From a virus (taxonomy: Duplodnaviria; Caudoviricetes): 64,000 nucleotides of DNA. This document shows positions 1 to 64,000 of this stretch, in pieces. A program made the position numbers and the translations under genes. The stretch is taken from positions 18,197 through 82,196 of IMG/VR virus record IMGVR_UViG_3300033073_001109. The stretch is one strand, 5' to 3'. Every line of letters starts with the position of its first letter. The first letter of the stretch is position 1. The notes beneath the pieces are model-generated. The model had not been told where the DNA came from, made no database searches, and saw nothing but the letters and a program-made list of their open reading frames with translations.

Positions 1-2
1 TC

Positions 3-2921
3 TGGGAAGATGCTAGTGCTTCTACCTGGGGCATCCAAGAGTGGAATCAATCCACTGCTGGATTCACAGTAAAAACTCCTATAGTAGTCACTGACCAGGC
101 TGACGTAGTGAATTACTCAGGCGGCGACTATACTCCGGTATCAACACTAGGCAGCATTGGAGATTATGCTGTCAGTGCTGTCAGCGAATTTTTACAAGTT
201 TACTACAAAACAGCCGGTCTAACACCCACTGGCGAAAGCTCAGTGGTTACTACAAACACCTGGGTGTTGGTTGGCAGCGATAATTGGAAATTGTCATGGC
301 CCACAGTGAGTGGTACCGCAGCTCCAACTAGCCTGACCGCTGGAAACAGTATTTTTATTAATGATGTAGAAGTTATTGTTGGAACCGGTGCTACTGCAAC
401 AACTGTCACTGGGTTTGCTACAGCCATTAACACTGTGGTATCAATCACTGGTGTTTACGCCAAAGTTGTCAGCGGCAAGTTGAACTTGTATGCAAACAAA
501 TCTGCAACCAACGACGGAAGTACTAATTCTGGCAACGGTATTATCAGTGTTGAACCAGGTACCAACGGTGCTAGTTTGTTGACTGCACTGGGCATCACTT
601 CTGCTGTATACCAAGCTCCTACTTATTTGCCAGCCTACAGCTATCAAGCTCCACGCTGGAGAACCACCGACACAGTCCCTGCGCCAACCGGAAGCGTATG
701 GCAAAATCTTAGCCCAGTAAACAACGGAATGAATGTTGTACTGAAAAAGTGGAGCAGTACACTAGCATCTTGGGTTACTCAAACCACTAATGTATATCTC
801 AATGACGCCTTGGCGATTTATGCATTAGATCCAAGTGGAGGCGGAAAAAATATTCCTGTTGGCACAACCTACATGAATTACAACGCTCAGCAAGGCAGTG
901 CGTCAAACCCGCCTACTGCATCATTTGAAATTTTTGAAAGATTGTTGCTAGGACAAACTGTGGTCACAGGCAGTGTGTCCAATCCAACATTCACTGTTGG
1001 CGATAGTTTTAGTTTCCAGGTTACTGAAGCAGGAAATTCAAACTTTGTTGGACCATTCTATGTAACACTAACTGGAACCACTGCTGATGATTTTATCAGC
1101 GACTTCCAAGCTGCCAATGCTCCATATACCACAGCTAGTTTAGATAGCTCGGGTAATATTGTGTTAACTCACACACAAGGCGGTACCATTGTATTGTTTA
1201 ATACAATCTACGGAACACCAGTTGCAGATGCTGGCTTCACTAATTCAACTCCGTTGTGTCGCCCAGGTCGCACCACAGGTAATTTGGTATTGAGTAACTT
1301 TGTTACTACACCAGAGTTTACCTATGCTAATAGCACCACTGCCCCTTATCAAAACCCAGCCAACGGAACATTGTGGTACTATAGCACTGCCACACAAGCA
1401 GATATTATGATTCAAGACAACGGCTCGTGGCAAGGTTATCAAAACGTTGCCAACGATGTACGTGGTTTCGATCTGAGAGATACCAACGCAAGTGGACCAA
1501 TTTTCAGTACCACTGCTCCGTTGACTCAGAACAATGCTGCTGAATCACCATTGGCCTACGGTGATCTCTGGATCGACACCAGCGACTTGGAAAATTATCC
1601 AATGATATATCGTTGGGAGCCTGTGGACGGAGTTGACCAATGGGTATCAATCAACACCACTGACCAGGTAACGCAAAATGGTATTTTGTTTGCCGATGCC
1701 CGTTGGGCTCCAAACGGGACCACTGACCCAATCAGCGATCCAATTCCGACCATTGCAAGTTTGTTGACCAGCGATTACCTAGATTTGGACGCTCCAGATC
1801 CTTTGTTATATCCACAAGGTATGTTGTTATGGAACACACGTCGCAGTGGTTACAATGTTAAGAGTTACAACAACGACTACTTCAATGCTACAAACTTCCC
1901 TGATGCTAGTTTGCCAAGCGTTGCTGCCACTTGGATTACTGCTAGCGGCAACCGCGACAATGGCGCTATGTGGGGAGGCCGCCTAGCACAACGTCAGATG
2001 GTTGTTGCAGCCATGAAGGCAGGTATTGACACAAGTCAGGCAGCACGAGAAGAGCAAAACAATTATAATTTGATTGCTTCTCCAGCATATCCTGAATTGA
2101 TGCCAAACATGATTGCACTCAGCAACGAGCGCAACAACACACTGTTTGTTGTTGGAGATACTCCAATGAGATTGGCAGTTGATGGTAATAGCTTGGTTGC
2201 TTGGGCCACCAACAACAACGGATTGGGCTTGCCAACTGAAGACGGCCTAGTGGCAACCAGCAACTATTGTGCTGCTTTCTATCCAAGTTGCCAGACCAAT
2301 GATTTGAGTGGCAATACAGTGGTAGCTCCTCCAAGTCACATGATGGTGCGTACAATTTTGCGTAGTGACTCAGTGAGCTATCCATGGTTAGCACCAGCAG
2401 GTACACGCCGCGGTGTGATTGACAATGCTACCGCTATTGGTTACATCGATTCTGCCACAGGTGAATTTGTACAATTAGGCGTTGGGCAAAGTGTACGCGA
2501 CATCCTGTATGAGCGCAACATTAACCCAATTACGTTTATTCCAGGCGTGGGTATTACTAATTTTGGTAACAAGACCACAACCACTGTGACTACAGCGTTG
2601 GATCGTATCAACGTGGCACGTTTGATCTGTTTCTTGCGCGAGCGTTTGGCACAAATTGGTAAGTTGTATTTGTTTGAACCAAATGACGAAATCACACGCA
2701 ATGAAATTACCAATACTATCAACAGTTTGATGATTGACTTGATTTCTAAGCGAGCCATCTATGATTATTTGACTGTATGTGATCTTACAAATAATACACC
2801 AGCACGTATTGATAGAAACGAATTATGGGTAGACGTTGCTATTGAACCTGTCAAAGCAGTGGAATTCATTTACATTCCGTTGCGTATTAAGAACACAGGA
2901 GAGATTGCAGCCGGAGCATAA
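3..2921 (+). CDS. gp18: Contractile tail sheath protein (5'-partial; frame is open back to the window start)
   Basis: C-terminus ALDRINVARL...LFEPND...TPARIDRNELWVDVAIEPVKAVEFIYIPLRI is typical of T4 gp18-like sheaths. No stop codon lies between position 3 and the ORF-track start at 108. Confidence 0.93.
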   Translation, partial: WEDASASTWGIQEWNQSTAGFTVKTPIVVTDQADVVNYSGGDYTPVSTLGSIGDYAVSAVSEFLQVYYKTAGLTPTGESSVVTTNTWVLVGSDNWKLSWPTVSGTAAPTSLTAGNSIFINDVEVIVGTGATATTVTGFATAINTVVSITGVYAKVVSGKLNLYANKSATNDGSTNSGNGIISVEPGTNGASLLTALGITSAVYQAPTYLPAYSYQAPRWRTTDTVPAPTGSVWQNLSPVNNGMNVVLKKWSSTLASWVTQTTNVYLNDALAIYALDPSGGGKNIPVGTTYMNYNAQQGSASNPPTASFEIFERLLLGQTVVTGSVSNPTFTVGDSFSFQVTEAGNSNFVGPFYVTLTGTTADDFISDFQAANAPYTTASLDSSGNIVLTHTQGGTIVLFNTIYGTPVADAGFTNSTPLCRPGRTTGNLVLSNFVTTPEFTYANSTTAPYQNPANGTLWYYSTATQADIMIQDNGSWQGYQNVANDVRGFDLRDTNASGPIFSTTAPLTQNNAAESPLAYGDLWIDTSDLENYPMIYRWEPVDGVDQWVSINTTDQVTQNGILFADARWAPNGTTDPISDPIPTIASLLTSDYLDLDAPDPLLYPQGMLLWNTRRSGYNVKSYNNDYFNATNFPDASLPSVAATWITASGNRDNGAMWGGRLAQRQMVVAAMKAGIDTSQAAREEQNNYNLIASPAYPELMPNMIALSNERNNTLFVVGDTPMRLAVDGNSLVAWATNNNGLGLPTEDGLVATSNYCAAFYPSCQTNDLSGNTVVAPPSHMMVRTILRSDSVSYPWLAPAGTRRGVIDNATAIGYIDSATGEFVQLGVGQSVRDILYERNINPITFIPGVGITNFGNKTTTTVTTALDRINVARLICFLRERLAQIGKLYLFEPNDEITRNEITNTINSLMIDLISKRAIYDYLTVCDLTNNTPARIDRNELWVDVAIEPVKAVEFIYIPLRIKNTGEIAAGA

Positions 2922-2922
2922 T

Positions 2923-2946
2923 CAAAGGGGCTTAGGCCCCTTTTGA
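2923..2946 (+). terminator. Intrinsic terminator after the sheath gene
   Basis: AAAGGGGC-ttag-GCCCCTTT followed by T. Confidence 0.8.
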
Positions 2947-2963
2947 CCGGTTGGAAGAATAGG

Positions 2964-2969
2964 TAAATA
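2964..2969 (+). promoter_or_regulatory. Late-type promoter core TAAATA upstream of tail tube
   Basis: TAAATA, then AGGAG RBS and ATG at 2990; the motif recurs before many structural genes. Confidence 0.65.
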
Positions 2970-2989
2970 AAGTACAGGAGAAATCTAAA

Positions 2990-3631
2990 ATGGCAGTTTC
3001 ATCATTACAACGCATGACAGTGCCTTTGGCAAGTGATCAAAGTTCACCTACCCAAGGCCTATTAATGCCCAAACTCAAATATCGCTTTAGAGTGATGTTT
3101 GAAAACTTTGGCGTGTCTACTCCAAGAACAGAACTTACTAAGCAAGTTATGACTGTTACACGCCCTAACTTATCATTTGAAGAAATTCCAATTCCAATTT
3201 ATAATTCAACATTGAAACTGGCTGGACGTCATTCATGGGCAGACATTAGTTGTTCACTGCGTGACGATGCCAGTGGTACAATTTCTAAATTGGTCGGCGA
3301 GCAAATTCAGAAACAAATGGACTTCATGGAAATGAGTTCTGCCGCATCAGGTATTGATTACAAATTTAAGACTGTGATTGAAATCCTTGACGGCGGAAAC
3401 GGAGCCAACACACCTGTGGTTCTTGAGCAGTGGGAACTGTATGGGTGCTATCTTAAGAGCTCAGATTACGGCGATTTAAACTACGGTTCAAATGAACCAG
3501 TTACAATTAGCATGGCTATTGCTTATGACAATGCTAACCAGAACCCAACAGCCAGCGGTAACCCAGCCGGTGTTGGTATTGCAGTTGGCAGAACACTGGG
3601 TGATGTTGTAACGGGCGTTGGCCCAGTCTAA
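2990..3631 (+). CDS. gp19: Tail tube protein (T4 gp19-like)
   Basis: Follows the sheath; motifs KLKYRFRV, VTRPNL, LAGRHSW, WELYGCY, LNYG, IAYDNA; strong RBS. Confidence 0.85.
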   Translation: MAVSSLQRMTVPLASDQSSPTQGLLMPKLKYRFRVMFENFGVSTPRTELTKQVMTVTRPNLSFEEIPIPIYNSTLKLAGRHSWADISCSLRDDASGTISKLVGEQIQKQMDFMEMSSAASGIDYKFKTVIEILDGGNGANTPVVLEQWELYGCYLKSSDYGDLNYGSNEPVTISMAIAYDNANQNPTASGNPAGVGIAVGRTLGDVVTGVGPV

Positions 3632-3643
3632 TAGGAGCCGCCA

Positions 3644-4849
3644 ATGAACGGTGGTGGACCATTTGGTCAACAACTTCTCCAAGGCTTTTTTGGAGTAGAG
3701 AACTTGCGTGATTACACTCACGCAAGTAAAACTTTTACTACTAACAGTTACGAACTCAAGCCGCGCTTTAAATTTCTCTTTCATGTTTCGTTTACCTTAA
3801 ACGTTCAACAGATCCCTGCCTTGCGTGGCGCAATTAGCAACGATGAAATTGCACTTTACAGTTATCTGGTAAAAACAGTTGACCTGCCAAAGTACAATAT
3901 TGCCAACGAAGTTTTAAATCAGTACAATCGCAAAAGACTTGTACAAACTAGAATTGATTACGATCCAATCAACATAACATTCCACGACGACGGCGGAGAC
4001 AACAGCCGTAACATGTGGTACAACTATTTCAAATACTACTACAAAGATCCGAGTCAGAAATATCTATCAGGGTCAGAAAATACCAATGGAACCATTGGCA
4101 AACTAGCCAACTATCAAAACGGATTTAGTTATAACAACCGTGACATTTACGAAGCTCAGAGAGTTGGCAATGTCAATGACTGGGGATATGTAGGAGAAGC
4201 CTACAACGATGGCACACAAGAGGCGTCAGGTAAGCCTCCGTTTTTTAGAGACATTAGAATCACTGGCATGGATCAACACAAGTTTGCTCAGTATGTGTTG
4301 GTAAACCCAATCATTACCAACTGGAGTCATGACGTCTATGATTATACTCAAGGCGGCGGCACAATGACTAACTCTATGCAGATACGCTACGAAACAGTGA
4401 AGTATTTCAGTGGCGCATTGAGTGGTGCCAAACCAGACGTTAATGTACAAGGATTTGCTGATCCTGCACACTATGATACTAAAAAGAGCCCGCTGGCAAG
4501 ACCAGGCAGCACTGCTACTATATTTGGTCAAGGTGGGTTGTTGGATACTGCTGAAGGCATCATGGAAGATCTTGAATCAGGATCTGTGTTGGGAGTAATT
4601 GGTGCAATACAAAAAGCCGGCACAGCATACAATACTTTCAAAGGTAAAAACTTGGCCAGTATTCTCAAGAGCGAAGCAACTGCTCTGGGTAAAAACATAT
4701 TGGTTGGAAGTTTACCTGGTGCTGTCAAAGCAGTGGCCGGTACTGCCGATGGTGTGTTTTTCCCAAGACAAAATGCTGAACGAGTTTGGCAACGTCAAAA
4801 TGAAGCCATGAACCAAGACGTGCCACCTGGCGGATACATTTCTTACTAA
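3644..4849 (+). CDS. Tail-tube-like / baseplate-tube junction protein
   Basis: VKTVDLPKY, NQYNRKR, YDPINITFHDD and LVNPIITNWSHD resemble the gp19/gp54 fold; tail-module context; AGGAG RBS. Confidence 0.6.
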   Translation: MNGGGPFGQQLLQGFFGVENLRDYTHASKTFTTNSYELKPRFKFLFHVSFTLNVQQIPALRGAISNDEIALYSYLVKTVDLPKYNIANEVLNQYNRKRLVQTRIDYDPINITFHDDGGDNSRNMWYNYFKYYYKDPSQKYLSGSENTNGTIGKLANYQNGFSYNNRDIYEAQRVGNVNDWGYVGEAYNDGTQEASGKPPFFRDIRITGMDQHKFAQYVLVNPIITNWSHDVYDYTQGGGTMTNSMQIRYETVKYFSGALSGAKPDVNVQGFADPAHYDTKKSPLARPGSTATIFGQGGLLDTAEGIMEDLESGSVLGVIGAIQKAGTAYNTFKGKNLASILKSEATALGKNILVGSLPGAVKAVAGTADGVFFPRQNAERVWQRQNEAMNQDVPPGGYISY

Positions 4850-4852
4850 TCT

Positions 4853-5212
4853 ATGCCTACAGTAAATTATACCAATCGAAACATTGATCCAACTGTGAGA
4901 GTGTTTGACAGTTTCTATAGATACGAGTCGAATGTTCCAGCAGATCAGTACGACCTGGTCAACAGTTACTTTCGCAGTGTAATGACCACTCGAGAAGCCG
5001 CAGACAATTTCACAACCAGTTTGTTTAGAGTTGCAGATCAAACTGGTATACCAATCATGGAATTGCTTCAAAGCATACAAGGACAAAGTGGCATGGAGCT
5101 CAATGTTAGCATGTCCTATTATCTCAATAATCTACGAAGCAATGCTACTTTGGTAGGTATTGGAACGCCGGCAGCACAGAATTTCTATGTTGCTAGATGC
5201 GTGGTAAAATAA
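4853..5212 (+). CDS. Hypothetical protein (tail module)
   Basis: 119-aa ORF, stop overlaps the next ATG (TAATG). Confidence 0.7.
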   Translation: MPTVNYTNRNIDPTVRVFDSFYRYESNVPADQYDLVNSYFRSVMTTREAADNFTTSLFRVADQTGIPIMELLQSIQGQSGMELNVSMSYYLNNLRSNATLVGIGTPAAQNFYVARCVVK

Positions 5213-5643
5213 TGGCTAAGTGGGCACAAGGCACATATCAAGTTCAAAATCCTGAAAAATACATTGGAAATCGTACACCAAGGTATAGATCAGGATGGGA
5301 ACACAGTTTCATGCGCTTCTGCGATACCAACGAAAACATATTGCAGTGGGCCAGTGAATCAATACAAATACCATACCGCCATCCACTCACAGGCAAGCAC
5401 ACTATCTACGTTCCTGATTTTCTTATTACGTACCGCACCCGTAACAACATAATGAAGGGCGAGCTTATTGAAATCAAGCCCAAAGGGCAAAGCATGATCA
5501 ATGAGCGCAGTAACAGCAGAGATCGCGCTGTGGTTGCAGTGAACTATGCCAAATGGGACGCGGCCACCAAATGGGCTCAGCGCAACGGGCTTGTTTTTAG
5601 AGTTATAACTGAGGACCAAATGTTCCACAACGGGCGTGCCTGA
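5212..5643 (+). CDS. gp4: Head completion nuclease (T4 gp4-like, TnsA-N endonuclease fold)
   Basis: NPEKYIG, YRSGWE, WASE, YVPDF, ELIEIKP, KWDAA, FRVITE; start corrected to ATG 5212. Confidence 0.85.
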   Translation: MAKWAQGTYQVQNPEKYIGNRTPRYRSGWEHSFMRFCDTNENILQWASESIQIPYRHPLTGKHTIYVPDFLITYRTRNNIMKGELIEIKPKGQSMINERSNSRDRAVVAVNYAKWDAATKWAQRNGLVFRVITEDQMFHNGRA

Positions 5644-5648
5644 GCCAC

Positions 5649-5654
5649 TAAATA
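5649..5654 (+). promoter_or_regulatory. Late-type promoter TAAATA 4 nt before ATG
   Basis: cTAAATAtggcATG with no Shine-Dalgarno. Confidence 0.6.
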
Positions 5655-5658
5655 TGGC

Positions 5659-6153
5659 ATGACTCGCAAACTCGAAGAACTTTTTGACCTACCCCCAAGT
5701 CAATCCGAAATAGACTCTGCTTTGCCAGAGTTGCCGGCTAGCCGCGAAACTATCCATGCCTTGGATGAAGCCATTGACAAAATTGATGCAGCCTTGCCCG
5801 GGGTCAAAGGATTGGAATCCACAGACTCAGAAATGGACGATCTTGCAAATCTAGCCGCTGCTAGTTACAAAGATCTCATGGACCTTGGCATGCAGGTTGA
5901 CAGTCGCTTTGCGGCTGAAATTTTTAGTGTTGCTGGTACCATGCTAGGGCATGCAATATCAGCCAAAACTGCCAAACTTGACAAAAAGCTCAAAATGGTA
6001 GATCTGCAACTTAAAAAAATGCGTCTGGATCAAAACAAAACAGAAGAAGATTCTGCTCCCACTCAAACAGGCACCGGTGTTGTGTTGAGTCGCAATGACT
6101 TATTAGAGCGCATTATCGGCAAGAGCAAAGATCAAAACTCTAAAAAAGAATAA
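5659..6153 (+). CDS. Hypothetical coiled-coil protein
   Basis: 164-aa helical ORF behind a TAAATA motif. Confidence 0.75.
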   Translation: MTRKLEELFDLPPSQSEIDSALPELPASRETIHALDEAIDKIDAALPGVKGLESTDSEMDDLANLAAASYKDLMDLGMQVDSRFAAEIFSVAGTMLGHAISAKTAKLDKKLKMVDLQLKKMRLDQNKTEEDSAPTQTGTGVVLSRNDLLERIIGKSKDQNSKKE

Positions 6154-6173
6154 ATATCGTATAGGACATTGAC

Positions 6174-6782
6174 ATGAAACCATTTGCAAAATATCTAGCA
6201 GAAAGCGAACGCACATACAACTACCGCATCAAAGTAGTAGGTGATGTGCCTGAGGGATTTTTCAAACAGTTGGAAGGCAAGTTAGAGCAGTTTGACGTTG
6301 TCAAAATGACCGGCCCTAAAACCACACCTGTTCGTAAACAAATTCCTGATTTTCCTGCTTTCCCCAACCAACCCATGAGCATCATTGATGTTGAGTTTAA
6401 GTACCCTGCTATTGAGCCACAGATCAAACAGTTGGCACAGTTGGCTGGTCTTGATCCAAATCGTATTGTGATGAATACCACACCCTACGAAGAAGAGCTC
6501 AATGTTGAAAGCGACAAGATTGAAGCAGAAAACAAGGACTTGTTGAAGGACACTGATTATCCTGCTCCTGACAAGAAACAAAAAGCATTGAACAAAGATT
6601 ATGCAACTGGTCCTTATGATCATGCAGTGTTAAAAAATGCTTACCGCAGTGATTTCTCTGTGGCCGGCGGCAAAACACCTCCAGCAAAAACAACCAATGA
6701 TTTGCCACAAGGCACCAATAGCCCAATGACAAACATCAAGCGTCCCCCAAGACCAGCCACTGGCGCACAACCCCGAGGATAA
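6174..6782 (+). CDS. Putative head/internal protein
   Basis: TAAATA at 6151 and AGGA RBS; N-terminus MKPFAKYLAE-S resembles T4 capsid-targeting sequences. Confidence 0.65.
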   Translation: MKPFAKYLAESERTYNYRIKVVGDVPEGFFKQLEGKLEQFDVVKMTGPKTTPVRKQIPDFPAFPNQPMSIIDVEFKYPAIEPQIKQLAQLAGLDPNRIVMNTTPYEEELNVESDKIEAENKDLLKDTDYPAPDKKQKALNKDYATGPYDHAVLKNAYRSDFSVAGGKTPPAKTTNDLPQGTNSPMTNIKRPPRPATGAQPRG

Positions 6783-6788
6783 TTTGAA

Positions 6789-8801
6789 ATGACATTTTTC
6801 TACGACTTAAACAAAAAATTAGCCAGCATTGGCAAGCCCACAGAACAACTCAATGAGCGCAGAATGCGTGAAGGATCTATCCAGGGTGGTGTATGGACTG
6901 CTGATCCTCCCAAGCCTGGTCAACCAAATGTTCCTGTGCCTCAGAATCCTGACGGCGGCAGTATTAAATCAACTTATACTCCTCCTGCACCAGGTAGTGC
7001 AATCAAGGTAACACCAGAGCCAAAATCACTTGCACCGGCCCCAAAATCACTTGCACCGGCCCCAACACCAACCAAAGAAGAGTTAGTTGGCGGCCAGAAA
7101 AAATTAGACAAGAATGCCAATGGCAAACTTGATGCTCAAGACTTTGCTATGTTGCGTAAAAGTAAAAAACAAACTTCCGAAGGCGATTTTGGTCCCATGG
7201 AAGGATCAACCGGTGACTACTCAGCCAAGAAGGCACGTGCCGGCAAAGACATCGGAAAGCCAGGCAAAGAGTTTTCTCAAATTGCTGACAAGGCCGGTAA
7301 AAAATATGGCAGCAAAGAAGCCGGCGAGCGAGTTGCTGGTGCTGTGTTAGCAAAATTGCGTGCCAAAGAAAGTGTTGCTGAAGCCGATATGGACGAATCA
7401 GCATTGCAGGCCTACCTTGGCAAGAAGAAATATGGTGCTGACGGCATGAAGGCATTACAAAAAGCCGGTCGTGACGGTGCTAGCAAAGAAACCATGGCCA
7501 AGATTCGTGCTAAACACGAAGTAGACGAAGGCTGGGATGACATGCTCAAAGACGTTGAGCGTCGTCGTTCTGGCATGAAGACTGGCGAAAAAGTTCAAGG
7601 CCACAAAGGCGAAATTGAAAAAACAGCCACAGGCATCAAGCACACTCGCAAGTACGATCCTAAGACAGGCGAAACTGATTCAGGAGATGACGATGCACCC
7701 AAAGGTGAAAAGCGTCGTGGACGTCCAAAAGGCACAGGCAAAGCCATGGGTGCCAAAGGTCCCAGCGGCAAGTCAAAACTCATGAAGAAAGAAGGTTTTG
7801 ACATTACCACTCCTAGTGGTACTTTCAGTACTAACACAGGTACAATGACACCTCCGCCTATGCCAGAAAGCAAAGGCGATGACGTCAAGGCTGCTATGAC
7901 TCTGCTTAAGAAGGCTGGTTACAAAGTGACCAAGGCTGATGCCAAAGAGCCTGTGGAAGAAAAAGCAGTGAGCAAAGCACAACAAAAGTTCATGGGCATG
8001 GTACATGCTACACAAAAAGGCGAAAAAGCCCCTTCAAAAGAAGTTGCTAAAGTTGCCAAGTCTATGAAGAAATCTGACGCAGAAGATTTTGCTGCTACCA
8101 AACACAAAGGTCTGCCTGAAAAGAAAAAGAAGAAAACTGAAGAAGCCGGTGGTGTAGATACACCCACAGCAAGCAGCGGATTCTCATTTGGCAAAGGCAT
8201 TTACGATTCGATCAATCGCGAACTAGAAGAAATGATTGCTGAATCTATGAACATTTCTATGAACAGCAATTCCGATGGTGCCAATGGTCCTACCAAAAGT
8301 TTGACAGTCACAGCCACAGACGAAGATGCAGCATACTTGGCTCAGATTCTCAAGTCAGCCGGCTTAGGTGGCGGCAGTCACGGAGATTGCGGCTGCGGCG
8401 ATTCTCCTTGCTCATGTGGTTCAGATGCCGAACATGTAGACGAGAACAAGCCAGATTGGCCAACCAACACTGAATACAGCGATGATGCACTACAGTATTC
8501 AGGCGGATTGAACAAGCCTAAAACTGACGTTGCTGGCGATGGCCAAACCACTGTGCCAGTGGCTGCTGTTCACACACAAGACGAAGATGAGTTGCGTAGA
8601 CTGCGTGAAATGGCCGGTATTGCCGAAACTAAAAAAGTCGATGAAGATGACATGGAAGAAGGCAACAAGTTCACTGGCAATCTAGCCAAAGCTCGTGCTG
8701 CTGGCAAGAAAGAAGCCGACCTAGACGGCGATGGCGATATGGAAAAAGTCAAGGAAAGCATCCTTGATATGAAACATCTCTGGACAGAATACAAGGGTTA
8801 A
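6789..8801 (+). CDS. Large Lys/Glu-rich modular putative head protein
   Basis: 670 aa of short basic modules separated by hydrophobic-x-E-(G/S/A) sites. Confidence 0.7.
   Translation: MTFFYDLNKKLASIGKPTEQLNERRMREGSIQGGVWTADPPKPGQPNVPVPQNPDGGSIKSTYTPPAPGSAIKVTPEPKSLAPAPKSLAPAPTPTKEELVGGQKKLDKNANGKLDAQDFAMLRKSKKQTSEGDFGPMEGSTGDYSAKKARAGKDIGKPGKEFSQIADKAGKKYGSKEAGERVAGAVLAKLRAKESVAEADMDESALQAYLGKKKYGADGMKALQKAGRDGASKETMAKIRAKHEVDEGWDDMLKDVERRRSGMKTGEKVQGHKGEIEKTATGIKHTRKYDPKTGETDSGDDDAPKGEKRRGRPKGTGKAMGAKGPSGKSKLMKKEGFDITTPSGTFSTNTGTMTPPPMPESKGDDVKAAMTLLKKAGYKVTKADAKEPVEEKAVSKAQQKFMGMVHATQKGEKAPSKEVAKVAKSMKKSDAEDFAATKHKGLPEKKKKKTEEAGGVDTPTASSGFSFGKGIYDSINRELEEMIAESMNISMNSNSDGANGPTKSLTVTATDEDAAYLAQILKSAGLGGGSHGDCGCGDSPCSCGSDAEHVDENKPDWPTNTEYSDDALQYSGGLNKPKTDVAGDGQTTVPVAAVHTQDEDELRRLREMAGIAETKKVDEDDMEEGNKFTGNLAKARAAGKKEADLDGDGDMEKVKESILDMKHLWTEYKG
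7020..7061 (+). repeat. Perfect 21-bp tandem duplication
   Basis: CCAAAATCACTTGCACCGGCC x2, encoding PKSLAPA x2. Confidence 0.95.
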
Positions 8802-8803
8802 TC

Positions 8804-9499
8804 ATGAAAAGTCTGCGTGAATACATTACAGAAGCCGAACAAATATTTGATACACCTCAAGTGGGTGATAACTTTGCAATCAGTTGCAGAGAAGAATGTT
8901 TGTTAGAAACCTATGTGTGCGACCAAACTGAAGACGGTATTGTGCTTCACGCCGACGACAAGATTATGCGTGCTTTGGAGGCCTATGGATATCTCAGCGA
9001 AGAAGAACTCAGTCCATTGAGTCTTGAAGAAAACTTTGATGATGTGGCTTCACAAGATGCTGGTGAATATGACTACGAAGGCGATTCGGTCAAAGATGAT
9101 TTAGAAACTGTGATTCGTGCTGCTCGCAGACTCACAGGAATGTTGCGTGACAATGACAATGTACCTGAGTGGGTGCAGTCTAAGGTAACCAAAGCCGCAG
9201 ACTATGTTGACACAGCGGCTGATTATCTTGAATCAAATCAAGACGAAGAACACATGGATGAAGCCAAGTATCAAGGACGTGAAGTTCCGCTGGGCAAGCC
9301 CATGAAAGGTGATGTTAAAAAATCTAAGGTTTATGTGCGTGGGCCCAAGGGCAATGTGGTCAAAGTTAACTTTGGTCAAAAAGGCATGAAGATTAAAAAG
9401 AATATTCCTGGCCGCCGCAAAAACTTCCGTGCTAGACACAACTGCGACAATCCAGGTCCACGTTGGAAAGCACGTTATTGGAGCTGCCGCGCTTGGTAA
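8804..9499 (+). CDS. Putative head protein with basic C-terminal domain
   Basis: Starts MKSLREYITE-A; acidic N-half; C-terminus KVNFG...RRKNFRARHNC...KARYWSCRAW is a domain type I recognise from T4-like phage hypotheticals. Confidence 0.7.
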   Translation: MKSLREYITEAEQIFDTPQVGDNFAISCREECLLETYVCDQTEDGIVLHADDKIMRALEAYGYLSEEELSPLSLEENFDDVASQDAGEYDYEGDSVKDDLETVIRAARRLTGMLRDNDNVPEWVQSKVTKAADYVDTAADYLESNQDEEHMDEAKYQGREVPLGKPMKGDVKKSKVYVRGPKGNVVKVNFGQKGMKIKKNIPGRRKNFRARHNCDNPGPRWKARYWSCRAW

Positions 9500-9508
9500 G
9501 GAACCACT

Positions 9509-9685
9509 ATGAGCTATCAACCATATAACCCAAATACTCCTCTCACCACTCCTCCGGTGCAGAATCCACATTCGCCTGCTACAGGTGGATATAAACAACA
9601 ACCAGTTGAAATTCCTGGCGTAATTAGTCAAACTAATTCTTTATACAAGCCTTACACTGGCCACCCAAACAAGGATAACAAATAA
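9509..9685 (+). CDS. Small Pro-rich protein missing from the ORF track (58 aa)
   Basis: AGGA RBS; MSYQPYNPNTP...HPNKDNK*; TAA overlaps ATG 9685; fills the gap exactly. Confidence 0.65.
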   Translation: MSYQPYNPNTPLTTPPVQNPHSPATGGYKQQPVEIPGVISQTNSLYKPYTGHPNKDNK

Positions 9686-10008
9686 TGAGTTCAGCCAACG
9701 TATATACTTCTGTTGCCAATGCCACTTGGTACACTGATCGTGCCAGTATTAGCACTGGTAACACTGCTGTGACCTATAATGTATACGAAATGGCTCTGGT
9801 AGCAATCAATGCAAACGGACAGCCAATTACTGCACAAGCCGCTGCTGGTAATATCTATAGCAATGCAGTTGCTATTCCTGCAAATGCAGTAAAAGAAGTT
9901 TATGTTGGCTCTGGTAATAAATTAACAATCACAGGATCTAATTTTACTGCCCAAGAAATTGGAACAGCGACCTCTGCCACCTATGGCGTTGTTGGCGTAG
10001 GAGACTAA
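9685..10008 (+). CDS. Hypothetical small structural protein
   Basis: 107-aa Ala/Asn/Thr-rich, beta-like; AAGGA RBS. Confidence 0.7.
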   Translation: MSSANVYTSVANATWYTDRASISTGNTAVTYNVYEMALVAINANGQPITAQAAAGNIYSNAVAIPANAVKEVYVGSGNKLTITGSNFTAQEIGTATSATYGVVGVGD

Positions 10009-10009
10009 A

Positions 10010-10390
10010 ATGCGAGCTCGCGAATTTGTCACCGAGGGTAGTAGACCCGGTCGGCGTGCAGACGCCAATCACGAATTCGACATGGCACATCCAGGACTAG
10101 TAGGACCTCAAGCCAATGGGGACACTTACTGGGGCAGGTACTATGACTTTTACCGTGTGTCATCACTGGCTGGCATGGATCTAGACAGACTAGAACACGT
10201 AGATGACATCAGTTTCTTTGGTAATTTACCAGTGTTCTCAGCATACACCGAACATGATCGTAAAAAATTGTATGCAATTATGAAAAAACTAGGCATGAAG
10301 CCCAGTGATCATGTTGAGCCAGGCAGTCTTGAACCAGACTATGTAAATCGCTCCAGCCCTGTCAAAGGGTTCCAAGGCTTTAAGAGATAA
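10010..10390 (+). CDS. MRAxEF...SPVxGFxG family paralogue 1
   Basis: N-term MRAREFVTE, C-term VNRSSPVKGFQGFKR; AGGAG RBS. Confidence 0.75.
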   Translation: MRAREFVTEGSRPGRRADANHEFDMAHPGLVGPQANGDTYWGRYYDFYRVSSLAGMDLDRLEHVDDISFFGNLPVFSAYTEHDRKKLYAIMKKLGMKPSDHVEPGSLEPDYVNRSSPVKGFQGFKR

Positions 10391-10393
10391 GCC

Positions 10394-11272
10394 GTGTGCA
10401 TCATAGTAGCCAAATATTTTCCTGGCATTGGCTGGGCCGGCGCTAAAAATCGCGACAGAACCTACGTGCCCACATTGGACTTTATCATTGATGATGTTAA
10501 GGGTACTGAGCGTTGCATGATGCACGATCAAGTCACAGGTTACCGCGAAGGACTCAACAGTCACGGTGTCAGCATATTAAACACCAGCCTTGACGTACTG
10601 GATGATGAAAAAGAAGTTGAAGCAGGAACAGTAGATTCAAGTCCAGACGGCAAGTACATTGCTGAAGCATTGTTACACAAAGATCCGTTGTCGGCCGCCA
10701 AGCACTTGATCAGTAAAAATCTTGTGGGTTGCACCATGGTTTTTGATCAAAACGATCTGTATTTGATTGAAGCCAGTGATCAAGACGGTACCAAGCCTTA
10801 CAGATACAGTCTACGCAAGATACCCCAAGATCACACACTGGCCAGAACCAATCACGGTCAGTGGTTGGAATGGTCAGGATTTCAACGCAATCCCAACAAC
10901 GACAATGAAACCAAAGATCGCATCAGCAGTGAAGCACGGCTAGTGCAGGCACAAGCAGTGGTTAAACAAGCCAAAAAACCGCAGGATCTTGTGGACGGTA
11001 TGTGCCAAGTCAACATCAACGATCCTCAACTAAATATTATGAGAACCAGTACTGACAGCAAAAAGATGCGTACTACCAGTCAACAGTTATGTGTGCCCAG
11101 TGAGCGCACTTTATATTGTAGACCAGTTAGCAGTAATTTACAATTTGATTTTTGGAAATTAAACAAACCCGAACGCAAAGTCTGGATAGAACTGTTGAGC
11201 AATAGAGAATTGTGGAACAGAGATAGAAATAATCAACCTTTTGATGGGTTGAAACTGAAAGACGTAGAATGA
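10394..11272 (+). CDS. N-terminal nucleophile (Ntn) hydrolase, NRDE/TANGO2- or C45-like
   Basis: GTG start gives M-C-I-I; KNRD at about residue 18-21; EGLNSHGVSI; ARTNH. Confidence 0.65.
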   Translation: MCIIVAKYFPGIGWAGAKNRDRTYVPTLDFIIDDVKGTERCMMHDQVTGYREGLNSHGVSILNTSLDVLDDEKEVEAGTVDSSPDGKYIAEALLHKDPLSAAKHLISKNLVGCTMVFDQNDLYLIEASDQDGTKPYRYSLRKIPQDHTLARTNHGQWLEWSGFQRNPNNDNETKDRISSEARLVQAQAVVKQAKKPQDLVDGMCQVNINDPQLNIMRTSTDSKKMRTTSQQLCVPSERTLYCRPVSSNLQFDFWKLNKPERKVWIELLSNRELWNRDRNNQPFDGLKLKDVE

Positions 11273-11664
11273 GAGCAAAAGAATTTGTCAGTGAAGCAAG
11301 ATTTGGTGCAGCAAAAGATGTACCTGCTATGGCATCTAAACTGCCTAAGTCGCATCGATCTGCTCTCAAAGGTGCCATTTCTATGCCTGATATTTCGCAG
11401 ACCAAGCAAGGCGGTAGTCCTTACACACAGTGGCGTTTTGGTATTGCTATGGCAGGTGCTCCGGACTATCCCACAGAACCTGCGGGTGCGTTTGCAGGAG
11501 ATCCACTATTGGCTACTTACACAGATGTTGATTTGGATATTATCAATGCTGCGGCAAAAAATGTCGGAGCCGGCCTAGTTAAAAAGATAACAGACAATCG
11601 CAGTACCGAAGCAGAGTACGTAAACAAGTCAAGTCCTGTTCGGGGATTCCGGGGGTTCAAATGA
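11269..11664 (+). CDS. MRAxEF...SPVxGFxG family paralogue 2
   Basis: MRAKEFVSE...YTQWRFGIAMA...VNKSSPVRGFRGFK; ATGA overlap. Confidence 0.75.
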   Translation: MRAKEFVSEARFGAAKDVPAMASKLPKSHRSALKGAISMPDISQTKQGGSPYTQWRFGIAMAGAPDYPTEPAGAFAGDPLLATYTDVDLDIINAAAKNVGAGLVKKITDNRSTEAEYVNKSSPVRGFRGFK

Positions 11665-12044
11665 GAGCACGAGAATTTATTAGAGAACAACGAGAATTGC
11701 CCCCTGAAACTAAAGAGCCCATGCGTTATACGTTTACGCTACCAGGATTAAGCTCGGCTGACCCATATAAAACTTATAGAATGGGGGTTGCTTTGGCCCG
11801 TGCTAGGAGCAATGCACAAAAAGACAATGTCAATCCATATATACCTGAGTGGTCAGCCGAAACTGCATTTGGAGAACACGCTGTGGTGGCAGGAATGAAT
11901 GCAGGTATCGAACAACTGATAGACACAGCATTGGCAATGACAGACACTCCGGGCGGCAAACAAATTGTTTCAACACCCAAAAGTCAAGAACCCGAGTTCG
12001 TAGTTACGCAAAGTCCGGTCAAAGGCTTCAAAGGATATAGATAA
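11661..12044 (+). CDS. MRAxEF...SPVxGFxG family paralogue 3
   Basis: MRAREFIRE...YKTYRMGVALA...VTQSPVKGFKGYR; ATGA overlap. Confidence 0.75.
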   Translation: MRAREFIREQRELPPETKEPMRYTFTLPGLSSADPYKTYRMGVALARARSNAQKDNVNPYIPEWSAETAFGEHAVVAGMNAGIEQLIDTALAMTDTPGGKQIVSTPKSQEPEFVVTQSPVKGFKGYR

Positions 12045-13630
12045 TGGCCTACCCCCAACCAACAGAAGTAGCACCGTGGTATTTACGGAATATCACCCAG
12101 GCCCTTGAGCTCGATCAAGCCACAGGCAATGTATTTGTTAGAACCAATGCCGCTGTTATTGGAAACATATCAGTGGGCAACGTGGCCATTGGTAGTTTGG
12201 GCAACGTTGACTTAACTGGCAATACCTTACCAGTTACCGTGGTAGGAAATATCACAGGCATCACAGGCAACATAGCAGGCATCACAGGCAATGTTACTGT
12301 GAATCCCATAACAGGCAATGTTGGTATTGTTGGCAATGTCAACGTCACACAAGGAACAAGCCCTTGGGTAGTATCGGGCAATGTTACCGCCACACTAAAC
12401 GGTGATGCCAATGTTGTTATTTCGGGATTCAGCGGAGCAACATCAGACGCATTTGGTCGACTGCGTGTATCAAATCCTTACACACTGTTTGATACACAAG
12501 CTCGCTATTTCGATCATGGTCAATTTGCCAGCAATGTTACAGGTACCGGCAATGTGGTATATGTGCAAAATCAAAGTTCGTATCAACTCAATGTGGGCAC
12601 AGCATCTGGTGATTCAGTATTAAGAGAAACGCTAAAGCCATTTCCTTATCAGCCAGGCAAGAGTCAACTTACACTGAATACATTCTGCATGAACACACCC
12701 AAAACCAATCTACGTCAACGTGTGGGTTTGTTTGATGCCAACGATGGCGTGTTCTTTGAAAACGACGGGACCTACAACTACTTTGTGATACGTTCGGGAT
12801 CCACTGGTTTAGAGGAACGTGTGCGCCAAGACGCTTGGAATGGTGACCAACTCACTGGCGCAGGCGGCGCGACTAATCCATCTGGCATCACACTATACCC
12901 ACAACGCACACAGATTATGTTTGCTGATGTAGAGTGGCTAGGTGTAGGAACGGTTCGTGTTGGATTTGTAATCAATGGCGCTTATATTATTTGCCATTCT
13001 TTCAATCATGCTAACCAATCAGGCAATACCAAGGTCTACATGACCACAGCCAGTTTGCCCATACGCTATGAAATAACTAATACAGGAACTGTAGCCAGTG
13101 TCAGCATGATGACACAGATTTGTAGTAGTGTGATTTCTGAGGGTGGATTTCAACTGGCAGGCTCTGGCAACCCTCGCGCTGCCAGTCACGCCATAGGCAC
13201 ACCAGTGCGATTGCCCAACGACCAAAGTTTTAAACCAGTCATAGCCATAAGATTAAAAAGCACCAATCTCAATGCTGTGGTCATACCCATAAACTACAGC
13301 CTAGTGCCAACAGCACAAAGTGTGTTTCAATTTCGCGTTTACAAGAAAGCCATTACATCAGGCGGTTCTTGGGTAGACTCGGCTGCAGACAGTTCAGTTC
13401 AATATAATCTTGCCCCTACGACTCTTGTGTCAGGTGATATTGCAGAGCAATCATTTATTAACTCAAGCAATCAAACTGCTGGTGCTCCTACTCAAGAAGC
13501 ATTTGGATTTGAATATCAGTTAGAGCGAGAACCATTTACTGGCACGCCCTATGAGTATGTGATTACCATGGCCACCACAGGCACCAACCAAGACGTATAT
13601 GCCAGCATTGAATGGCAGGAGATAACATGA
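12044..13630 (+). CDS. Putative virion structural protein with GN(I/V)T repeats
   Basis: Repeated GNI/GNV motifs, then DAFGRLRVS and a beta-rich C-terminal domain. Confidence 0.7.
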   Translation: MAYPQPTEVAPWYLRNITQALELDQATGNVFVRTNAAVIGNISVGNVAIGSLGNVDLTGNTLPVTVVGNITGITGNIAGITGNVTVNPITGNVGIVGNVNVTQGTSPWVVSGNVTATLNGDANVVISGFSGATSDAFGRLRVSNPYTLFDTQARYFDHGQFASNVTGTGNVVYVQNQSSYQLNVGTASGDSVLRETLKPFPYQPGKSQLTLNTFCMNTPKTNLRQRVGLFDANDGVFFENDGTYNYFVIRSGSTGLEERVRQDAWNGDQLTGAGGATNPSGITLYPQRTQIMFADVEWLGVGTVRVGFVINGAYIICHSFNHANQSGNTKVYMTTASLPIRYEITNTGTVASVSMMTQICSSVISEGGFQLAGSGNPRAASHAIGTPVRLPNDQSFKPVIAIRLKSTNLNAVVIPINYSLVPTAQSVFQFRVYKKAITSGGSWVDSAADSSVQYNLAPTTLVSGDIAEQSFINSSNQTAGAPTQEAFGFEYQLEREPFTGTPYEYVITMATTGTNQDVYASIEWQEIT

Positions 13631-14340
13631 TGAAAAAGTTATTGGTAGTATTGTTGTTTTTGCCGCTGGCGGCACTGGCACAGATCGCACAACGCTGTCC
13701 ACAGTTTACTCCTTACGGTACAGGCCCTGCTTATCAAGCACAACCTGGCGATCAGGAGATTTGTAAGGCCAACTATGCTGTGATACATCGTTGTAGTGTA
13801 AAAGCACCTGTGGCAGTGTTCGAACATTTGACTGTGCAATCAATGACTGGCCAATCAAAGCGTAGAGACAACTTTAGACCAGATCCCGAAGTACATGAAC
13901 AATGTCGTGCCACCTTACAAGACTATGCTGTGGTAGGACGCACACACGACCGTGGGCACCTAAGCCCTGCGGCCAACAATACACAAAACGACCAGACCAT
14001 GTCAGATAGTTTTTATCTGTCAAACATGATCGCCCAAGTTGCTAATAACAATCGCGGTATTTGGAAACAACTTGAAACTTGGGAACGCGATTGGGCAATG
14101 AAAGGGGGTGATTTTTATATTGTGTCAGGCGGCATTTTTGCTGCTGGTTATCAAACTGTGGGCAACGGTTTGGGTATACCCACACACATATACAAAATCA
14201 TCTATGAAAAGAACAGCCGTCAACTCATGGCTTGGCTCATGCCTAACTCGGCCTTGCCGGTGGCAGACTTGCCCAAATATCAAGTGCCACTAGCCACAGT
14301 GGAACAGGCCACAGGCATGCGTTTTAATTTTGGACAATGA
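13627..14340 (+). CDS. Secreted DNA/RNA non-specific endonuclease (NucA/EndA family)
   Basis: Signal peptide MMKKLLVVLLFLPLAALA-Q; catalytic DRGH; SFYLSNMIAQ; NRGIWKQLE; IPTHIYKI; AGGAG RBS. Confidence 0.88.
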   Translation: MMKKLLVVLLFLPLAALAQIAQRCPQFTPYGTGPAYQAQPGDQEICKANYAVIHRCSVKAPVAVFEHLTVQSMTGQSKRRDNFRPDPEVHEQCRATLQDYAVVGRTHDRGHLSPAANNTQNDQTMSDSFYLSNMIAQVANNNRGIWKQLETWERDWAMKGGDFYIVSGGIFAAGYQTVGNGLGIPTHIYKIIYEKNSRQLMAWLMPNSALPVADLPKYQVPLATVEQATGMRFNFGQ

Positions 14341-14561
14341 CCAAAGAAATAAAGTTCACCAGTGCCAATCTCAGTTACACTGATCCTGCTGAAGATTGTT
14401 ACTTAGATCCATCTGATCCCATACATGCTGTGTACGGTCAAGGTATTTTAGGCACATTAAAACCTGCTGCCGAGCAACATTTTGAACTGCGAAATCGCGC
14501 ACAACAGCAAGGCATACGTCCCGGAACACCGGCTTGGTTTGCGTTGACCCAAACTCGATAA
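14337..14561 (+). CDS. Small hypothetical protein
   Basis: 74 aa, ATGA overlap, ends GIRPGTPAWFAL. Confidence 0.65.
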   Translation: MTKEIKFTSANLSYTDPAEDCYLDPSDPIHAVYGQGILGTLKPAAEQHFELRNRAQQQGIRPGTPAWFALTQTR

Positions 14562-14575
14562 GACTTAAATATTCC

Positions 14576-15718
14576 ATGGATAACTTTTATTGTGCTGCCC
14601 CCTGGCGCGGCCTGCATATCAATCCCCGTGGCGATGTAAAAACCTGCTGTGCAGGCAATCCTAATATGCTGGGAAATCTTAATTCAGCAAAGATTGAAGA
14701 TGTGCTCAATAGCCCTAAGTTGCAAGAAATAAGACAAACAGTTGCTCGCGGTCAAAAACATCCTTATTGTTCTAACTGTCAAAGTGCTGAAGCCATGGGC
14801 GGGTCAAGTGAACGGTCCTGGCACAACAACCAAAACCCACAGTTTGATTACACCACTGCTGGGGATCGTTATCACTATCCGGTGATCATGGATGTACGTT
14901 GGAATACCACGTGCAATTTGAGTTGCAACTATTGTAGCGAATGGGCCAGTTCAAAATGGTCAGCACTCAAAAGCATACCCTTCAAATCTGGTACCAGACC
15001 TTACTATGATGCTGTATGTGACTTTGTGGAGCAACACCGTGAACACATACAGGAAGTTGCGCTGGTAGGCGGTGAACCACTGCTGCTTCCTGAAAACGAA
15101 AGATTGTTGGATGTCATCCCTGAAAACGCTATTGTTACATTGATTACCAACATGGCAGTGGATTTTGAAAACAACAAAGTATTTCGTAAGATTGCTCAAC
15201 GTCGTCGAGTTGGTTGGTCAATGAGTTTTGAAAACATAGCACAACGATACGAATATGTGCGCTATGGCGGAGACTGGCAATTGCTAAAACATAACTTGGA
15301 GATTATAAATGACCTTAAGAAGAATCAAGGGCATTGGGGCGGCATTCATGCGGTTTATAACATCTACTCGGCAACTAGGCTTTGTGAGCTTTACCAGTTT
15401 GCGAAAGAAACTGAAACCAGTATACTATGGCAAAAATTGTTTGACCCGGATTGTCTTGATCCTTTCTTACACGGGCCTAAAGTTGCCCAATTGGCAATGG
15501 CTGAAATTGATCGCTTGGTTGCAATGGGACTCATTAGTAACCATGAACAGAATTTGTTTGCAACATCACGTCAGCGATTTAAAGAAATACAAAAGCCCAG
15601 CGTAGGCATTGAAGCACAATTCCGACAACACATTTCAAATATTGAAAGTAAATATCACACAAACAAGGCAGGCCAATTTGAACAACTGTGGCCTGAACTA
15701 GCGTTCTTATGCAAGTAA
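14576..15718 (+). CDS. Radical SAM protein with N-terminal SPASM/twitch-like Cys region
   Basis: CNLSCNYC (CxxxCxxC); GGEP; N-terminal CAAPW...KTCC...CSNC; TAAATA at 14566 supports start 14576. Confidence 0.85.
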   Translation: MDNFYCAAPWRGLHINPRGDVKTCCAGNPNMLGNLNSAKIEDVLNSPKLQEIRQTVARGQKHPYCSNCQSAEAMGGSSERSWHNNQNPQFDYTTAGDRYHYPVIMDVRWNTTCNLSCNYCSEWASSKWSALKSIPFKSGTRPYYDAVCDFVEQHREHIQEVALVGGEPLLLPENERLLDVIPENAIVTLITNMAVDFENNKVFRKIAQRRRVGWSMSFENIAQRYEYVRYGGDWQLLKHNLEIINDLKKNQGHWGGIHAVYNIYSATRLCELYQFAKETETSILWQKLFDPDCLDPFLHGPKVAQLAMAEIDRLVAMGLISNHEQNLFATSRQRFKEIQKPSVGIEAQFRQHISNIESKYHTNKAGQFEQLWPELAFLCK

Positions 15719-17295
15719 AAAGTCATTTAGAGACAGTGCTGGTCAAAGCACCGCACAGAAAACAAACCTACACTGAGCAAGAGTTAGAAGATTTTGCTCG
15801 ATGTGCTGATCCTGTGGACGGGCCCATGTACTTCATGGACAACTTCTTCTACATACAGCACCCCACACGCGGCAAAATGCTATACCACCCGTTTGAATAC
15901 CAGCGAAGATTGATTGAGAACTATCACACAAATCGTTTTTCAATATCGTTGATGCCTCGACAAACAGGTAAATCGACGTCGGCTGCTGGATATTTGTTAT
16001 GGTATGCTATGTTTATACCAGACTCTACTATTCTTATTGCGGCACACAAGTATCTTGGTGCACAGGAAATCATGCAACGTATTCGTTATGCATACGAACT
16101 GTGTCCCAACCACATACGAGCAGGTGCTACTAGTTACAACAAAGGCTCAATAGAGTTTGAAAACGGTAGTCGTATTGTAAGTCAAACCACAACTGAAAAC
16201 ACTGGTCGTGGTATGTCTATCACGCTCCTATACTTGGACGAGTTTGCGTTCGTAAGACCCACTATTGCGTCAGAGTTTTGGACTTCTATTACTCCTACGC
16301 TGAGTACCGGTGGTAAGGCCATTATCACTAGTACCCCAAACTCCGACGAAGATCAGTTTGCGTTGATTTGGAAAGGTGCTAACAAAACAGAAGATGAATA
16401 CGGCAATCCTCGTCCAGGCGGAGTTGGTATCAACGGATTCAAAGCATACAGAGCATATTGGCGAGAGCATCCTGATCGTGATGATACGTGGGCAGAAGAA
16501 CAACGGGCACAGTTAGGTGAAGAACGTTTTCGACGAGAAATGGACTGTGAGTTTGTTATCAATGACGAAACTTTGATAAGTCCGATTAAATTACTAGAAC
16601 TTGAAGGCTCAGATCCTATTCGCAAAACTGGACAGATACGTTGGTATAGGCCCATACGCAAAGATGGAATATATGTTGTGAGCCTTGATCCTAGTTTGGG
16701 TACTGGCGGTGATCCTGCAGCCATACAAGTTTTTGAAGCCGATACCACAGAACAAGTGGCCGAGTGGAAACACAACAAAACAGACATCCCCACACAGGTC
16801 AAGCTCATGGCAGATATTGTAAAAGAGATACATGACATTACTAAAAACGACAAAACTATATACTACAGCATTGAAAACAACACCCTAGGCGAGGCGGCTC
16901 TGATTAGTATCAACGAATACGGAGAAGAAAATATTCGAGGGTATTTCTTAAGCGACAATTCCATAGTTAATTCAGTGGGACGCAGGTTTCGCAAAGGGTT
17001 TACGACCACAAACAAAAGCAAACTAACTGCCTGCGCTAAGTTTAAAATACTGGTTGAAAGTGGGCGTATGAAGTTGCATTCACGTTCTTTGATCAGCGAA
17101 CTAAAGAACTTTGTAGCAATAGGCAGTAGCTACGAAGCAAAACTTGGGGAAACTGACGATCTTGTAATGGCGACTTTGTTAAGTGTGCGCATGATGATTT
17201 TGCTACAGAGCTACCACACTGAACTAGACGGGCATTTGCGCGATCATACAGACAACATAATTGATCCCATGCCTTTCATCAGTGTAATGCGCTAA
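15709..17295 (+). CDS. gp17: Large terminase subunit
   Basis: Walker A PRQTGKS, Walker B LLYLDEFAF, STPN, nuclease VSLDPSLGTGGD and DDLVMA. Confidence 0.95.
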   Translation: MQVKSHLETVLVKAPHRKQTYTEQELEDFARCADPVDGPMYFMDNFFYIQHPTRGKMLYHPFEYQRRLIENYHTNRFSISLMPRQTGKSTSAAGYLLWYAMFIPDSTILIAAHKYLGAQEIMQRIRYAYELCPNHIRAGATSYNKGSIEFENGSRIVSQTTTENTGRGMSITLLYLDEFAFVRPTIASEFWTSITPTLSTGGKAIITSTPNSDEDQFALIWKGANKTEDEYGNPRPGGVGINGFKAYRAYWREHPDRDDTWAEEQRAQLGEERFRREMDCEFVINDETLISPIKLLELEGSDPIRKTGQIRWYRPIRKDGIYVVSLDPSLGTGGDPAAIQVFEADTTEQVAEWKHNKTDIPTQVKLMADIVKEIHDITKNDKTIYYSIENNTLGEAALISINEYGEENIRGYFLSDNSIVNSVGRRFRKGFTTTNKSKLTACAKFKILVESGRMKLHSRSLISELKNFVAIGSSYEAKLGETDDLVMATLLSVRMMILLQSYHTELDGHLRDHTDNIIDPMPFISVMR

Positions 17296-17303
17296 ATAAT
17301 GCT

Positions 17304-19052
17304 ATGGCAACTACAGAAACAATTTCACAAGATCTGTATGATTTTTTGGTAACAAAAAACTTTGATCCTGAGCCTTTGGACGCCAAAGGCAATCCTTCCG
17401 ACGCAGAAGATGCAAAAGTTTTCAGTTTTGATTATGTCAGCACTTCGGGCAAAAATTACGGCACTGGCGTGATCGTAATTGCCGATCCCGGCGATGTTAA
17501 ATTCTTCTACGGGGACAACCTGGGTCGCAGTATGGAAGAACCAGACAAATCAGAATGGTTCAAGTTTTTGGAAGAACTCAGCGATTTCGCTACTCAACAT
17601 CGGCATGATTGGACACCCAGCGATATCAGCAAACTCAAGTATACCATGGCCGGCATTGCTGCCATTAAGGAAGGTTTGTTTGAAGGTTATTACGGTACTC
17701 GCAAAGTCAGTTACATGGGCGAGCAAACTGAAGCACGACTGGTAATCAAGCACAATCGTGTGCTAGGTGAAAATGACAAACGCTATCGTTATGTAGAAAG
17801 TCTGTTTATTGAAACAGCCGACAGCGAACGTTTTAAACTGCCATTTAAGAATCTCAGTGGCGGCCGTGCCATGTTAGAGCATGTACGTCAGGGCGGTAAG
17901 CCTTATGATGTGCGCGGCAATCACATTGCACAATTGGTCACAGAAGCAGCCACTTTGGCTCGTTTCAATCGTGCCAGCCAGCATAGAATCTTAGAAGGTT
18001 CTACAAAACAACTAGCCGAGCAAGCAGCACAATATTATCAACAAGTGCGTGAAACCATCCAGCATTTGAGCACTGGTCGCGGCTATACAAAATACTTTGA
18101 GTCTTGGAGCCCAGTAGACGTTGCTCCGCAGGAAGGCCTAGTGGAAGATATCAAGACTCTGTTTATTGAACAAACCTTGGACACAAGGATAGAACAGGCA
18201 TTGCCTATATTGGCTCGCCTTCAACAACAAGGAAATGACATGAAAGAAGCACAAATATTTGAAAGTTGGATCGAGCAATTATCCGAAGGTACTTGGGCAT
18301 TGCCAGAAACTCCCGAACAACAGGCTCAGTTACGCGAACTAATGAGCAAGCCGCTAGCAGCCGGGCCCAACGGTAGTTATGCCACCGAAGAACTCTACGA
18401 CCTAGTAGGCGATGATCAGTTGTTCGATATCATTACCGAAATGGCCAAACAAAATCCTGATGCTAATATCTGGGAAGACACCGATGTACAACGTAGACTG
18501 GAAGAGTTAGGCGTGTACATGGTTAATCCAGAAACACCAGAAGAGCCTTCTACACCTGAAACTGGGTCTGTAACAGAAAGTATAATGATAGATGAATCGG
18601 GAAATACTTGGGATCACTTGTTGGATAGATTTAAGCACGAAGTTCAAAATTTCCGAAACGGTGAAGAATTAGACAGCGATTTGTATGATGCATTGTTTGA
18701 CTACTATAGTCAGCATGGTGTAATGCCATACGGTGTGGCCAAAGCACGCACTGGGGATCCATTTAACTGGGTAAGCCATCGTTTAGCACAAGACCTTAAG
18801 ATTGACGAAGCAGACAACATAGCTCATTTTGTTGAAGAAGGCAGTTGCAATCACACCATGGAAGGTGAATACTGTCCCGAACACGGACTTGCTGAATGTG
18901 GATACATAGAAACAACCACAGCCGGAGGGATGGCTCCTGTTATGGGCGAAGCCGATGACCCTATTAATTACAATGCCGCAATGACCGGTTCATACTATGA
19001 GTCAAAGCAAGATGAATTGACCAGAATGAAAAAATTAGCTTTGGGCAAGTAA
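17304..19052 (+). CDS. Large modular hypothetical (probable head) protein
   Basis: TAAATA at 17293; many xxE-(G/S/A) sites; modules MPYGVAKARTGDP and CNHTMEGEYCPEHGLAEC. Confidence 0.7.
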   Translation: MATTETISQDLYDFLVTKNFDPEPLDAKGNPSDAEDAKVFSFDYVSTSGKNYGTGVIVIADPGDVKFFYGDNLGRSMEEPDKSEWFKFLEELSDFATQHRHDWTPSDISKLKYTMAGIAAIKEGLFEGYYGTRKVSYMGEQTEARLVIKHNRVLGENDKRYRYVESLFIETADSERFKLPFKNLSGGRAMLEHVRQGGKPYDVRGNHIAQLVTEAATLARFNRASQHRILEGSTKQLAEQAAQYYQQVRETIQHLSTGRGYTKYFESWSPVDVAPQEGLVEDIKTLFIEQTLDTRIEQALPILARLQQQGNDMKEAQIFESWIEQLSEGTWALPETPEQQAQLRELMSKPLAAGPNGSYATEELYDLVGDDQLFDIITEMAKQNPDANIWEDTDVQRRLEELGVYMVNPETPEEPSTPETGSVTESIMIDESGNTWDHLLDRFKHEVQNFRNGEELDSDLYDALFDYYSQHGVMPYGVAKARTGDPFNWVSHRLAQDLKIDEADNIAHFVEEGSCNHTMEGEYCPEHGLAECGYIETTTAGGMAPVMGEADDPINYNAAMTGSYYESKQDELTRMKKLALGK

Positions 19053-19054
19053 GA

Positions 19055-19095
19055 TATAAATACACTTGACACAAGTGTACGAAAGCGCATATACT
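19055..19095 (+). promoter_or_regulatory. Overlapping late (TATAAATA) and sigma70-like (TTGACA-N18-TATACT) promoters for ssb
   Basis: TATAAATA 19055-19062; TTGACA 19066-19071; TATACT 19090-19095. Confidence 0.65.
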
Positions 19096-19116
19096 ACTCT
19101 TGTGTATGCGCTTTTT
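19082..19116 (+). terminator. 13-bp hairpin with U-tract overlapping the ssb -10 box
   Basis: AAAGCGCATATAC-tactctt-GTGTATGCGCTTT (one G.U pair), continuing into a T run. Confidence 0.65.
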
Positions 19117-19196
19117 CATTTGTTGTCACAGGCAACTTAGATCTAAATTTTTAGATAGGCAACACAACATAGGCAACTTTATAAGGAGAAAATACT

Positions 19197-20207
19197 ATGG
19201 CATCTTTAGCAGAAATTCGAGCACGACTACAGGCAGCAGAGAACAAACAAGGCGGAAACTCTACAGGCGGTGATCGATCAATCTATCCGCACTGGAACAT
19301 GGAAGAAGGTCAATCCTGCACAATCCGTTTTCTTCCAGACGGCAACTCCAAAAACACATTTTTCTGGCAAGAACGAGCAATGATTCGTTTGCCTTTCGCT
19401 GGTATCAAAGGCGAAATGGAATCCAAACAAGTTATGGTTCAGGTTCCTTGTGTGGAAATGTGGGGTGAGGCTTGCCCGATCTTGGCAGAAGTACGCACTT
19501 GGTTCAAAGACAAGAGCCTTGAAGAAATGGGTCGTAAGTACTGGAAAAAGCGCAGTTACATCATGCAAGGTTTTGTTCGTGAAAACCCTATTTCAGACGA
19601 CACTACACCCGAGAATCCAATCCGTAAATTTATCATTGGCCCTCAGTTGTTCGCAACTATCAAGGCAGTGTTGATGGATCCCGAAACAGAAGAACTGCCA
19701 ACCGACTATCTGCGTGGCTTAGACTTCCGTATTACCAAGACCTCCAAAGGCGGTTACGCTGATTATTCCACTTCTAAGTGGGCTCGCAAAGAGTCAGCAC
19801 TCACAGAAGCCGAACAAGCCGCTGTGGAAGCACACAGTCTGTTTGACTTGAGCAGTTTCTTACCCAAGAAGCCTGGCGAAGTCGAACTCAAAGTGATCAA
19901 AGAGATGTTTGAAGCATCAGTTGATGGTCAACCGTATGACACAGAGCGTTGGGGTCAGTACTTCCGTCCAGCCGGTGTTCAAGCACCCGGCGGTAGCAAC
20001 ACCGCTGATCAAACAGATGAGGACGCACCTCGCACAGCAGCCAAGCCTGCCCCAGTTGTGAGCAAGCCTGCTGTTCAGGACGAAGATCCACCTTTTGACA
20101 CTGACGATGCACCTGTGGCAAGTGCTCCTGTGCAAGCGGCCAAACCTGGCGGCCAAAATGCACAAGACATTCTTGCAATGATTCGTGCAAGACAAAACAA
20201 GCAGTAA
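19197..20207 (+). CDS. gp32: Single-stranded DNA-binding protein (gp32-like)
   Basis: MASLAEIRARL, IRFLPD, CPIL, YWKKRSY, GLDFRITK, YADYSTSKW; acidic Pro-rich tail; AAGGAG RBS. Confidence 0.88.
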   Translation: MASLAEIRARLQAAENKQGGNSTGGDRSIYPHWNMEEGQSCTIRFLPDGNSKNTFFWQERAMIRLPFAGIKGEMESKQVMVQVPCVEMWGEACPILAEVRTWFKDKSLEEMGRKYWKKRSYIMQGFVRENPISDDTTPENPIRKFIIGPQLFATIKAVLMDPETEELPTDYLRGLDFRITKTSKGGYADYSTSKWARKESALTEAEQAAVEAHSLFDLSSFLPKKPGEVELKVIKEMFEASVDGQPYDTERWGQYFRPAGVQAPGGSNTADQTDEDAPRTAAKPAPVVSKPAVQDEDPPFDTDDAPVASAPVQAAKPGGQNAQDILAMIRARQNKQ

Positions 20208-20211
20208 TGAT

Positions 20212-20233
20212 ATCAAGGCCTTTGGGCCTTGAT
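20212..20233 (+). terminator. Hairpin after ssb
   Basis: ATCAAGGCC-tttg-GGCCTTGAT perfect 9-bp stem; weak U-tract. Confidence 0.6.
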
Positions 20234-20238
20234 CCTGT

Positions 20239-21006
20239 ATGTCAAAGTTAAGTTGGACTCAATCTGGAGATTTTATAGATCTTGCAGTAATCAACTGCGA
20301 GGTCTATGAATATTTTGTATCTAATCTCAATTTGCATAACATAAATCAATATGCAACAGTTGATTTTGGATTTGCTTCTATGCGAGATGAACTGTTAGAA
20401 AAGTTCAGTGTGTTTCGCAATTTTGTAAAAACAAAATTGAGATCGGACATATTTGACTTTGACATAGATCCTAGCAATCAAGAACACTTAAACAAGTTGC
20501 ATAGAGCATGGGTAAAAATTCATCAGCAATATCCAAACATAGGCAATGTATTTGATCGATCTCTAGTTAATCGAATTAACATGTTAATTCATTACATTGA
20601 AGATTTGTCGCAAGATTTTGTGGTTGAAACTATTAATCCAGAACGCTGTTTTAAAAATATTTTTGGTACAAAAATACTCAATCACGGTGTCTGGAACGTA
20701 TCCATTCCCTATCTAAATTTAGGAAGAAGCTCGTATCGAAAATGGGTCAATGGTGACTGTGTCAATGACTCAGATACCAATAACTTTGATGACTTGTATA
20801 CACGATTGCAAATCAAGACGGTGCCTAGTGAGCAATACTCTTTGCCACCTCAGTTTAAGTCTTGGTGTCAGCAGTACGGATTAGAGTGTGTTGGCGATAG
20901 TTTACCACTAGCAAATTTTGACAACCTAGAACAAAACATGCTAAAATACAGACAACTTATATTGACAAATTCGTTGATAGAAAATAATTTTATAATTTTG
21001 GAGTGA
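20239..21006 (+). CDS. AT-rich hypothetical protein, paralogue of 34708-35571
   Basis: LNKLH, RINMLIHYIE and YLNLGR align with LNYLH, ELNLAVHRCE and YCEIGK of the other copy. Confidence 0.7.
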   Translation: MSKLSWTQSGDFIDLAVINCEVYEYFVSNLNLHNINQYATVDFGFASMRDELLEKFSVFRNFVKTKLRSDIFDFDIDPSNQEHLNKLHRAWVKIHQQYPNIGNVFDRSLVNRINMLIHYIEDLSQDFVVETINPERCFKNIFGTKILNHGVWNVSIPYLNLGRSSYRKWVNGDCVNDSDTNNFDDLYTRLQIKTVPSEQYSLPPQFKSWCQQYGLECVGDSLPLANFDNLEQNMLKYRQLILTNSLIENNFIILE

Positions 21007-21008
21007 TC

Positions 21009-22064
21009 ATGGCAAAACCATTTGACGTAAGCAAGTTCCGCAAGGAAATCACTAAGAGCATTGATGGTCTTAGTATTGGATTCAACGATCCCACAGACTG
21101 GATCAGCACAGGTAATTACGCCTTGAACTATCTTATCTCAGGAGATTTCAATCGCGGTATTCCGCTTGGTAAAGTCACGGTGTTTGCTGGTGAATCAGGT
21201 GCTGGCAAGAGTTATATTTGCTCCGGCAATATCATTAAGAACGCACAAGAGCAAGGTATCTTTGTTGTGTTGATTGATTCAGAAAACGCTCTTGATGAAG
21301 ATTGGCTCAAAGCACTGGGAGTTGACACCAACGAATCCAAACTGTTGAAGTTGAGCATGGCCATGATTGATGATGTGGCCAAAACTATCTCTACATTCAT
21401 GAGTGATTACAAGGCTTTGCCTGATGGTGAGCGCCCCAAGGTGTTGTTTGTGATTGACTCCTTGGGCATGTTGCTGACTCCCACTGACATCAACCAGTTT
21501 GATTCGGGCGACTTGAAGGGTGACCTAGGCCGTAAGCCCAAGGCACTCACAGCATTGGTGCGTAACTGTGTGAACATGTTTGGTAGTTACAATGTGGGCT
21601 TGGTTTGTACCAACCACACATACGCAAGTCAAGACATGTTCGACCCCGACGATAAGATCTCTGGAGGTCAAGGTTTCATCTATGCTTCGTCGATTGTGGT
21701 TGCTATGAAGAAACTCAAGCTCAAAGAAGATGAGGACGGTAACAAAGTCACAGACGTCATGGGTATTCGTAGTGCCTGCAAAGTTATGAAAACTCGCTAT
21801 GCCAAACCCTTTGAAGGTGTACAGGTCAAGATTCCTTATGAAACAGGCATGAATCCTTATTCAGGTCTTGTGGACTTGGCTGAAAAGAAAGGCTTCTTGA
21901 AGAAAGACGGCAATCGTCTTGCATACACTACCTTGGACGGTGAGATACTCAAACACTTCCGCAAGGCTTGGGAATCAAACGAAGATGGCGTGTTAGATAT
22001 TGTTATGGCAGAATTTGGAAAACGCAAGGAAGAGGTAAGTACGGTTGAGGAGGAAACTGAATGA
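21009..22064 (+). CDS. uvsX: UvsX/RecA recombinase
   Basis: WISTG, Walker A GESGAGKS, IDSE, VIDSLG, NHTY, SGG, KTRY. Confidence 0.93.
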   Translation: MAKPFDVSKFRKEITKSIDGLSIGFNDPTDWISTGNYALNYLISGDFNRGIPLGKVTVFAGESGAGKSYICSGNIIKNAQEQGIFVVLIDSENALDEDWLKALGVDTNESKLLKLSMAMIDDVAKTISTFMSDYKALPDGERPKVLFVIDSLGMLLTPTDINQFDSGDLKGDLGRKPKALTALVRNCVNMFGSYNVGLVCTNHTYASQDMFDPDDKISGGQGFIYASSIVVAMKKLKLKEDEDGNKVTDVMGIRSACKVMKTRYAKPFEGVQVKIPYETGMNPYSGLVDLAEKKGFLKKDGNRLAYTTLDGEILKHFRKAWESNEDGVLDIVMAEFGKRKEEVSTVEEETE

Positions 22065-22318
22065 GCGAGTATATCGTAGCAGAACTTTGGGGCGAACTCA
22101 AACGCTATGTAAACACAGTTGATCGCGCAGAAGCCGCAGAAACTGTAGTACAAATTTTGATGGATAATGATTCAGATGTTGAAGACATTCGTGACGCCTT
22201 TAAAGGCGACTCAGACATCAAACGTGCGCTAACTTCGTATCTTGACAACGACAACGATTATTCCGAAGAAGAGGAAGAAGAGGAAGAAGAGTACGAAGAC
22301 GATGACTGGGAAAACTAA
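22061..22318 (+). CDS. Small acidic hypothetical protein
   Basis: GGAG RBS, ATGA overlap, poly-Glu tail. Confidence 0.75.
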   Translation: MSEYIVAELWGELKRYVNTVDRAEAAETVVQILMDNDSDVEDIRDAFKGDSDIKRALTSYLDNDNDYSEEEEEEEEEYEDDDWEN

Positions 22319-23549
22319 AACCTTTCCGATAGAGAATTCATCAGCATGTGTATTCAAATGGGCGTGGAATACCTTTAGGTTGTACAACGCCCAATCATCT
22401 AGTTGTCACCGAGTGACACCAGTGGTTGTACCGTTGGACAAGTTTGACAATTTTCACAATACTCCTGAGATTTTAGTTGACCGGCAAAAGATGCTGGAAG
22501 GATCGTGGCCAGGACGTGGCTGCGAATATTGTCAAAGCATAGAGTCTCAGGGAGGTACCAGCGATAGGTTATACCACAATCAAATTCCTGGACTTACGCC
22601 CATTGATTTTGATGGTATAAAACCAGTTACTCCCCGAATCAGTGAAATCTATCTGCACAATACTTGCGATCTTGCCTGTGTATATTGCTTACCAATATTC
22701 AGTGAGAAGATCAATCAGGAAATAAAAAAGTTTGGCCCTTACCCAGTTGGTATTGCCGCGGTCCAAGAACACTCACAGCGAGAACAGTATTTCGACGCCT
22801 ATGTGAACTGGTTGAAAGACAATGGGTCCAAATTGTCACGACTGAGTATACTAGGTGGCGAGCCTTTGTTACAAAAGGAGTTTTGGACCTTGTTGGATTT
22901 GTTACCTGAAATTGCTAACAAAGATTTAGAACTAGCAATTAATACCAATCTAAATTGCAATTCTGCTATCATGGACAGATTCGTTGCTAAAAGTCGAGAA
23001 CTCACAGTGTCAAGATCTATCAAGCAAGTGTTTGTGTCGGCCAGTTTGGACTGTTGGGGGCCACAAGCAGAGTTTGTTCGATATGGGTTAAATCTCGGCA
23101 CCTGGCAGAAAAATTTTGAGCGTTTGGTAGAAAACCGCTGGATAGCAACGTCGGTGCATCAGGTGTTAACAGCATTGACTATAAAAACCTCACTGGAGCT
23201 ACAAAATAAAATTGCAGAATACAAAAAGTTCAATCCTAAGATATTGCAAGAATATTATTTTGTTGACAGTGGTTATGAAAAAGTATACCATCCAGAAATA
23301 TTTGGCAATGAGTTTTTCCATGACAAATTGCATGAATTACTGCGTCTGTTTCCAGTTACAACAGAGTGGGACCATGAATCTCGAAAACGGCTCGAAGGTA
23401 TTGTGAATTTCATAGATCAGTCCAGCGCAGATCTTCCGAGGCTACAGATGTTGAAACAGACTTTAGACACAATAGATCATAGAAGAAACACTGATTGGAA
23501 AAAGTTGTGGCCAGAGATCAATGACTATTTTGTTGAAAACAAGGTTTAA
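22302..23549 (+). CDS. Radical SAM protein (second copy)
   Basis: CDLACVYC; LGGEP; N-terminal CVFKW...SCH...CEYC; start set at ATG 22302. Confidence 0.85.
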   Translation: MTGKTKTFPIENSSACVFKWAWNTFRLYNAQSSSCHRVTPVVVPLDKFDNFHNTPEILVDRQKMLEGSWPGRGCEYCQSIESQGGTSDRLYHNQIPGLTPIDFDGIKPVTPRISEIYLHNTCDLACVYCLPIFSEKINQEIKKFGPYPVGIAAVQEHSQREQYFDAYVNWLKDNGSKLSRLSILGGEPLLQKEFWTLLDLLPEIANKDLELAINTNLNCNSAIMDRFVAKSRELTVSRSIKQVFVSASLDCWGPQAEFVRYGLNLGTWQKNFERLVENRWIATSVHQVLTALTIKTSLELQNKIAEYKKFNPKILQEYYFVDSGYEKVYHPEIFGNEFFHDKLHELLRLFPVTTEWDHESRKRLEGIVNFIDQSSADLPRLQMLKQTLDTIDHRRNTDWKKLWPEINDYFVENKV

Positions 23550-23551
23550 TT

Positions 23552-24004
23552 ATGTGGTATAGTAAAGTTACATCAGATCTAGGAAACATACCAGACTTTA
23601 TAGCCTATTACGATCGCGAACTAGAAGAAGCCAAGAAAGAATGTAGAATTGGCGGCATAGTAGAACGTAATATCAAAGAACTACCTGGGCACACAGAGCA
23701 CAGATTCAATCAATTACAAGAGATTGAGGCGGTGCTCAATTATCTCAACATTCAACTTCGTAAGATTCGTAGGAAACATTTCCAAAAGTACCTTGAAGCC
23801 TATGCTCGTGCCTTGACCTCTAGAGACGCAGAAAAATATGTAGACGGCGAAGACGAAGTTGTGGACTTTGAAACCATAATTAACGAAGTAGCTTTTTTGC
23901 GCAATCGTTGGCTAGGCGTGATGAAAGGTTTAGAAACCAAACAGTGGCAAATGGGTCACATAGTTCGTCTAAGAACTGCTGGCATGGAAGACATCCAGGT
24001 GTAA
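23552..24004 (+). CDS. uvsY: UvsY-like recombination mediator
   Basis: Helical; KYLEAY..ALTSRDAEKYVDGE..KGLETKQWQ; near uvsX. Confidence 0.7.
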   Translation: MWYSKVTSDLGNIPDFIAYYDRELEEAKKECRIGGIVERNIKELPGHTEHRFNQLQEIEAVLNYLNIQLRKIRRKHFQKYLEAYARALTSRDAEKYVDGEDEVVDFETIINEVAFLRNRWLGVMKGLETKQWQMGHIVRLRTAGMEDIQV

Positions 24005-24012
24005 ATACCTGC

Positions 24013-24768
24013 ATGAAAATTGTAGTTGTTACTGGCGGCTTTGACCCGCTACACTCGGGACACCTAGCCTACTTCAAAGCTGCCAAAAAACTTGGCGATA
24101 GACTCATTGTAGGGCTTAACTCAGATGAATGGCTGACCCGTAAAAAAGGTCGTCCTTTTATGCCTATGAGTGAACGCTTTGCATTGGTCAGTGCCATTGG
24201 GGTAGTTGACGAAGTTGTTGTTTACAACGACGATGATGGCTCTAGCTGTGATGCCATTCGTTTGGTTAAAAAGCGACATCCTGATGCACACATAATCTTT
24301 GCCAATGGCGGAGATAGAACCAAAGACAACATTCCCGAAATGGTGTTTGACGACGTTGAGTTTGTGTTTGGTGTGGGCGGCGAAGATAAGAAAAACAGTT
24401 CAAGTTGGATTTTAGAAGATTGGAAAAAACCCAAAACTCAACGCAATTGGGGATACTATCGTGTGCTACATGAAGTTGGTGCTCGCACCAAGCTCAAAGA
24501 ACTCACAGTAAATCCCAAAACATGCTTGAGCATGCAACGCCACGATCAGCGAGCAGAATTTTGGTTTGTTGCTGAAGGCGAGGCCTCTGTTTATACCTTA
24601 GATGCCTCTAGCGATCATGATTTAGTAGGAACATACAGTCAACACGAGTACATATGGATTGATCGTAACCAATGGCACATGCTTTGTAACGAAACAAGTG
24701 AACCTCTAAAGTTAATTGAAATACAGTACGGAGATGATTGTGTAGAAGAGGACATAGAACGTCGATGA
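24013..24768 (+). CDS. Cytidylyltransferase-family (RfaE/TagD-like) domain fused to a cupin domain
   Basis: TGGFDPLHSGH (HxGH), FANGGDR, GVGGEDKKNSSS; then RNWGYY, LSMQRH..RAEFW, WHML, IEIQYG; TAAATA at 24002. Confidence 0.85.
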   Translation: MKIVVVTGGFDPLHSGHLAYFKAAKKLGDRLIVGLNSDEWLTRKKGRPFMPMSERFALVSAIGVVDEVVVYNDDDGSSCDAIRLVKKRHPDAHIIFANGGDRTKDNIPEMVFDDVEFVFGVGGEDKKNSSSWILEDWKKPKTQRNWGYYRVLHEVGARTKLKELTVNPKTCLSMQRHDQRAEFWFVAEGEASVYTLDASSDHDLVGTYSQHEYIWIDRNQWHMLCNETSEPLKLIEIQYGDDCVEEDIERR

Positions 24769-25445
24769 AGCCTATTCCTATTTTTATTGGCTATGACCCT
24801 AGAGAAGCAGTGGCTTATCATACCTGCGTAAATTCTATAATCAGACATGCATCAAAGCCTGTTGCTTGTATTCCGCTGGCCCTGAATTTGTTTGAAGACT
24901 ACAAAGAAACACACACTGATGGTTCAAACCAGTTTATCTACAGTCGTTTCCTTGTGCCTCATCTAATGAATTACGCCGGTTGGGCTATATTTATCGACGG
25001 TGACATGATTTTGAGATCAGACATTGTGGAACTATGGGAACTTGCTGAGTCAGACAAAGATGTCATGGTTGTCAAGCACGACTATCAAACTCGCATGACA
25101 GAAAAGTATCTTGGAGCCCGAAATGAAAATTACCCCAGAAAAAATTGGTCTAGTGTTATTCTATGGAATTGCAGCAGTTATCCTAATCGCAAACTTACTC
25201 CTGATTTTGTTCAACGATCAACCGGTGCCGAATTACATCGTTTTACCTGGCTAGAAGATCGACGCATAGGAGAACTACCACCGGAGTGGAATTGGTTACC
25301 TGATGAGTTTGGTGCCAATGCTGACGCTAAGTTACTGCATTACACTTTAGGAACTCCGTGTTTTCATGAGTTTGCCACTACACCGCAAGGCGAAGAATGG
25401 CATAGAGAACACATGTTAACTGATTACTGTCAACAACGAGTATGA
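24765..25445 (+). CDS. GT-A glycosyltransferase (GT8-like)
   Basis: IFIGYDPRE, SRFLVP, FIDGDM, YPRKNWSS, WNWL, LHYTLGTP. Confidence 0.8.
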   Translation: MKPIPIFIGYDPREAVAYHTCVNSIIRHASKPVACIPLALNLFEDYKETHTDGSNQFIYSRFLVPHLMNYAGWAIFIDGDMILRSDIVELWELAESDKDVMVVKHDYQTRMTEKYLGARNENYPRKNWSSVILWNCSSYPNRKLTPDFVQRSTGAELHRFTWLEDRRIGELPPEWNWLPDEFGANADAKLLHYTLGTPCFHEFATTPQGEEWHREHMLTDYCQQRV

Positions 25446-26410
25446 TGGAAGAAGATCTAGCACCACTGATCAAGCACGAGCTTGACATGGTACCTCCTGA
25501 GATATCCAAACTGTTTCGAGACATATTAAAATATAGAGTGGATCCCGGTGGCGATTATTATCAAATTACTCGAGAACACTTAGAACAGGCCATTGATAAT
25601 CTATATCAACCCAACGTTTATGCAGTTGATGTAGAGCCTGGTGAATTTAGACACAAAGACAAAGGACACATGTACGATCCTATATTACAAAGTTTTGTTC
25701 AAGGAGCCGGCGGCTGCATCACATCTTGGAACAAGGTAGAACAATCAATGATCCCAGTGGTTCTGAGAGGCATTACTAAACGCAAAGAAATGGCAGCATG
25801 TCGAGCTGTTGGTAGAGATTTTTATTACATTGACACAGGCTATTTTGGCAATGGCAAGAAGAAGACATATCATCGCATTACCAAAAATGACGTACAATGG
25901 TTTGGTGCTATCATTGATAGACCTAGAGATCGTCTTGAAAAAACAGGAGTACAAATTCGCAAATGTCGTGCCGATGGTAGTAAAATTTTGTTGGCCCCGC
26001 CTAGTCAAAAACTTTTAAATTTATACAATATCAATTTGGAAACCTGGTTAGAGAATGTAAAAAAAGAATTGTCTCAATACACTGATAGAGAAATTGTAGT
26101 AAGACTCAAACAAGGAAGAGCAGTACGACAATCCACAGATACCATGGAAATGGCTCTAGCCGACAATGTATATTGTTTGGTGACGTTTTCTAGCATTGCT
26201 GCTACAGAAGCATTGTTGTTCGGCAAACCAGCAATCACTCTTGGTCCAAATGCCGCGGCACCTCTTTGTAGTCAACATCTAAACCAAATCGAAAATCTTC
26301 GAATACCTACTCTAGACGAAATAGATGCCTGGGCTAGAAACCTTGCATATTGCCAGTTCACAGAACCTGAAATGCGCGACGGAACCGCCTGGCGGATATT
26401 AAATGCTTGA
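25442..26410 (+). CDS. Capsule-synthesis-like (KpsC/KpsS-type) glycosyltransferase, paralogue 1
   Basis: YIDTGYF, IVVRLK, VTFSSIAATEALLFGKP, LAYCQF. Confidence 0.6.
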   Translation: MMEEDLAPLIKHELDMVPPEISKLFRDILKYRVDPGGDYYQITREHLEQAIDNLYQPNVYAVDVEPGEFRHKDKGHMYDPILQSFVQGAGGCITSWNKVEQSMIPVVLRGITKRKEMAACRAVGRDFYYIDTGYFGNGKKKTYHRITKNDVQWFGAIIDRPRDRLEKTGVQIRKCRADGSKILLAPPSQKLLNLYNINLETWLENVKKELSQYTDREIVVRLKQGRAVRQSTDTMEMALADNVYCLVTFSSIAATEALLFGKPAITLGPNAAAPLCSQHLNQIENLRIPTLDEIDAWARNLAYCQFTEPEMRDGTAWRILNA

Positions 26411-27326
26411 TTGTGTAGTCTATATTAGCTCTGTGGCTAATCCACACAAGCATCCAAGAAAGGTTGCCTGTTTGGAAAGTTTTGCTAGAGGTGTAAGCAA
26501 GCTAGGACACACAGTAAAGATAGAAACCAATTATCGTTATACTCCTAGCCGAGTTGCAGTTATCTTGGGCTGGATTTCCAACGGCGGTGGCGGCAAAAAC
26601 ATAGAACTCAGACGACAGATTATTTCAGAACAAGCACGTTATAAAAAACATACTATGTGTGTGGATGCCAGTTGCTGGAAGTATATAGATACAAACAGTT
26701 TATATCTTCGCTACAGCATTGGTGGACCGTTTTACGATCGAGCACAGTATGCTAATGCCAACAGCACAAACGCCAAGTGGAATGAAATTAGCCAACAGTT
26801 AGGTGTTAGACTACAAGAACCACAATCCAATGTCAATGGTCATATACTTGTGTGTATGCAACGTGACGGCGGATTTGCAATGAAAAATCTGAATCCCCTG
26901 GCCTGGACACAGGCTAAGATACAAGAAATACGTAGGTATACTAATCGACCAATTAAAGTAAGGCCTCACCCTGGCGCATATAATATGAAGGATTTTGATC
27001 CATTGAGATCCCAATGGGGCAAACAACATGTTGAAGTTCTGCACCCTGAAGAGTCTAGACTCTTTGACAACCTACAAGGGGCTCACAGCGCAGTATTTTT
27101 TAATTCAAGTGCAAGTGTGGCAGCAGTTTGTGAAGGAATACCAATATTTGTGGATGACCGTAGTTGTGTGAGTTTTGATGTAGCAAATACTGATGTCGCC
27201 AACATTGAATCTCCGGCAAAATTCAACAGGGATCAATGGCTTTGGAATTTAGCTGCCGCACACTGGAGTGACGCTGAAGGAGCCAAAGGTCGCATTTGGC
27301 AAAAGTTTACTCCTTTTATTTTTTAA
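26403..27326 (+). CDS. Capsule-synthesis-like glycosyltransferase, paralogue 2
   Basis: IKVRPHP, FNSSASVAAVCEGIP, LAAAHW. Confidence 0.6.
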   Translation: MLDCVVYISSVANPHKHPRKVACLESFARGVSKLGHTVKIETNYRYTPSRVAVILGWISNGGGGKNIELRRQIISEQARYKKHTMCVDASCWKYIDTNSLYLRYSIGGPFYDRAQYANANSTNAKWNEISQQLGVRLQEPQSNVNGHILVCMQRDGGFAMKNLNPLAWTQAKIQEIRRYTNRPIKVRPHPGAYNMKDFDPLRSQWGKQHVEVLHPEESRLFDNLQGAHSAVFFNSSASVAAVCEGIPIFVDDRSCVSFDVANTDVANIESPAKFNRDQWLWNLAAAHWSDAEGAKGRIWQKFTPFIF

Positions 27327-27891
27327 CCACAATCAAATCATAGTTGTGGCCTTTGACCCAGTGCCACTTGTTAGTTTTGTCAAACACACTGATTTCCTCC
27401 CATACTATGGTTACGTCCATACAACTGAGTATTTTTTCTCTCCACCATGCTGGTGGCTTCACAATCAAGTGAGCATTGCGACCGTCTGGTAGATTCTTTT
27501 TTGCAGGATAACAAGCAATTCTAAAACACCCACAACGTACCATCAAGTTGCTGATTGTTTTCAGTGTTTGATCAAGATGTGCAGGTTCAATGTGTTCTAT
27601 TGCATCTGTACTAACAACAACATCTACAGGATTGCTAGGCAAAGTCTGAAACTCAACATTGCCGGGATCATATCCTGCAACAGAGATTTCGGGATGCAGT
27701 TTAGAAATTGTAGCAATTAAACCTCCCTTGCCGCAACCAAAATCTAACAATGTGCTGGGCTTGTATTCAGCAATAAATTTTTCTACAATCTTGTATGCTT
27801 TGGCACCGTGGTTGAATTTTTTGTCAGAACTGTGCAGTTGTTCTAACTGAGCTTGGTATGCTTTGTCGATCAGTGCCATCCCATGATCCAA
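27316..27891 (-). CDS. Class I SAM-dependent methyltransferase
   Basis: LLDFGCGKG, GYDP, STDAIEHI, AHLIV. Confidence 0.85.
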   Translation of the reverse strand: MDHGMALIDKAYQAQLEQLHSSDKKFNHGAKAYKIVEKFIAEYKPSTLLDFGCGKGGLIATISKLHPEISVAGYDPGNVEFQTLPSNPVDVVVSTDAIEHIEPAHLDQTLKTISNLMVRCGCFRIACYPAKKNLPDGRNAHLIVKPPAWWREKILSCMDVTIVWEEISVFDKTNKWHWVKGHNYDLIVVKK

Positions 27892-28517
27892 TCATCTTTT
27901 ACTTGATCTAGTTTACTCATGCCCCAATCTTCTAACAGTCCTATTGCGGCAAATTGTCCATAATCTTTGCTATACATGTCGTGTGGTTTTTGCTCAATAA
28001 CCACTATAGGTCGACAACGTCTTATTGTCTGTTCTGCACCTTGTAACACTCGATATTCATATCCTTCACAATCAATTTTTATGTAATCAACGTTGTTAAG
28101 ATTTAAACTATCAAGTCGACGAATTTCTGTATTACCTTGTTTGCTAGTAGGATCCACGTGAGTATGACCAGTGTTGCCTTCAGTAATAATCATGTTCACT
28201 GTGCCTTCTTGGTCGCCTAGGGCAATACTGTGGACCTCAAGATTTTTTGCAAATACATTTCGAGCCAAGCATTCTCTAAACATAGCCACTGGTTCAAAAG
28301 CATGTACTGTAATAAAGTGTTTAACAAGATCACGACTCCACAACCCAACGTTGGCGCCAATATCGAGTGCCACTCGTTTTTGTTTAACGTGTGCCAAGCT
28401 ACGATTTCTAACTTGCCACTGATACGCAGCCGGGCCGTTTTTAGCAATGCTTTTGTCAAGCATTTTAGGAAAGTGTGATTCCATGTCAGGAAACCACCAA
28501 CCAAGATGATTATACAT
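27870..28517 (-). CDS. FkbM-family methyltransferase
   Basis: ALDIGANVG, AFEP, IALG, YIKIDCEGYE, PIVVIE. Confidence 0.9.
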   Translation of the reverse strand: MYNHLGWWFPDMESHFPKMLDKSIAKNGPAAYQWQVRNRSLAHVKQKRVALDIGANVGLWSRDLVKHFITVHAFEPVAMFRECLARNVFAKNLEVHSIALGDQEGTVNMIITEGNTGHTHVDPTSKQGNTEIRRLDSLNLNNVDYIKIDCEGYEYRVLQGAEQTIRRCRPIVVIEQKPHDMYSKDYGQFAAIGLLEDWGMSKLDQVKDDWIMGWH

Positions 28518-29310
28518 TATAGGTATCCTTTAAAATTTTCATTGCACGACCGTTTTCTAATTCTTTGTAGTGAAACTGTCCGTAAGCCAAATGTTTGACC
28601 CATGCGTATCTTAGTTCTTCTTCTGGCCACCAGGGATTATCTATCATACTGAGATCTTTGTTGCTCACTGGCCGAGCTGCATTGCATGGGGCCAGTACAA
28701 AAGTAGGCACACCTGCAATCACTGACTCAGTGGCTGCTATGCTATTATACGTTACTAAAGCATGAGCGTCGCTGAGCGCTTGTTCTAAAGTGTCGTGATT
28801 TCTAGCTTGGCGACTTTTGGTGCGTTGTCTAACAACCACTTCTCTGTCAGTGTACTTTTTAATTTCCATCACAGTGTCTGTGATCCATTGTTGCAGATCT
28901 ATACCGTAAAACACACAAGGTTTTTCGTCTGGCGCAGCCACAATGATTTTAGATCCTTTGTTCCTTCGTTTGAGTGCAATGGCCATACGCTGCCAACGGT
29001 CTGGAGGCCGCGGAATAATTTCGTTGTGTTGTAAGTCGTTGAATACTACTCTATTCCAAATCTTTGCACCGTGCGGATTTAACGGCCCTCGACGATTGCC
29101 GAAGTACCCAGAATCAAAATAAAAAAACGGACGTTGATCTTCCCAACAACGTTTGATTATTTTGTGTTTCATGATGCCGCGTATTACCAACAAATTGTTG
29201 TTGTCCTCGTAGTTCCAAGATTCTAAGTTAGTGGGCTCAGCACCGCAACCACGAGCAAAACGATCAATGTAGTTGTCTTCATCTTTTTTGTTTAAAAATA
29301 TCCACGTCAT
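28510..29310 (-). CDS. Capsule-synthesis-like glycosyltransferase, paralogue 3
   Basis: YFDSGYF, VVVRQR, LVTYNSIAATESVIAGVP, LAYGQF. Confidence 0.6.
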   Translation of the reverse strand: MTWIFLNKKDEDNYIDRFARGCGAEPTNLESWNYEDNNNLLVIRGIMKHKIIKRCWEDQRPFFYFDSGYFGNRRGPLNPHGAKIWNRVVFNDLQHNEIIPRPPDRWQRMAIALKRRNKGSKIIVAAPDEKPCVFYGIDLQQWITDTVMEIKKYTDREVVVRQRTKSRQARNHDTLEQALSDAHALVTYNSIAATESVIAGVPTFVLAPCNAARPVSNKDLSMIDNPWWPEEELRYAWVKHLAYGQFHYKELENGRAMKILKDTYNV

Positions 29311-30110
29311 TGCCAGTATGCCTCGGATCTTGCAATTTTTAAATCTGAGCCAGGACTACGTCCCCGATGTTTTCTTGAACCTTTGAGATGATCAAGATAT
29401 GCACCCCAGTCAGAATTTATCAATGGATGACCTTCCCCAGTAATAAGATGACTAGACCAATCGTGTTCATGCATTTTGATACGTTGGCGAACAGCATCAA
29501 AAACAAAACTGTCATGCCATTCATTCAGTTGAAAAATGCCCAATTCGGCTTGATCATAAAAACGTTGAAACTCTTTGAGAAACAAACGAGTAGAATCGCT
29601 GCGTAGGTTCATGGCGTAAAGTCCGCACTCAGTGAATTTGCCACGTCTTCCCAAGAAGCATAGGTCTTTGGCAACTGGGCACAGGCGGTCAATTTCGGCT
29701 ACAGTGATAGGACTGTGACAAACCATGTCGGCGTCCATCCACAATAGCCAATCGGCGTCAACATTTTCGGCAGCGGCAAATATGGCATATACCTTGTGAG
29801 CAAAACGCACAGCGTCCCATTTAAACCCTTTGCCTGCGTCTTTTCTACGACTGCGCACTGGATCAGAACTTACGTCGCCATTGGCTCGAGGCACTCCGCG
29901 CCATTGATTTTTAAATGCAACCAAAGCCGGACTGGCTTGTTCTAGATCAAAAACTTTGACATTGGGGGCATTACAGTCTACAGCACAACCTTCTGCGTAA
30001 ACCATCAAGGTCACTGATTTGGGCCATGTTTTGCAAAAGGTTTTGATCATTCTGCGTCCATAATTCTCATAGCCCTGAGCATTAAAAGTGGTAACTACAG
30101 CGTACTTCAT
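29307..30110 (-). CDS. GT-A nucleotide-diphospho-sugar transferase
   Basis: VTTF, RFAHKV, LLWMDAD, TECG, WHDS, DHLKG. Confidence 0.75.
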   Translation of the reverse strand: MKYAVVTTFNAQGYENYGRRMIKTFCKTWPKSVTLMVYAEGCAVDCNAPNVKVFDLEQASPALVAFKNQWRGVPRANGDVSSDPVRSRRKDAGKGFKWDAVRFAHKVYAIFAAAENVDADWLLWMDADMVCHSPITVAEIDRLCPVAKDLCFLGRRGKFTECGLYAMNLRSDSTRLFLKEFQRFYDQAELGIFQLNEWHDSFVFDAVRQRIKMHEHDWSSHLITGEGHPLINSDWGAYLDHLKGSRKHRGRSPGSDLKIARSEAYWQ

Positions 30111-30121
30111 GATAGATACTT

Positions 30122-30958
30122 ATGATCAAAAACATAGCCTATTTTCCTAATCAATGTGCATTGAATTCGGGACCGGTAATGACTGCATTAAAATTCAGTT
30201 TGGGGAGAGCCGGTGTGCGTATGATAGAAAATAGCATGGAATGTGATGCGGCAGTGATTTGGTCAGTGTTATGGTCTGGCCGTATGTCGGCCAACAGAGA
30301 GGTCTACCGACACTATAGAAATCAAAACAAACCAGTGATCATTGTTGAAATAGGTGCATTGCACAGAGGGAGAACTTGGAAAATATCAGTCAACAACGTT
30401 ACATCCAATGGTTACTATGGACATCTAACTGACCTTGATTGGGACCGTCCCAGTAAGTTGGGTATCAAACTCCTAAAACCCAGCGTCACACAACCCAACG
30501 TGTTGATCGCTTTGCAACATCACAAAAGCATGCAGGTAGATTCAATACCAGACATGACTGAATGGCTTCGTACCACTGTTCAGATCATTAAAAACAACAC
30601 GGATCGACCCATAACAGTGCGGCCACATCCTAGATCTCGAATAGAAATTCCAACCGGACTGACAATAGAAACTCCCAAGCCTGTGCCTGGAACCTATGAC
30701 AGTTTTGACATGCATTTTAATTGTCATGCTGTGGTCAACTACAACTCGGGTCCTGGCATACAAGCAGCCATTGCTGGCGCTCGTCCTCTAGTGGATTTTT
30801 CTAGTCTGGCTTATCCGGTGAGCATTGGATTTCCTGATATTGAACAACCATACGATCGAGATCGTGATTTGTGGCTCACACAAATTTGCCACACAGAATA
30901 TACAGTGGAAGAACTACAAATAGGTTTATGGCTAAAAAGAATAGAATTGGCGCTGTGA
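30122..30958 (+). CDS. Capsule-synthesis-like glycosyltransferase, paralogue 4
   Basis: IIVEIG, ITVRPHP, VVNYNSGPGIQAAIAG, ICHTEY. Confidence 0.6.
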   Translation: MIKNIAYFPNQCALNSGPVMTALKFSLGRAGVRMIENSMECDAAVIWSVLWSGRMSANREVYRHYRNQNKPVIIVEIGALHRGRTWKISVNNVTSNGYYGHLTDLDWDRPSKLGIKLLKPSVTQPNVLIALQHHKSMQVDSIPDMTEWLRTTVQIIKNNTDRPITVRPHPRSRIEIPTGLTIETPKPVPGTYDSFDMHFNCHAVVNYNSGPGIQAAIAGARPLVDFSSLAYPVSIGFPDIEQPYDRDRDLWLTQICHTEYTVEELQIGLWLKRIELAL

Positions 30959-31662
30959 TAGATTGTGCTTGTGTAATACACAGCACACTTTACAGTTGGA
31001 CGTATGTTGAACGATTAACCAACATGATACAACGGCACATGCCCAAAGAAATACGAATGCATGTATACACTGAGCATGACCGAAGCGTACCACCACAGTA
31101 TGTCAAACATTGTTTGGAAGACTGGAAAGGCATTGGCGGACCCAAGCGCAGTTGGTGGTACAAGATGCAATTGTTTAATACCAAATTTCATCAAGGACCA
31201 TTGTTGTATTTTGATCTAGACTGTGTGATTAGAAAAGATTTATCATGGGTGCTAGATAGTTCGCCAGAACTGTTTTGGGCCATCAGAGATTTTAAATACC
31301 TTCAAAATTCTAGTGTACAAACCTTGAACAGCAGTGTAATGTGGTGGGACACCAGAGATTTTGCAGACATATGGGACAATTTTACAAAGTTAGATATCAA
31401 TGAAACTGTGAGAAAATTTCCTGGTGACCAAGATTATCTAACTCAGTGCATACCGTTTAATCGCAGAAGATTTTTTGAAGATAGACACTTTCAAAGTTAT
31501 CGCTGGCAAGTAATGGATGGTGGATACGATTTTGCTAGACGCCGTCACAAGCAACCTGGGTCAGGTGCTAAAATTGCTGACGACACATCCGTGATTGTAT
31601 TTCATGGCAAACCCAAACCTGATCAAGTCAAAGATCCACTGATTCAGCAAGAATGGATTTAG
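30928..31662 (+). CDS. GT-A glycosyltransferase
   Basis: WWYKMQLF, LYFDLDCVI, NSSVMWW, GDQDYL, VFHGKPKP; start set at ATG 30928. Confidence 0.75.
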   Translation: MAKKNRIGAVIDCACVIHSTLYSWTYVERLTNMIQRHMPKEIRMHVYTEHDRSVPPQYVKHCLEDWKGIGGPKRSWWYKMQLFNTKFHQGPLLYFDLDCVIRKDLSWVLDSSPELFWAIRDFKYLQNSSVQTLNSSVMWWDTRDFADIWDNFTKLDINETVRKFPGDQDYLTQCIPFNRRRFFEDRHFQSYRWQVMDGGYDFARRRHKQPGSGAKIADDTSVIVFHGKPKPDQVKDPLIQQEWI

Positions 31663-32263
31663 TGTTCTGGCTTCTAACTTTGTTGTTGTAAAAATCTTCA
31701 ACCATAGACCATTTATACAGTGGAATGTAGTCTAAAAATAAATGTGTGCGAATACTGCGTCCACGGTTAGTACTGCCGTGCATGGTCATAACATTAAGCT
31801 CGTACAACTGACCGGGTTCCATGTGTATTGATTCGCCATCAACTTGTGTAAAAGCATCTGGATTGGTTGCAATAGGCACAATAATTCTGTGAGCATGTTT
31901 TTGCCACCATGGTGCATCAATATGCAGATCTTGTTGACCGTTGGGTAGTAGACAAATATAATGGCCTTTGAACCAGCGTGTTTCGGGAAACACATCTTTT
32001 AAGTAGTCGGCTAACTCGTCTGCTAGGCTAACTAAATTTTGTGTATCAGGCCGGTACCTGAGTTCTTGGTTGTAGGTCCACTTCCAGTACGTCCAGGCCA
32101 GATTGTTGCGCAATACTTGTATCACGTAACTGTCTTTGTTGTTCTGGGGAAATATTGTATCGATCAGCGGATCTGAGTAGTCGTAACTCTCTACTGCCCG
32201 CACTAATCTTTTGAAAATTTCTGTGTTGGCAATGCTGTGAAGTTTGCGATTTTGTAGTTCCAT
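31628..32263 (-). CDS. 2OG-Fe(II) oxygenase (Asp/Asn beta-hydroxylase-like)
   Basis: HID, RIIVPIATN, HGSTN, RTHL; minus-strand TAAATA at 32274-32269. Confidence 0.75.
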   Translation of the reverse strand: MELQNRKLHSIANTEIFKRLVRAVESYDYSDPLIDTIFPQNNKDSYVIQVLRNNLAWTYWKWTYNQELRYRPDTQNLVSLADELADYLKDVFPETRWFKGHYICLLPNGQQDLHIDAPWWQKHAHRIIVPIATNPDAFTQVDGESIHMEPGQLYELNVMTMHGSTNRGRSIRTHLFLDYIPLYKWSMVEDFYNNKVRSQNTKSILAESVDL

Positions 32264-32282
32264 TGTAGTATTTAAGTATTAC

Positions 32283-32311
32283 TTGACCAATAATTGCCTT
32301 TTTGCTATAAT
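32283..32311 (+). promoter_or_regulatory. Sigma70-like early promoter
   Basis: TTGACC-N17-TATAAT with extended TG. Confidence 0.8.
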
Positions 32312-32339
32312 TTGGTTATGTTCAGCAAAGGAGCGTGAC

Positions 32340-32570
32340 ATGGGTTATCGTGTAATTGGCCAGCGTGATGCAAAGTGGCAACCCCGCAAAGGTTTAGAAG
32401 GTCCGTTCTTTTATCCCAATGGGCAGGTACTGTACTATGATCCCAAAGCAGGACAGTACTGGGATCCAACCACGGATTTCTATGTGTCCAATGATGATGT
32501 TGCAGATTTGCAACAGGATTTTATGAAGTTTTTGGCCCAAGGAGGCCATCAACCCGCTGTTCAAAAGTAA
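32340..32570 (+). CDS. Small early hypothetical protein
   Basis: AAGGAG RBS; LEGPFFYPNGQVLYYDPKAGQYWDP. Confidence 0.75.
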   Translation: MGYRVIGQRDAKWQPRKGLEGPFFYPNGQVLYYDPKAGQYWDPTTDFYVSNDDVADLQQDFMKFLAQGGHQPAVQK

Positions 32571-32622
32571 TACTTTTGCTGTACTTGCACAGAAATGGGC
32601 AATCTGCTATAATAATGACATA
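32562..32622 (+). promoter_or_regulatory. Palindrome plus sigma70-like early promoter
   Basis: CAAAAGTA-A-TACTTTTG, then TTGCAC-N17-TATAAT-AATGACATA. Confidence 0.75.
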
Positions 32623-32639
32623 GAAACAAGGAGGACTAT

Positions 32640-32885
32640 ATGTCAAATCAAACCAAGGCAGGCCTAATTACAGTAGGAATCTTGGGCATTGGTGCCCTGG
32701 CACTCACTGCAATGCAATGGATTGTGGAGTATTTTACTCGGGAAGAAATTGTTAATACTTTAGTATTGGGTATTTGTGTGTTCTTAGTCTGGAGCATGTA
32801 CCAACTGATTTTGACTCGTTTAGAATATGACGAGCGTTTAGAAAAGTTAAACGAAAGTATTAAGAAACCAGCGGTTGACCAATAA
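32640..32885 (+). CDS. Small membrane protein (two hydrophobic segments)
   Basis: GGAGG RBS; two hydrophobic stretches. Confidence 0.75.
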   Translation: MSNQTKAGLITVGILGIGALALTAMQWIVEYFTREEIVNTLVLGICVFLVWSMYQLILTRLEYDERLEKLNESIKKPAVDQ

Positions 32886-32912
32886 TCCGCTATTTGCTAT
32901 AATAATGACATA
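32875..32912 (+). promoter_or_regulatory. Sigma70-like early promoter
   Basis: TTGACC-N17-TATAAT-AATGACATA. Confidence 0.8.
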
Positions 32913-32943
32913 CTGTAACAACAACCACTCACAGGAGCCAACC

Positions 32944-33966
32944 ATGAGTACTATTCGCATCATCAACGGTAACTACCGCGGTATCAACATCCAGAACACT
33001 GAATTTGAACTAGTGTCTGGTTTCCAAACTGGCGCCAAAGGTGCCTACGTCACTGTTAAAAACAGTGGAACTTTCCCCAAGTGCCCTGACACCATTCGTG
33101 TCAAGGTTGACAGCATCCGAGACATTGAGTATACTACAGGCATGACACAAGACAACACCGTTCACTTTGAAAAACCCGTGGCCCAAACTGAAACTGAAGA
33201 ACAAGCCATGGATCGTATCCGTGAGCGTTTTGACATCTTGCATGAAATGTCAAAAGCCTGTGTCAGTGGCGACATTCGTGCTATGATCGTGTCAGGCCCG
33301 CCCGGCGTTGGTAAATCTTTTGGTGTGGAGCAAGAAATTGACAAAGCCTGTATGTTTGACAAGATTGCTGGCAAACGACTTCGCGCAGAAGTTGTCAAAG
33401 GCTCAGCAACCCCAATCGGTCTTTATCAGACGCTGTACAAATATTCTGACCCAAATTGTGTCGTGGTTTTCGATGACTGCGATTCAATTCTGTTGGACGA
33501 TGTCGCCCTTAACTTACTCAAAGGCGCACTCGATTCAGGTAAGAAACGCAAAATTAGTTGGCTCGCCGACAGTCGCATCCTGCGCCAAGAAGGTATCCCG
33601 GACAGTTTTGAGTTTAAAGGCAGTGTTATCTTCATCACTAACCTTAAGTTCGATAAGATGAAGTCGCAAAAGTTGCGCGATCACTTGGATGCTCTCCAAA
33701 GCCGTTGTCACTATCTGGACCTTACTTTGGATACCATGCGTGACAAAATCCTGCGTATCAAGCAGATTGCCAAAGACGGTGTGTTGTTTGCAGACTATGA
33801 CTTTGCTCCTGAAGTACAAGATGAGATTATTGAGTTTATGAATGACAATCAAAATCGCCTGCGTGAGATGAGCTTGCGTATGGCGCTGAAGATTGCTGAC
33901 TTGCGTAAACTGTCGGTTCTCAACTGGAAGCGACTGGCTGAGACCACTTGCATGAAGGCAGCCTAA
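32944..33966 (+). CDS. P-loop (AAA-type) ATPase
   Basis: GPPGVGKS, VVVFDDCD, LLKGALD, FITN, ALQSR; AGGAG RBS before ATG 32944. Confidence 0.85.
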   Translation: MSTIRIINGNYRGINIQNTEFELVSGFQTGAKGAYVTVKNSGTFPKCPDTIRVKVDSIRDIEYTTGMTQDNTVHFEKPVAQTETEEQAMDRIRERFDILHEMSKACVSGDIRAMIVSGPPGVGKSFGVEQEIDKACMFDKIAGKRLRAEVVKGSATPIGLYQTLYKYSDPNCVVVFDDCDSILLDDVALNLLKGALDSGKKRKISWLADSRILRQEGIPDSFEFKGSVIFITNLKFDKMKSQKLRDHLDALQSRCHYLDLTLDTMRDKILRIKQIAKDGVLFADYDFAPEVQDEIIEFMNDNQNRLREMSLRMALKIADLRKLSVLNWKRLAETTCMKAA

Positions 33967-33967
33967 C

Positions 33968-34060
33968 ATGGCTTGGTGGGGTGTGTTCTTTTTGTTCATA
34001 ACAGGCCACCCCGGTTTTGCTATTATTTTGATGCTGTTGATTTTGGCATTTGGAGATTGA
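33968..34060 (+). CDS. 30-aa hydrophobic peptide (not in ORF track)
   Basis: MAWWGVFFLFITGHPGFAIILMLLILAFGD; starts 1 nt after the ATPase stop. Confidence 0.5.
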   Translation: MAWWGVFFLFITGHPGFAIILMLLILAFGD

Positions 34061-34061
34061 T

Positions 34062-34178
34062 ATGTACCAAATATGGGACGGAGATTTATATCTGTATTCT
34101 GTGGATACAGATCACGAAGCAGATGAAGCTCGCGAAGCAGGATTTACAGTAAAATCTCAGGAGTATTACGGAGCATGA
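34062..34178 (+). CDS. 38-aa acidic peptide (not in ORF track)
   Basis: GGAG RBS; MYQIWDGDLYLYSVD...; ATGA overlap with 34175. Confidence 0.55.
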   Translation: MYQIWDGDLYLYSVDTDHEADEAREAGFTVKSQEYYGA

Positions 34179-34597
34179 AAATAGGATTGAGTTATAGTCG
34201 TTGCATACGTGACCTTATTGAAGGTGCTGTGAACATTGATGACGTGCTGATTATTATTGCCCGCACAGACTTTGACCCTGACAACGACGAGCAATGGGCC
34301 GGCATTTGGCGTGGATATCGCGGCCGTGGTGCGTTGGGCATGGCTCGTGAGTGGGGCGATTATGATGATAATCGAGAAGAGGAGTTCCGAGACATGACTC
34401 GGGCCTTGTTCCGCATGGGCAAGATCCATCAGCCTCGGCAGTTTGGTGCTCACCCATCGCGCCGCCCTGAGTATTGGCTAGAGGCTGTGTTGCCTCCTGA
34501 AGAACTAGAACGCAATCCAGCCGCCAAGGATGCATGGGATCGATTTCAAGTTGTGGCCGGTTTGACTAATATCAAATTGGATCGCGAGTACAGTTAA
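34175..34597 (+). CDS. Hypothetical protein
   Basis: 140 aa, GGAG RBS, higher GC than neighbours. Confidence 0.75.
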   Translation: MKIGLSYSRCIRDLIEGAVNIDDVLIIIARTDFDPDNDEQWAGIWRGYRGRGALGMAREWGDYDDNREEEFRDMTRALFRMGKIHQPRQFGAHPSRRPEYWLEAVLPPEELERNPAAKDAWDRFQVVAGLTNIKLDREYS

Positions 34598-34605
34598 TAG
34601 GTTTT

Positions 34606-34638
34606 CCTTGAGCACTATCGGTTGGCTCCGGCTCAAGG
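34606..34638 (+). other. Structured hairpin element
   Basis: CCTTGAGC-actat-CGG-ttggct-CCG-GCTCAAGG. Confidence 0.5.
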
Positions 34639-34642
34639 CTTT

Positions 34643-34674
34643 ACAGGTGCCCCTAAAAAGGCACCTGTTTTTTT
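34643..34674 (+). terminator. Intrinsic terminator
   Basis: ACAGGTGCC-cctaaaaa-GGCACCTGT followed by TTTTTT. Confidence 0.85.
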
Positions 34675-34701
34675 GACTTTTGTTAGCGGTAAGTATATAC
34701 T
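34673..34701 (+). promoter_or_regulatory. Sigma70-like promoter, -10 box 6 nt before ATG
   Basis: TTGACT-N17-TATACT-N6-ATG. Confidence 0.6.
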
Positions 34702-34707
34702 GCTATA

Positions 34708-35571
34708 ATGTTTAAATTCTTGCGAATAGTTCTTGGCCGTACAGGCGATCTACACATACGGTTCCGACTTAGAAATTCTGAAGTAACTGACCTGTGGTTA
34801 CAACGAATGTTGCAACGCACAGCCTGGCCCTTGGATCATCCAGATAGATTTTACGGATTTGGCACTCCAGTTGAAGAACGCAACCGTGCCGTGGTCATGA
34901 TTGAACAATGTATCAATACTATCAACGCACACGAGCCAATCATACATCGCAAGTTTGAATATACACAAGACTGTCTTAACTATTTGCACAATATATTTGA
35001 ACGATACCACGGATTGTTGGATCAACAAACATCACCTTATTGGAAGTCTGCACCAAACACAGTTCGCAAAGCTCTAGCCGAACTTAACTTGGCAGTACAC
35101 AGATGTGAAAGTGTGTCCAGTGGTAATCAACCGAGGTTTGTATGCACTTGGTACGGCATGCCCAAGACATATACGTTGGATCCTAAACTGCAATCTATAT
35201 ACGGAGACTGGCGTATCAAGTTTGGTACTGTATATCTTAACTATTGTGAAATAGGCAAAACTGTAGAAGACCTTACTCACGACAACGATAAGTACATTGG
35301 GGACGATGCGTTTCGTCCATTTAGCCATTACAGTGCCGATTTCAATGTTGCATTTTATGAACGAGACCTAACTGAAATCTATGGCAAAGTTCAAAACTAC
35401 ATTGATCAACATAGAGATTTTTTTCTTGCACACAACATACAAAGTGTGTATAATATCAAAGCACAACCTTTGAGACTGCCAGTTGCTGAACTTGAGTACA
35501 GCGGCAACAGGGAAGAGTTACTTTTTCAAATTGCACAACGTCAATGGGTGCATGAAGTTATATTAGAATGA
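34708..35571 (+). CDS. Hypothetical protein, paralogue of 20239-21006
   Basis: LNYLHNIFE, LAELNLAVHRCE, GTVYLNYCEIGK. Confidence 0.75.
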   Translation: MFKFLRIVLGRTGDLHIRFRLRNSEVTDLWLQRMLQRTAWPLDHPDRFYGFGTPVEERNRAVVMIEQCINTINAHEPIIHRKFEYTQDCLNYLHNIFERYHGLLDQQTSPYWKSAPNTVRKALAELNLAVHRCESVSSGNQPRFVCTWYGMPKTYTLDPKLQSIYGDWRIKFGTVYLNYCEIGKTVEDLTHDNDKYIGDDAFRPFSHYSADFNVAFYERDLTEIYGKVQNYIDQHRDFFLAHNIQSVYNIKAQPLRLPVAELEYSGNREELLFQIAQRQWVHEVILE

Positions 35572-37034
35572 AAACTGCCACAATAATTGTTCGAGACGAA
35601 GTTAACATCAAGATTGAAGGACTAGATCTTGACATGCGCCGCAGACTGGTTAGCCAGTTCAAGTATGATGTGCCTTATGCTAGATATCTACCAGCAGTAA
35701 GACTGGGCCGTTGGGATGGCAAGGTCAGTTACTTTCAATTGGGTGGCTCAACCTACACCAACTTGCTGCCTGAAATTTTGCCCACATTGGAGCAATGGGG
35801 CTGGGATGTTGAAGTAGATGATCAACGTAGCTACGGTGTAACATTTGATTTCATGCCCGTGGTTGAAGAACAATGGTCACACAAGGTGTGGCCCAAAGGA
35901 CACCCAGCCGAAGGTGAACCTATTATGTTGCGTGACTATCAAGTAGAAATTGTCAACAACTTTTTACAGAATCCTCAGTGCATACAAGAAGTGGCCACAG
36001 GTGCAGGCAAAACAATTATGACTGCCACACTCAGTGCCGCAGTAGAATCTTATGGTAGGTCAATTGTGATTGTGCCCAACAAGAGTTTGGTTACACAAAC
36101 AGAAAAAGACTATCGCAATGTTGGCTTAGATGTAGGTGTTTACTTTGGCGACCGTAAGGAAGTTGGCCACCAGCATACCATATGCACTTGGCAGAGTCTC
36201 AACGTGTTGTTAAAAAATACAAAATCTGGCACTGCCCAAACCACCATTGGTGAGTTTATTGAGGATGTTGTGTGTGTCATGGTAGACGAAGTACACATGG
36301 CCAAAGCAGACGCACTGAAAACCTTGCTTACAGGTGTTATGAGTCATATTCCTATTCGCTGGGGACTCACAGGCACCATACCCAAGGAAAAGTTTGAAAG
36401 CCAAGCTCTGTTGGTCAGTCTTGGCCCAGTGATTGGTAAACTCAGTGCCAATGAACTACAACAACAAGGCGTACTGGCTAACTGCCACGTCAACATTGTG
36501 CAATTGGTAGATCATGTAGAGTACAAAGACTATCAAAGCGAGCTCAAATATTTGTTGGAAGAATCGGGCAGACTAGATACTATTGCCAAGCTCGTTCAAC
36601 AAGTTAACGAAACCGGAAATACTTTGGTATTGGTTGATCGAGTAGCAGCCGGTCATGCATTGGTTGAACGGTTAGGCGAACGTGCTGTATTTGTGTCGGG
36701 TGCAACCAAAGCAAAGGATAGACAAAGTGAATACGACGAAGTGGCAGAAAGCTCAGACAAAATTATTGTGGCTACATATGGTGTGGCCGCGGTTGGTATT
36801 AACATTCCTCGTATTTTTAATTTGGTGTTGCTTGAACCTGGGAAGAGTTTTGTACGAGTTATCCAATCAATTGGTCGTGGTATCCGCAAGGCTGAGGACA
36901 AAGATCATGTACAAATCTGGGACGTTACATCAACGTGCAAGTTTGCAAAACGGCACCTTACAAAGAGAAAAGCCTACTACAAAGAAGCCAACTATCCGTT
37001 TACACAAGAACGATTAGATTGGATGATAATTTAA
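35568..37034 (+). CDS. uvsW: UvsW-like SF2 helicase
   Basis: ATGAGKT, DEVH, TGT, GINIP, QSIGRGIR. Confidence 0.92.
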   Translation: MKTATIIVRDEVNIKIEGLDLDMRRRLVSQFKYDVPYARYLPAVRLGRWDGKVSYFQLGGSTYTNLLPEILPTLEQWGWDVEVDDQRSYGVTFDFMPVVEEQWSHKVWPKGHPAEGEPIMLRDYQVEIVNNFLQNPQCIQEVATGAGKTIMTATLSAAVESYGRSIVIVPNKSLVTQTEKDYRNVGLDVGVYFGDRKEVGHQHTICTWQSLNVLLKNTKSGTAQTTIGEFIEDVVCVMVDEVHMAKADALKTLLTGVMSHIPIRWGLTGTIPKEKFESQALLVSLGPVIGKLSANELQQQGVLANCHVNIVQLVDHVEYKDYQSELKYLLEESGRLDTIAKLVQQVNETGNTLVLVDRVAAGHALVERLGERAVFVSGATKAKDRQSEYDEVAESSDKIIVATYGVAAVGINIPRIFNLVLLEPGKSFVRVIQSIGRGIRKAEDKDHVQIWDVTSTCKFAKRHLTKRKAYYKEANYPFTQERLDWMII

Positions 37035-37156
37035 TGGGCAAACCATATTTAGAAGCACAAAATTTCTTGCCACCAAGTATTGTTGGCAATCATGTTTTTG
37101 TGGAAATAGGCAGTGATCGCGGAGTAATTATGAGAAGAGTTGACAACTCTTGTTAA
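37034..37156 (+). pseudogene. Truncated methyltransferase-like remnant (40 aa)
   Basis: TAATG coupling to uvsW; VFVEIGSDRG resembles SAM-binding motif I, then the frame runs into promoter DNA and stops. Confidence 0.45.
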
Positions 37157-37174
37157 AACATGTACACTTATACT
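37135..37174 (+). promoter_or_regulatory. Sigma70-like promoter with a palindrome centred on -35
   Basis: AAGAGTTG-A-CAACTCTT containing TTGACA (37140-37145); TACACT 17 nt downstream. Confidence 0.55.
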
Positions 37175-37176
37175 AT

Positions 37177-37677
37177 ATGAAGATATTAACTCTTGACAAT
37201 GTACCTTACGACCTTGATCATTTGCCCGACGAAGTAGATGACATGCGGTTTGCAATTTTAGATAATTCTAATCCGTTAGATCCAGACTATCAATTTATTC
37301 CTTTGATCTTTCTTGAAAGTTTTACCAGCCCTGCATTGGTATTGCGAATCGGAAAAACCACTCTCAAAATGCCCATGGATTGGCAAATATTAATTGGTGA
37401 ACCAGACATTGGCGACCTTGAAATGCTACCGCTGACATCTATAAATGATCGTGGATTCAAAGTATTTCAATTTAATCCGCTTTCAAGTTTTAGGCCCAGT
37501 TTCCCCGACATTGAAATTTTAGACGTGTATCACGAAGTCAACTGGTACGCACCCAAACTAAAGAACGGGCAAATACTGGCAGTTCCAATAGATGACGAAG
37601 AACAGCCAGACTGTGTATACTTTGTAAAGGATATCAGTCGCAACTGCGAAATTGTAGACTACAACAAGGCGTGGTAA
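37177..37677 (+). CDS. Hypothetical protein
   Basis: MKILTLDN...; acidic, beta-rich. Confidence 0.75.
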   Translation: MKILTLDNVPYDLDHLPDEVDDMRFAILDNSNPLDPDYQFIPLIFLESFTSPALVLRIGKTTLKMPMDWQILIGEPDIGDLEMLPLTSINDRGFKVFQFNPLSSFRPSFPDIEILDVYHEVNWYAPKLKNGQILAVPIDDEEQPDCVYFVKDISRNCEIVDYNKAW

Positions 37678-38009
37678 TGTTAAAATATTCTAATCATGAC
37701 GTTGGTGGCGAAGTTGTCAAAGACAACGAAACATATTTTCTGAAAGACAATCGAACTCTGAAAAATCTTGTGCTGAGTTCTACCAAACTGTATCGAGGAC
37801 AATCTACTCGTGGGCATAGCCATGCAGGACAAGAAGAAGTTTATTTCTTTGTACAAGGCACAGGCATGATGCTTGTAGACGAAGAAAAGTTTCGTGTTAA
37901 CCCTGGTGATATTATTCTCGTCCCCGACGGTGCGTTTCACAGAGTAATCAACGACGGCGAAATGCATCTTGTGTTTAACTGTGTATTTGATGGAAAACGA
38001 AACCACTGA
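37677..38009 (+). CDS. Cupin-domain protein
   Basis: GHSHAGQEEVYFFVQGTG...GDIILVPDGAFHRVIN. Confidence 0.85.
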   Translation: MLKYSNHDVGGEVVKDNETYFLKDNRTLKNLVLSSTKLYRGQSTRGHSHAGQEEVYFFVQGTGMMLVDEEKFRVNPGDIILVPDGAFHRVINDGEMHLVFNCVFDGKRNH

Positions 38010-38010
38010 C

Positions 38011-38253
38011 ATGGGCTCACTCACTCCCGGCGCAACTTACATTTATGAACGTGTGGCAGGCACAATTTTTGCCCGAGAATTTGGTAAGACTGAACGCAAA
38101 GCAGTGGGGTATACCACTGACATGAGTCCAGAAATGCAACTGTACCGCAGTGAAATGAATCAAGTGCTGTTGATGTGTGAGCAAGATCCGGCCATGCGAG
38201 ATTTGCTAGATCAACTGTTTGTGTTGTATAATTTAAAGAAAACACATGAGTGA
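38011..38253 (+). CDS. Small hypothetical protein
   Basis: MGSLTPGATYIYER...; fills the operon gap. Confidence 0.65.
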   Translation: MGSLTPGATYIYERVAGTIFAREFGKTERKAVGYTTDMSPEMQLYRSEMNQVLLMCEQDPAMRDLLDQLFVLYNLKKTHE

Positions 38254-38689
38254 CAAACTAAACATTGCTAACGAGATGCGTATGTTTGACCGCAAGGTCA
38301 GATCATTCTATGACGACCTTACCCCTGAAGAAAAGAAAAAGTTTTCAAACTATCTTATGATTCGCTGGGGATCAGCAGTAGAAGGATCACGCGAACTTCA
38401 AGAGTTTTATGTGATTGCTACAAATGAAAGATTGAACAAACATTTCTTTGATGTTAACAAGCACCCTAAACTACAATGGCTCATGGCAACTAGTGTGAGT
38501 CCGGGAATGGGCACACCGCGACATCCGTGGATTGCTCCTAAGAAAAAAGAAGCCGGTGCCGGACCAAAGCGCAAGGCCTTACAAGCAATCTTTCCGACCT
38601 ACAAAGACGACGAAATTGATGTTATGATGGCGCTGTGGTCGCAAAAAGACATTGATGCTTATAACAAACGTTTAGGTCAGGAAAAATGA
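38246..38689 (+). CDS. gp62: Clamp-loader small subunit (gp62-like)
   Basis: FSNYLMIRW, N-x-N-K-HFF, KHPKLQW; resembles T4-like clamp-loader A subunits. Confidence 0.6.
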   Translation: MSDKLNIANEMRMFDRKVRSFYDDLTPEEKKKFSNYLMIRWGSAVEGSRELQEFYVIATNERLNKHFFDVNKHPKLQWLMATSVSPGMGTPRHPWIAPKKKEAGAGPKRKALQAIFPTYKDDEIDVMMALWSQKDIDAYNKRLGQEK

Positions 38690-39360
38690 CATACGTTTGC
38701 GAGTTCTGTCATAAAGAGTTTATGAAAGAAACGTCTATTGCGGTTCACATGTGTGAGCCCAAGCGTCGACGCATGCAACGGGACGAACCTGGTGTGCGAT
38801 TTGGTATGCAAGCGTATTTGAGATTTTATGAAGTACACCAAGGCAGTGCCAAGCTAAAAACATACGATGACTTTTGTGATTCTAGTTACTACAGAGCTTT
38901 TGTTAAATTTGGCAACTACTGCGTAAACACTCACGTAATTGCCCCACATAGATTTTTAGATTGGTTATTAAAACAAAACAAGAAAATTGATCGCTGGTGC
39001 AGTGACACACTATACACTGAATATCTACAAGAGCATCTGCTGGTAGAATCAGTGCAGGATGCTTTAGAGCGTAGCATTGAACAAAGTATTCGGTGGGAAG
39101 AACGCACAGGAAACCCTGCCCGAGATATGTTGCGTTACGGAAATCAAAATGCTCTATGTTATGATATCACCACAGGTCGCATCAGTCCGTGGGTGATTTA
39201 CAACTCTGAGGCAGGGCAGAAGTTTCTAAACGAAATATCTGCAGAACAAGTGCAAATGATTTGGCCTTACATCAACAGTGATCGTTGGCACAAGAAGTTT
39301 ACAGATTACCCGGCCGATCAAGCCTGGGTCAAAGATATATTAGAGAAAGCGGGATGGTAA
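38686..39360 (+). CDS. Zinc-finger-containing hypothetical protein
   Basis: YVCEFCHKEFMKETSIAVHMC (C-x2-C-x12-H-x-C). Confidence 0.7.
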   Translation: MTYVCEFCHKEFMKETSIAVHMCEPKRRRMQRDEPGVRFGMQAYLRFYEVHQGSAKLKTYDDFCDSSYYRAFVKFGNYCVNTHVIAPHRFLDWLLKQNKKIDRWCSDTLYTEYLQEHLLVESVQDALERSIEQSIRWEERTGNPARDMLRYGNQNALCYDITTGRISPWVIYNSEAGQKFLNEISAEQVQMIWPYINSDRWHKKFTDYPADQAWVKDILEKAGW

Positions 39361-39361
39361 T

Positions 39362-39721
39362 ATGCTAGGCGGAATTAGTGCAGGAAGATATCTTGAAGTA
39401 ACTGGCGGCGGGTCAACCCATGTTCCTAAGTCTTACAACAGCAATCAATACATGGCTGGAGACATGAGATACGATCTTGACAATCAATGTATCAAGGTAT
39501 TTGATGGTACTAACTGGCAAAGCATGATCAATACTCATGCCACGATAAATTTAAACTCTGAAGCACAACTACTGCTGGAGTGGGCTAAACAAAAACGAGA
39601 AGAAGAATTAATGATCAAATCATTGGCCCAAATACATCCCGCAGTGGCAGATGCTCTCGAAGCAGTAAAGAAAGCCCAAGAGCAAGTTCGTATTGTGGCG
39701 GCATTGGTAGATACAGCATGA
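39362..39721 (+). CDS. Hypothetical protein
   Basis: 119 aa, coupled in the operon. Confidence 0.7.
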   Translation: MLGGISAGRYLEVTGGGSTHVPKSYNSNQYMAGDMRYDLDNQCIKVFDGTNWQSMINTHATINLNSEAQLLLEWAKQKREEELMIKSLAQIHPAVADALEAVKKAQEQVRIVAALVDTA

Positions 39722-40296
39722 GTGCAGACATTGACATTGACATGCCCAACAGGGACGCATTGCTGAAACTGATTCGGCATGTGCCTGCACGATTGGAAGT
39801 CAACGGAAAAATACGTAAACATAATTCAGGTATCTACGTCACAGAGATACCCACCGATCCTGTGCATGATTGTGCGGCACTGGATTATGAGTCAGCCGAG
39901 AAACGTGGTTATTTCAAAATCGATTTGCTGAATATGAGTGTTTACAACTTGATTCAAAGCCCCGAACACTATGAACAAATGTTGAACACCACACCTCCAT
40001 GGTCGAGACTGTGGACTGACGGACCTTGGGCCTCTCAACTGGTACACGTAGGAAATTACACAGACTTACTCAAAATAATGAAGCCAGATTCGATACCTAG
40101 GATGGCCGCCTTTATTAGTATCATTCGGCCGGGCAAAGCACACTTACAGACACGCCCTTGGACAGAAGTATTTGCATCAGTGTGGGATGGAGACGAAAGC
40201 CGGGGATATACATTTAAGAAAAGCCACGCAGTTTCCTACGCGGCCCTGGTAGCATTGCACATGAATTTACTCAACACGCCTAACCAAAGTAATTGA
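39718..40296 (+). CDS. Miniature DnaE (Pol III alpha, family C)-like protein
   Basis: DIDID, KHNSGIYV, GYFKIDLL, AAFISIIRPG and GYTFKKSHAVSYA are colinear with DnaE DFDVD, HAGGVVI, GLVKFDFL, ALVALFRPG and GYGFNKSHSAAYA. Confidence 0.8.
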   Translation: MSADIDIDMPNRDALLKLIRHVPARLEVNGKIRKHNSGIYVTEIPTDPVHDCAALDYESAEKRGYFKIDLLNMSVYNLIQSPEHYEQMLNTTPPWSRLWTDGPWASQLVHVGNYTDLLKIMKPDSIPRMAAFISIIRPGKAHLQTRPWTEVFASVWDGDESRGYTFKKSHAVSYAALVALHMNLLNTPNQSN

Positions 40297-40644
40297 TTTG
40301 CGCTTGCTCTTACGGCGTGCAATATCAGTTAAACTACACACAGGCCCGTGTAGAATTTCAAGGTCTTTGTTTGAAAATGTGCGCAAGGTATATCTAAACT
40401 TTTCCCAATCTGTGCGTAAAAAGATATTAATGGGGATTGAACGATTTGATTCCCACCACCACTGACTGGCCAGTTCTAAAAACTCAACTTTTTCTTGTTG
40501 TGTAAGTACTGACCCAAAGTCGTAGATTGTAGTAACCGCATCGTCGCGATTTTGTACTACTCCAATATACTCTGCGTTTGCGTATACGCACAGTGTTATA
40601 AAGGGATATTTTTCAGCCAATTTTTCGAAGATATTGTTACCCAT
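40267..40644 (-). CDS. Hypothetical protein
   Basis: 125-aa ORF; WWWESNRSIPINIFL; convergent with mini-DnaE. Confidence 0.7.
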   Translation of the reverse strand: MGNNIFEKLAEKYPFITLCVYANAEYIGVVQNRDDAVTTIYDFGSVLTQQEKVEFLELASQWWWESNRSIPINIFLRTDWEKFRYTLRTFSNKDLEILHGPVCSLTDIARRKSKRKSITLVRRVE

Positions 40645-40665
40645 AAATACTTGTCGAGGATTCCT

Positions 40666-41736
40666 ATGTATTCGACCACTGCATACTTATACCAACAGAT
40701 AACCAAAGTTTTGTTAGTTGACACCAGCGGTGGCTATTTCACAGCGAGGTATGACCCAGTGTACGCAAAAACCCTAACAGTTAACAAGGGCGTTGATAAC
40801 GTCCTGCTATTTGAATTTATCAATCAAGACCAGAAGCCAGTAAACATCACAGGTTCTACATTTGTTTTTAGACTTATGAACCAAACCGGGGATAGATTAT
40901 TGTTGGAAAAAGAAATGGAAATTCTTAGTGCGCCCACTGGACGTGTCAAAGTGGTATTAAACTCTGCTGATACCATTGACATAGTTGCACAGCCCGGTAG
41001 CTACAGCATTCAGAGAGCAGCCGGTAGTTATGTTCAAGCAGTGTTTGTTGATGCTGATGCTGGTGCTAGAGCAGACTGTAACATTGTTGACAGTATCTTC
41101 CCAGACTTTGTGCCCAGCAAAGAACTAACTATACCCACTGTAACTGGATACCAAACCTGGCAACAACCAGCACCACAATCATGGCCTGACTGGGCACTGC
41201 AACCAGCCCCAATTAATCGCACACAAATGACTGAATACTACAGCAGTGAAATGCCTACCAATGGTCTGGCATTCACTACAATCAAGTACGATCTTGTACA
41301 CTTTACCGGCACAATCAAAGTACAAGGAGCCCAGGATTATTTGGCTGTGTGGAACGACGTAACAGAAAGCCGACAGTACTACGATGAAACCAAAACTGAT
41401 TACTGGACTGTAGTTGGATTTCATCCATTGCTTCGACTTGCTCTTAACCAAAGTATTGGCAGTGGTGCTTCGGCCAATGCTGTGGTATCCGATGGTGTGG
41501 TCACGGGTATTTCAGTGACCACTGGTGGCACAGGCTTTCAGGCACCTCCTTATGTTCAAATTTTAGGAGATGGTGCTGGAGCCACAGCAGTGAGCCAGAT
41601 TAACGCCGGCGGTGTGGTAACAGGAATCACAGTTACCAATGGCGGTTCAGGCTATGTGCCAATTCAATATCAAGGCTCAATTTCGGCCACTGTGGTCATC
41701 AGCAACGGACTTTGTGTTAACCTAATGTATAGATAA
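40666..41736 (+). CDS. Putative structural (baseplate/tail) protein
   Basis: TAAATA at 40644 and GAGGA RBS; KGVDNVLLFEFINQDQKPV; C-terminal Gly-rich VTxGGxG repeats. Confidence 0.6.
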   Translation: MYSTTAYLYQQITKVLLVDTSGGYFTARYDPVYAKTLTVNKGVDNVLLFEFINQDQKPVNITGSTFVFRLMNQTGDRLLLEKEMEILSAPTGRVKVVLNSADTIDIVAQPGSYSIQRAAGSYVQAVFVDADAGARADCNIVDSIFPDFVPSKELTIPTVTGYQTWQQPAPQSWPDWALQPAPINRTQMTEYYSSEMPTNGLAFTTIKYDLVHFTGTIKVQGAQDYLAVWNDVTESRQYYDETKTDYWTVVGFHPLLRLALNQSIGSGASANAVVSDGVVTGISVTTGGTGFQAPPYVQILGDGAGATAVSQINAGGVVTGITVTNGGSGYVPIQYQGSISATVVISNGLCVNLMYR

Positions 41737-41768
41737 TTCTTGCAACTGTACAAGAATTACGCTATAAT
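41734..41768 (+). promoter_or_regulatory. Primase promoter with inverted repeat
   Basis: TAATTCTTG-N8-CAAGAATTA over TTGCAA-N17-TATAAT; ATG 6 nt after the -10 box. Confidence 0.7.
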
Positions 41769-41774
41769 ATACAG

Positions 41775-42746
41775 ATGCTTGACATCTTAAACTACCTGCC
41801 TGCAAAGCGTAAATCTACTCCTTCGGGCTGGATCAGTTTCAATGCACCCTGTTGCAATGATAAACGAGGCCGCGGCGGTATCAAGCTAACCGATCAAAGT
41901 TGGAGTTATCATTGTTTCAATTGTGGGCGCACAGGCAGTTTTGTCATGGGCCGTAGCGTAAGTTTTAAAGCTCGCAGTTTGCTCAAACTTTTAAATGTGC
42001 CCGACATAGAAATTGAACAACTGAATCTTGAAAGCCTGAGACATCGTAGCATACATGGTATCTTGGATGATCGAGCCAGAGTTGTCAACGAAGTCAGTGA
42101 TATTCACTTTGAAGAGTTTGATGACTTTCCTCCTGCCAGTGAAATTATCACTCCCGAGCTGCCACTGTATTGGAACTACATCCGAGATCGACGGGTGCCT
42201 GAAAACTTCCCAGCCATGACTACCATACGGACAGACGGCATTCATTGGGTAAGGCCGCATGTGGTAATTCCGTTTACCTACGATGACAAACTAGTAGGAT
42301 GGTGTGCTAGATTCTTAGATGGTAAAGCACCCAAGTACATCAATCATGCACAACCAGGTTATGTGTTTGGCACAGACCTGCAACATGACAATTGGCAGCA
42401 TGTGTTGGTCATGGAAGGCATCTTTGATGCTCTCAGCATCGGTGGCTTGGCAGTGATGCACAACACAGTGAGTGACCGACAGGCCCGACTGATACGCAAC
42501 CTTGGTCGTGAAATCACAGTGATTCCTGATCAAGATGAAGCAGGCATGGAACTTGTGGATCGTGCGCTGGAACTGGGATGGGCAGTGAGCATGCCTGACT
42601 GGGAACCAGGAGTAAAAGATGTCAATGATGCAGTAGTAAAGTATGGCCGCCTAACAACTTTGCTAACTATAATGCAAGCTCGGGAAACCAGTAGAATCAA
42701 AATTGAATTAAGGAAGAAACAACTTGTTAAAAGACTACGGAGTTGA
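41775..42746 (+). CDS. gp61: DNA primase (Zn ribbon plus TOPRIM)
   Basis: PCC...HCFNC; EGIFDA; DQDEAG; KDVND. Confidence 0.85.
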   Translation: MLDILNYLPAKRKSTPSGWISFNAPCCNDKRGRGGIKLTDQSWSYHCFNCGRTGSFVMGRSVSFKARSLLKLLNVPDIEIEQLNLESLRHRSIHGILDDRARVVNEVSDIHFEEFDDFPPASEIITPELPLYWNYIRDRRVPENFPAMTTIRTDGIHWVRPHVVIPFTYDDKLVGWCARFLDGKAPKYINHAQPGYVFGTDLQHDNWQHVLVMEGIFDALSIGGLAVMHNTVSDRQARLIRNLGREITVIPDQDEAGMELVDRALELGWAVSMPDWEPGVKDVNDAVVKYGRLTTLLTIMQARETSRIKIELRKKQLVKRLRS

Positions 42747-44172
42747 TGTTCAACGACTATTTTTGGAAATGATGTTGGAGGATGCACAGAGCTATGTGCG
42801 TGTTCAGAACATTTATAATCCTGCAAACTTTGACAAGAGTTTGAGACCTGTGGCTGAGTTCATCAAAGAACACAGCGCCAAATTCAATACATTGCCAGAC
42901 CGCACACAGATTGCCGCAGCCACTGGTGTCAAACTTCAAACTGTGCCCGACTTGAATGAAGGGCACTACAATTGGTTCATGGAAGAGTTTGAAGCGTTTA
43001 CTAAACGTCAAGAACTAGAGAGAGCTATTCTCAAGTCAGCAGATTTGCTGGAAAAAGGTGAGTTTGAGCCTGTGGAGAAACTGATCAAGGATGCGGTACA
43101 AATATCGTTGACCAAAGATCTTGGCACAGACTTTTGGCTAGATCCCGAAGGCATGTTTGCCAAATATTTTGATGCTGGCGGTCAAGTATCAACAGGGTGG
43201 CCACAGTTGGACAAATTGCTGTATGGCGGTTTTAGTCGCGGAGAACTCAATATCTTTGCTGGCGGGTCAGGCTCAGGAAAATCCTTGGTAATGATGAACA
43301 TTGCGTTGAACTGGGTGCAACAAGGACTCAACGGTGTATACATTACACTAGAACTTTCAGAAGAGCTAACGGGTTTGCGTACAGCAGCCATGCTGGCTAA
43401 TATGTCAACCAAAGATATTCGCCGTGACAAAGAAACTGCGGCGCTCAAAGTCAAGATGGTGGGCAAAAAAGCCGGTAGTTATCAAGTTAAAGCCTTGCCA
43501 GCACAGAGCAACATCAACGATATTCGCGCTTTTTTAAAAGAGTATCAGATCAAAACAGGCAAGCGTGTGGACTTTATGATGATTGACTATTTGGATTTGC
43601 TGATGCCCGTGAGTGCCAAAGTCAGTCCCAATGACTTGTTTGTCAAAGACAAGTATGTTTCAGAAGAACTCCGAAATTTAGCCAAAGAACTTGGCATACT
43701 AATGGTAACTGCATCGCAGTTAAACAGATCCGCTGTGGAAGAAGTTGAATTTGATCACTCACACATCTCAGGTGGTATTTCAAAGATCAACACAGCAGAT
43801 AATGTGTTTGGTATTTTTACAAGCCGTGCTATGAAAGAGCGTGGCAAGTATCAAATACAGTGTATGAAGAGTCGCTCATCAACGGGCGTTGGACAAAAAA
43901 TTGATCTGGAGTATAACATTGAAACCATGCGCATTACTGATCCCGGAATTGAAGACACGGACTCATTCCGTGGCGGCCCCAAACCATCAATCATGGATGC
44001 AATCAAAGCCAAGGCAACAGTCAGCACTGCTAACTCCGACGAGGATAATGCACCGCCAAAATTTGAACGTGCAACAGGAACCCCTGCATGGGAGCAGGGG
44101 CCTAAAGTAACAGCAGATGTGCAGAGCAACAAACTCAAACAACTGCTAGGACAGATCAAATCAGGAAGTTAA
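42724..44172 (+). CDS. gp41: Replicative DnaB/gp41-like helicase
   Basis: GGSGSGKS, ITLEL, IDYLDL, TASQLNR, KSRSS. Confidence 0.92.
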   Translation: MLKDYGVDVQRLFLEMMLEDAQSYVRVQNIYNPANFDKSLRPVAEFIKEHSAKFNTLPDRTQIAAATGVKLQTVPDLNEGHYNWFMEEFEAFTKRQELERAILKSADLLEKGEFEPVEKLIKDAVQISLTKDLGTDFWLDPEGMFAKYFDAGGQVSTGWPQLDKLLYGGFSRGELNIFAGGSGSGKSLVMMNIALNWVQQGLNGVYITLELSEELTGLRTAAMLANMSTKDIRRDKETAALKVKMVGKKAGSYQVKALPAQSNINDIRAFLKEYQIKTGKRVDFMMIDYLDLLMPVSAKVSPNDLFVKDKYVSEELRNLAKELGILMVTASQLNRSAVEEVEFDHSHISGGISKINTADNVFGIFTSRAMKERGKYQIQCMKSRSSTGVGQKIDLEYNIETMRITDPGIEDTDSFRGGPKPSIMDAIKAKATVSTANSDEDNAPPKFERATGTPAWEQGPKVTADVQSNKLKQLLGQIKSGS

Positions 44173-45098
44173 GTTGCTGAACTCTTGATCACAACAAAGT
44201 TAAGCACAATAGCTTCGCCGAGGCTGCCCGAGCTCATGTTACCCACACTGATTCTGCAACTTCCTGACCCCACTGCATCAACTTGCACATTGTAGGCTCC
44301 AGCAGTGGCACCCGAAGCAATACACACATACACAACATCAGTTGACGCAATGTAACTGTTGGTCAAAGTGAAACTGACTTCTGCAGCCGCTGACAAACTG
44401 GCATTGTTCATAGTAATTTGACCGCAACGTTTGTTTAATGTTACGCCAGTGGATTTATTGGTAGACTGTGTCACGGTGCCACCAGTACCAGTGCTGTAGC
44501 CAACGGCTGCACCTGGACTGCCCAGCAACGGACGATTAAGGTCAAACATTGTGATAGTGGTGCCACCATCAGCAGTAAAGAAACGGAATTGATATGTTCC
44601 TGTGGCAGCAAATGTAATTATGTTAGAACTAATTCCTTGAACACCGGTAGTACCCAATGACACTGCGTAAGGTAAAGTTAAAGTATATGATGTACTAGTG
44701 ACATTGATAGCAAGATCGATGCTGCCGGCAGAACCTGCTGCTGGCCAATTGGTAAAATCTAAAAAAATAGATCCCGTGGTTGAAATATACTGAAATTGCC
44801 CGGCACTGTAGTCAACTGTAACTGTGCCTGATGTGGCGGTATTTTGAAACCATGTATAACTTACGTCTTGCAGTTTAACAGCATAAATGAGATTGTCATT
44901 CATGTTGTTGTCAAGGGTAGTTCCGGTTAGCGCAGATTTAAATACAGACTTGCTCTGCAACTCAGTTATTTCGTCTGCGGCATATTGGAAGTTTGTTTTG
45001 GTGTTGTTAAAATTGGTGCGCATGCCCTCGGTGCTGTTGGCTTGTCCAGCAATGGGGTAATTGCCATCGATGTTGTTGGGGTTAATTTGACTGGTCAT
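44169..45098 (-). CDS. Putative structural/tail-associated protein
   Basis: Minus-strand TAAATA at 45126-45121 and AGGA RBS; Thr/Ser/Gly-rich; GTVTQSTNKSTGVTLN; shares TTAA stop with the helicase. Confidence 0.7.
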   Translation of the reverse strand: MTSQINPNNIDGNYPIAGQANSTEGMRTNFNNTKTNFQYAADEITELQSKSVFKSALTGTTLDNNMNDNLIYAVKLQDVSYTWFQNTATSGTVTVDYSAGQFQYISTTGSIFLDFTNWPAAGSAGSIDLAINVTSTSYTLTLPYAVSLGTTGVQGISSNIITFAATGTYQFRFFTADGGTTITMFDLNRPLLGSPGAAVGYSTGTGGTVTQSTNKSTGVTLNKRCGQITMNNASLSAAAEVSFTLTNSYIASTDVVYVCIASGATAGAYNVQVDAVGSGSCRISVGNMSSGSLGEAIVLNFVVIKSSAT

Positions 45099-45169
45099 AA
45101 CTGTTCCTGTTTCTAATCAATATTTATTGTTTCAGCAAAAGCGGTAAATAATCCAAAGATTCCTGAGTC

Positions 45170-45418
45170 ATGCAAAAACACACAAAAAGCATTTTAGAAG
45201 AACTGGATAACTTGTATATCGAACGCGACAAGCGCCTGGTCATTGAAAATCGGGCCGCTAACATAATCGCCAGTGCTATACGTCTAGTAGAACAAATCGA
45301 AGCCGAGTTCCCTCCAGAACAAGCAGAGAATCTAACCCGTAAATTATTAAATGCAATAAGAACCAAAGATTCGGGTAAATTTTCTAGATCAGTGAGACGC
45401 ACCAATGCAGATACATGA
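45170..45418 (+). CDS. Small hypothetical protein
   Basis: TAAATA at 45145; helical 82 aa. Confidence 0.7.
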   Translation: MQKHTKSILEELDNLYIERDKRLVIENRAANIIASAIRLVEQIEAEFPPEQAENLTRKLLNAIRTKDSGKFSRSVRRTNADT

Positions 45419-46121
45419 AATAACAACTAAAAAAATCGCCGAGGGAGTTATGGACGCTCTTAGAGGTATTGGTAGTGTGGCAGCACAGGGCGTGAATCAA
45501 GCTCTTGGCACAAACATAGGCGGTGTCTCTGCTGGGGCCACTCTAGGACCAGGACAGCGCCAACAGGCAGCAATGCAAATCAATCAAGGATTGGCAGCCA
45601 AACAAGCCGAACAGTTATCGAAGCAATATATTCGATCAGTGACTTCTTTTTTACAACAAGCAGGAGTACAATCTCCTAGTCAGTTGGCGGCGACTACACA
45701 GGCTGCAATAAAGAAAGAAATAGATCAAATCATTTATGAACAACTGCTGTCTTACACTGGAGTAAGAGATTTAAATCAATTAGTTCCACTGGTGGATAAA
45801 AGCAACAAACAAACCATGCTTAATTTTATCAATCAGATTAACACGGCACGTCGTGGCTTATATTCTTTACCGGACCCACAAAATCCACAGGAAAGTTTGC
45901 ATTATTGGACAGAGATAACCAAAGCGGCGTCCGGGGCTAAAAATTTATTGTCTTTTGGAAAACAAAAAACTGCTGTTGGGCCAGCAACGGTTGGCGGTGA
46001 TATTGCCTACGACACAGCATCAGGGCAATTTACTTACAAAGGACAACCTTACGATGCCAATGATCCTGTACAAAAAGCAGCCATGTCACAATGGATGAAA
46101 TTGAATTATAAAAAACCATGA
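45405..46121 (+). CDS. Gln/Ala-rich hypothetical protein
   Basis: MQIHEIT...IAE-G N-terminus; overlaps neighbours. Confidence 0.7.
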   Translation: MQIHEITTKKIAEGVMDALRGIGSVAAQGVNQALGTNIGGVSAGATLGPGQRQQAAMQINQGLAAKQAEQLSKQYIRSVTSFLQQAGVQSPSQLAATTQAAIKKEIDQIIYEQLLSYTGVRDLNQLVPLVDKSNKQTMLNFINQINTARRGLYSLPDPQNPQESLHYWTEITKAASGAKNLLSFGKQKTAVGPATVGGDIAYDTASGQFTYKGQPYDANDPVQKAAMSQWMKLNYKKP

Positions 46122-48010
46122 TGTATCTACTAGAAGGCGGTAATGTATTCAAGGACAAAGACGGCAATCCCTTGACACAGCGCATCAACCAAGCCGATGT
46201 ACCCGCTACCATAGCATGGGTAGAAAAAGTCACAGGCATAGAATTCCCACAAGAACGCTGGCTAGGTTCCACCGGGCGTAAAGCAACGTCAGGTGATCTG
46301 GATCTTGCAGTGGATGTTAATGAAGTGTCCAAAGATGCACTGGCAGCACACCTAACAGATTTTATTACCCAGCACAAACTAGATCCACGTGAATGGGTAC
46401 GCAAAGGTGGTGAAGTACATCTACGCACACCCATTGGCGGAGATCCTAACCGTGGTTATGTGCAAACAGACTTTATGTTTTTTCCTAATTTAGACTGGGG
46501 CACGTTCTACTATGGCGGTGCTGAAGGGTCTGCTTACAAAGGCATGAATCGCAATGTGCTGATGTCTAGCATGGCCAAACACCATGGACTAAAAATTGGA
46601 GCCAATGGAGTAATCAGTCGTCAAACCAATCAAGTTGTTTCAATGGATCCTGACCAAACCGCAGAGTGGTTGTTGGGCCCGGGCTTCACCAGAGAGAACC
46701 TCAAAAACGTTGAAAGCATTTACAATGCCTTGGCCAATAATCCCAACAAAGATGCCATGCTCACAGATTTTCGCGAATACCTGAAGCGTGAAGGATTAGA
46801 AGAGCCTAACTTAAAAGAAAGCGAAACCAGTTTTATGGCTCGCTTGCGTGATCGTATTGTTAACCAAGGCATGGTTGCACTGGTAGAAGCAGAACAAGGC
46901 GGCGTGGGCGGTAGAGCCAAGGGCATTGAGCACTTGGAAGATCTGGTGTTTCGTTACGGTCCCGAAGGCATTGCACAGGCATTGAAAATTGTATCACACA
47001 TGGAATCTACACCAGGTGTTACCACTGCCAAATGGGATGGCAAGCCTGCGGTGATCTGGGGCCGTAAACCTTCGACAGGAGAATTTGTGCTCACAGACGG
47101 GTCAGGGTTTGATGCCAAAGGCTACGATGGCCTTGCTACCAGCCCTGAAATGATGGCACAGATACAAAATCGTCGCGGCGAAAACCGTGAAGGTTTGATC
47201 AACATATACCGACGTTTGTGGCCAGTGCTGGAAGCCAGTTTACCCGAAGGATTCCGCGGTTACGTCAAAGGTGATTTGTTGTACATGGAACAACCGCCTG
47301 TGGAAGCAGGAAACTTTGTGTTTCAGCCCAATACTACTTTGTATCGTATTCCAGTAAAGAGTCCCTTGGGACAAAGAATTTCCAATTCAGACATGGGCAT
47401 TGCTGTTCACTCAATGTATGCCGACCAAGGCTCTGAACGCCAGCCGCTGAGTCGTGTTACATTCAATCAAGTTCCCGGCTTGATGTTGGAGCGCCCGGCT
47501 ACCCCAAGGGATATAAAAGCCGACCCCGAAATAGTAAAAAGTCTAGCAAGATTGGTTCGTGCCGAAGGACCCAAGATGAAAATCTTGTTCAACCCTGCAG
47601 AACTGAGATCACAACAGATCACAGACTTGTTTAAGTTAGCAGTGGATTTTATCAATACCAAAGTTGGTGCACCGTTGCCCTCAGCAAGTCAACTGCTGGC
47701 AGAATTTGGAGATTGGCTAAAAACACGAGTTACGCCACGCAAGTTTATGAATATTGTAGAATATCTAAACAGTCCAGCATCCAACACAGAAGCCATGGCC
47801 GCTGCCTTTTTGGCGTTTGAACTGTTGCACGAACTTAAAATGCAACTCAAAGGCCAAGCAGATGTACAATTTCCTGGACAAGAAGGATGGGTCATGGCTA
47901 CGCCGGATGGCTATGCCAAGCTAGTGGGCCGGTTTGAGCCTGAAGCATTTGCAGCCCTGAATAGGCAGAGAAACAACCCTCAACAGGTAAAAAATCAGCC
48001 AAACGGCTAA
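46118..48010 (+). CDS. Fusion of a Pol-beta-like nucleotidyltransferase domain and a KxDG ligase-like domain
   Basis: GS-x8-DLD plus QTDF; then HLEDL, TAKWDGKPA, KGDLLY, FQPNT. Confidence 0.65.
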   Translation: MMYLLEGGNVFKDKDGNPLTQRINQADVPATIAWVEKVTGIEFPQERWLGSTGRKATSGDLDLAVDVNEVSKDALAAHLTDFITQHKLDPREWVRKGGEVHLRTPIGGDPNRGYVQTDFMFFPNLDWGTFYYGGAEGSAYKGMNRNVLMSSMAKHHGLKIGANGVISRQTNQVVSMDPDQTAEWLLGPGFTRENLKNVESIYNALANNPNKDAMLTDFREYLKREGLEEPNLKESETSFMARLRDRIVNQGMVALVEAEQGGVGGRAKGIEHLEDLVFRYGPEGIAQALKIVSHMESTPGVTTAKWDGKPAVIWGRKPSTGEFVLTDGSGFDAKGYDGLATSPEMMAQIQNRRGENREGLINIYRRLWPVLEASLPEGFRGYVKGDLLYMEQPPVEAGNFVFQPNTTLYRIPVKSPLGQRISNSDMGIAVHSMYADQGSERQPLSRVTFNQVPGLMLERPATPRDIKADPEIVKSLARLVRAEGPKMKILFNPAELRSQQITDLFKLAVDFINTKVGAPLPSASQLLAEFGDWLKTRVTPRKFMNIVEYLNSPASNTEAMAAAFLAFELLHELKMQLKGQADVQFPGQEGWVMATPDGYAKLVGRFEPEAFAALNRQRNNPQQVKNQPNG

Positions 48011-48053
48011 ATAAAAGCAGGTCCACTGAGGCCACATATTAAGGAGAAATAAA

Positions 48054-48491
48054 ATGGCAGTTTTTACAAAAACAAATGGTACAACCCAACCAGTATTTGC
48101 AATGGACGTTGCAAATGGTAGCATTGCTGGCACAGCCAACATCGCTGCTCAAGGTCCAGTTAACTTGGCAGGCCCTGGCTTAGATTTCTTTGCTTTGACA
48201 GCAAATGCAAGTTTGGCCACTTCTGGCAACGTTAACGGTTACATCAACAACATCATCCAGGCTGTGCAGTCTGGTGCTGGTATCACCAACGGTGGCGCCG
48301 GCGGTACTATTGCTATGTACCAAGTTACACCTAGCGCACCTGCTGTGTTGAACATCGCTATCTATCCACGCGGTGCTTATACCACAGCCACCCTAGTTGC
48401 CGCTGCTCAAACAGCTAATGCAACTGGCGGTCAGAACATTGGCATTCCAACAGCCAACGTTGCTGGTGCTGCTACATTCACCAACGTTTAA
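48054..48491 (+). CDS. Ala/Gly-rich structural protein, probably abundant
   Basis: Own TAAATA (48008), AAGGAG RBS and terminator. Confidence 0.75.
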   Translation: MAVFTKTNGTTQPVFAMDVANGSIAGTANIAAQGPVNLAGPGLDFFALTANASLATSGNVNGYINNIIQAVQSGAGITNGGAGGTIAMYQVTPSAPAVLNIAIYPRGAYTTATLVAAAQTANATGGQNIGIPTANVAGAATFTNV

Positions 48492-48513
48492 TTTTTAAAC
48501 TTACCGTGACATC

Positions 48514-48544
48514 AACCCCGGACAAAAATCCGGGGTTTTTGTTT
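48514..48544 (+). terminator. Intrinsic terminator
   Basis: AACCCCGGA-caaaaa-TCCGGGGTT followed by TTTGTTT. Confidence 0.88.
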
Positions 48545-48564
48545 GGCCGTTAAATAAGCACATA

Positions 48565-48999
48565 ATGAAAATTCGAGTGCGCACCTTATTTGATTGCAGT
48601 CCCACTGGCGTAACTGGCCATTTCCAACAGGGAAAATTGCCATTTGCTGATCGAACCGGTAGTCTCATACGCAATCAAGACGACTGGCATCGTGCCAGAA
48701 ACAAACAACGTAACTGGGAAACGCTGTTGCAAATCATTAGTTTGCGAGCACAGCCTGTGAACTTGTCTTCGGTCACAGTGGAAAACAGTACCTGGCAATT
48801 CACATTTGAAGTTGAAAGTGCAGGTGTGTATTCTGTAAACGAGGACGAAAATAATCTAGACAGTCTTTATCTAGATTGCCAAGGCGTGCCAATGATGACC
48901 AAACTAGACGAAAAAGACGATTCCGGAGTAGAACTCACTCCTGATAAAAACATTTGGTTTGAATCGATAAATATTGAATCGGATCAAAACCATGGTTGA
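48565..48999 (+). CDS. Hypothetical protein
   Basis: TAAATA at 48551; 144 aa. Confidence 0.7.
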   Translation: MKIRVRTLFDCSPTGVTGHFQQGKLPFADRTGSLIRNQDDWHRARNKQRNWETLLQIISLRAQPVNLSSVTVENSTWQFTFEVESAGVYSVNEDENNLDSLYLDCQGVPMMTKLDEKDDSGVELTPDKNIWFESINIESDQNHG

Positions 49000-49255
49000 A
49001 ACTACAGAAATAGAAAAGAAGAGTCTTGAAGCTCACGTTGAACTCTGTGCAGAACGTTACAAGTTTCTAGAACACAAACTTGCAGACGTACAAACAGATA
49101 TAACAGAAGTCAAAGACGCTGCTGTAAAAACACACCAATTGGTGTCTCGTTTGGCAGAAAAAAACAATGACCGTTTGATCGCCTGGGGCATTGGTATCAT
49201 TGGATGTTTAGTATCCACTGTTGCATACCTTGTGTTCCACTACGTGTTAAAATGA
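48992..49255 (+). CDS. Coiled-coil protein with a C-terminal TM helix
   Basis: Embedded TAAATA at 48968; LEAHVELCAERY; C-terminal hydrophobic segment. Confidence 0.7.
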   Translation: MVETTEIEKKSLEAHVELCAERYKFLEHKLADVQTDITEVKDAAVKTHQLVSRLAEKNNDRLIAWGIGIIGCLVSTVAYLVFHYVLK

Positions 49256-49737
49256 CCAAAGAACTTAAACTACAGCAATTTGCAGAACAAGAGTTTCGTC
49301 GCAACATGCACAATCTAATTGTGGAAGATGAAGACGGAAATGTATTGGTGTTTGGCAAATATCAAATAACTCAAGAAAACAATCAATGCACAGTGACTCC
49401 ATTTGCTGGCTATTCTTTGGAATTCAGCAACAAACGCACAGCCCTGAGTTGGTGTGTGGCCGACAATTTAAACCGACTGAAGTTGGCCAACAATATTCTA
49501 AGTTTAGATCGTAAAAAAAGCCTGTTACTGGCAGACATTTACTGTAGAAAAACTTTAGCAGACAGAAGTAAAAACCCAGACTTCAATGATTTAGTCAACA
49601 CAAAGTTACAAACCAAAATTTACAACTACAAGGCTGTAAATTCTGAATTAGAAAAATGTGTAAATTTGGCTAAATATCTACAAATAAAAGGATTCAACAA
49701 TGAAACTGCAAGAACTGGCCTCACCAAAGCCCACTAA
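49252..49737 (+). CDS. Hypothetical protein
   Basis: ATGA overlap; start set at 49252. Confidence 0.7.
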   Translation: MTKELKLQQFAEQEFRRNMHNLIVEDEDGNVLVFGKYQITQENNQCTVTPFAGYSLEFSNKRTALSWCVADNLNRLKLANNILSLDRKKSLLLADIYCRKTLADRSKNPDFNDLVNTKLQTKIYNYKAVNSELEKCVNLAKYLQIKGFNNETARTGLTKAH

Positions 49738-50626
49738 ACAAATCTCCAAAGTATTTGAAAGTTACTTTGGGAATCGCATTGGTTTTGACCAATTAACCAA
49801 CAGTCAAGCTCGAGTCATGCTGACTCGTGTTCGTGGACTGCTCAGTGAGCACCGCGGCACTGCCGACCGCCATTTCAGCGAGCGCAATCCTAGCTATTTG
49901 AAATTGGTTATGATGGAGCAGGCCCTGACCATGCGTGTCAAAGAGCAAACAGCTCAACAACAGCAGGCTCAGCAGGCTCAGCAGGGTCAGCAGGCTCAGC
50001 AGCCCAGCCCACAGCAACAAGCAGCCATGGTTGCTGGTCAGCAACAACAAAAACGTCGTCAAATTCAAGACATGATCAAAGCCAAGCAACGCGAAATTGC
50101 TGACTTGCAAAAAGCCATGTCAAACCCATTGGCCATGGCTGAAAGTCGCTTGCGCCGTCAGTTCCGTATGTTAAAAGAATCTGAAGTACAACAAGCTCAA
50201 GTGGTGTTGGCCGCTCAAGACATGGTAGACAAGATGCAGAGCATGTTGGAAGACACTACAGAACTGCAATTCAAAGAACTACCAGCCCTGGTAGACTCAA
50301 TCAAGAACCAAGTTGGAATAGATCAAGCACAGCAGTTCAACACTGACGCATCCGCTGCATTGGCTGGCTTGGTGCAGAATCTTCAAGGCGCCAAGCAACA
50401 GCTAGAGCAGGCTTTGGGTGTGGTCACTGGCCAATCACCTAGCCCAACCAGTGCCGGTGCTGACCTCGGTGCTGACCTCGGTGCTGACATCGGCGCTCAA
50501 GCAGGTGCTGACTTAGCAGCAGGTGCTGATGATCTAGACGACCTAGACGCAGCCGCAGACGCCGCTGCCGCAGACGCCGAAGAGCCCATGGGCAGCAAAG
50601 CCGCATTGGGTCGTGGTCGTAGATAA
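49700..50626 (+). CDS. Gln-rich coiled-coil putative head/core protein
   Basis: Embedded TAAATA at 49671; QQAQ and GADL repeats; MAE-S and LKE-S sites. Confidence 0.7.
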   Translation: MKLQELASPKPTKQISKVFESYFGNRIGFDQLTNSQARVMLTRVRGLLSEHRGTADRHFSERNPSYLKLVMMEQALTMRVKEQTAQQQQAQQAQQGQQAQQPSPQQQAAMVAGQQQQKRRQIQDMIKAKQREIADLQKAMSNPLAMAESRLRRQFRMLKESEVQQAQVVLAAQDMVDKMQSMLEDTTELQFKELPALVDSIKNQVGIDQAQQFNTDASAALAGLVQNLQGAKQQLEQALGVVTGQSPSPTSAGADLGADLGADIGAQAGADLAAGADDLDDLDAAADAAAADAEEPMGSKAALGRGRR

Positions 50627-50988
50627 TGAAAATTTTTGAAATAGCAGATGTTGGATCCACACAACCCGGTAGCCGAGATGAGCTACTGGGGTTGATGCAA
50701 TTTCTTGCTGGCCAAATTGAAGACACTGCTGGTCAAAAACAAATCCCCCAAGATGTTTTTATCAAAATGGCACACAGTTTGGGCATTAGCGTAACACGTC
50801 AAAACTTACCTCAGTTAACCATTCAAGATCCATTGAAAAATGTAGTTGAGCCATTGCAACCAGACAGCGAAGATCCTATTGTGCTCAAAGGCGGAGATCC
50901 TATCAATGTTACCATGCCTGTGAACAAAGCACAGGACATCGTGGCCGCAGCGGCCAAAAAAGCAGCGGCCAAAAATCGCGGCGTTTAA
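50626..50988 (+). CDS. Hypothetical protein
   Basis: TAATG coupling; MKIFEI N-terminus. Confidence 0.7.
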   Translation: MKIFEIADVGSTQPGSRDELLGLMQFLAGQIEDTAGQKQIPQDVFIKMAHSLGISVTRQNLPQLTIQDPLKNVVEPLQPDSEDPIVLKGGDPINVTMPVNKAQDIVAAAAKKAAAKNRGV

Positions 50989-51007
50989 TCTTTTGAGTCA
51001 GCCAAAG

Positions 51008-51037
51008 TTGACTGTACGGCGTTAAATATAGTACAAT
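51008..51037 (+). promoter_or_regulatory. Possible overlapping sigma70-like and late promoters
   Basis: TTGACT-N18-TACAAT with TAAATA at 51023. Confidence 0.45.
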
Positions 51038-51049
51038 CCACTATAGGAG

Positions 51050-51340
51050 ATGGCCATGAAACGAATCCTACTCATTTTAGCACTTGCTGCCAGTACCACT
51101 GCTTGGGCTCACGGCCCTGGACGTTATTACGGTGCTCCGCACCATCACGGCAGTAATTGGAATTGGGTAGCACCGGCTATTGTAACCGGTGCCGTTGTAT
51201 ACGGAATGACTAGACCAGCACCACAGCCTCAGGTGATTTATCTTCCTGCAGGTTACCCTCCACCTCCAGTGGGCTACAAATACGAACAAATACTAGACGC
51301 CAACTGCAACTGCTATCGTTGGGTATTGGTGCAAGGATAA
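51050..51340 (+). CDS. Exported Pro/His-rich small protein
   Basis: Signal peptide MKRILLILALAASTTAWA-H; PAPQPQVIY; C-terminal CNC. Confidence 0.7.
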   Translation: MAMKRILLILALAASTTAWAHGPGRYYGAPHHHGSNWNWVAPAIVTGAVVYGMTRPAPQPQVIYLPAGYPPPPVGYKYEQILDANCNCYRWVLVQG

Positions 51341-51343
51341 AAT

Positions 51344-51523
51344 ATGCGACACTACAAAGCCTGGGTACAGTATGTAAATGAAATTGGCCAAACTCGACAG
51401 TACGCAACCACAGTTGGTGCCGAAAATGAATTTGAAGCCGTTAATCGATTTCATGAAATATATGGTCCTGATTGTTTAATAGGGTGGATCAAAGAGGTAA
51501 AATTATATGGCCTACAGCGATAA
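51344..51523 (+). CDS. 59-aa protein (not in ORF track)
   Basis: AAGGA RBS; MRHYKAWVQY...; fills the gap before iscU. Confidence 0.55.
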   Translation: MRHYKAWVQYVNEIGQTRQYATTVGAENEFEAVNRFHEIYGPDCLIGWIKEVKLYGLQR

Positions 51524-51893
51524 AGTTATTGATCACTACGAAAACCCACGAAATGTGGGTAGCTTTGCCAAGGATGACGAAGATGTTGGAACTGGCATGG
51601 TTGGTGCGCCGGCCTGCGGCGACGTTATGAAACTTCAAATAAAGGTCAAAAATGGCATCATCGAAGACGCAAGGTTCAAAACCTACGGCTGCGGCAGTGC
51701 GATTGCCTCATCCTCTCTTGTTACCGAGTGGGTTAAAGGACGAACGCTTGACGAAGCCGCAGCTCTTAAAAATTCAGAGATTGCTGAAGAACTCGCATTG
51801 CCACCTGTCAAGATTCATTGTTCTATTCTTGCTGAAGATGCGATAAAGGCCGCTGTGGAAGATTATCGTAAAAAGCATGATCTCGCTCACTGA
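51507..51893 (+). CDS. iscU: Fe-S cluster scaffold IscU
   Basis: DHYENPRNVG, GAPACGDVM, TYGCGSAIASSS, LPPVKIHCS. Confidence 0.95.
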   Translation: MAYSDKVIDHYENPRNVGSFAKDDEDVGTGMVGAPACGDVMKLQIKVKNGIIEDARFKTYGCGSAIASSSLVTEWVKGRTLDEAAALKNSEIAEELALPPVKIHCSILAEDAIKAAVEDYRKKHDLAH

Positions 51894-52197
51894 TGCAGCC
51901 GCAAAGAAAATAACCCAAACACTACAACGCAGAGGTCGCGGAGTAGGAGTTCGCATTGGTGTTAAAACTACTGGTTGCTCTGGGCTTGCTTATGTGTTAG
52001 AATACGTAGATCAACCGCGAGCCGAGGATCAATGTTTGGATTGTTCTGGTTGTCAAATTTACGTTGATCCAAAAAGTTGTCCTTATTTGCAAGGTATGAC
52101 CATAGACTTTGTGCGTAATGGTTTAAATGAAGGCTTTGAATTTCGCAATCCCAATGAACGTGACCGTTGTGGTTGCGGAGAAAGTTTTAGAGTTTAA
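51877..52197 (+). CDS. iscA: A-type Fe-S carrier IscA
   Basis: TTGCSGLAY, NPNE, CGCGESF. Confidence 0.93.
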   Translation: MISLTDAAAKKITQTLQRRGRGVGVRIGVKTTGCSGLAYVLEYVDQPRAEDQCLDCSGCQIYVDPKSCPYLQGMTIDFVRNGLNEGFEFRNPNERDRCGCGESFRV

Positions 52198-52910
52198 TGA
52201 TTACCCAACGATACAATTACGAGCCGCTTAACCGCACAACGGTAGACGGCAAGCGACACTATTGCTTGCCCGACGGTAAAAAAGTACCTAGTGTTACTAC
52301 TATTTTAGATCGTACCAAGCCACAGGAAAAGCGCGAAGCCCTGGCCAAATGGAAAAAGGCTGTGGGCGAAGAACGAGCACAACAAATTACCACAGAAGCT
52401 GCCAATCGTGGCACCAGAATGCATGCCTACTTAGAAACTTATGTACTCAGTGGGGACATGAAAGACTTGCCCAATAACCCTTATGCACACCCCAGTTGGT
52501 TCATGGCTGCAGAAGTTATTTTGCAGGGTTTACAGCCCAACGTAACTGAATACTGGGGCACAGAAGTTCCTGTTTACTACTCGGGACTGTATGCCGGAAC
52601 CACAGACTTGATTGGTGTGTGGAAAGGCCGACCTGCTATCATGGACTTTAAACAAAGCAACAAGCCCAAAAAGCGCGAGTGGATCGAAGACTATTTCCTA
52701 CAGTTAGCGGCCTATGCAGCCGCACACAACGAAACACACGGTACAACCATTGACCAAGGAGTTATTTTAATGGCTGTACAACCCAAACAATTGCCTGATG
52801 GCAGTTACGAAAAACCCCAATATTTAGAATTTGTAGTAGAACCCAGAGAGTTCGCTTACTGGAGCGACGAGTGGATGAAACGTGTGGAGTTATACTATTT
52901 GACACGCTAA
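52197..52910 (+). CDS. PD-(D/E)XK exonuclease
   Basis: PSVTTIL, RGTRMH, YAGTTD, IMDFK, YFLQLAAY. Confidence 0.85.
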   Translation: MITQRYNYEPLNRTTVDGKRHYCLPDGKKVPSVTTILDRTKPQEKREALAKWKKAVGEERAQQITTEAANRGTRMHAYLETYVLSGDMKDLPNNPYAHPSWFMAAEVILQGLQPNVTEYWGTEVPVYYSGLYAGTTDLIGVWKGRPAIMDFKQSNKPKKREWIEDYFLQLAAYAAAHNETHGTTIDQGVILMAVQPKQLPDGSYEKPQYLEFVVEPREFAYWSDEWMKRVELYYLTR

Positions 52911-52936
52911 ATATGTGATCCAAGAGGAATCACACC

Positions 52937-54655
52937 GTGGCAATAGTACAAATATCACGCATTACTGCTCGCAAAGGGCTACAACAAGATTTACCCCAAC
53001 CTCTAGCCGGTGCAGAACTGGGCTGGAGCATAGACGAACGTAGACTGTTCATTGGCAACGGCACCACCGAAGAAGGTGCTCCTGCGCTGGGCAACACCGA
53101 AGTTCTCACAGAATATTCAGACATTCTTTCCTACGCCACACAATACACCTACCAAGGTGCAGCCGCAGGCTATGTGGTGCAGACTGGTGCCAGTTTAAAT
53201 TCTCCTGTAACACAGAGTTTACAAAATCGTCTTGACAGTTTTTGTGTTATCACTGATTTTGGTGCTGTAGGCGATGGTTCCACAGACTGTACCGAAGCCA
53301 TCAATCGTGCGTTGTATCAAATATACTGTCGAGAAGTAAACCCGCAGATACGCAGAGGTATTTTCTTCCCTGCTGGTGTTTACAAAGTCAGTGGCACACT
53401 GTTGATTCCTCCTTATGCTATGCTCTACGGCGAAGGTGGCGACAGCACTGTAATTGAGTTCGATGTACAACCTTGGACCAGTTTAACATACTGGCCTTAT
53501 GGAGTATTGGTATCCAACAGCGGCTCATACTATCGCAGTATCAACAACGGCGGAGCTCCTATTGGTACTGCTATTGGCAATGCAACTTATTGGCAGCTAG
53601 AAACACTACCGGCCTATGTGGCAAGAACCACTGACAGTTTGCAACAAACTGGAGTGAGCATCGGTGTCAACGGTGCTATTCCTCCGCAGGATATTGAAAT
53701 TGATAGCATGGGTTTTGCCACTACACAAATTCAAACTGGTGTATTGATTGATCGTGCTGTTAGAGTAACATTGCGCAATGTTCCCATAACAGGCCCGCTG
53801 ACTACCGCGGATCTAACCACCGATGTAGATGACACAAGAGCCGTGGACTTTGACAGCTCGGCCAGTTATGTAGGTTCACAGATTGTGTTTGATGCCTGTG
53901 CCTTTTCAGGATTTACCTGGGCAGTAAATTCACAAGAAGAACTGCGAGCCATCAGTTTCAACGCCTGTGAATATGACACATTGTACCAAGGCATATATCT
54001 TGGTGGTGCCAGCCCAGTCAACGGTGGACCCACTGGTGTGTGCATCTCACAAGGCTGCTTTGACAACATCTATGAACAAGGCATTGTGATTGACAGCGTG
54101 AGTCTAAACACCAGCACCAACAATGTGTTCTACGACGTAGGCAACCACTTCAATGGTGAGAGCTATCCGGCAACATCAATAATCTCTATCAACCAAGAAA
54201 ACAATGTTTCCATTGGAGACATGTTTGAACGCACAGCAACCAATGCTGCCATTTATCCTAGAATTGATCTACATTTATCTGCTAGCTATGCAATGACTAA
54301 CTCAGAAAAAATTGAGTTTGGCACTTATACTAGAGAAGTAGGTCAAACTGTGACCTTGGTAAACAACACCGCTAATCAAACGGTCTGCACCATTGACGCT
54401 ACTGCTGTGAGAGCAGTGCAAATTAATTACACAGTGACCAGAGATACCACAACTCGCACTGGCGTAATAACCTTGGTTGCTAGTACTGATGGTACAGGCG
54501 GAGACCTGTTGTCCAACGACAACGGATTTCAAAATGCCAGCACAGGCGTAACATTTTCGGCCAGCGAAACATCTAGCATAATTACTTTGAAAGCCAGCAC
54601 CACAAACACTGGTGTAGATGGTTTAATTAACTATTCGATCACACACTTAGCCTAA
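52937..54655 (+). CDS. Tailspike-like protein (Mtd-N-like head plus pectate-lyase-like beta-helix)
   Basis: TAAATA at 52908; GAELGWSIDERRLFIGNG; DFGAVGDGSTDCTEAINRAL; IFFPAGVYKV. Confidence 0.7.
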   Translation: MAIVQISRITARKGLQQDLPQPLAGAELGWSIDERRLFIGNGTTEEGAPALGNTEVLTEYSDILSYATQYTYQGAAAGYVVQTGASLNSPVTQSLQNRLDSFCVITDFGAVGDGSTDCTEAINRALYQIYCREVNPQIRRGIFFPAGVYKVSGTLLIPPYAMLYGEGGDSTVIEFDVQPWTSLTYWPYGVLVSNSGSYYRSINNGGAPIGTAIGNATYWQLETLPAYVARTTDSLQQTGVSIGVNGAIPPQDIEIDSMGFATTQIQTGVLIDRAVRVTLRNVPITGPLTTADLTTDVDDTRAVDFDSSASYVGSQIVFDACAFSGFTWAVNSQEELRAISFNACEYDTLYQGIYLGGASPVNGGPTGVCISQGCFDNIYEQGIVIDSVSLNTSTNNVFYDVGNHFNGESYPATSIISINQENNVSIGDMFERTATNAAIYPRIDLHLSASYAMTNSEKIEFGTYTREVGQTVTLVNNTANQTVCTIDATAVRAVQINYTVTRDTTTRTGVITLVASTDGTGGDLLSNDNGFQNASTGVTFSASETSSIITLKASTTNTGVDGLINYSITHLA

Positions 54656-55080
54656 TGTGGCCTAGAACTTTCCAAGAAAGGTTGGCTGCCTGGAATCAAC
54701 TCCGGCAGTCGGCCAACAATCTGCCTTTGGAACAATGCTTGCTAGAAATCAACCGCTGGTGGTTCCGAACTCCTTGGTGTGCTTACCATTTGCACTGGGA
54801 TGATCGAGCAACTTGGCCCGATCCTTGGCAATTATTATCTGACAATATATTCTGCTCTCTTGCTCGTGGGCTAGGAATCATGTATACTATCACTTTGCTA
54901 GACCGCGAAGATTTAATCGATGCTGTGCTGATCGACACCGGAACAGACAATTTAGTCCAAGTTGGCGGGGAGAAATATATACTGAATTGGGACTTGGGAG
55001 AGATAGTAAATATCAACCTAGGACAGTACAAAGTTCGACACAGCGTCGCACAAAGCGAAATAAAACAACAAATTAGGTAA
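54655..55080 (+). CDS. Hypothetical protein
   Basis: TAATG coupling; Trp-rich. Confidence 0.7.
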   Translation: MWPRTFQERLAAWNQLRQSANNLPLEQCLLEINRWWFRTPWCAYHLHWDDRATWPDPWQLLSDNIFCSLARGLGIMYTITLLDREDLIDAVLIDTGTDNLVQVGGEKYILNWDLGEIVNINLGQYKVRHSVAQSEIKQQIR

Positions 55081-55082
55081 CA

Positions 55083-57404
55083 ATGAAACAAATCACTGTA
55101 GTCAAGCGCGATGGCACACGCGAGCCATTAGCATTGGAAAAATGGCAAGCCCAAATCGCCAAAGTATGCACAGGCATTGCTGATGTGAGTCAGTCAATGA
55201 TAGAAATCAGAACACAATTACATTTTTACGATGGGATAACCACCAAAGAAATAGATGGCATTACTTTGCGTGCCATTGTGGATCTGATTGATGTAGAATC
55301 AAATCCAGATGTAGGTCACACAAATTATCAATATGTAGCAGGCAAGCAACGTCTGAGTATGTTGAGAAAAGATGTCTACGGTGACTATCAGCCCCCGCAT
55401 TTATATGAAATAGTCAAAAAGAACGTGACAGTGGGATTGTATACACCAGAACTTCTTGAGTGGTATTCAGAAGAAGACTGGAACCGTATGAATGACATGC
55501 TGGATCACAGCAAAGACGAACAATACAGTTATGCTGCCATTGAGCAGTTGATTGAAAAATATCTTGTTCGTAATCGTTCCACCAAAGAGATCTATGAAAC
55601 TCCGCAGGTTCGATACATGATTGCCGCTGCCACGGTGTTCCACAGTGAGGAACCCAACACGGCTCGCATGCGTTATATAAAGGAATACTACAATGCGGCA
55701 AGCGACGGCCTATTTACTCTTGCTACTCCAGTGCTGGCTGGTCTGGGAACACCCACAAAGCAATTCAGTAGTTGTGTCCTTATCCGTAGTGATGACGATC
55801 TTGATAGTATTTTTGCTTCGGGGGAAATGATGGCCAAGTATGCTAGCAAACGTGCTGGCATTGGTTTAGAGATTGGAAGACTACGCCCATTAGGTAGCCC
55901 TATACGCGGTGGTGAGATCATGCACACTGGCATGATACCTTTCCTTAAGAAATGGTTTGGCGACCTACGTTCATGTTCACAAGGAGGTATCCGTAATGCA
56001 AGTGCCACTGTTTTTTATCCCATCTGGCATCATCAATTCGATGATCTTATTGTGCTCAAGAACAATCAAGGAACCGAAGAAACCCGTGTCCGACACATGG
56101 ACTATGGGGTGGTGCTTTCTGCTTTTTTCTGGCGTAGATTTAAAAACAAACAAGCGATCACGTTCTTTGACCCTAACGAGGTACCGGATCTCTACGAAGC
56201 CTTCTACCGGGACACTGCTCTTTTTGAAGATCTCTATGTCAGGTATGAAGCACGATCTGATCTCCGGAAGAAGACTATGTCTGCAGAAGAAGTATTCAAA
56301 TCTGGTATACTTAAGGAGCGAACAGACACTGGGCGTATCTATCTAGTGTTCATTGACAATGTGATGAACCAAGGTCCGTTTGACCCTGAGTATCACACCA
56401 TTTACCAGAGTAACCTTTGCTGTGAAATCCTCCTTCCTACAAAACCTTTCAAGCGACTTGATGATGACACGGGTCGAATCGCCCTATGCACCCTTGGGTC
56501 AATCAACTGGGGTGCCTTTAGAAATCCTGAAGACATGCGCCGCGCTTGTAGAATTCTTCAGCGTTCGTTGTGTAATATCCTTGACTACCAAGACTTCCTC
56601 TCGATCCAATCGCAGTTATCGAATGACGAAATTCAGCCGCTTGGTATCGGCATCACTAACCTTGCTTACTGGCATGCCAAACGCGGACTGCAATACGGTG
56701 ACAAGGACGCTCTTTCCGAGGTTAAGTCGTGGATGGAACACCAAGCCTACTACCTCACAGAAGCGACGGTTGAACTTGCCAAAGAGCGAGGCCGTTGCAA
56801 AGATAGTGACCGCACCTGGTATGGTCGTGGTGTCTTTCCTTGGGAACGACGTGCCGCCGGGGTCAACGAACTCGTGGACTTTACGCCTGAACTAAACTGG
56901 GAAGGACTGCGAGCAGAAATGCGAGCCTATGGTGTGCGTAATGCTACACTGATGGCCATTGCTCCTGTAGAGTCAAGTTCAGTTGTGATTAACTCGACCA
57001 ACGGCATTGAAATGCCTATGAGCTTGATTACAGTGAAAGAATCCAAAGCAGGTAGCCTTACACAAGTTGTGCCTGAGTATCACAAACTCAAGAACAAGTA
57101 TCAACTAATGTGGGCACAGAAGGACTGTGATGGTTATTTGAAAACAGCGGCAGTGCTGGCAGCCTATGTAGATCAATCAATCAGCACCAACACATTCTAC
57201 AATCCAGCGCACTTTGCAGATCGCAAAGTGCCAACCACACTGATTGCTCGCAACCTCATGCTGGCCCATCACTGGGGTCTCAAAACATTCTACTACAGTC
57301 TTATCAACAAACAAGGCGCTAAAGCCAAAGACGAAGACTTAATCGATCTGCCTCACAATATTGAAATTATTGAAGAGGAAGATTGTGAAGCATGTAAACT
57401 TTAA
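55083..57404 (+). CDS. nrdA: Class Ia ribonucleotide reductase alpha subunit with ATP cone
   Basis: [36 protein letters not shown]. Confidence 0.96.
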
Positions 57405-57412
57405 GGAATACA

Positions 57413-58621
57413 ATGAAAAAACGTAATTATACATCAGAAACAGTTCGTCGCCTCCAAGGTTCGGTTCAAGTTGAACATACATTGGCCAAACTAGGCGCCG
57501 CAAATCTAAGAATGCTTTTGGCCAATGAACCCTACATCAATACACTAGGTGCCTATAACGGTCAGATGGCTGTACAACATGCCAAGGCCGGACTCAAGGC
57601 AATCTATTTGAGTGGGTGGCAAGTGGCTGCTGCCAACAACACAGCATTACAAACATATCCGGATCAAAGTCTTTATCCTGTGAACTCTGTTCCACAGGTC
57701 GTGCGCGGGATCAACAATGCTTTCCGTCGCGCTGATCAAATTGAACATGCTGAGGGCAAAGTAACCACAGATTACTTCCTGCCAATTGTTGCTGATGCGG
57801 AAGCAGGCTTCGGCGGTGCGTTAAACGCATATGAACTCATGATGGCTATGATCGAAGCAGGAGCTGCTGGTGTACATTTTGAAGATCAATTGTCGAGCGA
57901 AAAGAAATGTGGTCATTTAGGTGGTAAGGTTCTTATCCCTACTAGCCAGGCTATTCGCAATCTACAGGCCGCTCGTCTAGCCGCCGACGTAGCAGGTGTT
58001 GATACAGTTATCATGGCTCGTACTGACGCCGAGTCCGCCACGCTAATCACCTCAGACCATGATCCATTAGACCGGGATTTTATTATCAATGAACGCACTG
58101 AAGAAGGTTTTTACAAATTTAAAAATGGCCTTGATGCATGTATTAGCCGAGGTCTTGCTTATGCCCCTTACGCTGATCTCCTTTGGTTCGAAACTTCAAC
58201 GCCAGACATTGCACAAGCTAGAAAGTTTGCAGACGCCATCCATGCTCATTACCCTGATCAAATGCTGGCCTATAATTGCAGTCCTAGTTTTAATTGGCGT
58301 AAGTTTTTGAGCGAGGACGAATGCGAAACATTCCAGCGTGAACTGGGTGAACTGGGTTATAAATTTCAGTTTATTACACTAGCGGGTTTCCACTCAGTTA
58401 ACCTAGCAACCTTTGAGTTGGCCGAAGCATACCGTCAACGTGGCATGGCTGGATATTCAGAAATGCAACAACGTGAGTTTGAGGCGCAAGAACGTGGCTT
58501 TACCACAGTTCGTCATCAGCGTGAAGTAGGTGTTGGTTACTTTGATTTGATCTCAGAGGCGGTGGGTGCTACATCAACTGTGGCAAATAAAACATCTACT
58601 GAAGCGGACCAGTTTCATTGA
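57413..58621 (+). CDS. aceA: Isocitrate lyase
   Basis: [59 protein letters not shown]. Confidence 0.95.
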
Positions 58622-58809
58622 ACTCGCTGGAACGAATCTGGGCCAGAGCCACTGGCCATTTAATGGGCAATACCGACGAAGATCGTCCAGATGTACCCAT
58701 TCTTACTTTGCGTGAAGCTCGAATAGCCTTGTGGCTCAAGACATTCTGGGTTATAATACATGTGATAACCTGTTGCTTCATTATAGCAAATACAATAAGA
58801 CACTGGTAA
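58618..58809 (+). CDS. Small membrane protein
   Basis: C-terminal hydrophobic helix; overlap with the aceA stop. Confidence 0.6.
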
Positions 58810-58813
58810 TACT

Positions 58814-59923
58814 ATGAGCAAACAACAATACGATTTAAAAATAAAAACAGATTATCTGCAACGCAAGATGTTCTTGGATCCAGCCGGTCCTGTTACCATT
58901 CAACGATTTGAAGAAGTTAAGTACAACAAGATTGTTAAATTTGAACAAGAGGCTCGTGGATTCTTTTGGGTACCAGAAGAAATTAGCTTGACCAAAGATG
59001 CACAGGATTTTAAAGAAGCATCAGACACTGTAAAGCATATCTTTACTTCAAACCTACTGCGCCAAACTGCTTTGGACAGTCTGCAAGGTCGCGGCCCAAG
59101 TCAGATCTTCACACCTGTGGTTTCAATTCCTGAACTAGAAGCTTTGGTGTACAACTGGACATTTTTTGAGACCAATATTCACAGTCGTTCATACAGTCAT
59201 ATCATTCGTAACATTTACAATGTGCCCAAAGATGTGTTTAACACTATTCATGACACAGAAGAAATAGTGGCCATGGCATCCAGCGTAGGCAAGTACTACG
59301 ATGACTTGCATCTGTTTAATTGTATCAAAGAAACAGACAGCGACCCGAATAATTCGCCCGAAGAAGGACACATACGAGCAATCTGGATGGCACTGAACGC
59401 CAGTTATGCACTGGAAGCCTTCCGCTTCATGGTTAGTTTTGCAACCAGTCTGGCCATGGTTGAAAACAAAATTTTCATCGGCAATGGAAACATTATTAGC
59501 TTGATTCTGCAAGATGAGATCTTGCACAAAGAGTGGACTGCTTGGTTGATCAATCAAGTGGTAAAAGAAGATCCACGCTTTGCCAAAGTTAAACAAGAGT
59601 GTGAGGCAGAAGTCTATGCTATGTACATGGATGTTATCAATGAAGAAAAAGCCTGGGCTGATTATTTGTTCAAGTATGGTCCAGTGATTGGACTCAATGC
59701 GCAAATCCTCAAAGACTTTGTGGACTTTACAGCAGCCGGTGCTCTCAAAGAAATTGGTATCAAATACAATCATCCAGCACCAAAGAGCACGCCGATTCCG
59801 TGGTTTAACAAACACGTAGATGTCAGCAAGAAACAAACTGCATTGCAAGAAAATGAATCAACTAATTATGTTATTGGTGTCATGAGTGATGCCATTGACT
59901 ACGAAGAGTTGCCAGATCTATGA
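58814..59923 (+). CDS. nrdB: Class Ia ribonucleotide reductase beta subunit
   Basis: FFWVPEE, LDSLQGR, ETNIHSRSY (radical Tyr), LEAFRF, DEILH. Confidence 0.96.
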   Translation: MSKQQYDLKIKTDYLQRKMFLDPAGPVTIQRFEEVKYNKIVKFEQEARGFFWVPEEISLTKDAQDFKEASDTVKHIFTSNLLRQTALDSLQGRGPSQIFTPVVSIPELEALVYNWTFFETNIHSRSYSHIIRNIYNVPKDVFNTIHDTEEIVAMASSVGKYYDDLHLFNCIKETDSDPNNSPEEGHIRAIWMALNASYALEAFRFMVSFATSLAMVENKIFIGNGNIISLILQDEILHKEWTAWLINQVVKEDPRFAKVKQECEAEVYAMYMDVINEEKAWADYLFKYGPVIGLNAQILKDFVDFTAAGALKEIGIKYNHPAPKSTPIPWFNKHVDVSKKQTALQENESTNYVIGVMSDAIDYEELPDL

Positions 59924-60132
59924 TTTCTGAAAAACAGTGGTATTATGATCGTGCCGATTGGCAAGAGACATTTGCTGTAATACCACGACGGTGTGATATC
60001 AGTGATCGATGGATATGGGGAACCCACTATTGTGGAACTGTAGTTATTACTGGCCCAGGAGAACCGGTGATCGTTAAATTTTGGAATCATCGCGATCACC
60101 ATTTACTTTACAAACTAAAAGGAGAAATATAA
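59920..60132 (+). CDS. Small hypothetical protein
   Basis: 70 aa, overlaps on both sides. Confidence 0.6.
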   Translation: MISEKQWYYDRADWQETFAVIPRRCDISDRWIWGTHYCGTVVITGPGEPVIVKFWNHRDHHLLYKLKGEI

Positions 60133-60362
60133 TGAAAGCCGTTGTGTGGAGCAAGTATCATTGCCCATATTGTGATCAAGCCAAAGCCTTGTTGACTCAG
60201 CAAGGTATTGAATTTGAAGAGCGCAAAATTGGTGACGGATACACCAAAGAAGATCTACTAGAGGCTGTTCCAACAGCTCGCACAGTACCACAAATTTTTA
60301 TCGATGACAAGTTAATCGGTGGATTTACTGAGCTACGTCAACACTTAACAGAAAGAGCATAA
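60132..60362 (+). CDS. Glutaredoxin
   Basis: CPYC, TVPQIF, IGGF; GGAG RBS supports ATG 60132. Confidence 0.93.
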   Translation: MKAVVWSKYHCPYCDQAKALLTQQGIEFEERKIGDGYTKEDLLEAVPTARTVPQIFIDDKLIGGFTELRQHLTERA

Positions 60363-60667
60363 TGCAACTGATCGCAGAACCAGGTAAAGTTTACACCTTT
60401 AAGTTAAACTCAGGCGAAGAGATGATTGCCAAAGTCAAAATGGCCGGCGGTGATTGGGTTGAAATTGAACATCCAGTTAGTGTAGCACCAGGGCCGCAGG
60501 GCATGGGCTTGGTACCATCTATGTTTACTGCTGACCCAGGGGCAGAAATCAAGCTAAATACCTCTAGTATCGCCATATATGCATTGACAGACGATGGCGT
60601 AAAAACAAAATATCTTGAAGCCACAACAGGCATCAAGGTTCCAGAGAAAAAATTAATTCTAGGATAA
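60362..60667 (+). CDS. Hypothetical protein
   Basis: FKLNSGEEMIA; TAATG coupling. Confidence 0.7.
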   Translation: MQLIAEPGKVYTFKLNSGEEMIAKVKMAGGDWVEIEHPVSVAPGPQGMGLVPSMFTADPGAEIKLNTSSIAIYALTDDGVKTKYLEATTGIKVPEKKLILG

Positions 60668-60668
60668 C

Positions 60669-60959
60669 ATGCCAGGGGTTCAGCGTGATGGGGATTCAAA
60701 CACCGGGGGCGGTGCAGCACAAGGCGGAGTAGGCTCTGTGCGTGTCAACGGTCGTCCTATCATGATTCCTGGGCAAAGCGTAACCCCACACCCACCTTAT
60801 CCTCGACGAGGACGCAACGAACACAACAATGGCAGTCAGCAGACTGCTGGCGGTGTTGGCAGTGTTCGTGCCAGCGGCAGTCCTGTGGTAGTTGATGGTA
60901 ACAGTGATACCTGTGGTCATGCTAGAACCGGCGGCAGCGGAGATGTGAGAGCAGGATAA
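60669..60959 (+). CDS. PAAR-like spike tip protein (gp5.4-like)
   Basis: RDGD, SVRVNGRP, DTCGH, GSGDVRAG. Confidence 0.8.
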   Translation: MPGVQRDGDSNTGGGAAQGGVGSVRVNGRPIMIPGQSVTPHPPYPRRGRNEHNNGSQQTAGGVGSVRASGSPVVVDGNSDTCGHARTGGSGDVRAG

Positions 60960-63004
60960 TGGCACAGTACACACCCTTACAACTCACTGCATTATCGCAA
61001 CTGATGCAAAATCAAGGTTTGAATCACTTACCGTCTGCGTTGCAAACTGCGATTATTAATTACAATGCTACAGCAGTGATCAGTAATTGGATAGCAGCGG
61101 TGCATTGGTACAAGCAACAAAGTTTTTTCACTGAGACTACGCTGGATGCATTGTTGAGCATAGGCAGCGGTGTTTGTCCTTCTTTGGGAAACAGTATACC
61201 AACATCTCCACTGGGCACGTTTAACAATTTGATAGCAGAGTATCTAACATACAATACTGCCACAGACACTAGTACCATTGACCCCAGTGGCTTTAGTTTG
61301 TTAGTTGAACAAACTGGCAGTGCTTATCTCGGTGATGGTGACGCCAGTAAGTTTGCACAAGGATTTAGCGCGGTGCAAAGTTATATTGATTCCACAAACT
61401 CAGTTATAACCAGCGCCGCCAACGCCAACAACTATCTAGGCCCGACATTTACTGACATGAACAGCTTGGTCACTGGTGGTATCAGTGATGTAAACCCTGC
61501 ATTCAGCGAGTTTGGTACAGACTTAGCTAACCAGGGGCAATTAGTAAACCCAAAAAACATAACCAATTTTGGAACTCCGGCTGCGTTGTTACAACAATTA
61601 TCCAAGGTTGGAAATATGTTGAACGGAACATTGCCGGGAGTACAAACAGCATTGAATGCTGCCGGGCTAACTGATCGAGACATTGCCAATCTTGTAAACA
61701 ACAATGTACAAAGTTTGTTCAATCCAAACGGATTAACAGCCTATGACTTTGATGTGTTACAAAAGAAAGCCTACAGCGGCATGACAAAAGTAGTAGGTGC
61801 TGATCTAGTTGATGTTTTAACTGTGCTGGATGTGACCACTCCCAACATAGTAACCATGGCAGACTTATTGAATCCTGCTGTGATGTTTCCTAACAGTTAC
61901 ACTTCGTTTTTAACTCCCGGGCCTTCGGGATCAATTCCAGTGTATCAAGGCACTGGCGGGCAAATTAATCCGACCATACAGCCCATAGTTGATGCAAATC
62001 TTCCCAGTGCCAGCGGCTGCGAAGAACTAGGTAAAGTTATTCCTCCTGACCAAGCTGTGGCTAACAAAGCTCTTCAAGTTTCTTTCCAACAAATTTCTGG
62101 TATTACCAATACCACTTGGCCACGCCTGGCAGAAACTGTAAAAGGCTATACCGCCCGCACCTGGGATCTTACTATAGAATATTTTGCCAAAGACATCGTG
62201 AGCTATGGCGCACCTATTCCCACTTTTTATCAGGCACAACAAGATGTTCCTGTGGGTATCAATATTACCGACACCAATTATTGGCTGCCAACAACACTGG
62301 GCGGATTGAATACTATGACAGGTTTGCCATTGATTGAAGCACAGACCACAGCAGTAGATTCCAGCGTGGTTAACTATTTTGCTAACAATGTGGCCACTGG
62401 TTCTGGTGTTGATGGAACACTGACAATAGAAGATGTCATTGGCCTAGCTATTGACAGCAATGATTTTGCTAGTTATCTTGGTACAGCGACAACCACTATT
62501 AATACTCTAAATGGTCTAGGAACCCTCAATGCCCTCAAGACCACTTATCTTAACATTGTAACAGCCGCCAATGATGCCGCAGTTCTTGCGTATATTTCCA
62601 CGGCCAATAGCAATATCTCAACCATTGCCGGTGCACAACCTGCTTATGTTGCAACCTTGAATACTGCCTGGGTGGCCATGGCCACAGCATTGAACCAGGA
62701 AGTTGGATATCAAAATTCAGCCGGTATCGATTACTTTGCACTTCAGGCCAATCAAACTCCCAGCCTGCAAATTTTTGTTCAAAATCTAAGTCGATATGGA
62801 CAACAGACAGCACCTGGAGATGCCGCTGAATTTTTAACCGCGGTGGCCGACATTGCTACCTTGGGTGGCCAAGCCATTGTGGGCTGTCTCAGAGAAGGTC
62901 AAAACTTAGCTAGACTCAATGCTGGTCGCATCACTACCACAGGCACAGCCGTGCCCACAGACCCCACAGTTGACCCCATACCCGCAGTAACACCGGCAGT
63001 GTAA
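60959..63004 (+). CDS. Large putative structural protein
   Basis: 681 aa Thr/Ala/Asn-rich, coupled to the PAAR gene. Confidence 0.7.
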   Translation: MAQYTPLQLTALSQLMQNQGLNHLPSALQTAIINYNATAVISNWIAAVHWYKQQSFFTETTLDALLSIGSGVCPSLGNSIPTSPLGTFNNLIAEYLTYNTATDTSTIDPSGFSLLVEQTGSAYLGDGDASKFAQGFSAVQSYIDSTNSVITSAANANNYLGPTFTDMNSLVTGGISDVNPAFSEFGTDLANQGQLVNPKNITNFGTPAALLQQLSKVGNMLNGTLPGVQTALNAAGLTDRDIANLVNNNVQSLFNPNGLTAYDFDVLQKKAYSGMTKVVGADLVDVLTVLDVTTPNIVTMADLLNPAVMFPNSYTSFLTPGPSGSIPVYQGTGGQINPTIQPIVDANLPSASGCEELGKVIPPDQAVANKALQVSFQQISGITNTTWPRLAETVKGYTARTWDLTIEYFAKDIVSYGAPIPTFYQAQQDVPVGINITDTNYWLPTTLGGLNTMTGLPLIEAQTTAVDSSVVNYFANNVATGSGVDGTLTIEDVIGLAIDSNDFASYLGTATTTINTLNGLGTLNALKTTYLNIVTAANDAAVLAYISTANSNISTIAGAQPAYVATLNTAWVAMATALNQEVGYQNSAGIDYFALQANQTPSLQIFVQNLSRYGQQTAPGDAAEFLTAVADIATLGGQAIVGCLREGQNLARLNAGRITTTGTAVPTDPTVDPIPAVTPAV

Positions 63005-63018
63005 TACTTTAGTAGTAC

Positions 63019-63047
63019 TTGACCAAATAGTCAATATTTGCTATAAT
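63019..63047 (+). promoter_or_regulatory. Sigma70-like early promoter, -10 box 6 nt before ATG
   Basis: TTGACC-N17-TATAAT-N6-ATG. Confidence 0.8.
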
Positions 63048-63053
63048 ACGGGT

Positions 63054-63479
63054 ATGCTTTATTTTGCCTATGGAATGAACACCAACACACAAGGAATGGC
63101 TCGCCGCTGTCCCGGTGCCGTTGCATTTGGCCGTTCTCAACTGCTAGGTCATCGTTTTCGATTTGCTGGCCCGGCTGACGTGCAGGTAAATCGTTTTTGT
63201 CGAGTTGACGGTGTGCTATGGGACATCACAGAAAGTTGTCTAAAGAGTCTGGACATGCTGGAAGGGTATCCTTATTACTACAACCGCAAGTGGGCCACAG
63301 TGGAACTTGACGGCGAGTGTTGCCAAGCTCTTGTGTATTACATGCAACCAGGCAACAAAACTTCTCCGCCTAGCAGTGGGTATTTTGCCACAGTTATGGA
63401 AGGTTACGAGGAGTTTGGTGTACCCACAAAACAGCTCTGGGAAAATGTAACCCAAAGTACTACTTTTTTACCCTACTAA
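63054..63479 (+). CDS. Gamma-glutamylcyclotransferase (AIG2/GGCT-like)
   Basis: YFAYGMN, VDGVLW, LDMLEGYP, ALVYYM, Y...G. Confidence 0.85.
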   Translation: MLYFAYGMNTNTQGMARRCPGAVAFGRSQLLGHRFRFAGPADVQVNRFCRVDGVLWDITESCLKSLDMLEGYPYYYNRKWATVELDGECCQALVYYMQPGNKTSPPSSGYFATVMEGYEEFGVPTKQLWENVTQSTTFLPY

Positions 63480-63493
63480 ACTGTAGGGTTTTT
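63470..63493 (+). terminator. Stem-loop with U-tract immediately before an early promoter
   Basis: ACCCTAC-taaact-GTAGGGT-TTTT. Confidence 0.6.
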
Positions 63494-63497
63494 CCAG

Positions 63498-63535
63498 TTG
63501 ACCAGAATTTCCCATTTTGCTATAATAATGACATA
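63498..63535 (+). promoter_or_regulatory. Sigma70-like early promoter
   Basis: TTGACC-N17-TATAAT-AATGACATA. Confidence 0.8.
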
Positions 63536-63557
63536 GCGTAACAAAACAGGAGCCGGT

Positions 63558-63842
63558 ATGCAAGCACTCAGCACCATTCAGCAAATCAACTCTACTATTA
63601 TGTTTGGTAATCTTACCAACGTAGAACTCAACAGCATTGTTGATGCTGTAAAATATGCTCGCGCTCAACTTGCCAAACAGAACAAACGTTCGTTGATGCC
63701 TGGTGACACTGTTAAGTTCACTTCAGGCCGCACTGGTCAAACCTATACCGGCACGGTGAACAAAGTCAAAATCAAATACATTCTTGTTCGCACCAACAGC
63801 GGCCTGTTCAACGTGCCTGCCAACATGGTGGAGGCAATATAA
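63558..63842 (+). CDS. Early hypothetical protein (SH3-like C-terminus)
   Basis: AGGAG RBS; GDTVKF...GTVNKVKIKYILV. Confidence 0.75.
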   Translation: MQALSTIQQINSTIMFGNLTNVELNSIVDAVKYARAQLAKQNKRSLMPGDTVKFTSGRTGQTYTGTVNKVKIKYILVRTNSGLFNVPANMVEAI

Positions 63843-64000
63843 TGGGAACACCAGTTTATATGACTTTGAAAGAAGCCTGTGAAATTGTTCAAAACTATGC
63901 AGACATACACACCGGCGGCGACATTCTAGCAGGCATTTCAGAAATGCGGGCATGCTATGATGACTTGGACAGAGAAGACCAGGTTGCAGCCACCAGGTTT
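63842..64000 (+). CDS. Hypothetical protein (3'-partial)
   Basis: GGAGG RBS, TAATG coupling; MGTPVYMTLKEAC... open to the window end. Confidence 0.6.
   Translation, partial: MGTPVYMTLKEACEIVQNYADIHTGGDILAGISEMRACYDDLDREDQVAATRF

Follow-up and report, generated by a model that had tools for sequence, protein, structure and literature searches.

By comparative genomics, Iyer, Anantharaman, Krishnan, Burroughs, and Aravind (Iyer et al. 2021; Viruses 13:63; PMC7824862) described a DNA polymerase III alpha divided between two genes in jumbo phages of group 2.2, whose genomes encode a family B polymerase as well (section 3.4.1 of that paper). The traits of this group, of T4-like phages of the Rak2/PA5oct/Atu_ph07 type, are the family B polymerase, a gp32-type SSB, an SF2 helicase of the UvsW/A18 type, and DnaB. 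Another phage-encoded family C core is the full-length DnaE (phrog_405) of jumbo phages of group 3.2, the Bacillus phage G type; according to Iyer et al. (2021, PMC7824862), this DnaE is a host-like, single-chain enzyme that contains PHP and functions as primary replicase. A literature search found no experimental study of any member of the split mini-DnaE kind, and the PA5oct omics paper makes no mention of DNA polymerases.

Here, we analysed a window of 64,000 nucleotides (the whole stretch of DNA under study) from an uncultured giant phage of the T4-like kind, in which an ORF of 192 aa at 39718–40296 (+) very probably encodes the C-terminal half (C half) of the "minimal DNA polymerase III alpha" that group 2.2 jumbo phages encode in two genes. 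Our results match the published description of the split (Iyer et al. 2021, PMC7824862) point by point, and the gene is a divergent member of an already published kind. In contrast to the DnaE of group 3.2, the enzyme is stripped, split, and found beside a family B polymerase. From the group 2.2 traits, a gp32-like SSB, an SF2 helicase (typed to the level of the superfamily), and DnaB are present in the window, whereas the family B polymerase was found only in the related contig G002 and in phage Paride, and was not seen on this fragment.

Sequence Features and Conservation of the 192-aa Protein

The ORF is intact, and its start ATG overlaps the TGA of an upstream ORF of 119 aa (ATGA, 39718–39721), as had been reported in an initial annotation made from the sequence alone. 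The five DnaE motifs pointed out there were found in the DnaE order, as DIDID (residues 4–8), HNSG (35–38), KIDLL (67–71), IRPG (136–139), and FKKSHA (166–171), and comparison with DnaE of E. coli K-12 confirmed that DIDID and KID correspond to D401, D403, and D555. In detail, the DIDID strand (39727–39741, +) matches PDFDVDF of E. coli, with D4 and D6 as the metal-binding aspartates (D401 and D403) and D8 as the equivalent of D405, and HNSG (39820–39831, +) matches KHAGG (about 510–514). The KIDLL strand (39916–39930, +), assigned by profile alignment, includes the third catalytic aspartate, D69 (E. coli K553/D555, in VKFDFLG). Finally, IRPG (40123–40134, +) is the counterpart of FRPG (638–641) in the middle-finger region, and FKKSHA (40213–40230, +) that of FNKSHS (756–761; FNKSH at 756–760). 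A profile built from 84 members of the family aligned to E. coli DnaE at positions 539–641 (conditional E 9.5e-7) and 739–769 (2.2e-5).

Assignment of 39718–40296 (+) as the C-terminal half (Mg2+-/template-binding) of a split minimal Pol III alpha is based on phrog_11778, AF2, and VIA. The match to phrog_11778, annotated in PHROGs as "DNA polymerase", had an E value of 2.6e-50 and aligned residues 3–187 of 192 with profile positions 7–193 of 197, and a weak local match was also obtained to phrog_405 (positions 776–809). A Pfam search with the 192-aa ORF gave no match at E values up to 10, and PF07733 had no match anywhere on the contig. Likewise, no match was returned by a PDB sequence search with the protein or by a megablast search of 10 kb of the window against phages.

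In tblastn searches, the C half was found in 96 phage records with 33–42% identity, 95 of them covering at least 80% of the protein. All these records correspond to jumbo phages: PA5oct/Paride, the PBECO4/121Q/RaK2 type, Atu_ph07, Phosso, XacN1, and SCTP-2. In comparison with C halves of cultured group 2.2 phages, such as Paride_0017 and the Phosso protein annotated as "DnaE-like DNA polymerase III alpha", the protein has the same length, profile match, aspartate triad, and fold, but its identity to them stays within the range given above, and it comes from an uncultured phage, on an 82-kb fragment without the partner gene. In metagenomes, the homologues fell into at least 7,916 clusters when grouped at 90% identity and into 368 when grouped at 50%, numbers that, with the phrog_11778 match, exclude a chance resemblance. 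Whole homologues measured 183–219 aa and started 1–10 residues ahead of DIDID; those below this length look like fragments from contig ends.

Residues D4, D6, K67, D69, and P138 were invariant among 84 representatives with 28–83% identity, and D8, H35, G38, I136, R137, K140, K167, and H170, as well as the conserved positions of the FKKSHAxAYA and RPG motifs, were conserved in at least 90% of them. Moreover, aspartate occupied positions 4, 6, 8, and 69 in all of the 42 close relatives from IMG/VR. For these 42 relatives, the median dN/dS was 0.092 and the maximum 0.175 (323 pairs, counting those with dS between 0.05 and 1.5). The 192-aa protein is therefore not a decayed fragment, given its conserved length, its invariant triad, and a dN/dS of about 0.09, but a conserved protein on which purifying selection is strong and which keeps its catalytic residues. 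The initial annotation had reached the same view and had proposed homologue lengths and dN/dS as the check, with the outcome just described.

Predicted Fold and Missing DnaE Parts

The AlphaFold2 model of the protein had a mean pLDDT of 95.4, and its superposition, also proposed beforehand, retrieved family C polymerases only, with Z of 8–10. The best 18 matches in Foldseek and the best 15 in VIA were all to this family, the latter including PolC 3f2b (Z 9.8; rmsd 3.5 Å over 188 residues), Taq 3e0d (Z 9.6; 3.9 Å, 188 residues), Mycobacterium tuberculosis DnaE1 5lew (Z 9.5; 4.3 Å, 188 residues), and E. coli Pol III alpha 2hnh (Z 8.1; 4.3 Å, 187 residues), where the range covered was 399–784. 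After them, the first unrelated chain in VIA reached only Z 3.2. The predicted fold of the C half can thus be assigned with confidence to the family C palm part plus the middle finger.

What the protein shares with DnaE and PolC (2hnh, 3e0d, 5lew, 3f2b) is the Pol-beta-like palm, the equivalents of D401, D403, and D555, and the RPG and FxKSHAxAYA motifs. In contrast, it has 192 aa instead of about 1,160, it obtains no score with PF07733, and two genes share the coding of the palm, of which the C half, with its three catalytic aspartates, holds only half. The PHP, thumb, index-, ring-, and little-finger, clamp-binding, OB, and tau-binding parts are missing, and this range of the fold, together with the spacings between motifs, bears out the earlier statement that PHP, most of the thumb and fingers, clamp-binding, and OB domains are absent. 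The distance from DxD to HxxG is 25 residues, compared with 104 in E. coli DnaE, from which the absence of the thumb segment follows, and the stretch from RPG to FxKSH is reduced from about 100 residues in DnaE to about 25. In E. coli DnaE, the former stretch is reported to be the thumb and the latter the index finger (Lamers et al. 2006). Altogether, about 195 residues are excised from the C half within the span that corresponds to DnaE 399–784.

The N-Terminal Half Is Encoded by a Separate Gene in Related Phages

In transferases of the Pol-beta fold, a G[GS] nucleotide-binding motif precedes the DxD strand. The C half lacks it, because the protein begins three residues before the first catalytic aspartate. 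When the complete genomes of Paride and Phosso were searched with the full-length DnaE profile phrog_405, two small ORFs were matched in each of them and nothing more: the C half, at profile positions 579–809, and a protein of 169–177 aa, at positions 362–436. No match to positions 1–361 or 810–1190, which include the PHP and the C-terminal parts, was detected in either genome.

This second protein (N half, about 170 aa) ends in ...WGVGRGSSVASYVL...EFL[KNR] and matches phrog_11127 and positions 21–95 of Pfam PF07733 above the cut-off, with scores in the relatives of 26–46 bits against a cut-off of 23.9. By profile alignment, it corresponds to E. coli DnaE 323–393, including the GRGS motif (G361-R-G-S364), which is invariant in the N half. 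Its model matched DnaE 279–403 with Z of 5.3–5.8, although with a pLDDT of 69.5 when modelled alone and values below 50 for the GS loop and the C-terminus. As the aligned region ends shortly before the start of the C half, the break between both proteins is located in the loop at E. coli 394–398, just ahead of the DxD strand.

The two halves occur together: the N half was found in 92 phage records, compared with 96 for the C half, with almost identical counts per genus. The genes consistently lie at a distance from each other: 31 kb (PBECO4), 44 kb (Paride/PA5oct), 182 kb (Atu_ph07), and 224 kb (Phosso). In three long contigs that carry a C half about 80% identical to that of the window, the N half lies 96–99 kb downstream on the same strand. 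In these three close relatives, a conserved ORF of about 200 aa overlaps the N-half gene directly upstream of it (L093:894–1499, L094:744–1352, and L095:792–1394, all +).

On the fragment from which the window derives, an IMG/VR record of 82,196 bp and 24% completeness, the C half occupies positions 57,914–58,492, and the end of the contig is 23.7 kb downstream. No N half was detected on this contig with the Paride protein, with phrog_11127, or with the codon pattern of GRGSS, as is expected for a gene whose position would be about 75 kb past the contig end; this result is not evidence of its absence, and the N half is presumably encoded by this particular phage too, by extrapolation from its relatives. 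Two further long relatives also lack the N half, in both cases because the C half points toward the near end of the contig and off it. The initial annotation had seen no adjacent ORF resembling the missing domains, which holds for the neighbours of the C half only; in the relatives, the N half is a separate, distant gene. The search for complementary DnaE pieces that it had proposed thus gave none on the contig and, in the relatives, a split polymerase.

Do the Two Halves Associate?

One sequence, P0180, combines the N and the C half in a protein of 375 aa, with a short linker between them (..KEFIKDNKEGIYNIADFDID..), and was the only unsplit form found. Its N part is 35% identical to the N half (E 4e-19). 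P0180 counts as one observation only, as it is a single sequence on one contig of 2.4 kb (2,415 bp, ENA), and no relatives of it were found in IMG/VR. A search among longer proteins for other fused forms returned only an unrelated match of 397 aa that covered 14% of the query, and a scan of metagenomes returned only two long DnaE genes of the ordinary kind (933 aa and at least 1,093 aa). The 933-aa DnaE (L097:5581–8382, +, from a metagenome) starts about 150 residues ahead of the GS motif; it appears to lack PHP and could represent an intermediate degree of reduction.

The complex of the window C half with the N half of the relative G002 was also modelled, and it scored 0.90 in three runs (best of three controls, 0.00), a pass that may reflect only memorisation by the model or likeness, because both halves are contiguous in the solved structures of Pol III alpha. 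Among 80 solved complexes, 58 attained this mark, as did 2 of 110 mismatched pairs, counts that apply only approximately to this pair, as our own alignments were used. The runs agreed in at least 98% of contacts, the pLDDT of the partner was at least 86, and the modelled interface placed residues 3–10 of the C half (the DxD strand) against residues 133–146 of the N half (the GRGS strand). With the partner taken from a related genome, the modelled complex supports a putative binding of the C half to the N half, and we consider the formation of a heterodimer likely.

Genomic Context

The C half belongs to a replication module that is kept from this phage to Paride and Phosso, in agreement with its earlier placement near primase and helicase genes. 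The module starts with an SF2 DNA helicase of 488 aa (ResIII/DEAD plus Helicase_C; 35568–37034, +), followed by a phrog_11279 gene, a protein of 147 aa, a C2H2-type protein of 224 aa (phrog_11058, function unknown; 38686–39360, +), and the C half, and continues with a convergent gene of 125 aa (phrog_11637; 40267–40644, −), a virion-like protein, a DnaG-type primase (41775–42746, +; phrog_47, E 6.6e-37), and a DnaB-like replicative helicase (42724–44172, +; phrog_19, E 8.3e-67). The primase and DnaB genes are syntenic in all relatives, and the local gene order of the window is found also in contigs G002 and G003, the two compared among the three that have the N half 96–99 kb downstream. The convergent gene overlaps the 3' end of the C half by 30 nt, the same arrangement as in Paride and Phosso. 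The helicase...primase-DnaB module is thus common to the window and the group 2.2 C halves, with the partner gene far away in close relatives.

Upstream, the ORF of 119 aa coupled to the C half through ATGA (39362–39721, +) shows weak conservation, at 35–41% identity, in close relatives and had no family match. The gene for the 224-aa protein precedes the C half in contigs G001 to G003, directly or with one small ORF between, and directly in Paride, and in Phosso it lies about 1.1 kb upstream with three small genes between. The protein has an N-terminal C2H2-like CxxC...HxxxC motif, and its atlas clusters, all viral, are named C2H2-type. A role as an additional partner or as a regulator is conceivable.

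The initial annotation also placed the gene next to a clamp-loader subunit, which our analysis did not reproduce: none of the ten ORFs closest to the C half matched a clamp-loader family. A single AAA+ ORF was present on the contig (32875–33966, +; PF00004, 24.7 bits; phrog_1250), about 5.8 kb upstream of the C half. Its domain match does not go beyond generic AAA, and it is possibly the RFC-like clamp-loader ATPase that was meant. In addition, a cupin-domain ORF (37671–38009, +; PF07883, E 5e-14) is found inside the replication module. This ORF seems to be a variable insert, because it was present in G001 and was not found in the loci of G002, G003, Paride, and Phosso. No defence or counter-defence genes were seen near the C half.

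The window also encodes a tail sheath, a tube protein, TerL, the gp32-like SSB, a UvsX-like recombinase, and RNR. Farther upstream, an ORF of 435 aa (22242–23549, +) shows a weak radical-SAM match (24.5 bits, under the cut-off), and an ORF of 286 aa (23908–24768, +) matches a heptose-phosphate kinase/adenylyltransferase PHROG; these two may form a nucleotide-sugar or modification module. In Paride (OR805295.1), the family B polymerase matches at 88.9–92.7 kb are spread over two separate open frames, one of 825 aa and the other of 379 aa; the main replicase there may thus likewise be split or interrupted.

Discussion

Taken as a whole, the data are best explained, and we hold this with good confidence, by a split minimal Pol III alpha of which the 192-aa protein is the C half. 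This protein covers the part of the family C core between the DxD strand and the FxKSHAxAYA helix (DnaE 399–784), with the thumb and the index finger excised, and in relatives the separate gene of about 170 aa supplies the preceding palm subdomain (E. coli about 279–393) with the GRGS triphosphate-binding motif. On assembly, the two proteins would complete a single Pol-beta-like palm sheet; the N half would then take up the incoming nucleotide, D4, D6, and D69 of the C half would hold two Mg2+ ions for nucleotidyl transfer, and the retained middle finger would touch template and dNTP. The pair would act as a distributive accessory DNA polymerase, in short-patch, repair, or primer-proximal synthesis, together with the primase/helicase module, and not as the main replicase. 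Such an accessory and distributive role is to be expected, since these phages have a family B polymerase and the pair has no thumb, clamp-binding, exonuclease, OB, or PHP parts. Templated DNA synthesis is the putative activity of the pair towards which we lean, if only slightly; ordinary processive synthesis is doubtful for an enzyme with no thumb, only a small remainder of the fingers, and nothing to bind the clamp.

Whether the pair copies a template at all is where the main competing explanation departs. The two halves could form one enzyme that is a thumb-less nucleotidyltransferase of the Pol-beta fold and no templated DNA polymerase, devoted instead to the template-independent tailing of ends or primers, to the modification of nucleotides or DNA, or to the making of a nucleotide signal or a decoy used in the conflict between phage and host. 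Many non-polymerase transferases are known among the enzymes of the Pol-beta fold, and the removal of the thumb (25 vs. 104 residues), the loss of about 100 finger residues, the failure to find PHP, clamp-binding, and OB parts in two complete genomes, and the family B polymerase already in place would all fit such an enzyme. However, the finger motifs of family C, RPG and FKKSHAxAYA, which in Pol III alpha contact template and dNTP, are conserved at 90% or more, the gene resides in a conserved helicase/primase/DnaB module, and the surrounding genes showed no connection with defence or counter-defence, so we regard this explanation as unlikely. We also give a low probability to a related proposal, in which the pair, lacking a thumb and independent of a clamp, would be a family C nucleotidyltransferase with a new activity, for example template-independent or primer-proximal synthesis coupled to the phage primase and helicase.

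Two other explanations concern the 192-aa protein by itself. The initial annotation saw in it a complete minimal palm enzyme, self-sufficient without other pieces of DnaE, and its intact, length-conserved ORF, the three retained aspartates, and the confident fold of the protein alone are in line with that proposal. Nevertheless, the protein starts too close to the first aspartate to include a G[GS] motif, and the missing piece, the GRGS-bearing palm subdomain, is a separate, co-occurring gene in every relative examined and is joined to the C half in P0180. The proposal is not supported, as some of the DnaE core that the protein lacks is the product of another gene, which is the split-polymerase outcome that the annotation itself had named as refuting it, and we consider it very unlikely. 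Even less credible is a catalytically dead remnant or decoy, that is, a structural or replisome-mimicking protein. The disappearance of most DnaE domains would suit a remnant of this kind, but the aspartate triad is invariant down to 28% identity with a dN/dS of about 0.09, and the GRGS of the partner is likewise invariant; the same invariance of catalytic residues conflicts with the decoy for host defences that had been suggested earlier.

The gene is ordinary for its phage group: a PHROG is dedicated to it, its metagenomic relatives number in the thousands, and it has been described in print, and the contribution of the window is one more divergent member and nothing beyond that. The split polymerase itself is a family C core brought down to about 360 residues and distributed over two distant genes, and its phages possess a family B replicase besides. 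If the non-conventional alternative were true, no smaller family C core would be known to work, and the pair would provide a natural test of the DnaE parts required for catalysis. If the pair is active, it would define the minimal requirements of the fold of bacterial replicative polymerases and may reveal a second, specialised polymerase at the replication forks of T4-like jumbo phages.

Follow-up and report, generated by a model that had tools for sequence, protein, structure and literature searches.

The gene at positions 57413..58621 (+ strand) almost certainly encodes an intact and active isocitrate lyase (ICL), a phage-type short form of 402 amino acids, as judged from its open reading frame, profile matches, alignment and predicted structure. 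It belongs to a jumbo phage, in which it lies between the ribonucleotide reductase genes nrdA and nrdB, and it is one copy of an old phage-type enzyme that is under strong purifying selection and that occupies different genome positions in different relatives. The DNA analysed here (the window) is a stretch of 64,000 nucleotides, corresponding to bases 18197-82196 of an 82,196-bp IMG/VR contig with a CheckV completeness of 24%.

The upstream neighbour of the ICL gene is nrdA (55083..57404, + strand), encoding the large subunit of a class I ribonucleotide reductase with ATP-cone, all-alpha and barrel domains, and nrdB (58814..59923, + strand), encoding the small subunit, lies downstream. The nrdA stop codon TAA occupies positions 57402-57404 and the ICL start codon ATG begins at 57413, leaving a spacing of 8 nt. 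A Shine-Dalgarno-like AAGGA motif (57403..57407, + strand) overlaps the nrdA stop and is placed 5 nt upstream of the ATG. Most of the gap between ICL and nrdB is filled by a 63-codon open reading frame (orf63, 58618..58809, + strand), which begins with a TTG that overlaps the ICL stop (TTGA). A longer ICL frame is excluded by a TAA that lies in frame 18 nt upstream of the ATG (57395-57397), so that the short N-terminus is genuine. By alignment, residue 4 of the phage protein corresponds to residue 25 of Escherichia coli AceA (1igw) and residue 28 of Mycobacterium tuberculosis ICL1 (5dql), its first residue thus standing at the position of E. coli residue 22 and M. tuberculosis residue 25. The N-terminal segment of cellular short-form ICLs, about 21-27 residues long, is absent from the phage enzyme, and the start residue is identical in all 80 phage ICL copies and in the ICL of phage C48C1. 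This segment is typical of the family and is not catalytic. An earlier note on this DNA had described an intact ICL 8 nt behind nrdA with an AAGGA motif and with some 20 E. coli residues missing from the N-terminus; the open reading frame, the flanking domains and the sequence bear out the arrangement, and alignment with the E. coli and M. tuberculosis enzymes puts the missing residues at about 21-24.

The gene product scored 684.9 bits against the NCBIfam equivalog NF011645 'isocitrate lyase' (cut-off 562), 539.4 bits against TIGR01346 (cut-off 275.9) and 338 bits against the Pfam ICL family PF00463 (E 1.1e-100, cut-off 26), and ICLs in the PDB were matched with E values of 1e-153 to 1e-173. 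The equivalogs of the methylisocitrate lyase PrpB (TIGR02317/NF008455) were not reached, with 112.2 bits against 354.4 and 93 against 353. All 22 of the active-site residues that were checked are present, and none of them varies among 81 phage copies, 80 cellular ICLs and phage C48C1; both motifs singled out earlier, KKCGH and FITLAGFH, occur in the protein. With the phage ICL aligned to M. tuberculosis ICL1 (5dql, native numbering), Y65, S67, G68 and W69 correspond to Y89, S91, G92 and W93 of the mycobacterial enzyme, D84 to D108, D128 and E130 to D153 and E155, H155 and E157 to H180 and E182, R203 to R228, E260 to E285, N288, S290 and S292 to N313, S315 and S317, and T322 to T347. The catalytic loop K164-K165-C166-G167-H168 (codons 57902..57916, + strand) matches ICL1 residues 189-193, in which Cys191 is the general acid, and is invariant in 81 of 81 phage copies; the FITLAGFH motif (F320 to H327, codons 58370..58393, + strand) includes T322. 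The Mg2+ and substrate ligands are all present and invariant, and the substrate-contacting residues are identical to those of true ICLs; for the M. tuberculosis enzyme, the list of ligands draws in part on structure 1F8I. Experimentally, D108 and C191 of ICL1 are essential, with D108A and C191S abolishing activity, and the ligand residues D108, E182, C191 and R228 have been confirmed (PMC7609661). The AlphaFold2 model of the phage ICL has a mean pLDDT of 85.1, and only residues 81-87 and the mobile catalytic loop (162-170) are of low confidence. Its predicted fold is a TIM-barrel with C-terminal helices and a lid, like that of solved ICLs, and it was aligned by Foldseek with ICLs of M. tuberculosis, E. 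coli, Brucella and Bacillus at TM 0.90-0.93 and with Chloroflexus 6LRP at TM 0.91 and an rmsd of 1.9 Å.

Bacterial short-form ICLs (Chloroflexus aurantiacus 6LRP, Bacillus cereus 7CMX, M. tuberculosis 1F61/5DQL and E. coli 1IGW) are about 60-67% identical to the phage enzyme over the whole barrel and share with it the KKCGH loop, the Mg2+/substrate ligands and the C-terminal lid. Unlike these enzymes, the phage ICL is without the first 21-27 residues, carries changes fixed in its clade and has neither aceB nor aceK alongside. The fixed changes, at positions where 80 cellular ICLs are invariant, comprise W33R, D74A, L104F, W121Y and others. These substitutions and the loss of the N-terminal segment might affect how the enzyme is regulated or assembled, or its specificity.

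The phage-type ICL was found on at least 142 IMG/VR contigs, the best 80 of these copies being at least 87% identical, and in a search of 5.8 billion proteins the best 120 clusters were all at least 91% identical to the phage ICL. The gene had been called rare for a bacteriophage, which does not hold in view of these contigs, of well over 100 protein clusters and of the phage ICLs already published. Among cellular organisms, represented by one genome per species for 185,579 bacterial and archaeal species, the best match reached 66-67% identity. In a mixture-model maximum-likelihood tree the phage copies form one clade (support 100/98), to which the ICL of phage C48C1 is sister (100/99), on a long branch of 1.2 substitutions per site that makes its placement less secure. 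Together, the phage clade and C48C1 branch next to ICLs from Micrococcales and Nocardioidaceae (99/97 for the split), in a tree that is unrooted, has a biased cellular sample and a bootstrap not fully settled. The phage copies and C48C1 have a common start residue and share Q15, R33, F104 and V374 in place of the R, W, L and T of cellular ICLs, which argues for one old phage-type ICL. Phylogeny had been put forward in the earlier note as a means to find donor and host; it points instead to an old virus-only clade with at most 67% identity to any cellular ICL.

Among 50,697 phage records, C48C1 was the sole true phage with an ICL, the other matches being bacterial-genome records or unannotated fragments, and a near-identity DNA search of the nrdA-ICL-nrdB stretch against the same records gave no match. 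The BFVD library of UniProt viral proteins contained no ICL-like fold (best TM <0.4). These results indicate that ICL is rare in deposited phage genomes and common in metagenomic jumbo phages. Phage C48C1 (OQ984149, Kyanoviridae, 156 kb) encodes an ICL (WJE87928) that is 63.5% identical to the present one, starts at the same residue and is annotated only as hypothetical. It is not located beside nrd genes; an IscU gene lies 3 kb upstream, an Isc proximity like that in the present phage. A literature search on phage C48C1 returned nothing relevant.

The window comes from a jumbo myovirus of fresh water with a genome of about 340 kb. Its genes include those for a large terminase (TerL), a tail sheath, a tail tube, virion proteins and helicases, and TerL is closest to those of the jumbo myoviruses PA5oct (54%), Phosso, Atu_ph07 and CBB/GAP32. 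Two ICL-bearing relatives measure 338 kb (97% complete) and 374 kb (100% complete), and at least half of the nrdA-ICL-nrdB stretch was present in 15 sequencing runs of freshwater or lagoon origin, which belong to at least 7 studies. We infer a Gram-negative host from three hints: the phages closest by TerL infect Pseudomonadota; IscU and ErpA-type genes occur in the slots of relatives, and the window has the same IscU (51507..51893, + strand) with an IscA/ErpA-like gene (51877..52197, + strand), both Fe-S assembly genes that are conserved in the nrd neighbourhood of this phage group; and one relative has an autotransporter beta-domain gene. No tRNAs were found in the window.

A chimeric assembly, which the earlier note had named as what could undo its account, or a recent capture from a host with no role in the phage would make the gene an artefact or a passenger. 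Either is extremely improbable, and no support for them was found. The nrdA-ICL-nrdB order is present in about 44 independent IMG/VR contigs, and both junctions are spanned by contigs of X1, a public run independent of the record, which cover 55976-58180 and 58279-59221; because the order recurs in dozens of independent contigs and in runs of at least 7 studies, and because the junctions are bridged, the contig is not chimeric. No break in composition was seen, and the GC content of ICL (46.1%), its GC3 (36.8%) and the correlation of its codon usage with that of the other genes (r = 0.76) are within or close to the range of the other phage genes measured. Recent capture from the host was rejected on this phage-like composition, on a dN/dS of about 0.05 with nearly saturated synonymous sites and on the ceiling of 67% identity to cellular enzymes.

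Selection was measured in 26 loci in which ICL, nrdA and nrdB are all present. Median dN/dS was 0.047 for ICL, 0.040 for nrdA and 0.072 for nrdB, and median pN was 0.081 for ICL as against 0.130 for nrdA and 0.150 for nrdB. Synonymous sites of ICL are near saturation (pS 0.70), so that the high identity of the protein reflects constraint and not recent spread. This shows that the ICL gene is under strong purifying selection and is used. Its earlier designation as an auxiliary metabolic gene stands, given the low dN/dS, a true phage genome, flanks of phage genes and an arrangement that recurs in many independent contigs.

The position of the gene was compared in two samples. The first consisted of 80 IMG/VR loci selected by ICL (the best 80 of at least 142 contigs), of which about 44 have ICL between nrdA and nrdB, accompanied by 0-4.6 kb of extra genes, 4 have the order nrdA-nrdB-ICL, 1 more has ICL downstream of nrdB and about 31 are without an nrd gene within 6 kb. 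The second was drawn by nrdA alone (relatives of 87-96% identity), which leaves it unbiased for ICL, and provided 71 loci with both nrd genes. Here ICL occupies the slot in 7, follows directly after nrdB in 1 and does not occur within the locus in 63, and the nrdA-nrdB gap ranges from a 1-nt overlap to 3,185 bp. Two contigs of close relatives, 72% and 75% complete, are without ICL over their whole length, and any benefit of the gene would therefore be conditional. In the 338-kb relative, with an nrdA 88% identical, a 198-aa unknown ORF separates nrdA from nrdB and ICL is found about 23 kb off on the opposite strand, next to an unknown protein and a fatty-acid-desaturase-like protein. The 374-kb relative has an nrdA only 48% identical and an ICL 92% identical, situated among GTP cyclohydrolase I, PTPS/QueD, radical-SAM and phosphoribosyltransferase genes. 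Other cargo of the slot includes orf63 alone, IscU with IscA/ErpA, a DadA-like FAD dehydrogenase, methyltransferases, a GNAT-like protein, an autotransporter-domain protein and a class IV aminotransferase, and in one relative (L073) nrdA itself is interrupted by 867 bp.

The nrdA-nrdB junction thus reflects a hypervariable cargo slot and not a dedicated partnership of ICL and reductase, and ICL is an accessory gene, patchy in occurrence and mobile across genome positions and phage lineages. Since cargo genes in general can land at this junction, the place of a gene in it is not to be read as a functional link. T4-like phages have homing-endonuclease insertions of the mobE type between nrdA and nrdB, at the same intergenic position as the ICL slot. 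Unlike in those phages, no endonuclease domain lies beside ICL in the window, and the cargo seen here is metabolic and miscellaneous.

The genes nrdA, ICL, orf63 and nrdB are probably co-transcribed, judging by their spacing: the gap of 8 nt, the overlapping start of orf63 and gene junctions that contain no terminator-like site suggest a single transcript. Scans of the region for promoter-like and terminator-like sites gave no more hits than shuffled sequence did, and the only copy of the T4 late motif TATAAATA in the window lies far away from the ICL locus. Of the sequencing runs that hold nrdA-ICL-nrdB, none is listed as RNA; three runs marked 'RNA-Seq?' are probably DNA, their contigs covering mostly conserved portions of nrdA and only 82-226 nt of ICL. 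The earlier note had seen ICL as co-expressed with dNTP synthesis. Transcription together with nrdA and nrdB is most likely on account of the spacing, but the functional tie is weakened, because ICL occupies the slot in only 7 of 71 loci, is found elsewhere after nrdB or about 23 kb off, and because unrelated cargo also enters the slot.

The earlier note had seen no malate synthase in the window; a search for the family (PF01274) found none on the full 82,196-bp contig and none in four to five ICL-bearing relatives, genomes of 100% and 97% completeness among them. Positive controls worked. AceK (PF06315) is absent from the contig itself and from four ICL-bearing relatives (G000-G003 and G010 scanned), as are aconitase and serine hydroxymethyltransferase (SHMT) from the contig and from four relatives with ICL, of which two are nearly complete. 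A weak 2-hydroxyacid-dehydrogenase match in ICL-bearing contigs turned out to be UDP-glucose dehydrogenase. No gene was found to accompany ICL consistently across contexts; the class IV aminotransferase and the DadA-like dehydrogenase were rejected as general partners, each adjoining ICL in one locus only. IscU and IscA (ErpA) stand beside ICL in the nrdA-nrdB slot of relatives L007, L062, L063, L068, L081 and L207, and they belong to the nrd neighbourhood whether or not ICL is present.

The reading that we favour, and hold to be somewhat better than an even bet, is that a working ICL is carried as an accessory metabolic gene which splits isocitrate of the host and leaves glyoxylate to be handled by the host, its position being that of a cargo slot. 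In the infected cell, the phage ICL would convert host isocitrate to succinate and glyoxylate, carbon would be diverted from the two CO2-releasing steps of the TCA cycle, and the enzyme would be made in the phase in which the reductase genes are expressed. Since the phage is without malate synthase, disposal of glyoxylate would fall to the host, by its own malate synthase or by another sink. In this account we infer the flux direction, the host partner and the benefit to the phage. In Pseudoalteromonas infected by phage HP1, host aceA and aceB were the most up-regulated genes of the TCA cycle (PMC7082346), which is a precedent for a benefit to the phage. Forward flux through ICL lowers the NADPH yield of isocitrate dehydrogenase; this would not obviously help an operon centred on the reductase and counts against the favoured reading.

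The products of the enzyme might alternatively serve as precursors, with glyoxylate converted by host aminotransferases to glycine for purine rings and one-carbon units, and succinate and other C4 acids leading via aspartate to pyrimidines. This would explain the tendency of ICL to sit among genes of nucleotide metabolism, since its neighbours are nucleotide-related in both contexts, next to nrdA/nrdB in about 44 loci and within the gene set of the 374-kb relative, and the gene directly 3' of ICL encodes a class IV aminotransferase in one relative (L012) and a DadA-like FAD dehydrogenase in another (L034). We nevertheless regard precursor supply as unlikely: these two genes are each beside ICL in 1 of 80 loci, the dehydrogenase is also found in the slot without ICL, SHMT is absent from five ICL-bearing contigs, and the ICL neighbours in the 338-kb relative, one unknown and one fatty-acid-desaturase-like, provide no consistent partner. 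The glyoxylate shunt is induced under iron limitation and oxidative stress, and by short-circuiting the NADH-generating half of the TCA cycle the phage enzyme might reduce respiratory ROS and iron demand in hosts of nutrient-poor lakes, protecting the iron-dependent ribonucleotide reductase and radical-SAM enzymes. Points in favour of such a bypass are IscU and IscA/ErpA in the same neighbourhood, directly beside ICL in the slot of several relatives, the Fe-S assembly gene 3 kb from ICL in phage C48C1, and the link between glyoxylate-shunt induction in the virocell and a phage Fe-S/glutaredoxin gene (PMC7082346). The co-location may, however, be incidental, because IscU and IscA accompany nrdA-nrdB with or without ICL, and we give the bypass the same small chance as precursor supply.

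A different reaction altogether is conceivable in that M. tuberculosis ICL1 has both ICL and MCL activity and in that ICL catalysis is reversible. The phage enzyme might act mainly as methylisocitrate lyase, or it might run in reverse, joining glyoxylate, which is plentiful in lakes as a product of glycolate, and succinate to isocitrate for NADPH production by isocitrate dehydrogenase. The fixed changes W33R, D74A, L104F and W121Y and the missing N-terminal segment would be in line with a change of function, but the methylisocitrate lyase equivalogs were matched with only 93-112 bits as against about 353, the ICL equivalog was passed and the substrate-contacting residues are all those of true ICLs, which makes this very unlikely. 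It is also doubtful, to about the same degree as precursor supply or bypass, that the shortened virus-only ICL is a stand-alone phage tool outside the classical glyoxylate shunt, be it as a feed of glycine and purines, as an iron- and ROS-sparing bypass together with IscU/IscA, or in reverse for NADPH. The shortened form is common to jumbo myoviruses and a Kyanoviridae-type phage, and its constraint at the protein level (pN) is tighter than that of nrdA and nrdB; the lost N-terminus and W33R could free the enzyme from regulation by the host.

Phage ICLs, put forward as auxiliary metabolic genes, have been reported in 2013, 2017 and 2025 (PMC4053976, PMC5332604, bioRxiv 10.1101/2025.02.27.640493). 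Within the ICL and glyoxylate passages of these sources, ICL genes are described from Pacific and ocean viromes (PMC4053976), an aceBA operon from a 179-kb marine viral genome (PMC5332604), and 98 ICL genes from 98 huge phages, among which malate synthase is found only in marine, soil and plant-related ones and not in freshwater ones (bioRxiv 10.1101/2025.02.27.640493). The present phage, also without malate synthase, fits the freshwater huge phages as presented in those passages of the preprint, and its ICL stands alone, in contrast to the aceBA operon given for the marine genome of PMC5332604. An N-terminal shortening, a virus-only clade, the strength of selection and the nrdA-nrdB slot do not appear in the ICL and glyoxylate passages of the three sources. 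The present case adds a well-documented member to a known class of phage metabolic genes and sharpens the description of this class, the ICL of freshwater jumbo phages being old, virus-specific, shortened, under strong purifying selection, without malate synthase and mobile. The jumbo-phage ICL is a good candidate for directly testing the use of a single glyoxylate-shunt enzyme to a phage.

The 63-codon frame between ICL and nrdB had been left out of the earlier description. Its product matched no family and has a hydrophobic C-terminus; it is 79-94% identical in many relatives, and in many of them orf63 also stands alone between nrdA and nrdB.

Between the phage isocitrate lyase (ICL) gene and nrdB lies a 63-codon ORF (58618-58809, + strand), the TTG start of which overlaps the ICL stop codon. 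Its C-terminal stretch is hydrophobic, and a Pfam search with it returned no match. The ORF is probably a real small gene, since it is conserved at 79-94% identity in many relatives and is often the sole occupant of their nrdA-nrdB gap.

Genes for IscU (128 aa) and an IscA/ErpA-like protein (106 aa) are located 3 kb upstream of nrdA (51507-52197, + strand), and in some relatives such a pair is housed in the nrdA-nrdB slot itself. IscU identity is 78-92% across the phage group of the window and 79% in the Kyanoviridae phage C48C1. Midway along the series of replication and nucleotide genes is one (52937-54655, + strand) for a 572-aa protein that carries a beta-helix domain of the pectate-lyase-like type (PF12708); this protein may be a depolymerase or resemble a tail spike. 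Downstream of nrdB, a 96-aa ORF (60669-60959, + strand) with a weak, sub-cut-off PAAR-motif match (E 0.0014) immediately precedes a 681-aa ORF, for which a family search gave no match.

Amino-acid enzymes were also encountered in the slot of related IMG/VR phage contigs (coordinates are those of each locus). A DadA-like FAD-dependent D-amino-acid dehydrogenase occurs in three relatives (L034:7206-8378, L183:2335-3513 and L193:3258-4436), immediately 3' of ICL in one and in an ICL-free slot in the other two; against NF009074 it scored 464.8 bits, slightly below the cut-off of 494. One relative carries a class IV aminotransferase of the branched-chain/D-amino-acid/ADC-lyase family after ICL (L012:2101-2970).

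The surroundings of ICL vary further among the relatives. In a 374-kb relative (L019:1-9000), ICL clusters with radical-SAM, DegT-type aminotransferase, GTP cyclohydrolase I, phosphoribosyltransferase and PTPS/QueD genes, a set that resembles a 7-deazaguanine-type modification module. The ICL stop codon of a 338-kb relative is the start point of a gene similar to fatty-acid desaturases (PF00487, E 1.2e-12; L168:12704-13402), and the ICL-nrdB interval of a 184-kb relative encodes a 694-aa autotransporter beta-domain protein (PF03797, E 6.6e-18; L008:7575-9656), a phage-encoded protein of outer-membrane type that hints at a Gram-negative host. In one relative an 867-bp interruption (L073:3080-3946) breaks nrdA itself and contains a 235-aa ORF, for which Pfam gave no match. 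This interruption could be an intron or an intein, or nrdA could be a split gene here, as is known from other T4-like phages.
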